From Vitrella brassicaformis CCMP3155 (taxonomy: Eukaryota > Protista > Chromerida), in NCBI GenBank assembly GCA_001179505.1, contig CDMY01000235.1:93322-157321 (forward strand): a stretch of 64,000 nt of DNA, read 5' to 3'. The notes below the pieces were generated by a model. The model saw only the letters and a list, made by a program, of their open reading frames with translations. It had not been told where the DNA came from and did not search any database. Below are positions 1 to 64,000 of the stretch, one piece after another. Position 1 is the stretch's first letter. Each line of letters opens with the position of its first letter. The translations under genes and the position numbers were made by a program.

Positions 1-3000
1 AAAGCTTGGGCGCCCCTCTTGGTCCCGGCGTAGGTCATGAGCGACGATAGGAGTGACGACAGCAGGCAGGCAGCCATGAAGCGCTCCCGGAGCTGCACAG
101 CGCCGCCAAGTGGCAGTGAGGCCAGGTACCGCTCTCGCTGGGTGACGCCGTCGTAATACGGAAAGGCGCGGGGTGGGGTCAGCAGCAACGACATCCCACA
201 CAGCCGCTCTTCCACTACCGAGTCTTGCCCTGCGCGTGCCAGCAGAGCGGTCAGCAGGGATGACGTATTCACAGGGGACAGGGTCCGCAGCCGGTCGACC
301 AGCAATGGCAGCAGACGCCGGTCGAAGACCTCCCAGGGCGAGGAGCGCAAAATCGACTGGTGGCTCCCCGCTGCTGCTGCTGCTGCTGCTGGTGAAGCGG
401 AGGCCTGCCTGCCGGCTGTATTTCCTCCCTGTGTGACGGTGCTGAATGGCGACTGCGCAGGGGTGGGTGGTGGGGCGAAGGGTGCAGGGCTCGGGGGTGC
501 ACCCACCCGGAGGTCGCCTGTTGGGCAGAGGGCCTTGATCATCGACAGGGTATTCATGCCGTTGGTGACGGCGGCGAGCACGCCATGCTGGGTGGCGTGG
601 ATCAGACACACAAGGTCGGTATCGGTGTCGTTGGGGAGCGTGTCGTCGAGCGAGAAGAGGGCGACGGTCGCGAGGGTGAGGTCGGCGATGGCCGGGCCAA
701 AGAGAGACATACTCCCATCCCACGTGTGGTTGTTGAGTGGCAGCTGACCCATGAGCAGCTCCACCAGCGCCTTGAGCGCCATGACCTCCCCCGCTGCCCT
801 CTCCAGATAGACAAACACGCCCCTGCCCCTGCTGATGCGGACGGCCTTGGCCATCTTCTGCACGAACTCGTGAAGCCGCCGTGTCCCCAGTGTGACGATC
901 TGCTTCACCGCTCCCATGTCGCTCCAGTACTCGGACCGCAGGATCTCATCGCTGATGGTGGGCACCAGCCCGGCCTCGCAGATGGACTGCCAGCCGCCAT
1001 CAGGCGATGTCTTGGTGGCCATCTTGTGGGAGGGGTGGGAGAGGATGACTGACGGTGGGGTGGTGACGTCTGTGCTGCTCTCGGCTTGCAGCTGGCCGCA
1101 GGCGTGGGTGAGAACAGCACCAGGCTCGGGGGAGGCGCCACGACTCACTGAACAAGAGAGATGGCACACACAGCGCATCCACGTGCAGATGCAGCCCAGT
1201 CCAATGTGTTTATTGTGCAACTCACCGATGGGCTGTGACGCTCCTCCGCCAGACAGCCCCCTGCTGCCAGCCGGGCCCCCACTCGCACAGGCCATCTCGT
1301 AGTCACTCCCCCACGCCGACCGCAACACCTCGGTCACGACTCTCACGACGAGCATGACGGCGGGGGATCCCTCATGCAGCCACTCTGACGCGAGCGGCTT
1401 GTGGAGGGCCCTGGTGAGTGTGGCGATCACGGCTGGGAGGAACGGGTGGAATGAGGGCGGCGGGGGTGGGTCGGGGGAGAGCGGCTCGAGCAGGGAGTAC
1501 TTGAGTGAGTGGCGACAGGCGCGGATGAGGGAGAGCAGGGAAGACAGGACGTCCACCTGAGCAGTGCGATAGGACTCGTCGATGCACACCTGACCGCGGA
1601 ACGGAACCCCCACACACATCCATGGGCCCTCCATCCGATAAGATAACCCTATTTGCTTTACTCACCTGGCTGCGCATCTGTCCAAGGACATCCAGTGACC
1701 CCTGTCGCTCGTTGGCCAGCTGCCTCAGGCGAGTGCCATTGGGCGACAGAGAAGACCGCGTCGGCGACGATGGGAGCGGGACGGGCGGCAGGGCGTCTGG
1801 GGGAATGTTGGCCGCAAAGTGGACGAGCAGAAAGTCAAACGACGGTGCCTCGTACTGGAATGATGTCCCCCGCTGGAACGGAGACCTGGCAAACAGATGG
1901 GAGGGACGGATGTGTGTGCATTGGTTTGTGTCCGGCTTGTGTGTGTGTGTGTTGGCTCTGATCATCCCCCCCTCACTGACCTGAACTCCTGCAGCGATCT
2001 GATGAGTCGCATTGGCACATCGCCGACCTCCACCGGCCCACCTCGGCCCTGTCCGTTGTCGCCCTCTTTGCCCCCCGTCCCCTCATCCAGCTCGCCGCGC
2101 TTGCCTTCGTTCGGCAGCTCCCCCATCCCACAAGCAGAGGCGACGGCACACGCCAAGTACGACGCCATGACACTCTCTGCCGCCTGGTCGCCGCCACACA
2201 GGTCCAGGGCATAAATGGCAGAGCCTGACGTGGATGTGGATGTGGGCGCGATGCGGGGCACACTGCCGCTCTCGGGGATAACGGTGCCGAATGTGGGTGT
2301 CTGGAGGTAGACGTAGTCGCTGCGGACGGGGGTTGTGGGGGGTCCCTTTGGGGTCCTCTGCTGGTACGGCGATGCCCGGATGGGTGTGGCTGCTGCTGAG
2401 CGGGAGGGGGTAGTCATGGCGCTCCTCCTCCCCCTGCATGCTCGATAATGTGACTCAGACGAGCCCCTCTCTCGCTCCGGTGCCCCGTCATCCCAGCTGC
2501 CGGCAGCCCCGCCCTCGCCCGCCTCGCTGGGCCGCAGCCACGCCGGAAGGATGCCGATCTTCGACAATACGCGCAGAAACGATCTCCGGCGATCAAACCC
2601 CGAAGGCAGTCCGTGCGCCATGCCCCAGATGACAGATGGGATCCGGCTGCTCGGTGCCGCCGCGGCAGCAGCAGCAGCAGCAGCTGGTGGTGTCTTGTCT
2701 GGCGAGAATGATGGGTCGGGCGACAACTTGGCGAAAGAGTCAGACGAGCCGAAGAGTGCGTCGACGACGGAAGTGTTGTGGCTGAGGAAGCGGACGAAGG
2801 TGACGAATGGAGTGGGGAGGTGCGTCTCGACGGGCTGAGGCGGCACCTCCTCGATGGGTGCGAGCGGCGGCATCAGGCGGCTGGTGGGCTTCTTGTCTGG
2901 CGGGGTGTGCGTGTCGCCGCCAGTGGGGCGGATGGATGTGCGGAGGTGGGTGTCCATGTGCGCCAGGGCGATGGCTGCGATGCGGAAGACTGAGCTGAGG

Positions 3001-6000
3001 GCGGCCATGACCTCGGTACTGACCCGCAGAGAGCCGGGGGTGGCGGTGGCTGTTGGGAGGTTGGGGGGGTAGGGCATGTCGCTCTCGACGGGGCTCTCCC
3101 AGGGGACGAGCAGGTCATCCTCTAACACATGCCAGCCGGGGCTGTCGCTATTCTCGTTCTCACCTGAACAAAGCACAAACCGACAAAGTCCATCTTTGTC
3201 GCGACCCCGGGACCCTCAACTCACCTGTGTCCATCAAGCCTCGTTCGCCCCCGACCGTCCCCCACACCGCCACGAGATGCTCACCCACCTCGGTCAGCAG
3301 CCCCCACCCGCCCTTATCAGTCCACGTCTCGAAACCCTTCATCGACGTGTCACTCAGCAGCACCATCTCAATCGCACCAAGGCACGACCGAAGCCATCCA
3401 TACGCCCCCAGCCACGGCCGGAATGGCTTTGAGAAGAGCTCGGTGGCATACTTGCATCCTTTGAGAGCGTGTTGCAGATCCGTGTGGAGGGCCGAGAGGA
3501 GGGAGGGGGTGCGGGGGGCAGATGTGGGGGACGACGGCAGCGGCGTGGACGAATGGCTGCCGAAGAAAAGCCCTGGCTGCAGCCTGATCGAGTGACGAGA
3601 AGCAAGAACACACACAGTCAGTTTCTTTGACCCCACTCCCTCTAATACACTCCCCCTCACTGACCGTGTCCCAATGGCGATCAAGTGCAGCGTCCTGATG
3701 TGTGCCGCCAGCTGCCTTCCCCCGTCCTCTGCGTTGACCATCTCCTCGGCAGGCTCCTCGCTGCGCACGTCGTCAGCCAGGCCGCCCAGCAGGGCCTTGT
3801 CGACCATGTGGGTGGCAAACCTGTCGGCCGATGGGAGCGGGGCCGAGGGGGAAGACGACAGAGTGAGGGACTGGGGCACTGTGGAGGGAAGCGCCACGGT
3901 GCGCAAGAGATGGGAGAGGGAGGGGACGGGCTCGCGGGGCGTGACGCCCATGTCCACTGCTGCAGGCAGGCAGGCAGGCAGGCAGGCAGCCAAGGAACAC
4001 TTGTGTGGTGTGCGTTTCTTCTCACTTGTGTGCGCGCGTGTGCCGTCTGTACCTCTCTGGTGGTATTGTTGCCAGAACATGCACATTAGAGTGAGGGCCT
4101 CCGTCGCGATGCCGTCCCACATTTGCTCAACAAGATAGGCATACAGCGACGTCACGACGTTCAGCCGCTCCCAGCTGACGGGCCGCTCCCTCTCCCGCTC
4201 CCCATCCTGCTCCCACACAGCCGCCACCAGCCAGCCCACACTGCTGTCCGTCACCAGACCCAGACCGCTCGGCGGCTCCGTCTGCGTCAATTGCTCCCAC
4301 ATGTGGGCGGCAAGAGCGTCGAACATGGAGGACCTGGACGAGGCGGCCACGGTGCGCATGATCTCCAGGAAGCACAGCAGCGCATCCCGCAGCAGGCGGT
4401 CCGCAACGATGGTGGGCTCCTTCGCGAGTTGTGCTGGCAGGGGGGGCGGCGGGTCGTCAACGAAAAGGCCGTTGTCACTCTCAGCTTGGCCACCAGAGGG
4501 GTAGACCTCAACCACGCCGGGGATGAATGGTGGGTGCATGACGCTTGCCAGCTCCTCCGGTGTGACCCAATCGTATGTGTAGTGCGCCACGGGTGAGGTG
4601 TAGATGTGTGGGTAGGCCGTCTCCTTCGCGAGATGCCTGGCGTGGTCTAGGAGGGGCGAGGAGAGCGTGATGAGCCAGCAGGGGGCCGAGGGGTTGGCTG
4701 ACACACTGTATGCCGAGAGGGTCTGCAGGAGGGTGCGGGGGAAGGATGACGCGTCAAGCTCCTCTAGAATCATGGCGCTCATCTGAACCCACCCACAAGG
4801 CCACACAGGATTGCTTCCTTCTTTGATCTCTGTGTTTGTGTATGTCGCGTGTGGCTCCCTCTCTTCCTGCTCACTCGGTTGAGGTACGACACCGCTCTAG
4901 ACACGATTGTAGAGGGCGACACGGTCGGCAGGCTCACCTGCTGCACACACACACACACACACACACTTCCTTACACGGAGTGCAGTACAAATGCAGTCAG
5001 AGTTCGTAGTGCCGTTTTCTCTACACACCTGTCCCGAGGTCCACGTTTCTTGGCTGATGCTCTCCGGCAGCGGCCAGTTGAAGAGCCGCAGCGACCGCAC
5101 CAAGGACGACGCCACACTGACGCAGAGACGGGCCAACCTCCACCTACCACAGACGGCAACACACTCACACGTACCACACCGAGAGAATGTCCCTCGTGAA
5201 AGCTTTGTCCTACTTCTGCTCCTGCTGCTGCACTGGCCAGGAGGGCAGGCGGGCCCACACGACGCCCAGCACATGCCGCACCAGCAGACGCAACATCTCC
5301 AGCTGCGACCATGGAGCACCGGGCTGACGAGATGTGGACATGGATGTGGTGACGCTATCGATCGGCATCGAGTCGTCCGGGGGAGGCAGCTGACGTCATA
5401 AATGATACACACAGCATACATGGGTGTGAGTGAGGATGCCGTGTGCGTATGTGCCCTGGTAGCTCGTGCATACTGACCTGTGCGAGTGCCACGGCGGCTG
5501 CCATGATGGCCACAGCGGCCTTACCCGCATGGCTCGGCGACACGCCACTGCTGGCAATCGGGGCCTCCTCCTACACACACGTCAGCCGTACCAACCAACC
5601 AAGACATTTCACACGCGCACTGTGTGTGTACCTTACCTCTGGTATAGCCCTGCTGGCCATTGCGGCCTGCTGCTCCCACGAGATGCTCCAGCACTCCGGG
5701 GGGCAGGTGCATGGCGACAGGAGCGTCGCGATGAGGGTCAGAGCCGACTCGCTCACCGGATACAGCCCGCTCTGCTTCTCGTCACTATCCACAACTGCAC
5801 AGCACACATGACGGAGGAAACAACACACACAACAACACCGATAGATATCAAGTATGGCCACTCACCACCCTTCAGTCCCCTCCCTCCCTCCCCGACTCAC
5901 CGGCTACGAGCATCTCGCATAGCTGTCTGGCGCTCATGAGTCGCCAGCCCCACGTGCTGCCCATGCCAGCAGCGCCCCTGTCGTTGACCAGAGTGCCGTC

Positions 6001-9000
6001 GTCGCGACACCGATCCAACAGGGTCAGCAAGATCCAGTGGGAGTGAACCGTCTCGCTGCTCAGAAACACACTCTGAACACAACACAACACAAGACAGCAA
6101 ACAACATACATGACGCGAGAATCAGTCCATCCACCGCTTGGCTTACACGTCCGCTGGGCACTTTGTAGGGGAGCAGCGCCGTGTCGCCACTGCCACTGAG
6201 CGTGCCCGCCATCAAGGCACCGATGTACCCCACATCGTCCGCAGCGACGGGCTTGACGCAGCAGGTAAGCCCCCGCAGCGCCACGCTGAGGGCCTCCATC
6301 CCTGCCGCTCCCTCGCCCTCAAGCTGCCGCCTCAAGTCACCGAGTGACAGCAGCGCCAGGAAGCGGTAGGCCATGCTGCACGAGAGGGGGTCGGCGGGCG
6401 GTGTTTGTTCTGCGGCGTGCATGAGTTTGGCTTCGAGGGCCACACGGAAGACGGGGTGGATCTCCAGTAGACGGACAAACAGCTGGGAGATGCGATCGAA
6501 AACTCTGCATACGTGAGAACCAACCGGTATCATTCATGAGAGCTATACGTCCATCCGCTTCGACTAATCGATAGTATCTCACCTCCTAGCTTGTGTAGGC
6601 ACCATCTGGCCCCCGTGCATGACATCCATCAGGCCCTCCCACACCGTCCACAGCAGCTCCATCATCGTCACCCGGCCGTCGAGACCGTTCTCATCCCCTC
6701 CTGCAATGCCACCCAGCCGCCACTTGATGACCTTGACGCCTCTCTGTCTCGTCGACGCGCCCCTTTCTCGAGGGCTGCGCTCTCGCGGAGTGCGCGGCCC
6801 CAGGATGGGCGTGTTGGGCTGAGAACGGGCGGATGATGGGGTCTGCGCACCTGTGAGCCAGTCAAACACGACCTTAACAATCCCCACCTTTTGTTTGTGC
6901 GGCGAGCGTGTGTGGGTGTGTGTCTGCTCTGCTCTGCACTGCGCGAGCCTCACCCACCATGTCTGCCGAGGGGGCTTGTTGACGGCGTTGGGTTGACGCT
7001 TGTCGATGGCTCGCTCCCCGGGAGCACCTCCACTACACCCTCGGAGTTCGGCAGCAGACACTTGGACCGACACTGTGGCGGCGGGGGCGCCTCATCCACA
7101 CCAAACGCCGCCAGTATGCCGCTCCAGAGAGTGAAGGGGCGCGACAGACTCACTCGAGACCCCGCAGCCAGCAGTGATCCAGCAGAGGTGATGGGAGGCG
7201 GTGGCGGCCGCAGCGCTGATGTGGACCTTTCCCCCGGCCCCACGTGCCTTATCGGGCTGTCGTTGAGCGACCGGGGCGTCTGCGGCGAACCACTCGGTGT
7301 CTGCGCGGCCGTGAAGTGGACGTCGCGGGTGATGGGGAGGGTGAGGGACTGCAGCGGCTGGTGCAGTGCCATCAGGAGGGCCACGGCGTTTTCCATCATC
7401 TGCCCGTCAACCTTGCTGTCGGCCGGACCCTGCTGCAGGCCGCCGAGGAGGCCGCTGAGCAGGTCGAGCAGCGGCAGGAGTGAGTAGGGGAGGTGGTCCT
7501 TCAGGTGTGTAGACAGGTAGTGGAGGCCGGTGTGTCCTCTGATGTCGGCCAAGGCGACGGAGCAGAGCTGCGGGTGAGAGGCGTGGAGAGCGCCGGTGAG
7601 CGTTGCGATCCGCCGGAGACCGATCAAGTGGGCGGGGTCGAAGGCAGCGCACACCGCGCGGATGAGCTCCACCACGACCGACTGAGAGACAATAAAGCGG
7701 CATGGATGTGTGTCTGTCGACGTGTATGTATTGTGTTGGGGATGGGATGTGTTGTGGCTGACCCACCACACCACACCACACCTCACCCACCCGGTATTGG
7801 AAGGAGTACTTCATCTGGCTGGTGCGCCTGCTGCCGACAAATCCCATCAACGACCGATTCTCTACCATGTCAACTGCATACCATACACGGACGGACGGGC
7901 AGAACAATAACCAACAGAGGTACAGAGCGGTCAGCCAGCGTCCCCCAGAGTGACTGACTGGCTTACTCAAAGTGAGAGCGAAGATGGGTGTTCTCATCAG
8001 GGCGTGTGCGGTGAAGCCGATCGACGGGCTGCCACCGCCCAGCTCGTCGTCCCTATCGCGGTCATTCAGTGACGCAGCCGACCAGTGCGCGCCCTCACGG
8101 GAGGCCGTCAGACACAGCACAGACGCCCACCCCATCAGCACCAACGACGCCACCGCGGGGCAGTTCTGAACAACCACAGAAACAAACAGACGGGCAGAGA
8201 AGCATCGACGTGGATTGTGAGTTGTGTTGTCCCTGCCGCCCCGCCCCGCCCCGCCGATCCCTCCCTACCCACCATTTCCATGTCAAAGAGCTTCATGAGC
8301 TCGTCTTCCATCGTCCCTGCCGCCCCCTCGGCCATCCCCTCGTTTGTATCGGTCATGGCCCCAGCACCACCGCCACCCCCCATGCTCACACTCATGGCCA
8401 CCTCGCTCACAGCAGCGTTGGTCCGCGGGGTCTGGGATCCGCCCCGGGTCAGTGGTGGTGTGGGTGGCCGCTGGTCGCTGCCCATGCGTGTGTCGAGTGC
8501 CTGCGCCCAGTCCATGCTGAACTGTGTCTGCAGCTGGGCGAGGGTCTCGGCCTGCAGCAGCGGGTGTTTGTCGACAGCGCCGCCCTCGCCGATGTGCCTC
8601 AGACACAAGCCCTCCAGCAGCACCAGGCAACACATGCCGCCCACCTCCCTACACCCCACACAACCACACAGGCATAGCTATAACACACGAAGGGAGGAGA
8701 CTTGGCTGACTGACCTGCTGAGGTGAGTGAGCAGTGGGCTGGTCTTGAGGAAGTGGTGCTCCTCCGCCACCTGCTTCATGATGCCGCTGAAGCGCTGCTC
8801 CCAAAACATGCTCGACAGCTGCTTGAAGCTCGGACCATCCATACCATGCTGCAATGCACACACACACAGACAGACATAACATACAGACATAGGCCAGGCC
8901 GATCCATCATAATGAATGCAATGCACACTGTGGTGTGGTGTGGTGTGGTGTGGGTACGTCTCTGAGGGTCTGCAGCGCGAGCATGCACTTGAGGGTGCCC

Positions 9001-9946
9001 AGCTGCAGCAGCAGGGTCTCCTTGACTGTCTGCTCCGCCATAGCCATCCAGTCCTCCTCGGGCTCCTTGTCTTGACCCTTCGGCTCGGCAAAGCTGCCCG
9101 TCCTGATGAATAAACAGATGAAAAGACTCGTCCATCGATGCAGCCCTCCATCTATCCATCCATAAGTCCACTTGTGTGTGTGCACCCACCTTGGGTCGGT
9201 GTCTGCTTGGGTCTTCTTGCCCGCCGACGCAGCCATGACTCGTTCGGTGCTGGAGAGCTTCTCATATGTGGTCTGCAGCCGCTTGCGGATGTTGTGGTGA
9301 GTGTCCAGGGTGTGCAGGCACTGCTGACAGTCTCGGTACAGCTGGTGACCTGACGACCAACCACACAGACAGTCCACAGACATACGTGTGAGTAATGCCA
9401 GTGCACTCCCTCCCTCCCTGACTCACCAGGGTCGCCTGCAATGCGGAGGACGGCCTCCAGACAGTCGAGCAGCGCACACTGCTCCTCCAGCATCACCCGG
9501 TGCAGCGCCACACACACCGCCGGCCTCATGGCCGCCTCACCGACCCGCCCGTCCAGCAGCCGCCCGTCCACCAGCGGCAGCAACCCGTTGGGCGTCTCGC
9601 CATGCACCACACAGCATCCCTTCTCCAGCTCGTGTGAGTAAGCCTTCAGGCAGCACCAGGCCACCCACTCAGACAGGCTCTCGGTGCCGTCATCTCGAGT
9701 CGGATTTCTCCTGGCCAGCACTTTGGCAGTTGCCTTGACGAGCAGCTTGGTGCATTCGGGCAGATCTGCCGGCAGCGAGGCTCCGGGCGGCGGCGGGGCA
9801 CCGGGCATGTAGAACTCGAGCAGTTTCGAGAGCTTCTGGATGATGACCGAGTCATTGATAATGTCGAGCGGGGCCGATGAGGTGTCGTAGAGGTAGGTCC
9901 TGAGGTACTGATTGGACAGACGGCACAGCGCCCTGTCTGTCGGCAT
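1..9946 (-). CDS. NUP188: Large multi-exon nucleoporin NUP188-like protein; 3' end lies outside the window
   Basis: Spliced N-terminus EEQCALLDCLEAVLRIAGDPGHQLYRDCQQCLHTL ... SFKQLSSMFWEQRFSG ... REVGGMCCLVLLEGLCL aligns by eye with remembered human NUP188 EERTCILRCVLHLLTYFQDERHPYRVEYADCVDKL ... DLLVLTKMFKEQGFG ... RIGYFSALILVEGMDI. Leucine-rich helical exons with GT-AG introns continue on the minus strand and the frame is still open at position 1. The true start may include a small upstream exon. Confidence 0.7.
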
Positions 9947-10104
9947 CACCTGAGTGACTCCGGAGGGACCAAAATGACTCAGTCGCGGGATCTCCGCACT
10001 TGTCGTGAAGATCAGCTACACGATCACATGACGACGCCAGTGGCCGTCATTCTGCTGCAATGCGGGAAAAGGCCGCATTTTCGTGCTCCTCGCTTAAAGC
10101 TCGC

Positions 10105-10127
10105 AAACCCTAGACCCCAAACCCTAG
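10105..10127. promoter_or_regulatory. Two telo-box-like motifs (AAACCCTAG x2) in the divergent promoter between NUP188-like and the racemase-fold gene
   Basis: AAACCCTAG at 10105-10113 and 10119-10127, seen directly. Confidence 0.35.
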
Positions 10128-10247
10128 TCCCTTCGCTTTTTTTGGAGGCTTTTTCGGGATTGCAGGGGGAGAGATCTGCAAACCTCTTTTTCCCTTTGGC
10201 GCTTGCCTGCTGACGTTGCCTCATACTGCCGGCCAGCAGCACCGAAG

Positions 10248-11548
10248 ATGCCGCACCCTCCTGCAGAAGCGCATCAGTTCCCCGAGAAGCGCGATGCCCT
10301 CGGGTGGCGCAAGAAGATGGCCGTCATCATGTAAGGACGGCAAGGCAAGCCAAGGGAGAGAGAGGAGGGGAGGATAAAATGCTGCTACGTATCACATGCA
10401 TGTCTCGTGATTCTCGTGGCGTGTGTGTGCGTCTGTGTGTGGATGCAGCCCTTCCACAAACACGATTGTCGAGCCCGGTGAGCGAAGGCAGCTCATGCAG
10501 CAGCTCAGTGCAGTGCATGCGCATCCTCAATGTATGTTTCTCTGTTGGCTGTGGCTGTGTGCGCGTGTGGTACCGTATGGCTCTTTTGTTTGTTCAGATC
10601 TGTATGACATGTGTCCGCCCGGCGTGACGGTGCACATCTCGCGCATCCACCTGCGAGACCAACGCATGGGCGACAACAAGGAGATGGAGCGCCTGCTCGA
10701 GCAGATACGAGAAGGTTAGTGGATGGGTGGGGATGGGCACACAGCCAGCCAACCAGACAAACAGAGAACGTTCATGAGTATCTATCGGTTCAGAGATCAA
10801 GTATGCGGTTGAGCGTGTGATGACGTGCAAGCCCGACCACATGGTCATGGGCATGTCGGCTGAGACCTTCTGGGGCGGCATGGAGGGCAACAGGCGATTC
10901 AAGAAGGAAATCATCGAGTGGTCCGGGCTCGACGTCGCCACCGGGGCGGAGGCCTGCGAGCGGGCCCTCAAGCTCTTCGGAGCCAAGAAGATCGGGTCAG
11001 CCGCCGCTCACACACACACACACACACACACACACCGCACGAATCGTCAGACTATCTATGGCTCTGTGTGTGTGTGTGTGTGTGTGTGCAGTGTGGTGAC
11101 GCCCTATCAGCCGGTGGGCGATGAGAACGTGATAAAGTTTTTCAACGAGATCGGCTTCGAGGTGGCGGCTCTGGAGGGCCTCAAGTGCGCCACGGCGGTG
11201 GACATCGCCCATGTGCAGGAACACGAGCTGCGCGAGGCACTCAACAAGGTCAACAGTCCTGACGTCGACGCACTCGTACAGGTCGGTCACAACGACAGTC
11301 ACACACACAAGACAGAAAGACACAGAGAGGACAACTGATTGAGGGGCAAATCGTATCTGTGCGTATGTATGTACGGTGGTTGTCAGGTGGGCACGAACCT
11401 GAGCATGGTGCGCTTGGCTGACGAGGCGGAGCGTTGGCTCAAGAAGCCCGTCATCGCCATCAACGCCGCCACCTGGTGGATGGGGCTCCGCGACGCCGGC
11501 ATCGACGACAAGATCTACGGCTGCGGACGACTGCTGCGCGATTTCTGA
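10248..11548 (+). CDS. Asp/Glu racemase superfamily, maleate isomerase / arylmalonate decarboxylase-like protein (6 exons)
   Basis: Spliced product MPHPPAEAHQFPEKRDALGWRKKMAVIIPSTNTIVEPDLYDMCPPGVTVHISRI...MGMSAETFWGG...KKIGVVTPYQP...LVQVGTNLSMVRLADEAERWLKKPVIAINAATWW...LLRDF. The PSTN.vE, VVTPY and KPVI..N.AT.W motifs are typical of the family; all 5 introns are GT-AG and keep the frame. Confidence 0.88.
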
Positions 11549-11669
11549 CTGAGGCAGCTTTCAAGGGCGGCTGACCAAACAGATGAGAGAGAGAGGCAGT
11601 GATAGGTATCGCAGGATCGATCGCAGGCAGGGTGTCTTTTTTCGGTGGAGAGAGCCGTGACACTTCTGT

Positions 11670-11706
<37 letters not shown>

Positions 11707-12020
11707 GAGCGGGAGAGCGATGGGCGGATGGTATGGTATGTATGTGTCCCTCTCTGTGTAATTGTACGGCCCCAAGTTTTTCCGACCCGGGAACATTCCT
11801 TCCTGGTGTGTATGTTTCTCGTGGCAAACTCACTCGCCCGCCCGTCTTCCTCCCTGACTTGGCTGTCGTGTCGTGTTTGTGTACTCGCTGCTGCCACAAA
11901 CCTTTTTGTGTGCGGGTGGGGTGATGTGGGTGGGGCAGACGAGAGCAATGAGAGAAGAGAGAATGAGAGATGGTGTGCGTTCGTTGACACAGCGATACTG
12001 GGTTGTGTGCGGCTAGAGCT

Positions 12021-12121
12021 CCTCCTCTGAGCGATCCTATTGAGGTAGACCGACTTCGGGTCAGGCTGTGCAAGCGCAGGATGACCCGTAGTCGCTCTAC
12101 CTCGGGGAGGTCGATTGGAGG
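12021..12121 (+). ncRNA. Candidate hairpin RNA (pre-miRNA-like fold-back)
   Basis: Arms 12042-12063 and 12082-12103 pair at 20 of 22 positions, with extra apical and basal pairing. No expression evidence. Confidence 0.35.
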
Positions 12122-12578
12122 CGGGACGGCCGACTGACAGATGGATGACAGATGGATGACACACGGCCTTTTGGACATTCGCGGCAGGGTTTAGTGCGTG
12201 CGTGCGTGCGTGTCACCTGATCTCCTCGTGGTGACCGACTGTCTGTGTGTGCATTGCTTGATGTGCCGCGGACAGACAGACAGACAGACAGAGGAACGAG
12301 GACAACACCGTGCACGCAGGCACGCATGAGTCCAGCCACGCGTCAACGTGCAGAGGGCATTACATTGTTGGGTGAAATTCTAAGCGCATGCATTTGTTCG
12401 AACATTGATCTGGAGGACGGGCAATGACACAGACAGATCTGCCGCTGCTCGGCTGTCGAACTGTCGTGTGCGTGTTCAGCCCCAGTGCAGTTTCACTGGC
12501 TGCAGATCGACCAGTCACGATCATCCACTACGTCTTCCCTGCTGCCTGTTTCTCCTCCTGTGCACCTCTCTCACAGCC

Positions 12579-13035
12579 ATGATGTCGCCTTCCTTCAGCC
12601 TGATCTCTCTTTTGTGCGTCCTCTGTGATGCTGCCGCCTTCGACCTCGACAGCTTCGCCCGCTTTGTGCCGACAGAGAGCAGCAGCAGCGATGTGAAGCT
12701 GTCACTCAGCCATCAGCAGACCACTCAGCTGACCGACAGTGACGAGAGAGAGGCCACCTTTGTGAGCTCTCTGTTTCCCCTCTCCCCAGGCGATGTTCTC
12801 AACACGTGAGGCACTCACACACAACATCGCACCGCAAGGCTGCACTGCATGTTTGTGTGCTTTTTGTGTAGGTATCCCTTTGATGTGCCTATTCCCTTGC
12901 CGCGCCAGCCGATGGCAATTCGGTCTCTGTGGGGCGAAATTGTCGACGATAAGAACGTCAGCGTGCCCCTCGATGAGGTAATGCGTCAAGGCCACACCCA
13001 CACCCAGACACAAACACACATGCAGCTGAAGGAAG

Positions 13036-13067
<32 letters not shown>

Positions 13068-14240
13068 CTTCAGGTCTACACGCACCACTGGTTCCTGACC
13101 TACACGATGCCCGGCGACGAAAGCAGAAACCTCACACGCGCACTCATTGTGGGCGCCGAGACCAGGGGTCAGTCAACTACCACTGCACACACAGGCAGGA
13201 TTGTTCGCTGCATGCGCGGCCTGTTCGTTGCCCTGCCAGGGACGCCGATAGTGTCGCTGAGCGCTCCTTTTGCCTTCACGACAACGGGCGAGGAGTCCTG
13301 GTGGCTCAACATGCACCTGCTGAGGACCGACAATGTGACCAATGTGCAAGCCTGCATTCAGGTGATCACACAGCCACAGACACGCAACTCACCAATTGGC
13401 CACGCAATGCTGCTTGTTTGTGCCCTTCAGTGCCGCTGCGCCCCCGACGGCCGTCACGGGTCGCTCAGCTGCTGCCAAGACGGCACCCACTGCCACACAT
13501 CATTCGACCCATTCGTGACGGCCAGCGACACTGACTTCTTTGACGACCCCGCCCACTGCCCAGACTGCAACTCCAACACCGAAGACATCTTCGGGCCGCC
13601 AATCCGCAACTTTGTCCCTCGCCCAGCCGCCAAGCACTATCGCGTCAGGTACACTGTCCGCTACGGCGAGGTCACCCCGGACGTCAAGCCGGTCCGCGCC
13701 AACATGGGCATCGACATCGTCAAGGGCAAACAGGAGTACAACGTATTCCCATGCGCCCCCAAAGAGAGTGGGCCTCTCGCAGCCATGAAGCAGCGGCGCC
13801 TACTGCTCAGTGGGGAGGACAGCGAGTGTGTCGACACCAAGAGGGTGACGGTCGTCGTCAACCAGCCCTTCCATCTGATCAACGTCCGCTCACACCTGCA
13901 TGTGGGCGGCATAAGTGCTTCTGTGGCCGGCGTGAGGGAGCAGTGGCAGTGCGACATGCGGGCCATCTACGGCACCACGCCACGCAAGGCCGGCAACGAG
14001 CTGGGCTACGTGACGGGCATCACCCAGTGCCACTACGGTGAGGGCGAGAGGGTGATGCAGAGGGGCGACTTGCTGCGGGCGACGGTCCACTACAGGCGGG
14101 ACAAGCACTACGCCGGCGTGATGGGCGGGGCAGTGTTTGTCGGTTACTACCCCGGCGACACGGCGGCATCGACGTCATGGGAATTCTCGTACACGCAGGT
14201 GTCCTATGTCAACGAGACGGACAGCGATGTGCGTGTGTGA
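12579..14240 (+). CDS. Secreted SURNod19 (stress up-regulated Nod19)-like protein
   Basis: Hydrophobic signal peptide ([14 protein letters not shown]) followed by [71 protein letters not shown] and HYAGVMG, all matching remembered SURNod19 motifs; 4 GT-AG introns. Confidence 0.8.
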
Positions 14241-14320
14241 ATGTGTGAATGTGTGTGAGTGTGAGGGGAGAGATGTTGAGATGAGATTGAGTCGTGCCTG
14301 TGGGTGGGTGTGTCACGGGG

Positions 14321-14410
14321 TCCACTCACGCAGTGTTCGCGAAGCTCACTTGCTGGCGATTTATCAAATGCCAGCAAGTGAGTGAGCTTCGCGGGCGCCG
14401 GCGCAGTGGA
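14321..14410 (+). other. Long hairpin about 80 nt downstream of the SURNod19-like stop codon
   Basis: 14335-14357 pairs fully (23/23, two G-U) with 14370-14396 apart from a 4-nt bulge. Confidence 0.5.
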
Positions 14411-15895
14411 TCTCGTGACACGAACCACACGCAATGCGATTGATGAGTTTGGGATGCGGGCCGTTTTGCCGTTTTTGATGCCTGTGTGTGTGTCTGTGTG
14501 TCCAGCGGTGTGGTGTTGGTTGGTGTGACTCAAAGATGAGATCAGTGTCAGTGGCAATGTCGTCCATTGGGTGCGTTCACTGCATCGATGAGCTTCCTCA
14601 CTGGGAGGGAAGATGCAGCGAGGCCGTATAAGCCATCTTTTCGGATCGCCTGTGTGCGTGTGGCAGTTGTCTGTGTATCTGTGTGGTGCTTGTCGGAGTA
14701 TCGCATTGGTTGGGAGAGAGAGGGTCGACGGAATGGATCTGTGGGCGTCAAGCGCAGCAGTCGCCGAGACGTTTATCTGAGTAGCGATGTGCACCACCCT
14801 GACGTGACTCGTCGACGTTATCGTCAACGGGGCGAATTCACCAAATGCCGTGTGTTTCACTGTTCGTTTGTCTGATGGGTGTCCTGTTTCCCCGCTCCTG
14901 CACGCTGTCTTGTGTGTCGGTTCGTTCCGTCCCGCAGACTTCGTGTGTGAGCGGGGGCGAAGGACACCCAAAGGACACAGACGAGAGAGAGAATGGCAGA
15001 CACTCTTTGTCAGTCAGCCTGACAGACATGGGCTGCTCTTGACCCATGTGTGTGTACTCGATGTGTCTCGTTTGTGGGATTCTCTGTGCGATTGCATCCT
15101 TAGCACGGCAGAGGTGTATGTGGCCTCAGCACTGTGATGTTTCAGTGGGTGGGCTCCGTACGCTGACGCCGGCTGAAGGACGCAGTCGTGCAAGAGAGAA
15201 ATGAGTGCGATGGATGATGGGACAGCTATGTAATTGTCATCTCACAGCAGATTGCTGACGTGTCCCTCATTTATCCATTCACATCCATCCATTCGAGCGC
15301 CACCGCCAACCACATGAAGAGGACGTCAGTCACCGCCCTGCATCGTCTTGAGCTGGTTGTGTGTACTGCGTCTTGAGCTGGTTGTGTGTACTGCTGGCCA
15401 AAGCGATGAGGCTTTTGGTGTGGCTGTGCTGCCTTTTGGAACTATGTGTGTGTAAGTGACTTCGGTTGTGTCGGGAACTGACTCAGCCAAGGAGACTCGC
15501 GGGCTCATCTGCGCATAAGCAACACAGCTGTGCCGAGCCAGTCTGACGATTGATCGGTCATTCATTCATGAGACGACTGGCGCGTGTCAATTCTGATGGA
15601 CAGAGAGATGCACACAATCAACGCGACATTTATCATCCATCACACATACGGTCCGGTCCGTCTACACCGCACACGAGAGTAGCAAGAGGACTGCCGGGCC
15701 GTCGACACGTAGAGAAGGGTCGCGGAAATATAAAATGTAGGCAACGATCTGCAGACAGACACAGACCAATCTCAAACAAGGATCCCCACGACTGTCTCGT
15801 CATGTCTCTTACCTGGCGTGGATTGGACGTCATGTCTCTGTGGCCGTGTGGTGGGGATCGCTGGCAGATGCGCGCTGGCCTCGTCTAGGGCGTCG

Positions 15896-16803
15896 TCAGC
15901 CTCCTTCCTGCATAAGCGCTTCGGCCTCTCCAGAATACAGCCGAAACACCAGAAACGAATGCTCGGGGGCAGCGTGGAAGGGCGTGTGTGTCAGCTCCCG
16001 GTGCTCAGCCTCCTGCTGCGACGCCTTGGTGGGAACGTAAGCGCCGGGAGGCGTCGGGCCGTCTGCAGGTGTGCTGGCTGGGAGGTCGACGGCATTGGCG
16101 AGGTCGATGAAACGGACCGGCGGCGCATTGTGGTGGGCTGATGACTGCGGACAGGTCGACGCGGCGCTCGACTTAGGTTGTGACGAGTCTGAATATGAAG
16201 ACAACACACAACATGTGCACACAGTGAGCCAAGAATGCAATGACACCTCATTGTCTGTGCGCCTGTGTACATCTGCCCCGTTGCCCTTGCTGTGCTCACC
16301 TCCATCGATGGCCGATCGCTTGATGAACACGTTGTTGGACCCCACTCCCCTGCATACATCAAGGTTGCATGATTGAAATGATTGAAAACCTGCAGACCGC
16401 TCGTGCATTATTACTTTTCCGCGGTGTCAAGGATTCGGCGCGCTTTTTCGTCGGTCTGCGGTAGAATGAGAAGTCCCTTGAGAGCCAACGGCACGACCCA
16501 ATCGCACTAAGCACGAAGCATGACAAGACAACGACAGAAGAATAGAGCACGAATGAAGAAAGATAAATTGCTTACATTCAGGAAGCCAGCGACTTCCTTC
16601 TCAGCCACGGTTGCGACATCTCTTGTCATCAGCTTGTTCAGCTCGTCAATCAGCAGCACACAACCCTCGTCCGCCAACCACTCGTCCACAACGCTCGCCG
16701 ACACATCAACTCTTGCAGTCCACTCGGAGAAGTTCTTGACGAGCTGTCGCGATGACTCAATATGGCCAGCAGAAGGTATGTCTGGCACTTGCTGTGTCCC
16801 CAC
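15896..16803 (-). pseudogene. Relic of a Crinkler/CR-type P-loop NTPase (Walker-B-like fragment) plus degenerate downstream sequence
   Basis: Fragment VVDEWLADEGCVLLIDELNKLMTRDVATVAEKEVAGFLN (hhhhDE) followed by a GTAAG donor; no start and no Walker A. Downstream coding-like sequence at 15896-16200 does not join convincingly. Confidence 0.35.
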
Positions 16804-17119
16804 TTTGCTTGTTCCTCTGGCTCACCCATCGCCAGACGGGCCCGATCGCCGCACAACAGATTGACTCGCGAAGAGCCACTTGGTGGGCCCGGACGACCAG
16901 CCGCATCATCTCCGCCCGCTCCGCCTCCAGTCTCATCTCCCTCTCCATGGACTTGTCGGCCGAAAGCAGCCATATCTTGACGGCGAGGTAGCGGCCGTTG
17001 AGCAAACCGCCCCGCACGGTCGCCCGTGTCCCATCTCCCAGCTTGTGGGGCAGCTCCAACTCGCCTTCATCGAGAATGACGGCAGCACGAACAGCTGCCG
17101 TGGACGTGCAGGCATTCAT
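16760..17119 (-). pseudogene. Protein kinase N-lobe fragment
   Basis: LPHKLGDGTRATVRGGLLNGRYLAVKIW...EMRLEAERAEMM supplies the G-loop, VAVK and alpha-C, but no HRD, DFG or C-lobe follows. Confidence 0.5.
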
Positions 17120-17308
17120 TCACCTTGGTTGCTGTGGCCGTACTCTTTCTAATGCAAGGAAGGCTTTGGAGTGAGTGGAAGGCCCTGTGGCTCCTGCCAG
17201 GGGGGGAGGAGAGAAGAAGTGGCCTCTTTTTTGTGGTGCTCTTTTAGGGTTTGTGGGGTTTGTCGCCATTCTCGACTTAGCGCCGGGTTCCTTGCCTTCG
17301 CCAACGCC

Positions 17309-17924
17309 ATGAGTACGAGCAGCACAGCCCGTGCTGCTGCATCACGCAAAAACCCGTACGTCTGGGTGAGCACAGCGAAAGGAAGATGAATGCTTCAGAA
17401 GAGATCTCGTCAGTCACCGCCTGCGTCAGTCATCTGGCTGCCCTGTTTGTTGCGTGTGTGTCAGATGGCGGCCTTCATTGGTGCTGGTTTCGCGTGGGCC
17501 GGCGGGATTGGGTACTTCGTGTACACCGAGTACTTCAACACGGAGAAGAAGGAGAGGAAGCAGCAGGAGCAAAGGGCCAAAGAGGAGAAGGAGAAAGAGC
17601 TGCGCCAGAGGCGGATGCAGAGGCGGGAGGAGATGATTGACGCCTACAGACAGCAGCGGCAGCAACAGAGCCTGCAGTCGCCAGCGTCGCCCGATGCGGA
17701 TGCGGACGCGCCATCTCCTCATGAGCAAGGCGGCTCGTTTGAGGACCGCCTGCAGAAGGAGCTCGACACAACATCGTAAGTCAGCAAATATGGAGACTAG
17801 ATGACAGTGTGCACGCATCCCTGCTGCTTCCGCGTCTTGCAGGTACGATTTGTGGCGTAAGGACGGCCTCGATGTGCCGCCCTCGGAAAAGACCGCAGCA
17901 GCGAACACCCAAGACAATGGCTGA
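17309..17924 (+). CDS. Small single-pass membrane protein with charged coiled-coil tail (3 exons)
   Basis: Exons 17309-17365, 17465-17775 and 17843-17924 splice in frame: MSTSSTARAAASRKNPYVWMAAFIGAGFAWAGGIGYFVYTEYFNTEKKERKQQEQRAKEE...NG*. Confidence 0.65.
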
Positions 17925-18244
17925 CGACGGACAGCTGGTCGTGCAGTACATGGTACTGTTCTCCTCCTGGGTAGATGGCTCGGTCGCGATGTTCATTTTT
18001 TTGTGGGCGTCTTGTTGTCAAATCCGCTGCCCGTTGGGCCCTTCTCATTCCGGCACGGTACGAAGACTGCGTCAGGCTGAGATGCCGACCGTAGTCTCCG
18101 TATCGCGTCGTGTGTCTGGAGGGCCACGCGGGTGGCACCAATGTCGAAGTGACGAGACAGTCAAGGAGGGATGGGTTGCTGCTGGACTACCGCACGTGGC
18201 ATGCAACACGAACATTTATGTTGGGGTGATGGCTTCGTGCTGAG

Positions 18245-18358
18245 TGCCGCGCTGGATTTTTCGTAGCCCACCGGCATCGAACGCGCGAGTTCCATCTGCA
18301 GCTACGGATGGCACTCCTGCGTTCGGTGCCGGTGGGCTACGAAGCATCCAGCACGGCA
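18245..18358 (+). ncRNA. Candidate long hairpin RNA (114 nt)
   Basis: 54 ungapped arm positions: 46 Watson-Crick, 4 G-U, 4 mismatches, 6-nt loop. Lies between two convergent genes. Confidence 0.45.
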
Positions 18359-19112
18359 TGACAGACAGGCAGGTTTGACCTTGGTGTGGACTGAATGGCC
18401 GCTCTCAATCCAATGAATGCAATGCAAGTGGAGGTATGTATTTACAAGCGTTTCACACCTGCAGTCAGAGGGAAGGAGGAAGGTCAAGTATGCCAGCCAT
18501 GCAGTGAGTGTCACGGTGCACGAAACACGCGCACGCAGAGGGGCACCGCACCCAATACACATACATGCAGAGCCGCATCCATCCATCCGCACGAACGACA
18601 CGCTGGGTCGAATCGTCCGTCAGGGAAGCTTCCCTCCCTGCCTCCGTCTGTTGGCCACTGCTTGCCTTCCGTCCGTCTCCCCTCCCCACCACCCACCACT
18701 CATCGATTTGAACGAAGAGCAGCGGATGGTGCGGCAAGGACGGACAAGGCCAGCAGTGATCGGCAGACATGAAAGCAGGGTTTGCAAGAAGACATACATC
18801 GCCACCCACCGTCCTGTCTGTCTCTTCTCCTCTGGAAAGCCGCAGCTGGTTTGCACTCCCCTGCGATTCCTGCCAACCGGCAACGGCTGTCGATTTGTCA
18901 ATGTCCTCACAAACCGACAACCATCACCGCTGCGCAGTTCACCAGCGGATGCAAACCAGGTGCCGTTCGTTCATTATACACATCGACAGCTCTCTCGTCC
19001 CTCCCTATCTCTCTCCCCAGCGCGCCAAACACTAATCTAGCAAGCTACACACCACGGGCGGGCAGACACCGCCGATCGTCCAATCTCCCCCAGCCAGCCC
19101 ATCCCTCTCCTC

Positions 19113-21485
19113 TCACATGAACCCCTGCGTGTGTGACTGGAATGGCGACGAGTGCGTGTGTGAGGCTGAGGCGGGGGAGGGGCCGCGCATGCCGGGGAGG
19201 TTGTCGCCCAGCACATCTTGTGGCTTGAAGTGCGGATTGTCGCGGAACTCTGAAGGAAGGAGACGGGCGGGCAAGACAAGAGGCGTTGGTTGTACCATAC
19301 CATGTGTGTGTGTGTGTGTGTTGTGTGTATGTGCTGCAATGCATGTGTGTAAGGTAGGTACCCATGTAGAGTGTGAGGAGGACATGCAGTGACTCGACGA
19401 GGTTGGTGTAGCAGGGGATGTCCAGGATGCCGCACAGCAGACGGACGTAGTCCTTACCACACAGACAGAGACACGCACATGCCATGCATACCCATGACAC
19501 ACACACACGCCCAAACAGGTCTGTGTGGATGGCAGGCACGCACCTGCATGGGCATGTCCAGGTCAGCGAGGTTGAGGTACTCGAGGACGGATGACGTGCC
19601 GTCGGGGCTGGGCGACTTGAGGAAGTCCTCAAAGTCAGTCGGCCACTCCTGCATCAGACGCTCGATGTCAGGCATCCTGCACACACGTAACGTACACACA
19701 CGTGTATATATGCGCATACTCTTTCCTTCTTCTCTCGTGGAATGAATATGTTCTCTCCTGACTGACCTGCGTGTGTATTGGACGGTGGGTGGCGGCCGCG
19801 TGCGGTGCAGATCGCTGATGCGAGCAATCCAGTTCGCTATCTGACACCACACACACAATGTACGAGGGAGGATGCAGTGGGACTATGTCTGTAGATGCGT
19901 GGACGGACACCCATCCCACCGCACCGACTGACCTCCTTGGGATTCTTCTCCGCACTCTCGATGGACCGTATTTCCATTGGCTGCAGGTTCGTCTGCTTCG
20001 ATATGGACCGCAGTTTCTGACAAGACCAGCAGCAGAGGCCATTTATGAAGGACTGACTGGTGTGGTGTGGCCCCACTCCCCCTCTCTCTCTCTCTCGCTG
20101 ACCAGTTCGAGTACGGGTGGGTCGCTTTGGTTGAGTGCCGGCTCGTCGAGCTTGACAAGCCCCAGACCGTCATCCTTGCCATCCGGCCGCGGGATCTTGA
20201 TGAACGCATCAACCTCACCTAAACACAGTCATTGTGACACCAACACAAAGGCCCTGCCTGCCTGCGTGTGTGGGGTAATGCAAAGAATGCTCACTCACCG
20301 ACGGCCGGGATGAAGTCGGGGATGAATGGCTTGAGTTTGGTCTCCAGCTCGATGCTGTGCGGCTTGTACCTTGACACACACAGACAGACAGGCAGACAGG
20401 CAGACAGACAGACATCGACCCATGTGTCTGTCTGCCTGTCTGTGCGGTCGTGTCTGTGTGTATCCTGTGTGTGTGTCTGTGTGACACCTTCTGATGTAGT
20501 TAAAGAGCTCTTTGACCTCTGAGCTGACGTCGAGGTTGGCATAGTCGCTCGGGTTATAGCCACCTGCACACAGACACATACACCAAGCATGCTCCATCCT
20601 CTCTCTGTCCATTCATGCCGTGAGTGGATGCGTGGATTGGATGGCTTGCCTTGTATTGGTGGAGCCTCTTCGTCTTCCTCTGACGTCTCCTCCTCACTCT
20701 CCTCGTCCTCGTCAGTCTCACGCTTAGCCAGGCCACCCTACACACACACACACACACGCACACAAAGAGACAGACAGACAGACAGATACATGAACGCAGA
20801 TGCGCAAATAACGGCCAGCCACCGACCCGCATCTCTCTCTGTGTGTGTGCTCAATATGTTACTCACCGGCCTAACTCCGCCCCTCTCGCCCCCGGGCCCG
20901 AACAGACCCCCGCTGTCATGATCCTTTTTGCCTGTCGACTCAGAATCGGTCTTGCCTGCACACACGCACACCCATCCGCAATCACACACGTGCTTGTGAG
21001 CATGGCATGGATGCGTCTGTGTTCCCTCTCTGTAGTATAGGTACTTGGAGGCATGGCGGGGTTCCTCGATGCTGGCTGTGTCGGTGGCCGCTCTTGGCCG
21101 GCGGACACGGCGCCGCTCCTGGGAGTCGACAAGCCAGAGTCTGAACCAAGAGACAGACACACACGGGCGAGCGTGTCTGGGACATGCTCGGGCCACTGAA
21201 TCTGCCTGTCATCCAGAGAAACAACCACAACTACGTGCCCACCTCACCAGATTGGTCCTCCACCTCAATGGCTTCGTCATAGGGCTTGTCCCTGTGTCTG
21301 GACTCGCTGACGACGCCTCCCGCCTCCCGCCTCCTCCCCACTCCCCTGCCCTCGCTGCCCTCCTCATCGCCCATCTCAAAGTCGTTATCCTGATCTCCGC
21401 GCCGCTGTCGCAGCGCGCCCTGCAGAGTGTCCTCTTCCTCTTCCTCGTCTGTCCACTCGCCCTCGCCAGGCCTGCTGCTGGACAT
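19113..21485 (-). CDS. IFT46: Intraflagellar transport protein 46
   Basis: Acidic N-terminus, DKPYDEAIEV, GGYNPSDYANLDVSSEVKELFNYIRRYKPHSIELETKLKPFIPDFIPAVG, KIPRPDG...LGLVKLDEP, PTVQYTRRMPDIERLMQEWP, ILDIPCY...SLHVLLTLYSEFRDNPHF. Confidence 0.95.
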
Positions 21486-21632
21486 CGCGATGGAAGAAAC
21501 AGGGCAGAAACGCCCGGAGCTCGCTTCGATCGTCCGCAGGGTGGTGAAATGAAGACGGAACGCGCTGGTATGGGCTTTGTTTGAGGTGCTCGTCACCACT
21601 GTCAACAGATCTGGAGAGATCGGCGTCAACCA

Positions 21633-23572
21633 ATGGAGCTCAACTCATCGTTTCTCTCCAGGTATCTGCTCACCGGCCTCGTGGCGGGCACTGCAGTCGG
21701 CACGGTCATCGGCTATGCCATCGCGTCACTGACACGAAGGAAGAGCAAGCGCATCGCCATCGACGACGCATCGGCTGCGCTGGAGAGGGCCCTTGCAACG
21801 ATGGAAGGCGGCATGCATCACCATGAGCCAAAGAGAGTGAGGAGAGATGGGACTGACGCGAATGCTCACGCGAAGGAGGAAGAAGAAGCGATGAGGGAGC
21901 AGCTGATCAGGAACTACCAGTTCTTCGGTGAGGAGGGGCAGTCCAAGGTTCGCGGTAGCTTTGTTGTGGTCATCGGTCTGGGCGGCGTCGGCTCTCACTG
22001 CGCCGTATCTCTGGCCCGCTCGGGCGTCGGCCACATCCGCATTGTCGACTTCGACCGCGTGAGCCTGTCCAGCCTCAATAGGCATGCGTGTGCGACAAGA
22101 AGGGAGGTCGGACTGAGCAAGACAGAGGCCATCAGGAGATGCATTCATGCCATATCGCCACACACGAAGGTGGGTGTGTGGGTGGGTGTGTGGATGGGGG
22201 TGTGTGCCGGTCATCGCACCTTTCTGTCTGCCTGTCTGCAGGTGGATGCCCGCGAGACCTTGTTTGAGCTGTCCCAGGCCGAGTCTCTGCTCGAGGGGCG
22301 GCCCGACTATGTGGTTGACTGCATCGACAACGTGCCCACCAAAGTGGACCTGATCGCCTACTGCGTCGAGCACAGCCTCCCTCTCATCAGCGCGTGCGGC
22401 TCTGCGTGCAAGGCCGACCCAACCAAGCTCAGAATCGACGACATCGAAAACACTGTCGAGGTGCGATTTGTCAAGGCAGCACCTGTATCCACACACACAT
22501 TGATTGCCTTTGAATGCAATGCGTGTGCAGGACGATTTGGCCCGTGCTGTGCGGGTGCGTCTGCGTCAGCGTGGCATCGAGCGGGGCGTCATGGTGTGCT
22601 ACTCGACAGAGAGGACAGAGAGGGCGCTGCTGCCGCTGAGGGACTACCAGGAAGACAACCCTGCCGACTTCGTCCCGCTGCCCAACTTCAGGGTGCGCAT
22701 CTTGCCTGTCATCGGTCCGCTGCCGGCCATCATGGGCCAGTCAATCGCTGTGTTTGTGCTGACGTCACTGGCCGACCAGCCTATTGGGCAGGCGGGCGCT
22801 CCAGCTGCAGCTGAGTGGCAGATCAGGCGCAAGAACTACAGGAAGCTCTTCACAGCCGTCAAGACCGCCGTCATATCGTAAGTCGATAGTCATAGAACAG
22901 AAAAGTGCTGTTGCTGTGTGCATCACGTGTGTTGGTGTGTGTTGATGTGTGTGTGCAGGGAGACGAACGACAGGAGTGCGGCCAATGCGGCCGAGCTGCC
23001 TTTCGATGCGTCGTCTTGCCTGTATGTTGATGTGTATGGCGGCAAGTGCGCCATCACACGGCAGACGGGGGTCGTCGGCACCCTGGAATTCGTTCCTTGG
23101 TACGCACCCACGCACCCACGCACCCACCCACATGCAGGGAACACGGACTCGTGTGGCCTTATGTGTCCCCGCCCGCCTGCTCTCTTTGTTCAGGCTCTTC
23201 GAGAGAGGCCGCATCCGTGAGAGCGTCAGTGCCGAGAAGATGGTCTTGTGCAGTGCCCCAGAGGCCCGGCGGCACCTCTCAGAAGGCGGCACGGACGACC
23301 GCAACCAGCAGCTGTGGGGCCCAGAGACCACTCAGCACGTGCAGCAGCTGATCGACAAGGCCCGAGACGCCCTCAGCAAGCTGAAGAGCCAGAGCCAGCT
23401 AATGAGTGACAGCGATGGTGTGGTTGTCGAGCGAGAGAGGGACTTCGCGAGTGAGAGGGTGGGGGGAGGCCAAAAGAGAAGTGAGAGGGAGAGAAGGCGC
23501 CGTGAGATGGAGGAGGAGGAGGATGGATGTATCCATGAAGGCGGCTGGGATGCACTGTGGGAAGATGAATGA
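21633..23572 (+). CDS. TCD1: tRNA threonylcarbamoyladenosine dehydratase (ThiF/E1-like) with N-terminal TM anchor and C-terminal extension
   Basis: N-terminal TM helix, EQLIRNYQFFGEEG, VVVIGLGGVGSH, VDFDRVSLSSLNRHA, DYVVDCIDN, D.LARAVR, YSTE, NFRVRILPVIGPLPAIMG, matching the yeast TCD1/TCD2 and E. coli TcdA pattern. Confidence 0.9.
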
Positions 23573-23852
23573 CGCTTGATCGGTTTGGTGTGGTGTGGTG
23601 TGGTGTGGGCGCGTGTTGTGACACACATGATGCGGGCTGAGACATGATAGCTCGTTGACTCGTCTGTGAAATCCCACTTCAATGCCGCATCCGATTGATT
23701 ACTGTATGAGGCAATCAGCGTGACTACTCACGTGGAGTACGGGCAAATCCAATTTCTCTTCCTTGCCGCAGCTATTCTCTCTGGCCGTCAGTTCATATCC
23801 ACACACATCAACCATAAATCAGAAGGTCTTCTTATCGCCAAAACCGTCGCTT

Positions 23853-25536
23853 CTACGCCGACGACACTGCGAGCCCCTCTGACTCCTCCGCAGACGAAGA
23901 CGGCACTCTCGGGGAGGAGTCGTAGGGGGAGGAGTCCGACACCACCACCCCCTCTATCCCCTCTGACACCACCAGCCCCTCTCCGAGCTCCTGGTCGTAG
24001 ACAACAGCGGCCTGGAAGAAAGCAGAACAAATGCCATGGACACATGCATGCAAGTCTGACCTGGTCTGCAGGTGCCGAGAAAAATGGCGGCTCCGAGTCG
24101 GACGGACACCAGGCCATAAGGATGATGCCCACAAACATGAAGAGCGGCCCTGCAGAGAAGGTGATAAGAGAGAGGGCCCTTTTGTGTGAGACGACTGTAA
24201 TGTACCGATGTAGATGTAGACGCTGCCGAGTGTGAAGGCGTCGTCGAATCCGATCATCGCTGACAATAACACAGTGGGCATAATGGCCGTGCCACAGCTA
24301 TGCACCGACAGTTCCTACCCCCTGCAATGCCGGCGAGGCCGAATGAGGCATGAAAGGATGGCAGGAAATCCGTTGATTTGACTCTTGCGAACACATCGTC
24401 ATTCATGTAGTACATCTGACAGGCAGAAGGGGACAGAAACACGACAATGTGTGCGTCTGGTGTGTTCTCATGGCCAAACACTGCGTAATGTCATCGAAGC
24501 ACCAAACCTGAAAAGCCCCTGAGCATATAAAAACCAACACCGCCGGCACGCAATTGGGATCGAACCACGCTGGAGCAGCTACCATCTGCAAAAGAAACGG
24601 GTGCATTACAACATATCTCGACTCACGCAGCCTGTCTACCCACCGCCTTTGTCAGAACGCCAATTTGAGAGCCGATGAGTCCGCAGATAGCTCCAGAGAC
24701 CACACCTGAAGGGAAATTGTCATGCTGAGCTGCGTGGTTTCATGCATCTTTCTGCTCACCAAGGATGCGTCTGTACATGTCAGCGGTCCGGGTGCGGCCT
24801 CCGTTGTGTGCGTACCTGAAATACAAAAGGAGGACAGACATGTGCACGGATGGATGTAATGACTGACGATATGCTCTTGCCTACATACACCATCTGGTTT
24901 CTGAGTTTGACACGCCCCCAAATCAGTGCTCCCACTGTGAGGATGAGCAGGGCGATATGCAGCACATAAAACAGCCTCCAAAAAGCAACGCCAACCTGCC
25001 AGGCAAGAGATTTGAGAGCACACAGAGAGCTTTCCTTCTTCGCCTACCGAGTCGTCGTCTTTGTCGCCGAAGGCAAGAACGGTAAACCGATACACCAAAG
25101 CACCCGAGAAAGCGAAACAGGCACCGGAAACGACTGCTTGGTCGGCCATCTCTCCGTGCATATGCTGAAGAGCCACACATAGGTACACGAGCATCCATAC
25201 ATCTTCTTTGTGCACTCACGTAGCTCAACACCGGCGAGAAGAACAATGATGCCGCGGTGTACACAGCATATACAGACCGACAGCGCTGCCCACTGTGGTG
25301 CACAAGAGCAGAAATAGCGCCTGGGCGATGGTGAAGAGAACGCATCCCCACGCCTTGCTGGAGAAGCCCAACCCCTGGCGTGAGGCGAGCCCACAACTGC
25401 AGATGAAGCCGACAACGGCCGCCACCAGCTGGCTCCATAGGGGTGTCAGCTCCGGCAACCAGCTCTTGATGACATAGACGAAGACGAAGAGAAAGCAGAT
25501 CCAGGCGAATTTTCTCGTTGGCGAACAAAGATCCAT
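23853..25536 (-). CDS. Multi-pass membrane protein, NIPA/DMT-superfamily transporter-like
   Basis: About 9 short exons encoding successive hydrophobic helices. GVVSGAICGLIGSQIGVLTKA and FQMYYMNDDVFARVKSTDFLPSFHASFGLAGIAGAMIGFDD resemble the NIPA sG..s...K and Q..ylN.....f....P.....F motifs. Confidence 0.55.
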
Positions 25537-26705
25537 TGTTCGGAGCGTCCCTCTGCGTCACGCGAGCAATGGGGACAAGAGGTGGAGACGCCCCCAGTTT
25601 CCCATGTAAATTCCCTGTTGAGGGGACCAGATGCATGCAAAGCCATGGAAAAATTGCACATTGTCACTCCAATGAACCAACGTCTGATGTGACACCATGG
25701 AAGACACAAATCCCCCTCCCTAATGTCCGTCTGTCTAGCAACGGTCGCATCAGTGTCTAGCTCGTGTTTGGTGACGGTCAAGGCGCATCCGCAACCGTGC
25801 GCCGGTCACCGACCTAGATACACGGGCACACAGAGAGATAATCGCAAAAATCAATTCGATGTGACATTAGGGATGCACTTCTTGGGTGCGAAAAGGTGGG
25901 TGAGGCACACGAGCTGAGCGGGCAGCAGGCGGAAGTCCCAATGGCCTGCACGCACACGCGTGGGAGACATGCCCGCGTGGGAGACATGCCATGGAACGAG
26001 TCTCACTGTTGGCCACATATGTCGCCATCGCACTCACGTGGTCAAGGGACTGATCGAACCAAAAGGGAAAAATCACGTGAAGTGGGCGCATTTACATCGG
26101 TGGTCAGTGTATGTCTGATTGACCTTTCTGGGTATGTCGTGGTCCACAAAGGAGAGAGCTGTCAGCACAATGGCGGGAACAAATCCAATCTGACACACAC
26201 AACGCACGACAGCACAAGACAACACAACACGCCCTCAGATTGTGCTGGAGCCTGATGCTGAGCGGGGCATCGAATATCCTAACCATTTGGAAACTCAGAG
26301 GCAGCCTTAGAAGCCCTCTGCCCCTGAGACACAACCATTCCACAAACATTACACACACAGCCCGTCCCTTCCAATGCTGTATGCCCGTCCGTGACGTACC
26401 TGAAGAGTGGGAGTGCGGCAACAAGGCTTCTGGATATGATGGCTGGCCCAGTGTCCTTCTTGACGAAACGCCACCGATACGAGAGAGACAGTCTGGTGGA
26501 TAGACAGCAAATGGGAAGGGGGGGAGGGAGGGCGCGTCTGTGCACACGTACGCACCGTCTTGCGAGCAAGTAGGTGCTGAGGCTCCAACGCACGACATTC
26601 CCCAGCAAAAAACCGCTGCCTCGTGCACGAAGGTGCAGGCATAATCTGAAATGTATATGCGGACGTGCAGATGTATGGCAGCTATGCTGCTTAGCTCAAC
26701 CCACT

Positions 26706-27125
26706 CTCTTACCGGTGAGTTGTGTGCAGCAGCTCATGAGCTCGGGCGCGTCTGCGACGGCCAGCAGCATGAGCCACAGTGCGGTCCGGACGCCCGTCCT
26801 CGAGTGGAGGGGCATGAAGCGAGGATGCCACTGTCGACAAAACGCATACAACGCTGCACACACGCATACACACGCACGGAGACACGAGTGCCTCATTCTG
26901 TCTCTGCGTGTGTTCGTGTCTACCAGTGGTGAAGGCCAATGTGAGTCCGATTGGTCCGATGAAGATCATCGTTCGTCCACTGAAGACCGAGTATGCCACG
27001 CCGCCCCGGCCACCTGCGACCAGGAAGTCGAACACTCCCATGCTGCCCCCTGTGATGGACGCAGCGATGCCGCTGAAGGTCATTACAGGCGGCAGGCAGG
27101 CCAAGTGCATGAATAGCATCTGAGT
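26706..27125 (-). pseudogene. Two-exon fragment of an SLC4/BOR1 (bicarbonate/borate transporter) gene
   Basis: LFMHLACLPPVMTFSGIAASITGGSMGVFDFLVAGGRGGVAYSVFSGRTMIFIGPIGLTLAFTT|ALYAFCRQW...MLLAVADAPELMSCCTQLTG matches SLC4 TM1-TM4 (YFACLSP.ITFGG...GQP...G.TG), with conserved residues degraded and no flanking exons found. Confidence 0.7.
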
Positions 27126-27245
27126 ATCGACTTGAGCCGCCAGCCGTCCAGCCAGTCCGCCTCGTGGGAGTGTTTTTGATTGACGACTGATGTCTAACGC
27201 GGCTCTTGGTCGTGTTCGTGCAACACGGATGGGATGAGACAAGAT

Positions 27246-28180
27246 GGCGTTGAGATTCAGCTCCAGCAATGCTTCAAGTGGCCTAGATGAAGGGGGCGAG
27301 GGGGGACGGGACGGCACTTGATAGCAGTTGACACGCAAACACAGCGATGAGCCGATCAGTCGCCTCTCTATGATGGGTACCCCAGGCGGGTCGAGAAAGA
27401 AGGACCACGTATGGAGCACTGTGTGTTGACACATATCAAGAAGATCGCATCGCAGGCCCTGAGAATGATCCGGACCACTGCATCCAGGACGACGCAAACT
27501 CCAGCAAGACTATCAGCTCAGCAGCGTCTAACACGGGCACAGGTGGGGGAAGGGGGAATGGGGGATAGCGGATGAAGGGGGCTAGGGGAGGAGAGGCGGA
27601 GGGGCTCAGCTTGGGGGCTGGCACTTGAGGCTGCCGAAACGCAAAGCCGGCGATGAGCCGAGCAGTCACCTCTCTTAAATGATGGGTGCCCCAGACGGGT
27701 CAGATCAGAGGAAGGTATCCCAGGCGGGCCAGGTCAGAGTAATGGCTGCGGATGAAATACCCCCAGTTGACCGTGACACTCACGAAGCAGAGAGCACAGG
27801 AGGTCCAGAGGATGGCTCGGACAACTGCCCCCAAGACGACGACAAACTCCAGCAAGGCCATGACGACGACAAAGTCTGCAGGAAGACGGGGCGATAGTTC
27901 CCTTCAGCAATCCTCTGACGTAGATAAGGGGGGCTGGGGGATAGCAGTTGACGCTCACAGGCAGCGATGAGCCTAGCGGTCGCCTCTCTATGATGGGTAT
28001 CCCAGGCGGGTTGGGTACGAGGGACGGCCGTATATCGAATACTCTGTGTTGACGTTACAACCAAGCAAGAAGAGAATATAGCAGGTGAGGACGATGGCTC
28101 GGACCGTTACATCCAAGACGACGACAAAGTCCAAGGCCATTGGCGTTGAGAATCAGCTCCAGGAATGCTTCGAGTGAAGT
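27246..28180 (-). repeat. About three diverged tandem units of roughly 310 bp, remnant of a repeated hydrophobic coding module
   Basis: GCGATGAGCC...GTC(G/A)CCTCTCT...ATGATGGGT..CCCAG recurs near 27344, 27650 and 27964; GGAC...CCA(A/G)GACGACG..AAA recurs near 27470, 27818 and 28100. Minus-strand translation gives L.EF.VVL..VVR with many stops. Confidence 0.75.
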
Positions 28181-29504
28181 GGGGGTAAGTGGGGGAAGGG
28201 AGGGTCAGCAGATCAGTAGCCCTGGAGCCAGAAGTGGTAGTCCAGCGTGCGAAAAAAGATGATGCAGTACTCAATGAAGGCTCCGAGGAGGTAGATGGCG
28301 AGACCGCCGTTGATGACCACCGTCAAGACGTGGGCTATGATGAGCTCCATGGGGAATGACAAAGACGATATCAGAATGCTGATTTGGTCAATGGTTTTGA
28401 TGGACGGGCTGGGGGGAGAGGCCCCAAACTTGTGGGGCCGACGTAAACATTCGTCCCGACAAGTCGGTCTGTCCGGTTCCATCACACACCTTACACACNN
28501 NNNNNNNNNNNNNNNNNNNNNNNNNNNNNNNNNNNNNNNNNNNNNNNNNNNNNNNNNNNNNNNNNNNNNNNNNNNNNNNNNNNNNNNNNNNNNNNNNNNN
28601 NNNNNNNNNNNNNNNNNNNNNNNNNNNNNNNNNNNNNNNNNNNNNNNNNNNNNNNNNNNNNNNNNNNNNNNNNNNNNNNNNNNNNNNNNNNNNNNNNNNN
28701 NNNNNNNNNNNNNNNNNNNNNNNNNNNNNNNNNNNNNNNNNNNNNNNNNNNNNNNNNNNNNNNNNNNNNNNNNNNNNNNNNNNNNNNNNNNNNNNNNNAG
28801 CACAGGAGGTCCAGAGGATGGCTCGGACAACTGCCCCCAAGACGACGACAAACTCCAGCAAGGCCATGACGACGACAAAGTCTGCAGGAAGACGGGGCGA
28901 TAGTTCCCTTCAGCAATCCTCTGACGTAGATAAGGGGGGCTGGGGGATAGCAGTTGACGCTCACAGGCAGCGATGAGCCTAGCGGTCGCCTCTCTATGAT
29001 GGGTATCCCAGGCGGGTTGGGTACGAGGGACGGCCGTATATCGAATACTCTGTGTTGACGTTACAACCAAGCAAGAAGAGAATATGGCAGGTGATGACGA
29101 TGGCTCGGACCATTACATCCAAGACGACGACAAATTCCAAGGCCATTGGCGTTGAGAATCAGCTCCAGGAATGCTTCGAGTGAAGTGGGGGTAAGTGGGG
29201 GAAGGGAGGGTCAGCAGATCAGTAGCCCTGGAGCCAGAAGTGGTAGTCCAGCGTGCGAAAAAAGATGATGCAGTACTCAATGAAGGCTCCGAGGAGGTAG
29301 ATGGCGAGACCGCCGTTGATGACCACCGTCAAGACGTGGGCTATGATGAGCTCCATGGGGAATGACAAAGACGATATCAGAATGCTGATTTGGTCAATGG
29401 TTTTGATGGACGGGCTGGGGGGAGAGGCCCCAAACTTGTGGGGCCGACGTAAACATTCGTCCCGACAAGTCGGTCTGTCCGGTTCCATCACACACCTTAC
29501 ACAC
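27793..29504. repeat. 706-bp direct repeat (27793-28498 and 28799-29504) flanking a 300-N assembly gap
   Basis: The copies look identical except for 4 clustered substitutions; Ns occupy 28499-28798. Confidence 0.95.
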
Positions 29505-29568
29505 CAGCACCACGCACCATCAGGCCTGACTTCATTTCTCAGTCAACCTCTTCGAACGAGTCGACTTC

Positions 29569-31231
29569 TCAAAACAGCTGCACAGTGGGCACTGAGGTCC
29601 GCCTCGCAGGACCACCAGCGGGAGAAGCAGCAGCAGCAGCCTGCCATGCCAACCGCCTTATTGTATGGTTGTCGCAATCAGCAATGTACACTACCTCGCC
29701 CGACCCTCCTTCCCCCATGTCAGTGCAGACGTCAGACGGCCCGTCGAGCCCCGCCTTGTCGGCAGCCGTGCCGTCGGCAGCATCCCCCTCGCTGCCGGTC
29801 CCCGCAACCGTTGTGATGAAGGCTGTACCCACACAGAGAGACAGAGAGACGGAGAGACATGAGAGTCTCTCGTGGATGTTTTAGTTCCTCCATCGCACCT
29901 TCCTCCTTCTCCTTGAGTGTGACCATGCGCACGACAAAGTTGCGCCTGTCGGCTATGTAGAGACGACTGTCGTCGGCTGACACGGCAACACCGGTTGGCT
30001 TCTGCAGCTCTGCTTCGTGTGCAGGACCTCCGTCTCCCGATAACCCGCCCTCCCCGCTCCCCGCAACAACAGACACCTCTCCTGCAGGTCCAGAGAGACA
30101 TAAACATGAAAGTGTGTGTCTCCCTCCTTTACTAGTTGACAGATAATGCCGACCTGTTTTGGTGTTGACGGCCTTGATCTGATGGTTCAATTGGTCAGCC
30201 ACATAGAGTGTGCTGCCTGTGCTGTTGAGTGCGACGCCCGTCGGGTATTGGAAAGTGGCAGCGATGCCTGACTCGGACTTGCTGAAGGCTCGTGAGGCCT
30301 TGGAGCCTTTCTTGGTCAGAGATGGACCGCTACCCGCCAAAGTACGCAGTCGACCTGTGCGGTGCACACAGAGGGAAGTAGAGGTAGGTGATGCACGCCA
30401 GATGAGGCCATTTGCATACCATTCTTGATATCGAGGCATCTGATTTTGTTGTTGTGGGAGTCTGAGACGTAGAGCAGAGCATTGTCAGCCGTGGCCACGA
30501 GGCCTGTCGGCCGCCTTAACAGGCACTGCATGGCCGGCCCCTCGTCTTTGCCCTCATCCTCAGACACACCGGCAATGCTGCGAATGGTCCCTGTACGAGA
30601 GCAGGCACATCACGCACATCAAGGCAGCCTTTTCGATGCCCACCTTCTCGCAGGTCGACTCGTCTGATTCTTTGATTCCTCGTGTCAGCTATGTAGAGCA
30701 CATCAGCTGCTCGTGGGGGTGTAGACACGCCGTAGGGCCAGTATCTGGTGGCAAGGAATGCGCTCCTGATCTTGTGTAGTGTGTAACGGCCACAATCTGA
30801 ATGGCCATATGGTTGCTTACAGGCGGCAACTGATGGCTCGACCCCCGTCGCCCTCGAATCCAGAGAGCCCGGTACCCACGCACGAATGGATGGTGCCTGC
30901 AGCATATACAGACAGACAACAGAACGCAGTCACCAACATGAAACCCATACATGAGAAGCGCCTCCCCTACCACTCCCCCACCAGTAGAAACGTCGACCAC
31001 TCGGATGCGGCAATTGACCGTATCGGCGAGGAATATCCGCTTGTTGCCTCCCCCAGACACGGTGAGGCCGAAAGGCTGGCTCAGTTTCGCCTCGGTGGCC
31101 TTCCCCCCATCGCCGTAGAGGCCGTCTTCGCCGCATCCGGCGACTGTGTGTATCGTTCCGATGGGCACGCCGGCTGCTTTGTCGGTTCTAGTGGTGGTGC
31201 TGACGGGTGGGGGGCCTGTGCTGCTTTCCAT
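29569..31231 (-). CDS. NHL-repeat beta-propeller protein
   Basis: Six repeats of the type I.TVAG.G..G..GDGG.A..A.L..P.G......lYiAD..N..IR.v across about 6 exons. Confidence 0.9.
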
Positions 31232-31587
31232 TGGAAGTTGAGTGTCAACGGGTAGCTTCGAGGTCGGGAGGGAAGGGGTGGAATGGACAGAAACGCCTTG
31301 GCCAAGGCCAGGAATGGATAGCGCTCTCGACCTGTGCTTAGATTGGACTCACAGAGCGTTGTATTTCATCCGCCTTCTCTCTCTGTGTCCTGCCGTGCCG
31401 ACATGTCTCGATAATGAGGGATGGAACTCATCTGAGCCCCAGCCCTCATTACCCCAGGCCGTCGACATGGAAAAGCACGGAGACAAGGAAAGCCACACAA
31501 AGCATGTTGCCACACAAACCACAAGCCTCCCACACGATCAGAACTTGCCACAAGCACCCCTATCTCTTCCTCTCCATCCGTCTATTC

Positions 31588-32646
31588 TCATCCCACATTC
31601 ATGGCGGTGGACGCACTCGCCCCGACATCAAAAGCGTTCTTGGTGCCTGCAGGTGCACCCTTAGCAGCGCCACTAGAGGATGCCCCCCCGCCACTCTTCA
31701 CTCCACTAGCACCACCCGTAGTCGTCTGTGTCCTTGCTGTGCCGCTTGTGGCCCCTCCTGTCGGCGCCGCTCGCGTGCCGCTCTCCTTGGCCTGTGAGGG
31801 CGGCTGTGCGGGGGCCGGCCTGACGGGTGTTGGGGGGAGGAGGGGGATGATGTGAGCATTGAGCTCCTGCCAGGTGTGGATGAGCAGCTGAGCGCGCTTG
31901 GTGACGTCGCTCTGCTGGCCTTCGATGGAGCTCGTCTCCTTCTCGAGTGTCTCGAGCTTGGCCTCTTGCTCTCTAATGGCCTTCTCGAGGTCGGGACGCA
32001 CCTTGAGCGTGTTGATGTCGCGCGACAGGGCCTCGTAGTGCAACAGATCGATGCGCCGCCTCTTCTCGCGCTGGTAGTCCTCGCCGGCCTTCTCGAGCTG
32101 CTGCGTGAGGTCGCGTGTGCGCTTGGCGGCATCGTCGCTGTTGGTGGTGCGGTCCTCGGTCTCCTTGCCGAAAATGGTGAGGCGGAAGGCGCATCGCTTG
32201 AAGGCCATCTCGCAGTAGTCGAAACATCTCTCCAGATCCTCATAGTTGCTCTTCCATGACTGCACGACATGGACAGTCTACACACGAGGTGCACTACATG
32301 TACGTTAATAAGTTTTCCTGTCCTTGCCTGTCCTGCTGACCTTGAGGGCTGCCTCAACTTCCAGCTTCTCTTGGTCGGACACCGGTGGCGTGTTGGGATG
32401 CCAGCTCGATGCACCCCTCTGCGACGGCAGCAGGGAGCAGCCCGCCACCACAAACCGCTTCAGATACTCCCTGCCGCCTTGGCTCTCGTCCCACATGATC
32501 TCGTCCTTGACCGCATTCTGCCTGCTGATGCCGCGGTCCTCCTCGGTGTGCACCTTTGGCGGTGCCGGCGCCTTCTTATGCTCGCGGTCTCTCCGCATTG
32601 CGGGAGCCTCCTTGAGGCGCTGGTGCGGGGCGTGAGCGCTGTCCAT
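31588..32646 (-). CDS. THOC7: THO complex subunit 7 (THOC7/Mft1)-like protein
   Basis: Two exons; coiled-coil segment KRRRIDLLHYEALSRDINTLKVRPDLEKAIREQEAKLETL...KRAQLLIHTWQEL matches the THOC7 R.n..EYdalak.I...p.R pattern. Confidence 0.6.
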
Positions 32647-32831
32647 CGAGCTGGCGGGGGCAGGCCGCCACGAGCTGCTCCTCTCGTGCGAGCTGCGCAG
32701 ATCGGCATGCGAGCTAAGCCGGCAGAGCCAGGGGCAGAAGTGGCTTTCTTCGCCTTCTGCCCGCTGATTCTTCTGGACGGCTGCTAGCTGATTGAGTCAG
32801 GTTGTTCTTCTACGACGGTTGACCAGCGACG

Positions 32832-35800
32832 ATGGGTAATCTGCAGCAGGCGATGGCACCAGCCGCACAGCAGGGGGATGGTGGTGACGGCCAGCAGCAG
32901 GGACAGCAACGAGGATGGCTGTGTAAGCCAATAGGAACAAATCTCATGAGATTGTCTCACTATGGATACACATGACGTGCTGTGTTGTGTTGTGTGTACG
33001 TGTGTTCGCTCCTCCCTCTGTTTGCCTTGCTTGTGTGATGGCTGCAGCTCAGTTGAGTGGTGTCTTCATGCAGATCGTCATGATGCACATGATCTTCAAC
33101 ATGTTCATGGGCGGCAACAAGAGGCCGCCCGCCGATCCCAAGACAGGCAAACCCATCGCGCCGCTGGACAACTACTTCCCGCCATCCACCAAATTCGTAA
33201 GACCAACAGACAGAACAGACTCACACACGCAGACACACACACTCAGCAGCGGATGAAGCATCTTTCCCCTCCCAACCGGTTGTCTTGTCAGGACCTCTTT
33301 GTTCACGTGTCCAAGACACCGAACAACTCATGGACGGCCCTCACTCGCGATGCCGAACTGGTGTGGTCGCTCCCGTCCCTGACGTACGACAAGTCCACGT
33401 CGTGGCGGTGGCGGCGGAGTGAGGAGGATATCGCCAAGAACTCCGTCAACTATACATTCGTGCCAACAGAGGGCATGCTGGCCGGCAACGAGAGTCTCTA
33501 TGTCACCCTCACTGCCTTCCCGCACTTCCTCGATTTGGTGCCTGACAAGGACGTCGATGAGGTCGAAGAACTCGAGAAACACAAGGTAGGTGGGCAGGTG
33601 CAGTGCAGACTCATGCAGAGAGCCACATGGTTTGTCTGTGTGTGCGCTTTGACTGTGTCGTCAGATCGTCAATGCGTCCGCGCCTCTGACGGTCAAGATG
33701 GAGCCCTTTTCGGCTGAGGAGCTGCAGTCGCTGGTGGGCGGTAGCGAGTTCGACATGATGGAGATGGAGCGGCAGAACAGGGAGAAGGAGAAGGAGGGTG
33801 CGGACGAGAAGGGCAAGAAGAAGAAACCCAAGGAGGAGACCATGCACCTCAAGAAACGCCTCGACCTGCGCATCGTATTTGACACCACCAAACACGACCT
33901 CCAGAGCCTCAACACGGGGCCCTTCAAAGGTGTGGACCGCATTCAAACAACTAACTCACCGGAGGCAAAAGATGGATGTGGTATGTTCCTTCCTGTTTGT
34001 TTTCTCGCTTCATCCGTGTAGCCATTCGTCGTCACCTGTCTGCTGGGGTGTACCACCCCGTGCTGTATCCGAGCGACTTTTGGCTGCTTGAAAAGGACTA
34101 CGTCCCGCTGAACGACACACTCAAGGTGACTGACGCGCAAACAAACAGACTGACACAGCAGCGTGCACGCAAGCACCTGTGTATGTGTCTTGTCAGGGTG
34201 AGCCCTTGACGGTGACCTTCACTTGGGACGTGATATCGGCCTGGCTGTGGTCGATAGAGGTCCAGATGACAGACACATGGTCAATGCAGTCACAATGGGG
34301 TGAGTCAGCCCCAGCCAGCCAGCCAGCGCCAGCAACAGTGTGCATCGGTGATATGTGCTCGCTCCGTATATGTCACTCTCTGTTCAGGCATGCACACGCG
34401 GCGGGAGTCTTTCATGCTCAAGGTGGGCAGGCTGACGACATCTACGATGACAGAAGATCGTCTGCCTGGCTTCTTGCGTGTGTGCAGCGCATCATAATGG
34501 AGACTAACCCCTACATGCTGCTCTTCTCGGCCCTGTTCATCCTCCTCCACACACTCTTCTCTATGCTGGCGTTCAAAAACGGTACACACACACACACACA
34601 CTCAGGCACGCACGAATCGCGATCACATCATGTGTTCCTGGTGTGTGCCTGCCTTTACCCACGCACGCGACAGATATACAGTTTTGGTATTCGGTGGAGT
34701 CGATGCAGGGGCTGTCGGCTCTGTCGATCCTGATATCGTTCGTCTGTGAGGTCATCATCGGGCTGTACCTGCTGGACTCGCAAGACACCTCCTGGCTGAT
34801 CCTGTTTGAGATCTTCCTGGGCATCGCCATCGAGGGCTGGAAGCTCACCAAGGCCGTCAAGGTCACCCTGCACAAGGAGTTCCCATTCGTCACTTTCGAG
34901 GATGCCAAGGTCATACCAGAGAGAGAGTCGTACACATCCACGCCTACGTTCGTGTGTGTATGGCAGCAATACGCAGAGTCCAAGACCAAGGAGTACGATG
35001 AACTCGCCATCAAGTACATGACCGTCGCCCTGTCGCCATGCGTAAGGGAGAGCAACCAGACACAGAGCACGCGTGGGTGCATGATGTATTTATTGGTCTT
35101 TCTGTCACCTTCCTTGATGCGATGCGTCTGGACAGATGATCGGCTACGCCATCTATTCGCTATACAAGTATAAATTCAAGTCATGGTACTCATACATCAT
35201 ATCGGTCCTCGCCGGCACCGTCTACACCTTCGGTAAGCGCCAGCCTCGTCAGTCAGCACAGGCAGGCAGCACAACCGATGTCAGTGTATAGGTGTGTGTC
35301 CATTTGTGTGTGTGGTGCGGTCTGTATGTGAAGGTTTCATCATGATGACGCCCCAGCTGTACATCAACTACCGGCTCAAATCGGTGGAGCACCTGCCCTG
35401 GAAGGCACTCATCTACAAGTAGGGCACCGTGCGCCGAGCGCCCGCATACAAATGTATGTGCCTATGCCGCCTCGTCGCATGATGTCCGTCTCTCTGTGCA
35501 GGGCCTTGAACACCTTTGTGGACGACATAGCGGCCTTCATCATCGACATGCCCTGGATGCACAGACTCGCCTGCTTCAGAAACGGTACCTAAGCCATCTC
35601 GCAACACCCCCACACACGCGTGCTGCACACGTCATCCTTTTGTCTGTGTACGCCACCTCTCTGCTGCATGCAGATGTGATCTTCCTGATCTATTGCTACC
35701 AGCGGTGGATCTATCGCGTCGACAAGACGCGGCCCACTGCATGGAAGGAAGGGACGGACCCCAACGCACAACAAGCCAACAATGCAGGTACAAACGTACC

Positions 35801-36163
35801 CACCCAAGACGCATATACACGCGACGGCCTTGCAACCACTGACTGTCCCGCCGTGATGTGTTCAGAGGGCGCGCCACTGCTGAACGGGACGGCTCCCGCA
35901 ACTGCAGCCGATGCAGCCGATGGCGACACGAGGGGCGAGGCAGCTGCTGCGGCCAGTGCTGGTGCTGACGGTGAGGGTGCCACCACGACGCCTTCCACCA
36001 CCACCCCCACAGCAGTGCCCGACGACCCCACAACCACACAAGGTGGGAGAGAGCACTCGAATGAAGGGGACTTCTGGACAATGCATAAACCATTCATGGT
36101 ATACGAGTGTGTATCTGTCTGTGTGCAGGTCTGAAGGAGAGAAAGAAGGCCGACACCGGATAA
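32832..36163 (+). CDS. CLPTM1: CLPTM1-family membrane protein (putative lipid scramblase)
   Basis: YHPVLYPSDFWLLEKDY, ETNPYMLL, LAFKNDIQFW, SKTKEYDELA, FIMMTPQLYINYRLKSVEHLPWKALIYKALNTFVDDIAAFIIDMPWMHRLACFRNDVIFLIYCYQRWIYRVDKTR; about 13 GT-AG introns. Confidence 0.95.
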
Positions 36164-37814
36164 GGCATCGAGGCTTCCATCATGGATACCTACCTGTGTC
36201 CACGGCTGGTCGTTTCTGGTCTCGCCAACTCATTCATGATTTTGACGTTGATGAGTAGGCAGGCGAGGCACACAGCGTCTCTCTCGAGTATCGAAGCGAT
36301 GGTTTTGACGCTACCTGTGTGTGTGTGTCGAGTGCCATCTATCGATGGCTTGCACGCTCTCTCTGCGTTTTTAAGGATGCTGTGTGTGCTGTGTACAGAA
36401 CAGACAGAGGGGCTTGCCGCGTGCATGTCGGTCGGCTATGCCGTGCTGTGCTGCCGTGTCGATGCGATGGTGTGTGTGTGTGTGTGTGTCACATATGTGT
36501 ATCGATATCGGTATTGCTGCTTGTCGGATGACGCCTTTATGCTACCTACACTTTTGTGAAGACTGGCCACCTACTTACTTACATCAATGAATGCATTCAT
36601 TCACGTGTGTGTGTATGTATTGTTGCAATCATGCAGCCAGCGCGCTGACAGGCACCGCACCGCATGGAATGTCCGTCCGTCTGCGATGGAACAACAAAGC
36701 CCACACACTAGCTAGCTAGTTCACTAGCACATGCAGCAGACGGGCATGACCACACACGATCTGCCTTGCAATGACTAGCAGCCAGCCTCTCAGCCTGCCC
36801 ATCATTTGCACGCCTCTATCTTGTAGCTGCGCCCCCACAACTTCCCGAAGGGGATCTCCACGCACGCGCCTTTCAGTGTCTGTTCCTGCAGGGACAACAG
36901 AGAGTGGAGAAAAATCGCCATGGTCATCGCCATGGGTCATTGCCATCTGATAGGCATACGTGGCCGCATGTGGTTGCAACGCTCGGCTTGTAATCTGAAC
37001 GAGAGTCCGAACGAGAGCACGATACACGAGACACATCCAAAGATCTCTGCCGCCAACATACTTGGCGTACCATTGCACGTAGATGAGGGATATGCGGTGA
37101 ACTTGACCTCAATGCCGCTGTCGCAGATCTTGCCGATGTTGAAGCGCAGCCCCGGACCGGAGGAAGCTGGAAATGGGACCATTCACGTGCCCGTGATGTC
37201 CGTTGCACCGCCTGCAGTGAAAATAAACAGAGATCTGCCTTTCGGCTTCCCAGATCTGTGCATCTCTTGCTTTGTCGTCCTTCTCTATGCGTACATACTG
37301 ACCTTCGAACGTGTAAGACCCTCCTGCGTACTCATCTGCGTTGTGCCCGGCGTTGCTCGTGTCCGATGAGAGGGTGACCTTGAAGGAGGCACTGGCCAGC
37401 GGAATGCCGAGCGGCTGGCGGTTTCATTCACTTATTCATTCACGCCCAGTCAATAAGTATTTCTTGCATGTGTATGTATCCGTACACTTACATTTGACAC
37501 ACAAACATCGATCCATTTGCCTCCTGTTTGATGGTTGTCCAACCTCTGCTTTCTTGACTGTCTTCTGGATTGCACACCATGAACCGCTCAAAGAGTACAA
37601 ACTCTCTCTATGCTCAGCTCGCCAAGCTCGACCAGAGAATCGCAGACATGGTACACGTACGACAGACAAACAGTCAGTCAGAGAGGGAATTCATTTTCGG
37701 CAGGTAATGCGGGCAACAACTTGTGCTGCAGAGCAGAGGACTGGTGCTATGCAGAGAACAGGTCCCCAAAGCTTCTGCACTGATTTACGCAAGTGTAAAC
37801 GCTCACGGACAAAA

Positions 37815-38570
37815 ATGCGTGGTTTCCTGGCGTTCACGTTCCTCCTCCCAGTGTGCCAAGGGGCAGGAGATGCAGCTGGAGTCAACATCAACTTGTCAGA
37901 ACAACCAGAGAAAGTCAGCACGCTGTGCTCGTTCTGTGAATACTGCCAGGTCAGGAGGAGGAGGCAGAACTAGAGGAGGGCGATACATGTGGCCTGTTGC
38001 CAGTGTGCCTGATCTGATCATATTTCTGATGCCGTCTTGTGTGTCCTTCGCTTGCCATGGTGTGTCAGTTCTGCGACGAGTGCAGGAAGTGCCCTTGTGA
38101 GCGGTCTGACAAGACGCCCAACTGTCACTACTGCGGCTACTGCCGCTTCTGCCCAGCCTGCCGGCTGTGCGGTGTAAGAAAGAAAAGGTGGCATGGCCTG
38201 CTCCATGGTTTCATATTTGTGTATATGTGCAGTTGTGCAAGCAGAAGGGCATTGCCAATATGGTGGGCTCGGCCCTGGACTTCGTACTCAAACAATTCGA
38301 CCGAGCCCTTGGGTGGGTGAGAGCCCTGCAGTCAGACGCATGGCCTAAGCCCTTTCGAGTGTCTGTCCTTTGCGTATGGTATGCAGTTTCAGTGTCAGCA
38401 AGGAGAACGTCACGGTGCCTGATAGGGCGACCATCGAGGAGGACGTGCAGAAGACGGAGCTATACATGCGAAAGATGAAGGCCACTCAAGCAGAACAAGA
38501 GGAAGAGGAGCAGGAGACCAGCGTAGCCGACGATGAGGAAGAGGCAGACCACACACACGATGAGCTGTAG
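37815..38570 (+). CDS. ER-lumenal cysteine-rich protein with HRC-type CxxC domain and C-terminal HDEL (4 exons)
   Basis: Signal-like N-terminus MRGFLAFTFLLPVCQG; LCSFCEYCQFCDECRKCPCERSDKTPNCHYCGYCRFCPACRLCGLC; acidic tail ending HDEL*. Confidence 0.8.
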
Positions 38571-38731
38571 CGGCTTTGCTGTACATGTCGACCTCACTTA
38601 CGAAGCGTGTGAATACTCGATATGTCTTAGCGCTTATATCGTCTGACGATAAGTCACGGCACAGATCATCGCATGCTATCGACACACATACACCATCAAT
38701 GCACTGCACCGTACACCCATACACACATACA

Positions 38732-41700
38732 TCAGTCGACACCTTTGCCCTTAGGCCCTTTGTCCGTCTTGTCCGCCCCAATGTTTCCGTTAAGCGCCGC
38801 CACAACAATAGGCGGGGAACCCGCTTTTGCCTGCAACTCTCTTCTAACCCTCATTCTGCCATCAAATCCCCCCAAGAATGCACCCTGCTGAAACCCTTTT
38901 CTCTTCATTGGAGGTGTGGCCTCTCGTGCAGGATGGTATGCAGCTCCATCTTGCACGGGAGGCAGGCGGCCGTCTCGCTTCTGCTGCGTCGACGGAGCAC
39001 TTTTAGGCGGCTGTCCGGTGGCAGATACCAACAGTGGATGGCTGGGGGACGGTGCCGTGGCGGCCGTCTGCGGCGGCGAGGTCCACCCTCCGCCTCTTGG
39101 CTGAGTCCCGCCCGGTCGCGTGAATGGGCGAGGGGGAGACGGGGGTGTCGACGGGGGAGGCGTGATGTGTTTCCTGCAATCCTCGCTGTCGGGCCTCTTG
39201 TTTGGCTCTTCATCCGATGCCACAGCACGATCCTCAGCCTTGACTGTCGGCTTCTCCTGCACACTCTTCCACACGAGTTTCGAGCGGCTGGGAAGCCTGC
39301 TCTCGTCGTCTACTGGAATGCCGAAGTTGCGCAAAGACTCACGAAGCTGCTCTCCCACGTGTGCCTTTCCTCCAGCTGTCGCCTCGTACTTGTCGCCTGG
39401 GACGGGCCAGGAGGGAGGGGGGTAGGTGGGCCTGTCGGCAGTCGGCTGATGAGACAGTACTTTGGTGAGGTATAGCCACGGGTCGACGCCGCCCGTGTTG
39501 TCGATACCCCCGCCGATATGCGGCAGTGGATACACAGCCTCAATGTCGCGGAAGTCTCGGACATTCCTTGGTGGCCTCTTGTCCGTCTTGTCTGCTTTTG
39601 GCTCCTCTGCAGTTGATGCCCCCTGCCCCCTTCTTCTGCTCGGCCGGGGTATTTGGTTGAAGGAAGAGGTCAGCGGCCGCGCAGGGAAGGGAGGTATAGT
39701 CTCCTCCCTCGTTCCTGCTTTGGTCATCGCTGCTTGCATGTCATCGACGGTGGACCGGTCGAACTTCGCTTGCTCCTCTGCCAACCTCATGAAGCGCCCT
39801 AGGTGTTCGATCGCCGCTGTGCCCCACCAGTGCGGATGCAGGAAGGACAGGGCTCGCTCGATGGGCTCCTCTGTCGGGCGAGCGGGACGGGGAGGCGATT
39901 CTTCCACGATCGAGCTGGATGAAGAGCGAGCTTGTTCCGTCTCCGACCCCTTTGTCATCCGGTGGGAGACATTTATCACCATTTCAGGCAGTATCTCTGT
40001 GCGCTCTTCTGCTGATTTCTCCTCCTGCTGAGGCGGTGCAGCGGCAGGAATGTCTGTGAGTGACGATGAAGACTTCAGCAGAGCTTGACCCGCAATGGGC
40101 AGGATAGGGGAGGACGGCGCCGGCGAAGCCGTTTTTGGCGAGGGGACCACGATGCGATGGAAAGGCACGGGCATAGAAGGAGTCGATGGTGACACAGGAG
40201 CCTGCATACAAATGAAGAAGAGTGGAAAAAGTCTTCCCAGGTCATGTCTCTGCCTGCTGGAGACCGTACCTCTGTGCCGCTCTTCATGCCCTGTTCTTTC
40301 ATTTCCCTTGCTCTTTCTCTCCGCCTTTTCTGCTCCTCGACTTTTCGTTCGCCGCCCAGGGCAGGAGCGGACACGGCGCCGACGAAGGGAGCCGTCGCTC
40401 CATCCCTCCACTGGTATCGCTGCAGCAGGATGGCCATCTGCATGATCAGGTCGTACGGGAGCCCTGCTGGCAGCGACACGCCACCCAGGCCGCCCATAAC
40501 ATGCAGGGGCGACAGCCATCCATGGCCAGCCTGGACGCCACGGGATCGCCTCTCCCTGTCCCATTTCTCCATCTCCCTCTTCGCGTCGACCAGTGGTGTG
40601 AGTCTGGCATACATGTCTCGCCCTCCAATGTACTCCGTCTCGCGAGCAATGCGATGTTCCCGATCTGGCGTAGGGCGCCCTGGTGGAGGTGTGGGCTGTG
40701 TCGTATCGAATGGCTGATACGCGATGGGTGGGTGATATCTGTCTCCGTCTTCATAGTATTCCCGCTCGCGATCGGTGCGATATGCCCGGTCTGGCGTGCG
40801 TCGGCCTGGCGGAGGTGCGGGCTGAATTGGCTGCGTTCTATCGCGTGGCTGCATCTGGTCGGAAGGATGATATGCGGGCAGCCACCTTTCTGTCTCGGAG
40901 GGCCCGTAAGTCGTAGGTCTGGCCATTGGTGGTCCTCCTGGCTCCTCGTAGAGTGTGGCCATTGTTCCATAAGAAGCCCCGAGTTTCGATTCGGTCAGCA
41001 TCGGCGAGGGCTGGAAGCCGGAGCTCTTGGAGGGCTCACTACCCGTCTCTGGCCGGAACATTGATGCTGATTGCTCTAGCGACGGGGAGGGGACAGCAGA
41101 GGGGGTGGAAGGTTGGGGGAAGAAGCCCGCACCCGTGGCGCCTGGCTGTGTCGATGGTGTGACGGGTGCGGGGGACAAAGCGGATGATCCAGGCACAGGG
41201 CGAGCACCGCTGGGTGTTGGCCGACCACTGCTGGGTGTGGGGAGCGGCCGACCAGTGACTGGCGATCCTGCCCGTGGCTCGACTTTCCATTCGGCAAGAG
41301 CTTGCTTGACGTCCGGCCTCCAGATCTTGCTGGGCGACACGGGACTGGCTCTGTCAGCAAGGCGCATGACCTCGCTGGCCCCCGAAGTCTCCATTTCTTC
41401 CAGGTCGAGCTGCAGCCAGCCCCTCTCCTCCAGGAACTGCTTTGTCTGCGCTCTTCTAAATCCCACGCTGGGCCTCTGCTGGAAGGCAGCCGACGACGAG
41501 CGCCGAAGGCTGGGTCGATGGGCGGCAATGTCGAAGCCAACCTGCTTCTCTGCTCAAACACAGGTCCGAGATACAGTGATTCAGATAATATGTGCTTTGT
41601 ATTCTACACGTGCCTGAAGACAGACCTGAGGCGCCAGAGGAAGATCCAGCTGACGATCCCGATTCCCTTGTCTCCGAGTCTCGCGGCTTCCTTCGCTTCC

Positions 41701-44700
41701 GCTCGCCTGACGTCGGGCTGATTTGCCTCACCGACGGTGACGACCCCGGGGAGGTGTCAAGCTGGAAGGTCTGGGTCTTCATAGGGATCGTGGGACGCTC
41801 GCCAGCGTCGCTGGAGGCACTCTCCTCTCTCCTCAGTGGTCTGACATAGAGTTGGATCTGCTTCTTGCCCTCCCGCAGGAGCTCCGTGATCACTGTGTCC
41901 AGCTGCTCAAGCCACTGGTGAAGCAGGCCATCAAGCTGCATCCATGAAACAATAGAATCAATCCACATTCTGCACAGTCAGTCGAATGAATGACTGTTTC
42001 GTGTGTCACCTTTTCGTCTGGGATCTCTTGAACTGTCTCTTTCCTGAGCGACGACGAGGCTAGTATGGGTCTTGTTGAGGGTCGCGCTTTGACGAATGAT
42101 GACGCATGGAGGAGTCCTAAAGCGTCGGTCAGCTGCGTCATCTCACGGCGACAGATCCCCGTGAAGAGCTTTCGAATCTCCCCCAGCCGCTCTAGACTGA
42201 CATGCGGAGCAGACGTGGGAAAAGAATGAAGAGACACGTGTATCCATACTTGATTACCGTTTGATGCCGGTTTGTAGGAAGCGATGAAATGCGCGAGGCT
42301 CCGTCGTGCCATCGCCTTTGCCTGTGCATTGCAGACGCGTTCACCCTGCTCTGCTTTGAGTGCAGTGAATCACAGTGAATCACTCACTGTGATGCCAATT
42401 ACCGAGAGGCGGCATGCGGGCAGCCAGAAGGTCCGTGAGTGCTGCAGCCTGCGATGCGTCGGTACTTCGGTTGAAGTCGCCCAGCTCCTGCAGCACCGCA
42501 CCAGCCAAGCCTGAGAGAGGCACACAGGTTTGTCACAGTCAAGACAGGTGTCGTGCTTGATCCTCTGTACCAGCGGTAGGCGGCTCTTCTGCGAAGAAGA
42601 CGGGTCCATGCAGGGCACTCACCCACGACTGTGTTCCGAATGACCGCACTTCTCTGTTGCCCACCCTGCTCTCCTCCGCCCGCCCCACGTCAAGGAAGTC
42701 GATCGCTTCCTGCACCTCAGCCTCCTTCTTGGCCTCCTCAGCTCCGCGTCTCTTCTTTCGATCAGCAACGTCAGCTGGCGGCGCCCCCTTGTCTCTTGCG
42801 CCCTCTGCGCCCCATCCTCTTGGAGTGCTGGATGACGAGTGGTCGATGGGTGTCGGGTGGGCAGGCGGCTTCTCCAGTGAACCGCTGCGGGAGGCCGACC
42901 GCAACAGGGCCTGCGGTGTTGGGGGAGGCAGAGGCGTCGTAGGCAGGGAAGAGGCCCAGTCTCCTGTGGCAGGCACTTCTTTCAGGATGGTTTCGATCCA
43001 CTCCTGCAGTTCGCGAACGCGCTGTGGGTGAGACACGACATGAGCACGAAATTGATACATGAACGTCGGCATACGAATGCACGTGTGTCGCACCTGTCGG
43101 ATGTCGGTGTTTTCATCTCTGAGCCTTTTCACCATGGTGTCCTCCTCCACTCCACCAGTCGTCGCTGCCCGTTTCACAGGAGACCGTTCCTCGCCTTCTC
43201 CCTCCTTCTCATGGGTTGGCGGCACCTGCACAGACTTGGACAGACCAGCCAGAAGCTTGTCGGTGCTGGAAGTCTTCTGCATGACAGCACAGGGCGGGGG
43301 TGTGCAGCGGATACACGTGTCAATCGATGCGCACCACTTGTCGCACCTGCAGAGAGGCAGTTCTTGATCTGTGTGGCCTGATGGCGAGGTCTTCCGTGCT
43401 GCCCTTGCCCTTGCCCTTGGATCTGCCGCCCGTTGCGATCTTTTGTCCGGGCTTCTTGGCCTCAGGTCTCTTCTTTTTCCCCTTGAGCACTTGAGCTGGC
43501 GGCGCCTCAGCCTCTGCCGCTTCGGCCTCCTCTGCCTCCTCTTCTGCCTCTTCTTCAGCTGACTTCTCGAGGGCTTTCAACTGTTTGCGCAGGTTCTCGT
43601 TCTCGATCTGCAGGCGGCCGATCTCGGCGTCCTTCCTGATGACAACCATGCATACCAGGGCGATAATCGAGCAATTGAGAGCAAGGCGTGTGACGGCTGC
43701 TTACTTGTCGACGAGGGCCCTCTGTTCGGGTGGCATCGGTGGGGCTCTTTTGCTGAGTATGCCTCCGATGAAACTAAGCTCTGGGGGCCGCTCGGCCTCG
43801 GGAACAGCGGCAAGACGCTCCTCAAAGTTCTGGATCATCTGAAGAGCAATGCACACCAAATGCAATCTGCTCTTGGACAGTCCTTACAACACTTCAATGC
43901 TGACTTACCTGCCATTGCTCTTCGATAGTGCGCTCCATCCGTTTTATTTTGACTCCCATGACCTTCTCCATCTCGGCCTGGTTGGCCTCCACTTCCTGCG
44001 CCACCCTCGCCTTGACGCGGTTCTCCAGGGCACTGTGGCATACATACCACAGACATCCATCCGTGAGCCTAACCTTCATGTATGTCTCCTTATGTTCCTC
44101 GCCTACGCTTCTATCCTATCTTCAAGTGCTTCAGGGTCCATTGAGTACAAGGCATCAAAGTAATCAAGGGTGGTGAAGTGGCTTGCTGCCAGCGCATTTT
44201 GGACCTACACAATCCAGACACGCACGGCTTGTCTGCCGTATTGTGTGCGTGTCTTTGCAGACAGATGAGTTATGCACATGTCACCTCGGTCAGCGGGTCT
44301 GTCTCCCGCTTGACTGGCTTGCGTGCGACGGGGCTCCTGGCTTCTTCAGACAGAGCGAGAGGGTGAGGTGGAGGGGCCTGGGGCGGCGACACCTTGGCAA
44401 GCGTGATGCCGCCACGCAGTAGTGCCTTCTCGAGCTCCTGGATTCGCTGCTGCAGCTCATCCGCGAACTTGAGCACCTCTTCCTTTTCCTGAGCTGCCCG
44501 GATGATGATCTGCTTAATGCGGCTGTTAAGCATTCGGGCGGTCTCGGGGTCAAGGTACTCCGTCGGCTCAAACCAGAACACCTGCGATATGCATGAAGAC
44601 AGACAATACTGAGACATTTCGTTTGCAGGGCGAAGCATGATTGCGATCGAGGTTTCTGAACCTTAAGCGGCTCGAATGTTTCTTCGGCCTCCTTGCGGAA

Positions 44701-45369
44701 GAGCTGCTCCCTGACAAAGAGACGGCAGACAGACAGACATGTGGGAACTTCACAAGAAGAATATATGACTGACCTGAGTAGAGTGATTTCGAGGTAGTAG
44801 TCCCATCGACACTTGGACAGCTGTGCAGACCGCTCGAGCAAATGCTCCTCGAGAGCCATCATCTTGTCTCGATAGGAGGCCACTCTCCTCTCCATATTCG
44901 CCATCCTCGCTCTGTTCTCCGGGACGACCGTCTGCCAATACACCTTCATGAGTGTCTCTGCAAAGCCGCCCAACAGATTCTCCACCACATCGAGCTCTTG
45001 ATGGACCCCGCCGTACGTGCTCCGAATCACGTCAACCCTTCTTTCCTCCTTGTCCTCTTCCTCTTCAGGCGTCTCCCTCTTCCGTGACTCATAGGCCTTG
45101 AGGTAGTAGAGGTGGGCCTTGGGAAAGCTGACGACTTGATTGAAGTCTTCTCCCTTGGAGATCTGCTCATTGATCTCATCCACGAAGGTCTGCACGACGT
45201 CCACTAATTCGCCTTTGAAGCTGTTGAGGGCGTCCTTGAACGCTCTGGAGAAGCGCACTTTGTTGGACAGCTCTTGGATGACCCGGTCGTATGTGTGGTC
45301 ATCTAACTCCTCTTCTGACTCATCAGTGATCTCCCTGATATCGTCTCCCTTCTCAAAAACAGCCGGCAT
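38732..45369 (-). CDS. Large hypothetical protein with N-terminal coiled coils and a long Pro/Ser/Arg low-complexity C-terminus
   Basis: A chain of long ORFs (44290-45369, 43320-43649, 42539-43282, 41456-41968, 40075-41466, 38732-40564) joined by plausible GT-AG introns; no recognisable domain. Confidence 0.65.
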
Positions 45370-45614
45370 TTCTGATGCATGCAGTTCGATCCTGGGGGCC
45401 TTGGGGGCAGCGGAGTCTCAAGTTGTGCGAATGAATCCATCGTCATGCGCGCGTCACGGCGAGCCAGCAGATCTACACGCGCAATCGACCCCAACAGCTG
45501 TGCATCACACTTGCTAAACTGAGAAACGAGTCGACCCTTCTGAGAAGGCCGCTCTCTCGCTTGCACTGCACAGGCCAACACCTCTACTACCGCCACACAC
45601 ACAAAAAGGGGCCG

Positions 45615-46490
45615 TCACTTCTTTGGCCGCACAAAATGGTTGCAGTAGCCGCCAGGATGGGCATCAAGGTATAGCTGATGGTACCCCTCCGCCCTGACAG
45701 AAATCGCGTACACCGCACAGACGGCAGGTGTGCGCATTGGCTCATCAGCTCCGACGTGCTCGGCTTCCTGCTCACCGGAAGAAATCTTCGGGCTTTGCCG
45801 GCACGACCTGCGTGGTGATTGGCGCGCCCCACTGCTTGCCCTGCATCTCAGCCATCTTGGCGTTGGCCGCCTCCTTCTGGCTGTCGCTGTGATAGAATAT
45901 GGCGCTGCGGTACTGAGTGCCCACGTCGTTGCCCTGGCGGTTCAGGGTTGTTGGGTCGTGTAGCCTCCAGAAGTAATCGAGCAAGGTCGCATAGTCGACC
46001 TTGTCCTGGACACAGCACAAAGGGCCACGTGAGAAGGTTTTCTGCGGCCGGCCAGGGTAGGACAGTCAGCTCACCGGGTAGTATTCCAGTTGCAGGGCCT
46101 CGGCATGACCCGTTCCTCCAGTGCACACATCCTCGTACGTGGGGCTCGCCTTCTGTCCGCCGATATAGCCTACGCTGGTGCTCTTGAGAGCAGCGCCAAA
46201 CTGACCGACAGGACACAGGGCACGGAACACGCCAAGAAGCTTGTAGTCTTTCATGCATTCAGCCCTGCATCGTCACTCACCTCTTTGCGAAACCACTTCT
46301 CCATGCCCCAGAAGCAGCCGCCAGCGAAGGTCGCATACTGCACCAAACACAGAATGCAGTTGTTGCGCCATCACCTCCCGGTGCCCCTGTGTCCGGCGCT
46401 GACCTCGGTCGGCTTGCTTGGATCTGCGCCCTTGACCAGGTTTGGTCCCTCGGGAATGGCTGTCGACTTTGAGGCCATCGATGAACCCAT
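45615..46490 (-). CDS. MSRA: Peptide methionine sulfoxide reductase A
   Basis: [21 protein letters not shown]...[48 protein letters not shown]...GYCNH. The start codon is uncertain. Confidence 0.95.
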
Positions 46491-46871
46491 CCACAGACAC
46501 AGATACCACACTCTGAAACCACAAACACAGGATGAAGATGAATAGGTCTGATTTGTTTTTGATTGCTGAATCTCCCCTGCCGCACCTGATGCTGATCTTC
46601 CCTTTCTGCGCTGAGATGCAGCAGCAGCGGCAATGCGCTGAGATGCAGACGTGCGAGCTTGAAAAGGTTGAGCGCGCATTTGGGGCAAGAGAGCTTCCGC
46701 CTTGGATGAGTGCATAGCGTGTTGTACAGCTTGTTGGCACTGAAGGCCATCACATAGGCCATCACGTACTACGTACACACCCATAGAAAGTAAGCACGCA
46801 GATGCCGTGCAGGATGAGGATGAACGTTGAGAGTGATCCATTCATTGCAGCCGTGCTTGAATCGCAGCGCC

Positions 46872-48680
46872 ATGGGGGCAGCTGCAGCGGCAGCATCGTC
46901 CACCGCTCGGCCTCAGCCAGAGGTGAGGCATGGCATGGATGGATGGATGCGAAGGCGTGCCGCTGCATTCAATGCATCCATGACCCATTGCTTTGTTTGG
47001 CTGATTGATAGGTGGCGCCAATTACCAGGATGCCGAAGGGCACCATCAACTTCACGAGCGGCTTAAAGGCCGAGTTTGAGGAGGGCACCATGCTGGGCCA
47101 GGGCAAGGGGAAGCCCGTCGTCATGGCCAAGCTCTGGCGGCCACTGCCGGGCCGGGGCGTGACGCCCGTCAGAGCGGCCATCAAGCGGCTCACCCTCCAT
47201 GAGGACCCGCGGAAGCGGCAGCTGCAGAAGCGGGACATCACCGAGCTGCGGCAGGAGGCCAAGACGATGAGCAAGATGGGCGGGTGGGCGCCATTCATCA
47301 ACCTCATCGCGGCCGACACCGACGACGCCAAACCGGCCGAGTATGTGCGTAGCGACGGGGTCAAGACGCCGGTGCTGTGCATAGCTATGGAGGCACTCGG
47401 TGAGTGAGCCCTACACACAGCACGCACATACGCGTCAGATCAGATCAGAGGAGCGAGATGAAGGGGACGAAGGGTCATTCATCATTTCAGTCAGTCAGTC
47501 ATTGTGTGGTGTGTGTCTGTTGTGTGGTGTGTACGTCCCGCATGCAGAGGGCAGCAAGTTCGAGGAGATCGAGAAGGTGTTCGGGTTCGTCCCCGGTGGC
47601 TACGGCTACAACGTGCGGGCCATCCACGAGCGCTTCGCGGCCAGCGGCGACCCGGAGCAGCTCCGCCAGGAGCTCATCGTGCTGACCAAGGCACTGGCCA
47701 TGGTCTGCCAGGCGCACCGGGGAGCCGTGTGGCGCGGCGGGCTGCACCAGGACGGCTTCAACAAGAACATCATGCTGCCCAAGGCCGTCCTCGACGGCGA
47801 GCGCGCCCTCAAGCCGTACCCGGCTGACAACGGCCAGAGGATGATAGACCTGACCAACGTCATCCATCTCGGCGCCACCACCACCAGCAGCAGCAGCAGC
47901 GGCCCACCCCCGCGCTACATGGGCGAACCCGCCCACACCGCCCTCGTGCCCCTGGACCCGGAGCAGCAACAACGGCGAGGGCAGATCGTCGGCAGCACGC
48001 CCTTCTCCAGGGCGCCCGAGCTCATCATGGTCACCACGTGCCACGGTGACACGCCCGCTGGACTCCAGCCGAAGGATGGCGAGTCGGCTGAGGTCCAGGC
48101 GCAGAAGGCGGCACTCAGCGCGGCGAGGGCCGAGGTGCGGGACGACATGCGAGAGAGAGGGCTGCTGGTGGGCAAGGGCAAGGAGGAGGGCATCTGGGTG
48201 GGCGCGCCGGCTGCAGTCCATGGCGTAGGGCTGCTCATAGCCGCAGCGGGGACGCTCGGCCGGAGCATCGAGGGCCCGCTGAAAGAGGGGGAGGACCAGC
48301 AGCGGTGGTACGACACGACTCGGTGGCGGGTGGTGAGATGCTGTCGGTGTCCGGCTTCAACGACGGCAAGGACTTCATGAAAGAGGACGGCCGCCCCAAC
48401 AGCGCCGACGGCTGCCCCCTGGACAAAGTCAAGCTTGATTTTGTCCAGGAGTGGCTAAACCGCATTTGCGCCATCGCCGCCAAGGCCACCAACCCCGAGG
48501 AGCAGGACCGCGGCACCCTGCAGGACGTCGAGGACGCCCTCTTCGCCGCGCTGAAGGCGCTCGAGCGGGCCAAACCCACTGCGTCGACTGCCCACGACAC
48601 TCAGCACCCCACCACGGCCGGCGCAGCACCTTCTGAAGACGCCCACCACGCCGAGGGAGAGGACGAGCAGGTGGCTGCAG

Positions 48681-48723
<43 letters not shown>

Positions 48724-48739
48724 GCAGCAGCAGCTGTGA
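46872..48739 (+). CDS. Highly divergent protein kinase with an apparent frameshift near 48310-48320 (possible pseudogene) and a poly-Q tail
   Basis: LGQGKGKPV (G-loop), AAIK, E of alpha-C, HQDGFNKNIML (catalytic loop), MIDLTN, SRAPE. The subdomain XI-like ATNPEEQDRGTLQDV occurs only in a shifted frame. Confidence 0.65.
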
Positions 48740-49583
48740 GATGGAGAAGAAACACAGTTGAAGATTAGCGGGCGGAGACATGGTCTTCATGATAGCCCCA
48801 GCCGGACCACACCAGCCATGCTTGAGCCTCGCCCTCCTCCCCCCCCTCCCGCCGCCACACGCACAAGACAGCAAGAGGTGCGCTGGCCACCGATCGACCG
48901 ATGTGTACACGTGTTCCAGTGAGGATGTATTGCTATGGATCCACTTGTCTTGTCTTCAGGTGATTTCTATCTGTCCAATCTTGACGCCCCTTGGATCCCT
49001 GTCTGGCTGTGGAGTCGGGAAGCCACATATGTACGAGAAGACAGCCAGCATCACTGTACGAGAAGACAGCCAGCATCACAGGCAGGAGAGTAGCTGCCTG
49101 CCACTCACTGGGTGACCGAGTCTATCCGACACTTGCTCTGGTGCTTGCCTTGCATGCAGAACAGCTGCAATCAATCGTTGAGTGCACAGACGGGTCGAAA
49201 GGTCCCACACACACAGATCCATACGAGTTTAGATGCACCAAAGGCCGAATGGTGTGTCCACATGCATGTGCCACCCAAGACAATCTAGCTTCGGCCTGGA
49301 TGCTTGCTTTGCTTGCATTCTTGCTGTTCTTGCTTGCAAGTAAGTAATGTCGGCGGTGAGACAATCGACTCACTCCTTGACGTGTGAATGAATGGTCCGC
49401 TACAACTACAGCACCTTCAGTCGAAGGAGAAGAACAACGCACAAGATTGCTGTGTGTTGTTTTCCTTGGACTGGAAATGCTGCAGCTGGACGCCCCATCC
49501 CTCGGTCAATGTCAGCACATTAACACACCATCCGAAAAACACTATCCAGACTCGTATTGACGGGTCTCTGAGTAGCCACGGAC

Positions 49584-52464
49584 TCAATCTGACCGCACAT
49601 ACGAATGCATAAAACACCCATCCGCACGAAGGGCCTTTGCGTGGTTGCCTGCTGTCTGCGTGTGTCAGTCTTTCTACCTGGGTTCTGCGCCTTGAGGTTC
49701 CTCCTTCCTGGGCCTCTGCGGATCTCCATCACTCGCCTACGAATGCGACCCTGATGCACACACACACACGCAGCAACAACCAAATCTCGCCTCGCCTCGC
49801 CTCGCCTCGTCTCCAGGGCTTCATCCACCTGGGCCGGCCTCTTTACCCTTTCGTCCCACCTCACTCACCTCTCTGCTCTTGGGGTCGACCTGCGGCACCT
49901 CCACATTCTTGTCGCCCTCGGGCTTCACCTGTGTGAATGGAATGGATGACAGCACAGTACGAGGGGGCCGGGCCATTCATGCATACAGAAGGTGACTGAC
50001 GGCCATGCCATGTGTGTCGGTGGGTGGGTGGGCCACCGACTTACCTTGAAGTGGAAGGATGGCGCCTGTGGGATGCGGGCGTGACGACGCTTGTTGAACC
50101 TCTCCTCGTCATCTGCACGAAGGAATCGACGACGAGACGAGTCGAGTCAGCCGGCCGTGAAGGTGCGACAACCAATGCTCATATATGTGTTAAAGGGCGT
50201 ATCTATCAACTACCTCCTAAGTCTCCTGTGTGTTGGCGGTCAACACGCTCAACCTGATGGCAGGGCAGGCGAACACACGATGGATGGATGGATGGATAGA
50301 TTGACGCCGTGGTGTTGGTGTGTCTGTCTGCTCCCTACCGGTCTGGCGACTACGGGCGAGGGCGCGTCGTCTTCGCGTCGATCGAGGCTGTCACGTTCGT
50401 GCATGACGCTGCGGGCCCACTTCTTGACCAGACGCTCTATCATGCTCTTGTGCTCACGACCCACATCTGCAGCAGCCGCAACCAGTCAAGACACGCACTC
50501 CTTCTTGCCTTCGTTGGTTTTGTTTCTGCGCGCATTTGGTTTGCCTGCCTTTGTGTTTCCAGAGGTCGATGATGACCTCCCCGAGTCTCGGATACGACTG
50601 GCTCAGCACATCAGGGGACAGCTGAGTAAGTGGATCCACCCACCCATACACATCACATCACACATAGAAGGAAGGGTGCAGACAGAGTGACCGATAGATA
50701 CACACAAATGCTCATCTCATGCTCGTTTGCACCGACCGGCAGAGAGATGAGTGTCTCGAGAATCCGACCGCGCACATGGACATTGGGGAGGAGATTGTTG
50801 TGGATCGACAACCAGCTGAAGGATCGACAAGCCACAAACAAGACAGACACAGCTAGCTGGTCCGCTGCTGCCCCTTCCCCTGCCCCGTGCCGCGAGTGAG
50901 TGAGCTTACGATGCCAGGGCGCTGCAGAGTTTGCCGCCGTGCTCCCCGATGAAGTAGTCGCGCCACTTGGCCTGCACCACACGAGCCATGAGACAGCCAG
51001 TGGTGCAGGGGAGGTGGTATGGGTGTGTGTTGTGGCTGGCTGACCATGCTGATGATGTTCATCATGAGGTCCACGTTGTCCACCTTGGCCGTGGCCGGCC
51101 GTCCCGCCTCGATCGAATTCAGATCTGACGCACCAGCTCACACACAAAGAGGTGAGTTACGGGTGGTGTGTGTGTGACCGAGGTGCTCTGACTACCTGCT
51201 TGGTGCGCTTCTTCCATGTCCCTGATACGGTCATAAGCGAATCCCTGACAACGACAAGACCCACGCACTTTGGCGACTCAGTCAGTCGGTGCACCGTCGT
51301 GTCTGTCCCTCACTCACTCACCGAAGCATCAGCCCGATTGATGTCGGCCGCCTTCCTCTTGGACTTGCGCTGCTCTGTGGACACACCACACCACACACAG
51401 AAGGAGAGAGAAGACATTGCAGGTCAGTCTGTCTTTCATGTTGTGCGTGTGTCTGTTCTTTTCTGCCCGCCACTCACTCTTCCACTCTTCGATCTTCCTG
51501 TCCTCTTTGGTCACCTCCTTCTCTGACCGAGGGCTAGACTCGCCACCATACTAACCAACCACACACACAGACAGACACAGAAATAGACACAGATGCAACA
51601 CATCCCCACCCGTCAGTCAGCCGTGTGCCTGCCTGCGTGTTGTGTCTGTCTGCCCTCGGTCGGTCGCTTACGTCGCTGCCCTCGGCCGCCGCCTTGAGTG
51701 GGTCATCTTCGCTCTGTGCCTTGGCCTTGCGCTTCCTCTCTGGCTTCTTGCGCTCCTTCTTCTTCTTTTTCTTCTTGTGGCGCCCCTCCTCCTCATCAAT
51801 GTCATCGGGCGACGGCTCGCCGCCCTCCTCCACGCCCGGCATCTCGTCCTGGTACTCCTGGTCCTGGCGGGGCTGCTGGTCGGGTGGTTCATGGGCTGGC
51901 GCGTCCTCCTCGTCGTCGGGCTTCTCGTCGGCGTCACCGAAAATGTCCGCATAGACATTCTGACAAGGCAGGCAGGCAGGCAGATACGATACAGACAGAC
52001 GGTGGAGGCAGGCCACTCATGTCATGTGGGTGGTTGTTTCTCTCTCTGTGTGGGTCTGGTGTGTGTCGTTTGTCGTGTCAACTCGCTTAGCTTACGATGT
52101 GCTGTCCCTCTTCCTCGTGGTCGTCATCGTTGCCCTGCTGCGCCGCATCGTCTCCTCCCTCGACCTCCATGCCTTGCTCCTCCTCCATGCCGCCATCGCC
52201 GCCATCGCCCTCCATCCCCTCGTCGCCCTCCATGGTCTCATCTATCGCTGCTTGTTGCTGCTGCTCGCCACCCCCAGCAAGAGCAGGAGCCTCACCGCCC
52301 TGCTCCTCCTCATCATCGGCCTGGTCCTCCAGGTCAAAGTCGTCGTCGTCGTTGTCGTCCTGCTCGTCTGGCGCATCAGCCTCGTCCATGGCTGCCGGCA
52401 TGGGTGGCGCGAAGCCGCCGGCCACGGGCTGGGTCTCGCCAAACTCGAATGCACGGTCAGCCAT
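49584..52464 (-). CDS. IWS1: IWS1/Spn1-like transcription elongation factor (TFIIS N-terminal domain)
   Basis: Long acidic N-terminus, then LPNVHVRGRILETLISLP...LGEVIIDLWKH...HKSMIERLVKKWARSVM and HARIP, as in the IWS1 C-terminal domain. The last exon is uncertain. Confidence 0.7.
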
Positions 52465-52716
52465 CGGATTTTCTCAAGCAGATCTGCAGATGTCGTGGTG
52501 TGCTGCAGGAGGGGTGATCTTTCTGCCGTTTTCTCAGCTTGCCAGCGGCGAGCTTGCGGTTGCGAGCTTAGCTCGACTGGAGGGAGGAGATCTTGAAGCG
52601 TGGAAGCTGATTTGAAGTGAGCAAGAGACGCAGAGAGACCGCCTGAGCTGCACAGCATCGATCATCTCCTCCAGCCCTTCCCCCGAGGTCGCTTGTCGTC
52701 TCCCTGCCCCTTCCAG

Positions 52717-53375
52717 ATGGCTGATTCGACGGAGTTGGAGAAGAGCGAGACCCCCGCCACCGACACACAGCCTGTGGAGGACCCCTCGGGCGACGCAGCG
52801 GCCGACATCGAGACGAACAAGGAGGTCGACCACCACGCTGACGAGGGCGATGAGGGTGATGCAGCCAACGCTGAGGTCAATGACTCCACGACGGTCACTG
52901 GTGTGGGCACTGTCATTGATACGGCCACTGGCAAGAGGACGGAGCGCATCCAGCTGTCGCTCGCGAGGCCGCTGGGCTTCTACGAGCGCACTGCGTACGA
53001 GCGGTTCGCTACGGGGACCGAGGTCATCGTGGTGACGGCCCTGGGCAACGCCATCTCGCTGGCCATCCAGCTGGCCGACGTGCTGGAGGAGAAGCAGTAC
53101 TGCAAGAAGAGCAAGGTCATGACGTCGTTCGAGGGCGGCGAGCACCCCAGGGGCCCGCGGCACCCCACCGCCGGCATCACCATCCACCTCGAACGCAACC
53201 CCACCTTCAAGGGAAGCAAGATCCCGCAAGGCATGGTGGGCTTCCACAAGCCCGAGGGCGAGGCCAAGTTCACCCCCATCTACGACGACAAACCCATGCA
53301 GACCTTCGCTTCTGTCAATGCAGGTAGGTGTGTGGTGGGTGTGCTGGGGAATGGGCGAGCGGTGGGCTGATGTCA

Positions 53376-53411
<36 letters not shown>

Positions 53412-53584
53412 GGCTGTGTGGCTGTGTGTCTGGGCAGGTGACTACGAGTTGTTCGTCGGTGGGAGTGCTTTGAACGCTGCCTTCAAGACGACTCTCGAGG
53501 CAGCGGAGCAGAACATTGACCGATATGCACCTCTGCACAAGGTAGGTCGGGTCGGCACACACGCCACTCATGCACACACACACA

Positions 53585-53617
<33 letters not shown>

Positions 53618-55211
53618 TGTGTGCGTGCCCCCAGTCGTTGGTTGAGAAGGCTTTGAAGGAGAACCCCAACGCCACCAAGGGCGAGGACATCCGGCTGGTC
53701 GAGGCCGTCAACCTTTCAGAACACCACCCGTACGCATCCATCGCACACACACAGACACCGACGCAGGCACACCACACGTCGTCTGTCTGTCTGTCTGTCT
53801 TATGTGTGTGTGTGTCAGTGACTTGCATGCGTCCTTCTGCCGGATCTGCTTCGACCTGAAGGACAAGGGTCCCGAGGGGTGCAAAGCCGTCGGCGCTGTC
53901 TTCCTTGACATATTCAGGGAAGACAAGAGGCCAAAAGGCGCCGTAAGTGACCTGACTGACACATACACACACAAATGCGATGCGGGCAGCAAGACACACG
54001 GACGGACGATGGGCGCTTGTGTGTTTGTGTGGGATTTCGTTCAGAAGAAGAACATCGGCATGATCTATGTGGTCGGCCCGAAGGGCAAGGACTTCGGCTC
54101 CAAAGAAGAGTTCCTCGGAGCTGGTACGCCACACACACATGACATGATGCTGGCCGCTACGCTACTCGTTTCCTTCCCTGCACACATGCCTCTCCTTGGT
54201 CACCTGTCTGTCTGTCAGTGAGCAAGACGGCCAACAACCTGATGACGGCACTGGTGGACTACAACGGCCTCGTCAAGCGGACACGGCGAGACAACAGGGA
54301 CCTCGACAGACTTGATGTCGCCAGGTGGGTGAGGTGACCAGCGGACACGCACCACATATATATACTCACACCCCACCCACCTTTGTGAAAGCGCGTCGTG
54401 TGTGTGTGTGTCGACAGGATCGCTCTGTTCTCTGGAGGGGTGTACAAGCACGAGGACGCCACCAAGATGGAGGTCGCTGAGAAGATCATCGAGGTCAGAG
54501 AAAGGAAAGGCATCTACTCCGGGTGTCTGTCCATCTGGGCCACATGTGCTTTGACGTGACGCCACCTCTCGTTCTGTTCTGTGTATGGTTGGTATGTGTC
54601 ACTCAGGGCATCACGACTGGCTACCGGTATCGGCTCGCGCCCAGGGTCACCTTCGCATTCGATGACAACGTCTTCCAAGAGGTACACACACACGCATACA
54701 GACAGACAGACGAGAGGAAGCGCCCCGCATATCAGATCATGTGAAAACTTCCTTCCTTGTGGCATTGCAGGCATGGAAGCAGATGACCGGCGCCCCCGAC
54801 AAGCCCACCACCACCACCACCACGACCACTGACGAAGCCGCCGCCAAAGCCCCAGACGCACCACAGCCAGACAAGCAGGCAGACGAGGCCACCGCAGGCA
54901 AGCCAGAGGAGGCCGCAGCCGAGCCAGAGGCCCCCGAAGCCAGCCAAGACGACACCACGAAGGAGCAGCAACAGGACGACACAGCGGCTGAGAAGCCGAC
55001 AGAGGAGTCCAAGGACGCACCTCACACCGACACCAACGGCAAGGACGAGACTGCCGCTGCTTCTGGCAAGGTGGACGAGGCGCAAGAGGCCGAGACGGAT
55101 GAAACGACTGGCAAGGAGGAGGCCAAAGAGGACGACAAGGAGGAGAGCAGTGGCAAGGAGGAGATGAACGGCGTGGTGGGTGGGGCACCGACGGAGAACG
55201 GACAAGAGTGA
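52717..55211 (+). CDS. Alba domain + macrodomain-like fusion protein with acidic tails (about 9 exons)
   Basis: Alba: IQLSLARPLGFYERTAYERFATGTEVIVVTALGNAISLAIQLADVLEEKQYCKKSKVMTSF...ITIHLER. Macro-like: SVNAGDYELFVGGSALNAAF...MIYVVGP...RIALFSGGVY. Confidence 0.75.
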
Positions 55212-56674
55212 TGGATGGATGTCATGTCTGGCGTGCGATGCGGTGTGGGGCGTGTGGTGTCTGTCTGTCTATCTATCTATCTATACTTCCTACCTACCGC
55301 TGCATTGCATACATTGCATTTGTCAATTCATATGACGGATGGCGGGCTCTCCAGGAGCCCAGCCCAGCCCCCCTTCTGTCTGTCTGTGTCATGTCGCTTC
55401 TCGAGCCCCTACCTCTCTCTCCTCTACCTCTATACGTGTGTGTACTTGTCTGTCTATCTGTATGGGTGTGCGTGTCGCATATGGCCTGCTTGGTGAACGG
55501 ACGGGTGTATGTGTATGTGTGTGATGGGTGTGGTGTATGAGTGAGAGCCGGGATGGTACTCCAATGACCGGAGTAGACCGTGGCCCCGCTGCTCCATCCT
55601 TGCCTGCCTGCCTGCCTGCCTGTCTTCGTGTTCTGCGAGAGTACGGCTACACACATGCATACCTACATGGGTCCATCAATGTGTCTGCGTGTGCGTGTCC
55701 GTGTGTGTGGATTTAAGCATCATATGCCATCCCATTCACTCACTGACTCACTCACTGTGTACAGGTGCCACCCACCTGTGGTCGGGGGCATCACGTCGAG
55801 TGGAGGCCCCCCCCGGCCGCCGTTGTCCATCCATGCCATCCATCCACACATACACACACACCACTGCCTGCCTGCCTGACTGACTCACTGACTGACTGAC
55901 TGACCGACTGACTGACTGACCGACCGACTGTTTGGCTGATCCTAGTCGAATGAATGGCTGCCTATTTCTCTCTCGTCTGTCCAACCTGCCTGCCTGCTTG
56001 CTTGTTTTGCTTGATTGGCCCGGTCTCGTTTTGTCCGGAGGGCGGGGCGGGATGGCTGGGGGCAAACCGGCACTCGTGAGGTCGTGCGATGACTGGTGCC
56101 TCGCGTCCCTTTTCGTGCCTGCGCTTTCAAAGGGGCACTTGCCATGCCGTCCACCAAGCCTTACCTCCCTCCCTCTCTCCCCGCCTGTCTCTCTCAGCTA
56201 GGCCGTCATCTCTCCCTTATCTACCTTTCTCTGCCTCCCTCCCTCCCTCCCTCCCCTGTTATGTACAGCACTGACGTTGCACCAGTGCATTTTCCTATTG
56301 GCCGACCATACCATAGACAAAGGATGGATATGTGCTCAAATGTGCAATGGGGGCGAGCGGGGCTGTCTTGTCTGGTGTGAGTGAGTGGTTGATTTTTCGT
56401 GGAACGGTTTCAATGTTGCATGGTATGGCGTGTGGGGCGGGCGTGTCTTGAGGAGCGGATTTTTGCAAGAATCGGTCGGTCGGTCGCTTGGTTGGTGCGG
56501 GTGTGGTGTGGTGTGCGGTCGTTGCTAGCTAGCTACGGCGATAGAAGGTTTTTGCTTGGGGCTCACCCCTGCCTTCTCGCCTCCCTCGGTCCACCTTACT
56601 TACTCTGTCCGTCCCATCAGCTGCGTGCCTGTCGCTTCCTTCCTCCCTTGCCACCCCAGGGGTGTCTCTTTCTT

Positions 56675-56823
56675 TCTCTACTTCTCCTGGTATCTCTTCG
56701 GTGGGTGCACCACTCCCCGACTGAGACTGAGTGCTCTGTCTCAGTTCCCCGACTGAGACTGGGTGCTCTCTCTCCGCCTGGAAGTAGTGGAGGGAACGGT
56801 TGAGATACCAGGAGAGGAAGAGG
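56675..56823. repeat. Fold-back element: inverted repeat enclosing two 32-bp direct repeats
   Basis: TCTCCTGGTATCTC (56683-56696) pairs perfectly with 56802-56815. CCCCGACTGAGACTG(A/G)GTGCTCT repeats at 56715 and 56747. Confidence 0.6.
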
Positions 56824-57246
56824 CCAATCGATGGGAGCCCGTCCGGATTGTTGCTGAAAAGTGGATCTCTATGTCTACCGGGGTCGGTCGGTCCTTCGTG
56901 GCTGTCCAGCAGCTTAGACAACCTTTTCTCCCTTCCCACATCATGTGGGAGCTAAGGTATCGAAGCCTGCAGGAGTGGCACGAACAGAACAGACAGTGAC
57001 GTGTTTTGACTGACACTGACGATCGCTACATGGGTGGCTGGCTCCATTCGACACGTTTGGCTGTGACAATCATCCCTGCTGAGTTTTAATGCTTCCCGTG
57101 TTCAACCCGGTGTCTCGGCAATGGAAGAGATCGGCGGCAAAGAGATCGCTATCCGAGCTTGGCCTCTCAGTGTGCACAGCACAATGAGCACATCTTGCAA
57201 AGGCGTTTCTGCCCTTGGCCGCGACAGCGGCATGGCGTCTCGGCTG

Positions 57247-57331
57247 TTTGGCTCCACGGACAGAGAAAGATGTGAGCAATGATTTTCCCTCGGCGAGAAT
57301 TGAGACGGGAAAGTTCGACAAAAATTTCGGC
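57247..57331. repeat. Short dispersed element, copy 1 (copy 2 at 61097-61158)
   Basis: Shared TTT.GCTCCACG(G/A)ACAGA ... GGCGAGAATTG(G)AGACGGGA ... TTCGA ... AAATT(T)CGGC. Confidence 0.6.
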
Positions 57332-57639
57332 CCGCTTTTCACATTTTTCGGGTGATCAGATGTCGCTTTGGTGCATGACGATAGTTGGATAGATGGAATG
57401 GCTGGTTGGCCGGGCTGACTGTCGTGTACTTACCTGTACAGGGCCGATCGTGATCGGTTGGCTATATATGCGTGCTGCGTGATTCTCGGTTCATGGATTA
57501 CAAATTCACGAGAATCACAGAGGTACAGAACGCCTCAAACACGCATCAATCCATCAATCCGTCAATCCATCCATCCATCCATCGCACATTGATCCCTTCT
57601 CTGTGTGGCTCTCACCGATTGATCGATGTCGCGCGCCGA

Positions 57640-57667
57640 CCGGCCGGCCGGCCGGCCGGCCGGCCGG
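57640..57667. repeat. (CCGG)7 self-complementary microsatellite
   Basis: Seen directly. Confidence 0.9.
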
Positions 57668-58154
57668 GAACGTGTTTTGATGTGTGACAGCTGGACACGA
57701 AACACGCAATGCAGCGACCAGCGATTCGTGTGGACATCCATATATGTATATACATATGTATGTGTATTATTATATACATGTTACATCGATCGCATGCACC
57801 ACGGACACGCACATATACAGACAGGGAGACGTACTTACCATAGAGAGGCAGGAGATTCATCCACCGGTTGCAGACATCCGAGCGGATGTGCAGCCACATG
57901 CGATGAGGACGGACGCAGCATTCCGATGGATAGAGAGGGGCAAAAACGGCGACACACACACACACACACACACACATACGTATACACGTACATTGCCATA
58001 GACAGACCTCTCTCCACCTCCGCCAATAGATAAACCCATGGCAGCAGCAGAGAGACAAACACACTCATGCGACCACCCGGAAAAAGGTCATGAAGCGGCC
58101 ACATGATCCCGCTGGCCGACTACATCACCGCCATCACACACATCTCGACAGCTC

Positions 58155-60571
58155 TCACGCTGCCCACCGCTCCGACGCCTGAACACGTCGAGACATTCAT
58201 GCGTGCCTTCCTCGCCTCCCCTCCCTCACTCCTGCCCCTCTCACCTGCAGAGTGTAGATCTCCATGTCGGCACACGTGAACTTGAGAGTGGCCGCCAATA
58301 TGGCGTGTCGGTCGTCATCAAAGCTGCCCCGATACGTCTTGCCGTCGGGCAGGTCACCCCTCCTCAGCCACTGCTGGCAGCGGCGGAGGTCGCCAGCCGA
58401 CGCCCCATACCCCAGCAACAGGCGGCCGCCACCGATGGCTACCTTGCCCCAATTCTCCCCCTCCGTCCCGGCGACCACCACGTAGTGCTCGTTGCGCGGC
58501 ACGGCGATCCTGACGGTGCCGTCGCCCTCCTCGAACGCGCCGCTTATGGAGTAGAAGGCGACGGGGCAGTCGGTGGTCTTCTCCACGCCAGTGGGCTTGT
58601 CTGGCAGCTTGAGCTGTCCCTTGAGGTGGGAGGCGAGGACGTGGCCGCCCAGGTCCTTGATGACGAAGAGCAGGTCGGCCGCCTTGCCCACCTTGGTCAG
58701 CATGGTCTTGTGCGCCCAGCCGTCACGGTCACCTCTGAAACACAATCAGACAGACAGACAGACAGGCAGGCAATGCACCGACGAGATTTCAGCTGTCACT
58801 TATTCGGTGGTCCCTCACTTGTAGAGCAGCTTTGCGGTCGTTGGGGTGTCGCTCGTCATGTAGATGAGTGCCTGGAGGCCGTCGGCTGAGAGGATGGGGT
58901 CAGCCGGGCAAGTGCTGACTACCTGCACGTACACAGAAACATGGAGACCCATAGGTGCATCCAGCGCCCCCTGCCTTGTCTGACCTGGTAGACCTCCAGT
59001 CGCGTGGCGGTGAAGTGGGAGCTGCCGGCGAGCGTGGCGGATCCGCTGTCGTTGAAGCTGCCCCGATACGCCTTGCTCACCGGCAGGTCACTCCTCCACA
59101 GCCACTGCTGGCAGTGGCGCAAATCGCTCACCAGCTCACCCTCCGCACACCCCAGCCACAGCCGACCGCCAGCGATGGACACCTTGCCACGAGGCTCACC
59201 CTGGTCGTCCTTGAGCGCCCCGTGTATGCTTGCGACGTCCACCCACTGCTTGTCGCCGGTCACGGTGACCTTGACGATGCTGTCGCCCTCCTCGAACGCG
59301 CCGCTTATGGAGTAGAAGGTAACAAGGCGGCCGGTGTGCAGCTCAGGTATGGGGTCTGATGGGGCGATGAGGGGGCCGTCCACATGGACGGCGAAGCGGT
59401 GGCGGCGGGCCTCACACTCACACTCGATGGCGAACAGCAGGCCGCCTTGCAGACCCTGCGCTCGCTGCACCAACGTGTCAAACTCACAGTCGCCATGGGA
59501 GCTTCTGACAGACACACACAGAAGGGTGCCATCTCAGATCTCTCCCGTCCCTGTGCTGTTCGTGTGTGGTCTCTGTGACTCACTTGAGGATGCATTCGAT
59601 GTGGCTGTGGGATTTGCCGATCATCGACAGGTACACCTGCTCCATGAGGCCGTACATCTCACACACATACAGCAGCTCGTCGAAGGAGCTGCTCGTCGGC
59701 AGCGGCGTGGCGGCGTCGGGGGCGATCCGAATGCGGCGGACGTAATCAACGACCCTGCACACACAACACCACACCAGCACGCCACACACAGGGGGATCGA
59801 TGTGCCCGTGTGTGCCAGAATCGTCATGTTACTTGTAGAAGTGGTCTGCGCGTACGTCAACCACCGGCCCAGTGAGCCTGCACAGATACACGGCCGCACA
59901 AGGCGATAGTGTGCATCTCCGTCCCAGTTTGGCTCCCTGCCTCAGAACTTTCTCACTTGGTGAATCGGTTGTAGAGTGCGGTGAAGTCGTCCAGCGTGGC
60001 GTCGGTTGTGGCCACCGTATAGCCATCCACACACACGCTTAGCACCTCACTCCCGCCCTTCCCGCCCGCCACTGATGAGTCGATGAAGGCGCCCATCGCA
60101 GCCATGAAGCCGCGGAAGGCGGCACTCTTGTCGTCGCCGGTCTGTGGCTCGATGGTCAGGTCCGTCTTGGCGAAGAACCGGTCGTGGTAGAAGGCGAATG
60201 CAGAGGGGCAGCCCTCACAGATCTCACTCACGTCGATGCGGTTGTCCCTCAGGTAACGAAGCTTGACATTCAACCTGACACAACACACACAGACACACAA
60301 GGGGGCAGTGGTGGCCACCGCTGAATGTCAGCCTGCATGCCCTGCCCTTGCCATCTCACCATTTGAAGTAATCTGGATCTGCATCGATGAAGGGAGTGCC
60401 GTTGCCGTTGCTGAGCATCCAGTCGCCAAAGCGGTGAAGCAATACGGCCAGGAGGGTGTGCTTCAGCCCGTCGTGAAGGAGCAAATCACGAGGAAACGTC
60501 ATGACCGTCCCGCCCACGTTCAGCAACATGGGTCCGTCACTGCCCACAGCCGATGAATGTGCACAGCCCAT
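58155..60571 (-). CDS. BTB/POZ (KCTD-type) protein with a second degenerate BTB and two tandem TLDc-like domains; N-terminal MGC acylation motif
   Basis: MLLNVGGTVMTF...FIDADPDYFKW (T1-type BTB); VDVRADHFYKVVDYVRR...CEMYGL (second BTB); two copies of FYSISGAFEEGD...CQQWL.R.DLP..K.YRGSF...FT...E.Y, one preceded by FRGDRDGW. Confidence 0.7.
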
Positions 60572-61096
60572 GGCGTGCAGATGCGATGTGCACAGACACT
60601 TTGTAGGCCTTGGCCAGCCGCTCTCCGTTGTCACTGCTACGACAGGAACCACGCTCCTGGCGTAACACAAAGCACGGCGGCCACTGTACAGTGCATGCGT
60701 CCCTCCTCCCTTCTCCCCACCTCGACAGTTCCCAGTGTGATCTTGTCACCGACGTTGGTGGGGAACAGCACACCAAGCAGGTCTCTGTCGACGCCGGCAA
60801 GTCTGGTAGTCCTTCAGGGTCTTGTTGTTGTGGTAGGTGAGGCAGAGCGGAAGTGCCGCGACTCACCTGCACGGCACCAAACACACATCCATTCGTGAGG
60901 TGAGCGGAACAATGAGTGATGCGGAACAATGGGCACTTCTGTTCCGTGGCATCTTCTTCCACGTGCAGCTCGACGGCACGAGCAGCGGACTGATCCAACA
61001 CGACAAACAGCCGCGACCCACCACCAATACGCTCTGGTTCCAGTGTGTTTGGCGGTTTCACGGAATGTTGGCCCGCTGTTCGGTCTAAAGCCTCTC

Positions 61097-61158
61097 TTTT
61101 GCTCCACGAACAGATGAGGCGAGAATTGGAGACGGGACGGGAAATTCGAAAATTCGGC
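61097..61158. repeat. Short dispersed element, copy 2, in the divergent promoter region between the BTB gene and the kinase
   Basis: Same motif blocks as 57247-57331, lacking a roughly 25-30-nt internal segment. Confidence 0.6.
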
Positions 61159-61377
61159 AAGAATTCGTCCCACTTTTTGTTCGTGCTCGGCTTCTCAGCC
61201 TTCTTTCGGCCACAGATGCCCCGTTTCTTCTTCTTTTCATCTGCTTTTTCGGCTGGTTCGGTCCGGCCCAACCTCATCTACCCTTCCTCGACTCGTCCGG
61301 ATGAACTTACCCTTCCTTCCCGTACCGCCGTGCCGCGAGCGAGGCCTCCGCCGGTGGCGCCCTGCCGTCTGTTGATC

Positions 61378-63247
61378 ATGAACGGGTGGCGACTGCCTGA
61401 CACTGTCTGGCGTCAACTGAGTGCGCGCACGCCTTACTTTGTCTTGAAAACATCCTTTCAGGTGAGTACACGTGTCATTTCTTTGGGTTGGCTGCGGTGA
61501 CGGTATGGTGTATGGATGATGTTCAAGGATGACTGCATAGTCCGGTTCATTGCTGCGGTGGTCTCACTGTGCCCTGTTGGCATGCTTGTGTGGTCAGATG
61601 AATTTTGGGTAATTTTGGGTCTTTGTCCTGATGGCCGTCTCCTTTTCTCGACGAAGTCCTCTAACAGGTGAATGAAGTATTCAATGAATCATATGCCATT
61701 CCTGGGAAAAGCAAACGAGCCGAGGAGCTCACCGTCAACGTCAGCTGCCGACGACAGACATGTGCCGCATCGGAGAAGGCTGCCGCCAGCTCATCAGCTG
61801 GGTCTTCAGCAGGCCAGCTGGGTCTTCAGCAAGCCCCCGCCGTGGTTCCGCCATCTCTGCTCCCGCCTGCCCTCGCCCTTCAGCACCGCCACGCCCCAGT
61901 ACGACATGACCCTTCCCTGCAAAGCGAGAAGGCCACGAAGACCGGCGGCAAATGGGGATTCCCATCCGCTTTCCTTGAAGACAAGGGCGAGATGGCAGCC
62001 GGCATCGGCGCGCTCATCATCAGAGCACGGAGGAGGGAGGGGCCACAGGAGGGGAAGGAGGTGGCGCTGCGGATGCGCCCCAAAAGGGAGATACGGGAGG
62101 GCGAGGGCGAGGCGGATTTCATGGAGGAGGTGCAAAACGAGATAAGGGCGCTGGAGGGGGCGAGGGATCTGGACGGGGTCATCAACTTGCACGCTGTAAG
62201 TAACACTCACTGGTACGGAAAGCAAAGCACAAAGGAGAGCGAGCGTTGCTTGTGTGTTTGAACGTTCAATGTGTGTGTTGTGTCTAGGCCTACCACTTCG
62301 CATACATAACCTACTTAGAGATGGAGTTACTGTCGGCAGAGAGGCCCCTGAGCCGGCTCGCCAGCCGGCACCTCGACAGCGAGGGCCGGTCGGTGCTTTC
62401 GGAGACCCAGGCGGTCGAGTGGATGGCGCCCGTGGCTGACACCTACGCCAAGCTTCTGGAGCGAGGCATAGACCACGGGTTAGTCCCTTGGTGGGATGAC
62501 TGAATGAATGCCCTCCAGCTGAGCTGCCCTCTCTCTGTCTGGTTGATGTGTGCAGCGACCTACACCTCGACAACATTCAGTACGATCACCAAGGGCAGGC
62601 CAAGTTGATTGATGTTGAGCAGGCACAGCTCTACGACCCCCAGCACGTTAGCAGGATTGATGGATAGATGGATGGATGCATCACTCTGTTCTCTCTATCT
62701 GTGCGCGTCATCTGATACATGTATTACTATGCAGACCCGGCTGCTCAGCACAGGGCCCAACCCGAAAGGCGTGCGCTACTTCCAGGCCTCGAGGTCAGCT
62801 GCACCGCACGTGGGCAGTTAGTTCAGCCGATGTGTAGACTACCCATCTGTCTCCCCAATATATACATTGTGTCTCCCTGCCTGTTGCCTGCTGTGCAGAC
62901 GTACAGCCCCCACCGTCTGTTCGACCCAGACAAGGCGACGGTCTATGCCGTGGGGCGGATGGTGCGGATGTTGCTGGAGTACGGCCACGATCCAGCGACC
63001 CTCGACCCTCTGTCGGCACCGGTGAGTGAGGGAGCGCGGGGAACCGGTCAGACGTGTGTCTGTTGCTGGATGGATCTTTTCGCTGCAGTTTGGTCCGAGC
63101 CCGCTCCGCCGCAATGTGTCGCCCACGGCAGCCGACCTCATAAACCGCACGACGGCCATGAGCCCCTCTGCGAGGCCGACCATGGCGGAAGTGCTGGCGC
63201 ACCCATGGTACACACACACAGAAAGACAGACACACACACACACACAC

Positions 63248-63283
<36 letters not shown>

Positions 63284-63616
63284 CAGGAAGTAGCATACAC
63301 GAAAGCTTACACATAATTCATTAGGAGCGCTCCTGTGTGTGTTCCCTATGTGCAGGTTCCGCCAGGGCGCCGTGGCCCCCCCGTACGCCACGCCAACCCA
63401 GCTGCCCCATCACCCATCAGCACTTTCGTGACGCCACTGATGCCCGTCCCCGCCGCGCCCCTCCCCATGAGGCTGCCCGCACCAGCTGCCGCTTGCACAC
63501 ATGTACCCATCCCCACTCGAGTGGCCGCCCCTCTCGCATTCCCCTGCCGCGCCCAGGTCCATCCGCTGCCGATCGCGCACATGCCGCCGACGATGGTCGG
63601 CATAGTCCGAGCCTAG
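61378..63616 (+). CDS. Divergent protein kinase or pseudokinase with Pro-rich tail (about 8 exons)
   Basis: EVALRMRPK, EEVQNEIRAL, YLEMELL, HGDLHLDNIQY, AKLIDVEQA, YSPHRL, KATVYAVG, SPSARPTMAEVLAHPW. Confidence 0.75.
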
Positions 63617-64000
63617 GCATGGTGACTGGCGCTCTCCTCGCCCCCAGAGCAGAGAGGAGGAGCAGAGAGGAGGACGAAGCCCACTAGACCCCGAAGAGGA
63701 GCAAGGCAGAGCGGAGGGAATGATGGCGTGTGTTGGACGCGGGGAGGGTGGAAAGGTGGGTGGTTTTTGAGAGACAGACGCTTGTTGAGCTTGAGAGAGT
63801 GAGATGTTTGTGTCGGGCGGTCGATGGATGGGTTGATAGGATCTTTGTTTGGGATCCCCCATGATTGAGTTGGTGATTTCTCGGCTGTTTCTGCTCCTTT
63901 TCGGATGAGCGAGCGTGTATCGGACTACACCCAACCCCCTCCACCTACCCTCATCCCGCGAGACGGCGGCGGGCCCCCCTGTTGCGCATGCAACGAGAAA

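What the first reader, a model, noticed from the sequence alone, without database searches (positions are those of the whole stretch)
52717..55211. Alba nucleic-acid-binding domain fused to a divergent macrodomain
Seen: one spliced frame holds an Alba-like domain (about 52945-53200; FY...ALGNAISLAIQLADVL...KVMTS...ITI.L) directly followed by a domain with macrodomain landmarks in the correct order: SVNAGD (cf. VNAAN), GGSALNAAF (cf. GGGV..AI), MIYVVGP (cf. VIHAVGP) and IALFSGGVY (cf. P.ISTGIY). Established: Alba proteins bind RNA/DNA and regulate translation in Plasmodium, Toxoplasma and trypanosomes; macrodomains read or remove ADP-ribose, or process ADP-ribose-1''-phosphate and O-acetyl-ADP-ribose. 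Inference: I know no characterised Alba-macro fusion. It could couple mRNP or chromatin binding to ADP-ribose signalling or to sirtuin product turnover (archaeal Alba is Sir2-regulated). The NAAN to NAGD change suggests altered catalysis or a binding-only role.
Basis: partly seen in the sequence, partly recalled or inferred. Interest (0 to 1): 0.75.

Follow-up and report, generated by a model that had tools for sequence, protein, structure and literature searches.

The report
Vitrella ALBA4: Alba plus macro-like domain
This gene really does fuse an Alba RNA-binding domain to a macrodomain-fold domain, but it is the chromerid (Vitrella) copy of ALBA4, a protein already known from malaria parasites and their relatives, so the fusion is real and not new.

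Summary
Window 52717-55211 (+) is a clean 9-exon gene with GT-AG introns of 89-114 nt. It encodes 568 aa: an acidic tail, an Alba domain, a macro-fold domain of about 265 aa, and an acidic tail. The model is letter-for-letter the Vitrella brassicaformis protein CEL95698.1, which a transcriptome assembly also holds.

The Alba/macro junction lies inside exon 1, so the fusion does not depend on splicing.

The macro reading is right at fold level:
- A family profile hits the Toxoplasma MAF1A/B crystal structures, some solved with ADP-ribose, at E 1e-13.
- The AF2 model matches MAF1 at Z 28 and canonical macrodomains (PARP14, YmdB, macroH2A, Af1521, MacroD2) at Z 13-15.6.
- Pfam Macro is not matched by sequence.

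The novelty claim fails. The protein is collinear with Plasmodium ALBA4 (41% identity over 364 aa, E 1e-85). The same architecture occurs in Theileria, Babesia, Cardiosporidium, Cystoisospora and gregarines. A 2025 paper describes PfAlba4 as Alba plus a C-terminal "MAF1_Alba4_C" domain that resembles macroH2A.

Still open: whether this domain binds ADP-ribose. The residues at the positions that are catalytic in MacroD-type enzymes vary across the family, which favours binding or scaffolding over hydrolysis. Verdict: already known; modest interest.

The parts
52717..53323 (+). Exon 1 (residues 1-203): acidic N-terminal tail, whole Alba domain, linker and the first strands of the macro-like domain up to SVNAG
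   Evidence: Open frame with a GTAGGT donor. 100% match to P0001 residues 1-202. The domain junction lies inside this exon.
52717..52908 (+). N-terminal acidic, disordered tail (residues 1-64; 19 D/E against 2 K/R)
   Evidence: pLDDT below 50 for residues 1-64. Composition. Not conserved among relatives.
52909..53202 (+). Alba domain (residues 65-162), beta-alpha-beta-alpha-beta-beta, closest to the plant and trypanosome short Albas
   Evidence: PDB 1vm0 E 2.8e-4 with exon 1 alone. Family profile: 1vm0 1.8e-8, rice Alba1 2.6e-8, T. brucei ALBA1 1e-7. Foldseek TM 0.86-0.88 to archaeal Alba. Z 13.7 over 88 residues at rmsd 1.4. Pfam PF01918 reaches only 18.5 bits here, below the cut-off of 25, but 36 and 28.6 bits in orthologues P0002 and P0008.
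53212..54800 (+). MAF1/ALBA4_C-type macro-fold domain (residues 166-432), spread over exons 1-9
   Evidence: Profile against PDB: MAF1A/B E 1e-13. AF2 pLDDT mostly 80-93. Foldseek: MAF1 E 1e-14, TM 0.71-0.78. VIA: Z 27-28 to MAF1 and Z 13-15.6 to canonical macrodomains. All Atlas structure hits are PF01661 clusters.
53438..53541 (+). Exon 2 (residues 203-237): D-YELFVGGSALNAAF loop-1 region and helix
   Evidence: motif conservation
53635..53729 (+). Exon 3 (residues 238-269): part of the helical insert shared with MAF1
53819..53942 (+). Exon 4 (residues 269-310): strands with C276, R277, G294, F297, F301 and P307, each conserved in at least 90% of 34 family members
54045..54123 (+). Exon 5 (residues 311-337): N313...IYVVGP322 strand (N313 and P322 invariant in 34 of 34)
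54219..54324 (+). Exon 6 (residues 337-372): long helix with the NLMTALxDYNG motif
54418..54493 (+). Exon 7 (residues 372-397): R-IALFSGGVYKH loop-2 region and helix
54607..54681 (+). Exon 8 (residues 398-422): GYRY..PRVTFAFD strand
54771..55211 (+). Exon 9 (residues 423-568 plus stop): last helix of the domain, then a 136-residue acidic T/A/E-rich disordered tail specific to Vitrella
   Evidence: pLDDT below 50 from residue 433. The tail is absent from relatives.

Best explanation
The gene encodes the Vitrella brassicaformis orthologue of apicomplexan ALBA4. It is a single-copy protein in which an Alba nucleic-acid-binding domain is followed by a 'MAF1_Alba4_C' domain. That domain is a divergent macrodomain fold carrying a helical insert, the same domain that was crystallised from Toxoplasma MAF1A/B with ADP-ribose bound.

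Shown here:
- the gene model and the one-transcript fusion;
- both folds;
- sequence homology to MAF1;
- collinear orthology to Plasmodium ALBA4;
- strong family conservation of the loops that form the nucleotide cleft in macrodomains (VNAG, VGGxGxN, LFSGG).

Inferred by analogy with Plasmodium ALBA4: the protein sits in cytoplasmic mRNPs, binds RNA through the Alba domain (probably as a dimer with itself or other Albas), and influences mRNA stability or translation.

Inferred from motifs: the macro-like domain acts as a weak ADP-ribose or related-nucleotide binding module, or as a partner-docking module, rather than as a MacroD-type hydrolase. The positions that align with the two MacroD catalytic residues are D204 and N215 here, and both vary across the family.
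For: - Gene model: 9 exons, all GT-AG, in frame, identical to P0001.
- One transcript: the same 568-aa sequence is held by NCBI (CEL95698.1), UniRef and an MMETSP transcriptome ORF.
- Orthology: single copy in the 72.7 Mb genome. 41% identity over 364 aa with Plasmodium ALBA4, E 1e-85, collinear through both domains. Family hits are named 'DNA/RNA-binding protein Alba 4' in Plasmodium, Theileria, Babesia and Cardiosporidium.
- Macro-like domain: MAF1 homology E 1e-13. Foldseek E 1e-14 to 6bxw and 6bxt, which are ADP-ribose complexes. Z 27-28 to MAF1 and Z 13-15.6 over 170-181 aligned residues to PARP14, macroH2A, YmdB, Af1521 and MacroD2. Atlas structure neighbours are all PF01661.
- Motif conservation in 34 sequences: G203 32/34, G210 25/34, G213 29/34, N313 34/34, P322 34/34, S377 28/34, G378 29/34.
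- Literature: PfAlba4 is Alba plus MAF1_Alba4_C and is macroH2A-like by Foldseek (PMC11878077). PfALBA4 co-precipitates with UPF1 and UPF2, and pyalba4 disruption raises mRNA abundance (PMC10449492). Dysregulated transcripts overlap with the dozi, cith and not1-g knockouts (PMC8562791).
Against: - No biochemical data exist for any ALBA4 C-domain.
- Pfam Macro PF01661 does not match any family member, even at E 1. hhalign against a canonical Vitrella macro ORF gives probability 0.2.
- I could not superpose coordinates, so the mapping of ADP-ribose-contacting residues rests on motifs and secondary structure only.
- Vitrella itself has A213 where 29 of 34 relatives have G. Babesia and some other members have degenerate loops, so ligand binding may not be universal.
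- The cellular role is transferred from Plasmodium to a free-living phototroph.
- The low micromolar-range affinity of MAF1 for ADP-ribose is from my memory of Blank et al. 2018, which could not be read here.
Confidence: 0.88

Rival explanations
1. The C-terminal domain is an active MacroD/Poa1p-like enzyme. It would be an ADP-ribosyl hydrolase, an ADP-ribose-1''-phosphatase or an O-acetyl-ADP-ribose deacetylase, brought to RNA or mRNP substrates by the Alba domain.
For: Macro fold at Z 13-15.6 to the hydrolases YmdB, MacroD2 and OiMacroD. The cleft loops VNAG, VGGxG and FSGG are conserved. An acidic or amide residue is kept at both positions that align with the MacroD catalytic N and D: D204 in 21/34 and N in 6/34; N215 in 22/34.
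Against: The position equivalent to the second N of NAAN varies (D/N/S/T) and is T or A in MAF1 (alignments). The position equivalent to the D of GGGVD is N/H/S/T. There is no sequence match to PF01661. As I recall it, the closest solved relative, MAF1, was reported only as a weak ADP-ribose binder, not as an enzyme.
Confidence: 0.1
2. The macro fold is a ligand-free scaffold. The domain serves only as a protein-protein docking surface (for example for UPF1/UPF2, GBP2 or other Albas), much as MAF1b uses its C-terminal helix to engage host mitochondrial proteins.
For: PfALBA4 co-precipitates with UPF1 and UPF2, and the authors suggest the MAF1 domain may mediate this. The loops are degenerate in the Babesia orthologues and in P0005. 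Vitrella carries G213A. The family has a helical insert absent from canonical macros: about 250 residues align to MAF1 against about 175 to canonical macros.
Against: The glycine-rich loops and the FSGG loop are among the best conserved positions in most lineages, and partly in the bacterial Roseivirga homologues. That is hard to explain without a small-ligand cleft. MAF1 crystals do contain ADP-ribose (6bxw and 6bxt).
Confidence: 0.3
3. The fusion is a gene-model artefact that joins two adjacent genes.
For: Eight short introns are needed to build the C-domain. An AG preceded by a pyrimidine tract sits directly before the ATG at 52717, so the 5' end could be more complex.
Against: The Alba domain and the first strands of the macro-like domain lie in one uninterrupted exon. 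An MMETSP transcript ORF has the identical 568-aa sequence. More than 30 relatives from at least seven genera have the same architecture, several from transcriptomes.
Confidence: 0.02

Closest known systems
Plasmodium ALBA4 (PF3D7_1347500 / PyALBA4), 'DNA/RNA-binding protein Alba 4'
   Same: Same two-domain architecture in the same order. 41% identity over 364 aa, E 1e-85. The motifs are shared: TPxYD, VNAGD, VGGxGxN.AF, N..MVYVVGP, LMTALCDYNG, RICLFSGG..KH and GYRHGP.PR.NFAYD.
   Different: Vitrella adds a 64-aa acidic N-tail and a 136-aa acidic T/A/E-rich C-tail. It has ARPL where the family has KRPR in Alba strand 1, and GGSA where the family has GGxG. The organism is a free-living photosynthetic chromerid, not a parasite. 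No functional data exist for it.
Toxoplasma gondii MAF1A/MAF1B C-terminal domain (PDB 6bxr, 6bxs, 6bxt, 6bxw)
   Same: Homologous domain: E 1e-13 by profile, Z 27-28 with 239-250 aligned residues at rmsd 2.5-3.1. It shares the FTPLYD...VDAG...GGxGxNGxFA start and the N..M.Y.VAP strand. It was crystallised with ADP-ribose.
   Different: MAF1 has no Alba domain. By my own knowledge it is a secreted dense-granule effector anchored in the vacuole membrane and restricted to some coccidia. Identity is only 22-25%. Sequence similarity fades in the C-terminal third, where the HMM alignment stops at about profile position 342.
Canonical macrodomains (Pfam PF01661: Af1521, macroH2A1.1, MacroD2, YmdB, PARP14 macro1)
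   Same: Three-layer alpha/beta/alpha fold: Z 13-15.6 over 170-181 residues at rmsd 2.6-3.3. Landmarks sit at matching structural positions: NAxx at a strand end, a GG loop before helix 1, hhhhxGP on the central strand, and an S-G-G-h-Y/F loop after the next strand.
   Different: There is no detectable sequence-profile match and 12-16% identity. An insert of roughly 80 residues, partly helical, is present. NAAN becomes NAGD, and GGGVD becomes GGxG(I/L)N.
Short eukaryotic Alba proteins (Arabidopsis At2g34160 1vm0, rice Alba1 9mcd, T. brucei ALBA1 7dl8)
   Same: These are the best sequence and structure matches for residues 62-166.
   Different: They are single-domain proteins of about 110-135 aa, or carry RGG tails. 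None carries a macro-like domain.

Membership tests
Alba (Pfam PF01918 / IF3-C-like fold) | beta-alpha-beta-alpha-beta-beta topology of about 90 residues, superposable on solved Alba proteins | tested here: met
   DSSP of the model: E74-80, H86-98, E103-109, H110-125, E129-139, E151-160. TM 0.86-0.88 at rmsd 1.5-2 to archaeal Albas. Z 13.7 over 88 aligned residues at rmsd 1.4.
Alba (Pfam PF01918 / IF3-C-like fold) | Sequence match to the Pfam model above its gathering score | tested here: inconclusive
   The Vitrella protein scores 16.5-18.5 bits against a cut-off of 25. Orthologues P0002 (36 bits) and P0008 (28.6 bits) pass. The family profile hits PDB Albas at E 1.8e-8 to 1e-7.
Alba (Pfam PF01918 / IF3-C-like fold) | Binds RNA or DNA | not testable with these tools
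   Needs EMSA or CLIP.
ALBA4 orthologue group of Apicomplexa | Collinear full-length similarity to Plasmodium ALBA4 across both domains | tested here: met
   BLASTP E 1e-85, 41% identity, residues 67-429 against 14-363. The profile search returns Plasmodium ALBA4 at E 1e-146 to 1e-154.
ALBA4 orthologue group of Apicomplexa | Only copy of this architecture in the genome (no closer paralogue) | tested here: met
   A six-frame search of the whole genome with the family profile finds only this gene's own exons. An exon 1 search finds one place.
MAF1_Alba4_C domain (MAF1-type macro-like domain) | Significant sequence homology to the crystallised MAF1 C-terminal domain | tested here: met
   hmmsearch of profile A1 against PDB: 6bxs 1e-13, 6bxr 2e-13, 6bxw 2.1e-13.
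MAF1_Alba4_C domain (MAF1-type macro-like domain) | Same fold over the whole domain, including the insert | tested here: met
   Z 27.4-28.2 over 239-250 aligned residues of 265-273. Foldseek TM 0.71-0.78.
Macrodomain (Pfam PF01661 Macro) | Macro fold (mixed beta sheet between helices) | tested here: met
   Z 13-15.6 to PARP14, macroH2A, YmdB, Af1521 and MacroD2. Foldseek E 5e-6 to 2e-4. Atlas structure neighbours are all PF01661, TM up to 0.79 by target.
Macrodomain (Pfam PF01661 Macro) | Sequence match to the Pfam Macro model | tested here: not met
   No PF01661 hit at E up to 10 for the exons or up to 1 for ten family members. The genome-wide PF01661 scan finds other loci but not this one. 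hhalign probability is 0.2. So this is a macro-fold relative, not a PF01661 member.
Macrodomain (Pfam PF01661 Macro) | Binds ADP-ribose in the cleft between loop 1 (GGG) and loop 2 (G-I/V-Y/F) | not testable with these tools
   The loops are conserved in sequence, and the homologue MAF1 was crystallised with ADP-ribose.
MacroD-type hydrolases | Catalytic Asn of NAAN and Asp of GGGVD | tested here: inconclusive
   By motif position these are D204 (family: D 21, N 6, S 4, T 2) and N215 (family: N 22, H 4, S 3, T 2). The mapping is by motif and secondary structure, not by superposition.

The most novel reading that the evidence does not exclude
The ALBA4 macro-like domain is a genuine reader of ADP-ribose or a related NAD-derived ligand (free ADP-ribose, O-acetyl-ADP-ribose, or an ADP-ribosylated protein or RNA end). 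It would tie mRNP fate to NAD+ metabolism, and it was already present in the photosynthetic common ancestor of chromerids and Apicomplexa. The secreted Toxoplasma effector MAF1 would be a later offshoot of this housekeeping domain. The patchy Roseivirga homologues would mark a transfer between a marine bacterium and a myzozoan.
Probability: 0.25. Interest if true: 0.6.

Novelty: already known. Interest (0 to 1): 0.25.

Why it matters
The result corrects the lead. The Alba-macro fusion is not a new architecture. It is ALBA4, a regulator of mRNA fate already studied in malaria parasites, with a C-domain that is catalogued and has been reported as macroH2A-like.

Three things remain useful:
- The chromerid orthologue shows the fusion predates parasitism in the lineage.
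- The nucleotide-cleft loops are conserved in most lineages, so ADP-ribose binding by ALBA4 is a concrete hypothesis that is easy to test and still untested.
- The same domain occurs alone in the marine bacterial genus Roseivirga, which gives a simpler protein for biochemistry.

Tried and rejected
- Pfam scan exon by exon: only a sub-threshold Alba hit. The macro exons are 25-41 aa, too short to be informative.
- Word-indexed search with exon 1: nothing. The length window of 111-353 aa excludes the full-length relatives.
- Word-indexed search with profile A1: swamped by low-complexity words from the acidic tails, 4 hits only. It was repeated with tail-free members (A3).
- hhalign of the family against one canonical Vitrella macro ORF: probability 0.2. 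The relation to canonical macros is visible only at fold level.
- Reading Blank et al. 2018 on the MAF1 structures and Munoz et al. 2017 on PyALBA4: not held. The MAF1 ADP-ribose contact residues could therefore not be transferred, and MAF1's affinity is quoted from memory only.
- Two citing papers said nothing about the macro domain.
- Genomic context of the Roseivirga homologue: housekeeping neighbours, no functional clue.
It was rerun with the single bacterial protein.
- Pfam on eight neighbouring window ORFs and the bacterial protein: no hits.
- Rejected as an explanation: a two-gene artefact, because the junction lies inside exon 1 and a transcript ORF is identical.
- Joined step left out: I did not type or hand the joined spliced protein to any search tool. 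Exons were searched by reference. The full-length protein was used only as database record P0001, which the exon 1 search returned. A local script only checked that the two are equal.
Full report
**1. The sequence**

The region is eukaryotic, about 58-60% G+C. Reading 52400-55500 and checking frames by script gives a nine-exon gene on the + strand:

| Exon | Window coordinates |
|---|---|
| 1 | 52717-53323 |
| 2 | 53438-53541 |
| 3 | 53635-53729 |
| 4 | 53819-53942 |
| 5 | 54045-54123 |
| 6 | 54219-54324 |
| 7 | 54418-54493 |
| 8 | 54607-54681 |
| 9 | 54771-55211 |

Every intron is 89-114 nt and starts with GT and ends with AG. The phases connect, and the product is 568 aa.

**2. How the spliced protein was handled**

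I did not type or submit the joined model to any search tool, so that joined step was left out.

The library-wide HMMER search with exon 1 returned a 568-aa database protein, P0001. A local script showed it to be identical to my model. All full-length work used that record.

P0001 is CEL95698.1 / UniRef A0A0G4EI70 of Vitrella brassicaformis CCMP3155, named 'DNA/RNA-binding protein Alba-like domain-containing protein'. The identical sequence is also held as an MMETSP transcriptome ORF.

**3. Is the fusion real?**

Yes, on three counts:
- The Alba domain (residues 65-162) and the first strands of the second domain (up to SVNAG, residue 203) lie in the same uninterrupted exon 1.
- A transcript-derived ORF has the same 568 residues.
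- More than 30 relatives share the architecture, several of them from transcriptomes.

The gene is single-copy in Vitrella.

**4. The Alba domain**

- Pfam scores it below threshold in Vitrella (18.5 bits against 25) but above threshold in orthologues (36 and 28.6 bits).
- Exon 1 alone hits Arabidopsis At2g34160 (1vm0) at E 2.8e-4.
- The family profile hits 1vm0, rice Alba1 and T. brucei ALBA1 at 1.8e-8 to 1e-7.
- The AF2 model has the beta-alpha-beta-alpha-beta-beta order. It superposes on solved Albas at TM 0.86-0.88 and at Z 13.7 with rmsd 1.4.

**5. The second domain**

Pfam has no family for it, and canonical Macro is not detectable by sequence.

A profile of nine family members does hit the crystal structures of Toxoplasma gondii mitochondrial association factor 1 A and B at E 1e-13.

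The AF2 model has pLDDT of about 80-93 over residues 65-430. Its structure matches are:

| Target | Tool | Score | Aligned | Call |
|---|---|---|---|---|
| MAF1, including ADP-ribose complexes 6bxw and 6bxt | Foldseek | E 1e-14, TM 0.71-0.78 | 266-278 columns | 43 |
| MAF1 | VIA-align | Z 27-28 | 239-250 residues | 52 |
| PARP14 macro1, macroH2A, YmdB, Af1521, PARP9, O. iheyensis MacroD, MacroD2, viral macros | VIA-align | Z 13-15.6, rmsd about 2.6-3.5 | 155-182 residues | 52 |

The Atlas's own model independently has only PF01661 clusters as structural neighbours.

- VNAG ends a strand.
- GGS precedes the next helix.
- IYVVGP is the central strand.
- LFSGGVY is the loop after the following strand.

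So the fold assignment is right. The family is best described as the MAF1/ALBA4_C branch of the macro fold, with an insert of about 80 residues, rather than as a PF01661 member.

**6. What it is**

P0001 aligns with Plasmodium ALBA4 over 364 residues at 41% identity, E 1e-85, collinear through both domains.

Family members are named 'DNA/RNA-binding protein Alba 4' in Plasmodium, Theileria, Babesia caballi and Cardiosporidium. They also occur in Cystoisospora and in the gregarines Selenidium and Lankesteria.

The literature already describes the architecture. The fusion is known, named and widespread in Apicomplexa. Vitrella adds a chromerid member.

**7. How it most likely works**

Evidence from Plasmodium:
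- PfALBA4 co-precipitates with UPF1 and UPF2.
- PyALBA4 disruption raises mRNA abundance.
- PyALBA4 associates with GBP2 (PMC10449492).
- Transcripts dysregulated in pyalba4- overlap those of the dozi, cith and not1-g knockouts (PMC8562791).

By orthology I infer a cytoplasmic mRNP role for the Vitrella protein, with RNA binding through the Alba domain.

For the macro-like domain, a 34-sequence alignment gives these conservation counts:

| Position | Conservation |
|---|---|
| G203 | 32/34 |
| G210 | 25/34 |
| G211 | 24/34 |
| G213 | 29/34 |
| N313 | 34/34 |
| P322 | 34/34 |
| S377 | 28/34 |
| G378 | 29/34 |
| H383 | 28/34 |
| K388 | 31/34 |

This pattern fits a preserved small-ligand cleft like the one that holds ADP-ribose in MAF1.

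The positions that line up with the MacroD catalytic pair are variable. The second N of NAAN corresponds to D204, which is D/N/S/T in the family and T or A in MAF1. The D of GGGVD corresponds to N215, which is N/H/S/T. I therefore favour weak nucleotide binding or partner docking over hydrolysis.

Caveats:
- Vitrella has A213 instead of the usual G.
- Babesia orthologues have degenerate loops.
- The residue mapping is by motif and secondary structure, not by superposition.
- MAF1's low affinity for ADP-ribose is from my memory of Blank et al. 2018, which was not readable here.

**8. Side observation**

The C-domain alone occurs as a 277-aa protein in the marine Bacteroidota genus Roseivirga. 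It scores E 9e-24 against the family profile and is 29% identical over 227 residues to the Vitrella protein, pairwise E 3e-19. It sits in long bacterial contigs among housekeeping genes. The close-relative scan of 185,579 species found it only in seven Roseivirga genomes. It keeps VNAG, the N..MIYVVPP strand and an FSTGYF loop. This suggests a transfer between bacteria and myzozoans. The direction is unknown.

**9. Verdict**

The fold interpretation is confirmed. The novelty is refuted. The finding is an uncharacterised orthologue of a known, named family. What remains is a testable but unproven hypothesis that ALBA4 reads ADP-ribose-like ligands.

Noticed in passing
L015:8001-8834; L016-L022:4001-4831: A stand-alone bacterial homologue of the ALBA4/MAF1 macro-like domain (277 aa, no Alba domain, no Pfam hit). 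The close-relative scan found it only in seven Roseivirga (marine Bacteroidota) genomes, among housekeeping genes. It is 29% identical to the Vitrella domain (E 3e-19). This may be a bacterium-myzozoan gene transfer; the direction is unknown.
   Followed up: partly
window 53378-53410, 53575-53626, 53784-53818, 54396-54412: Several introns of this gene carry dinucleotide or tetranucleotide microsatellites: (GT)n, (CA)n(CT)n(GT)n and (CTGT)n. Similar CTGT/CTAT runs fill the 3' flank at 55260-55290.
   Followed up: no
window 52087-52464 (-) and 51534-52016 (-): Very acidic open frames on the opposite strand start about 250 nt upstream of the ALBA4 ATG. This looks like a divergently transcribed neighbour sharing a short promoter region. 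No Pfam family matches.
   Followed up: partly
window 52700-52719: A pyrimidine tract plus AG (cccttccAG) lies directly before the ATG at 52717. There may be an intron in the 5' UTR or an upstream non-coding exon. The coding sequence is unaffected, because a stop precedes the ORF that starts at 52693.
   Followed up: no
P0039, P0041, P0042, P0044 (Babesia), P0005, P0009: Babesia ALBA4 orthologues and a few others have lost the VNAG/VGGxG and R..LFSGG loop motifs while keeping N313 and P322. If the domain binds a ligand, that function has probably been lost in some lineages.
   Followed up: partly
window 52960-52971 and 53456-53467 (P0001 residues 82-85 and 210-213): Vitrella-specific departures from otherwise conserved family positions: ARPL where relatives have KRPR on the first Alba strand, and GGSA where 29 of 34 relatives have GGxG.
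   Followed up: no
PDB 9hqv_Yf, 9i05_Xm, 9g6k_LC (fold search rows): Three Toxoplasma mitoribosomal proteins match the model's macro-like domain at Z 13.9-15.2, with 194-209 aligned residues against 155-182 for canonical macrodomains. They may carry a similarly extended macro-like module.
   Followed up: no
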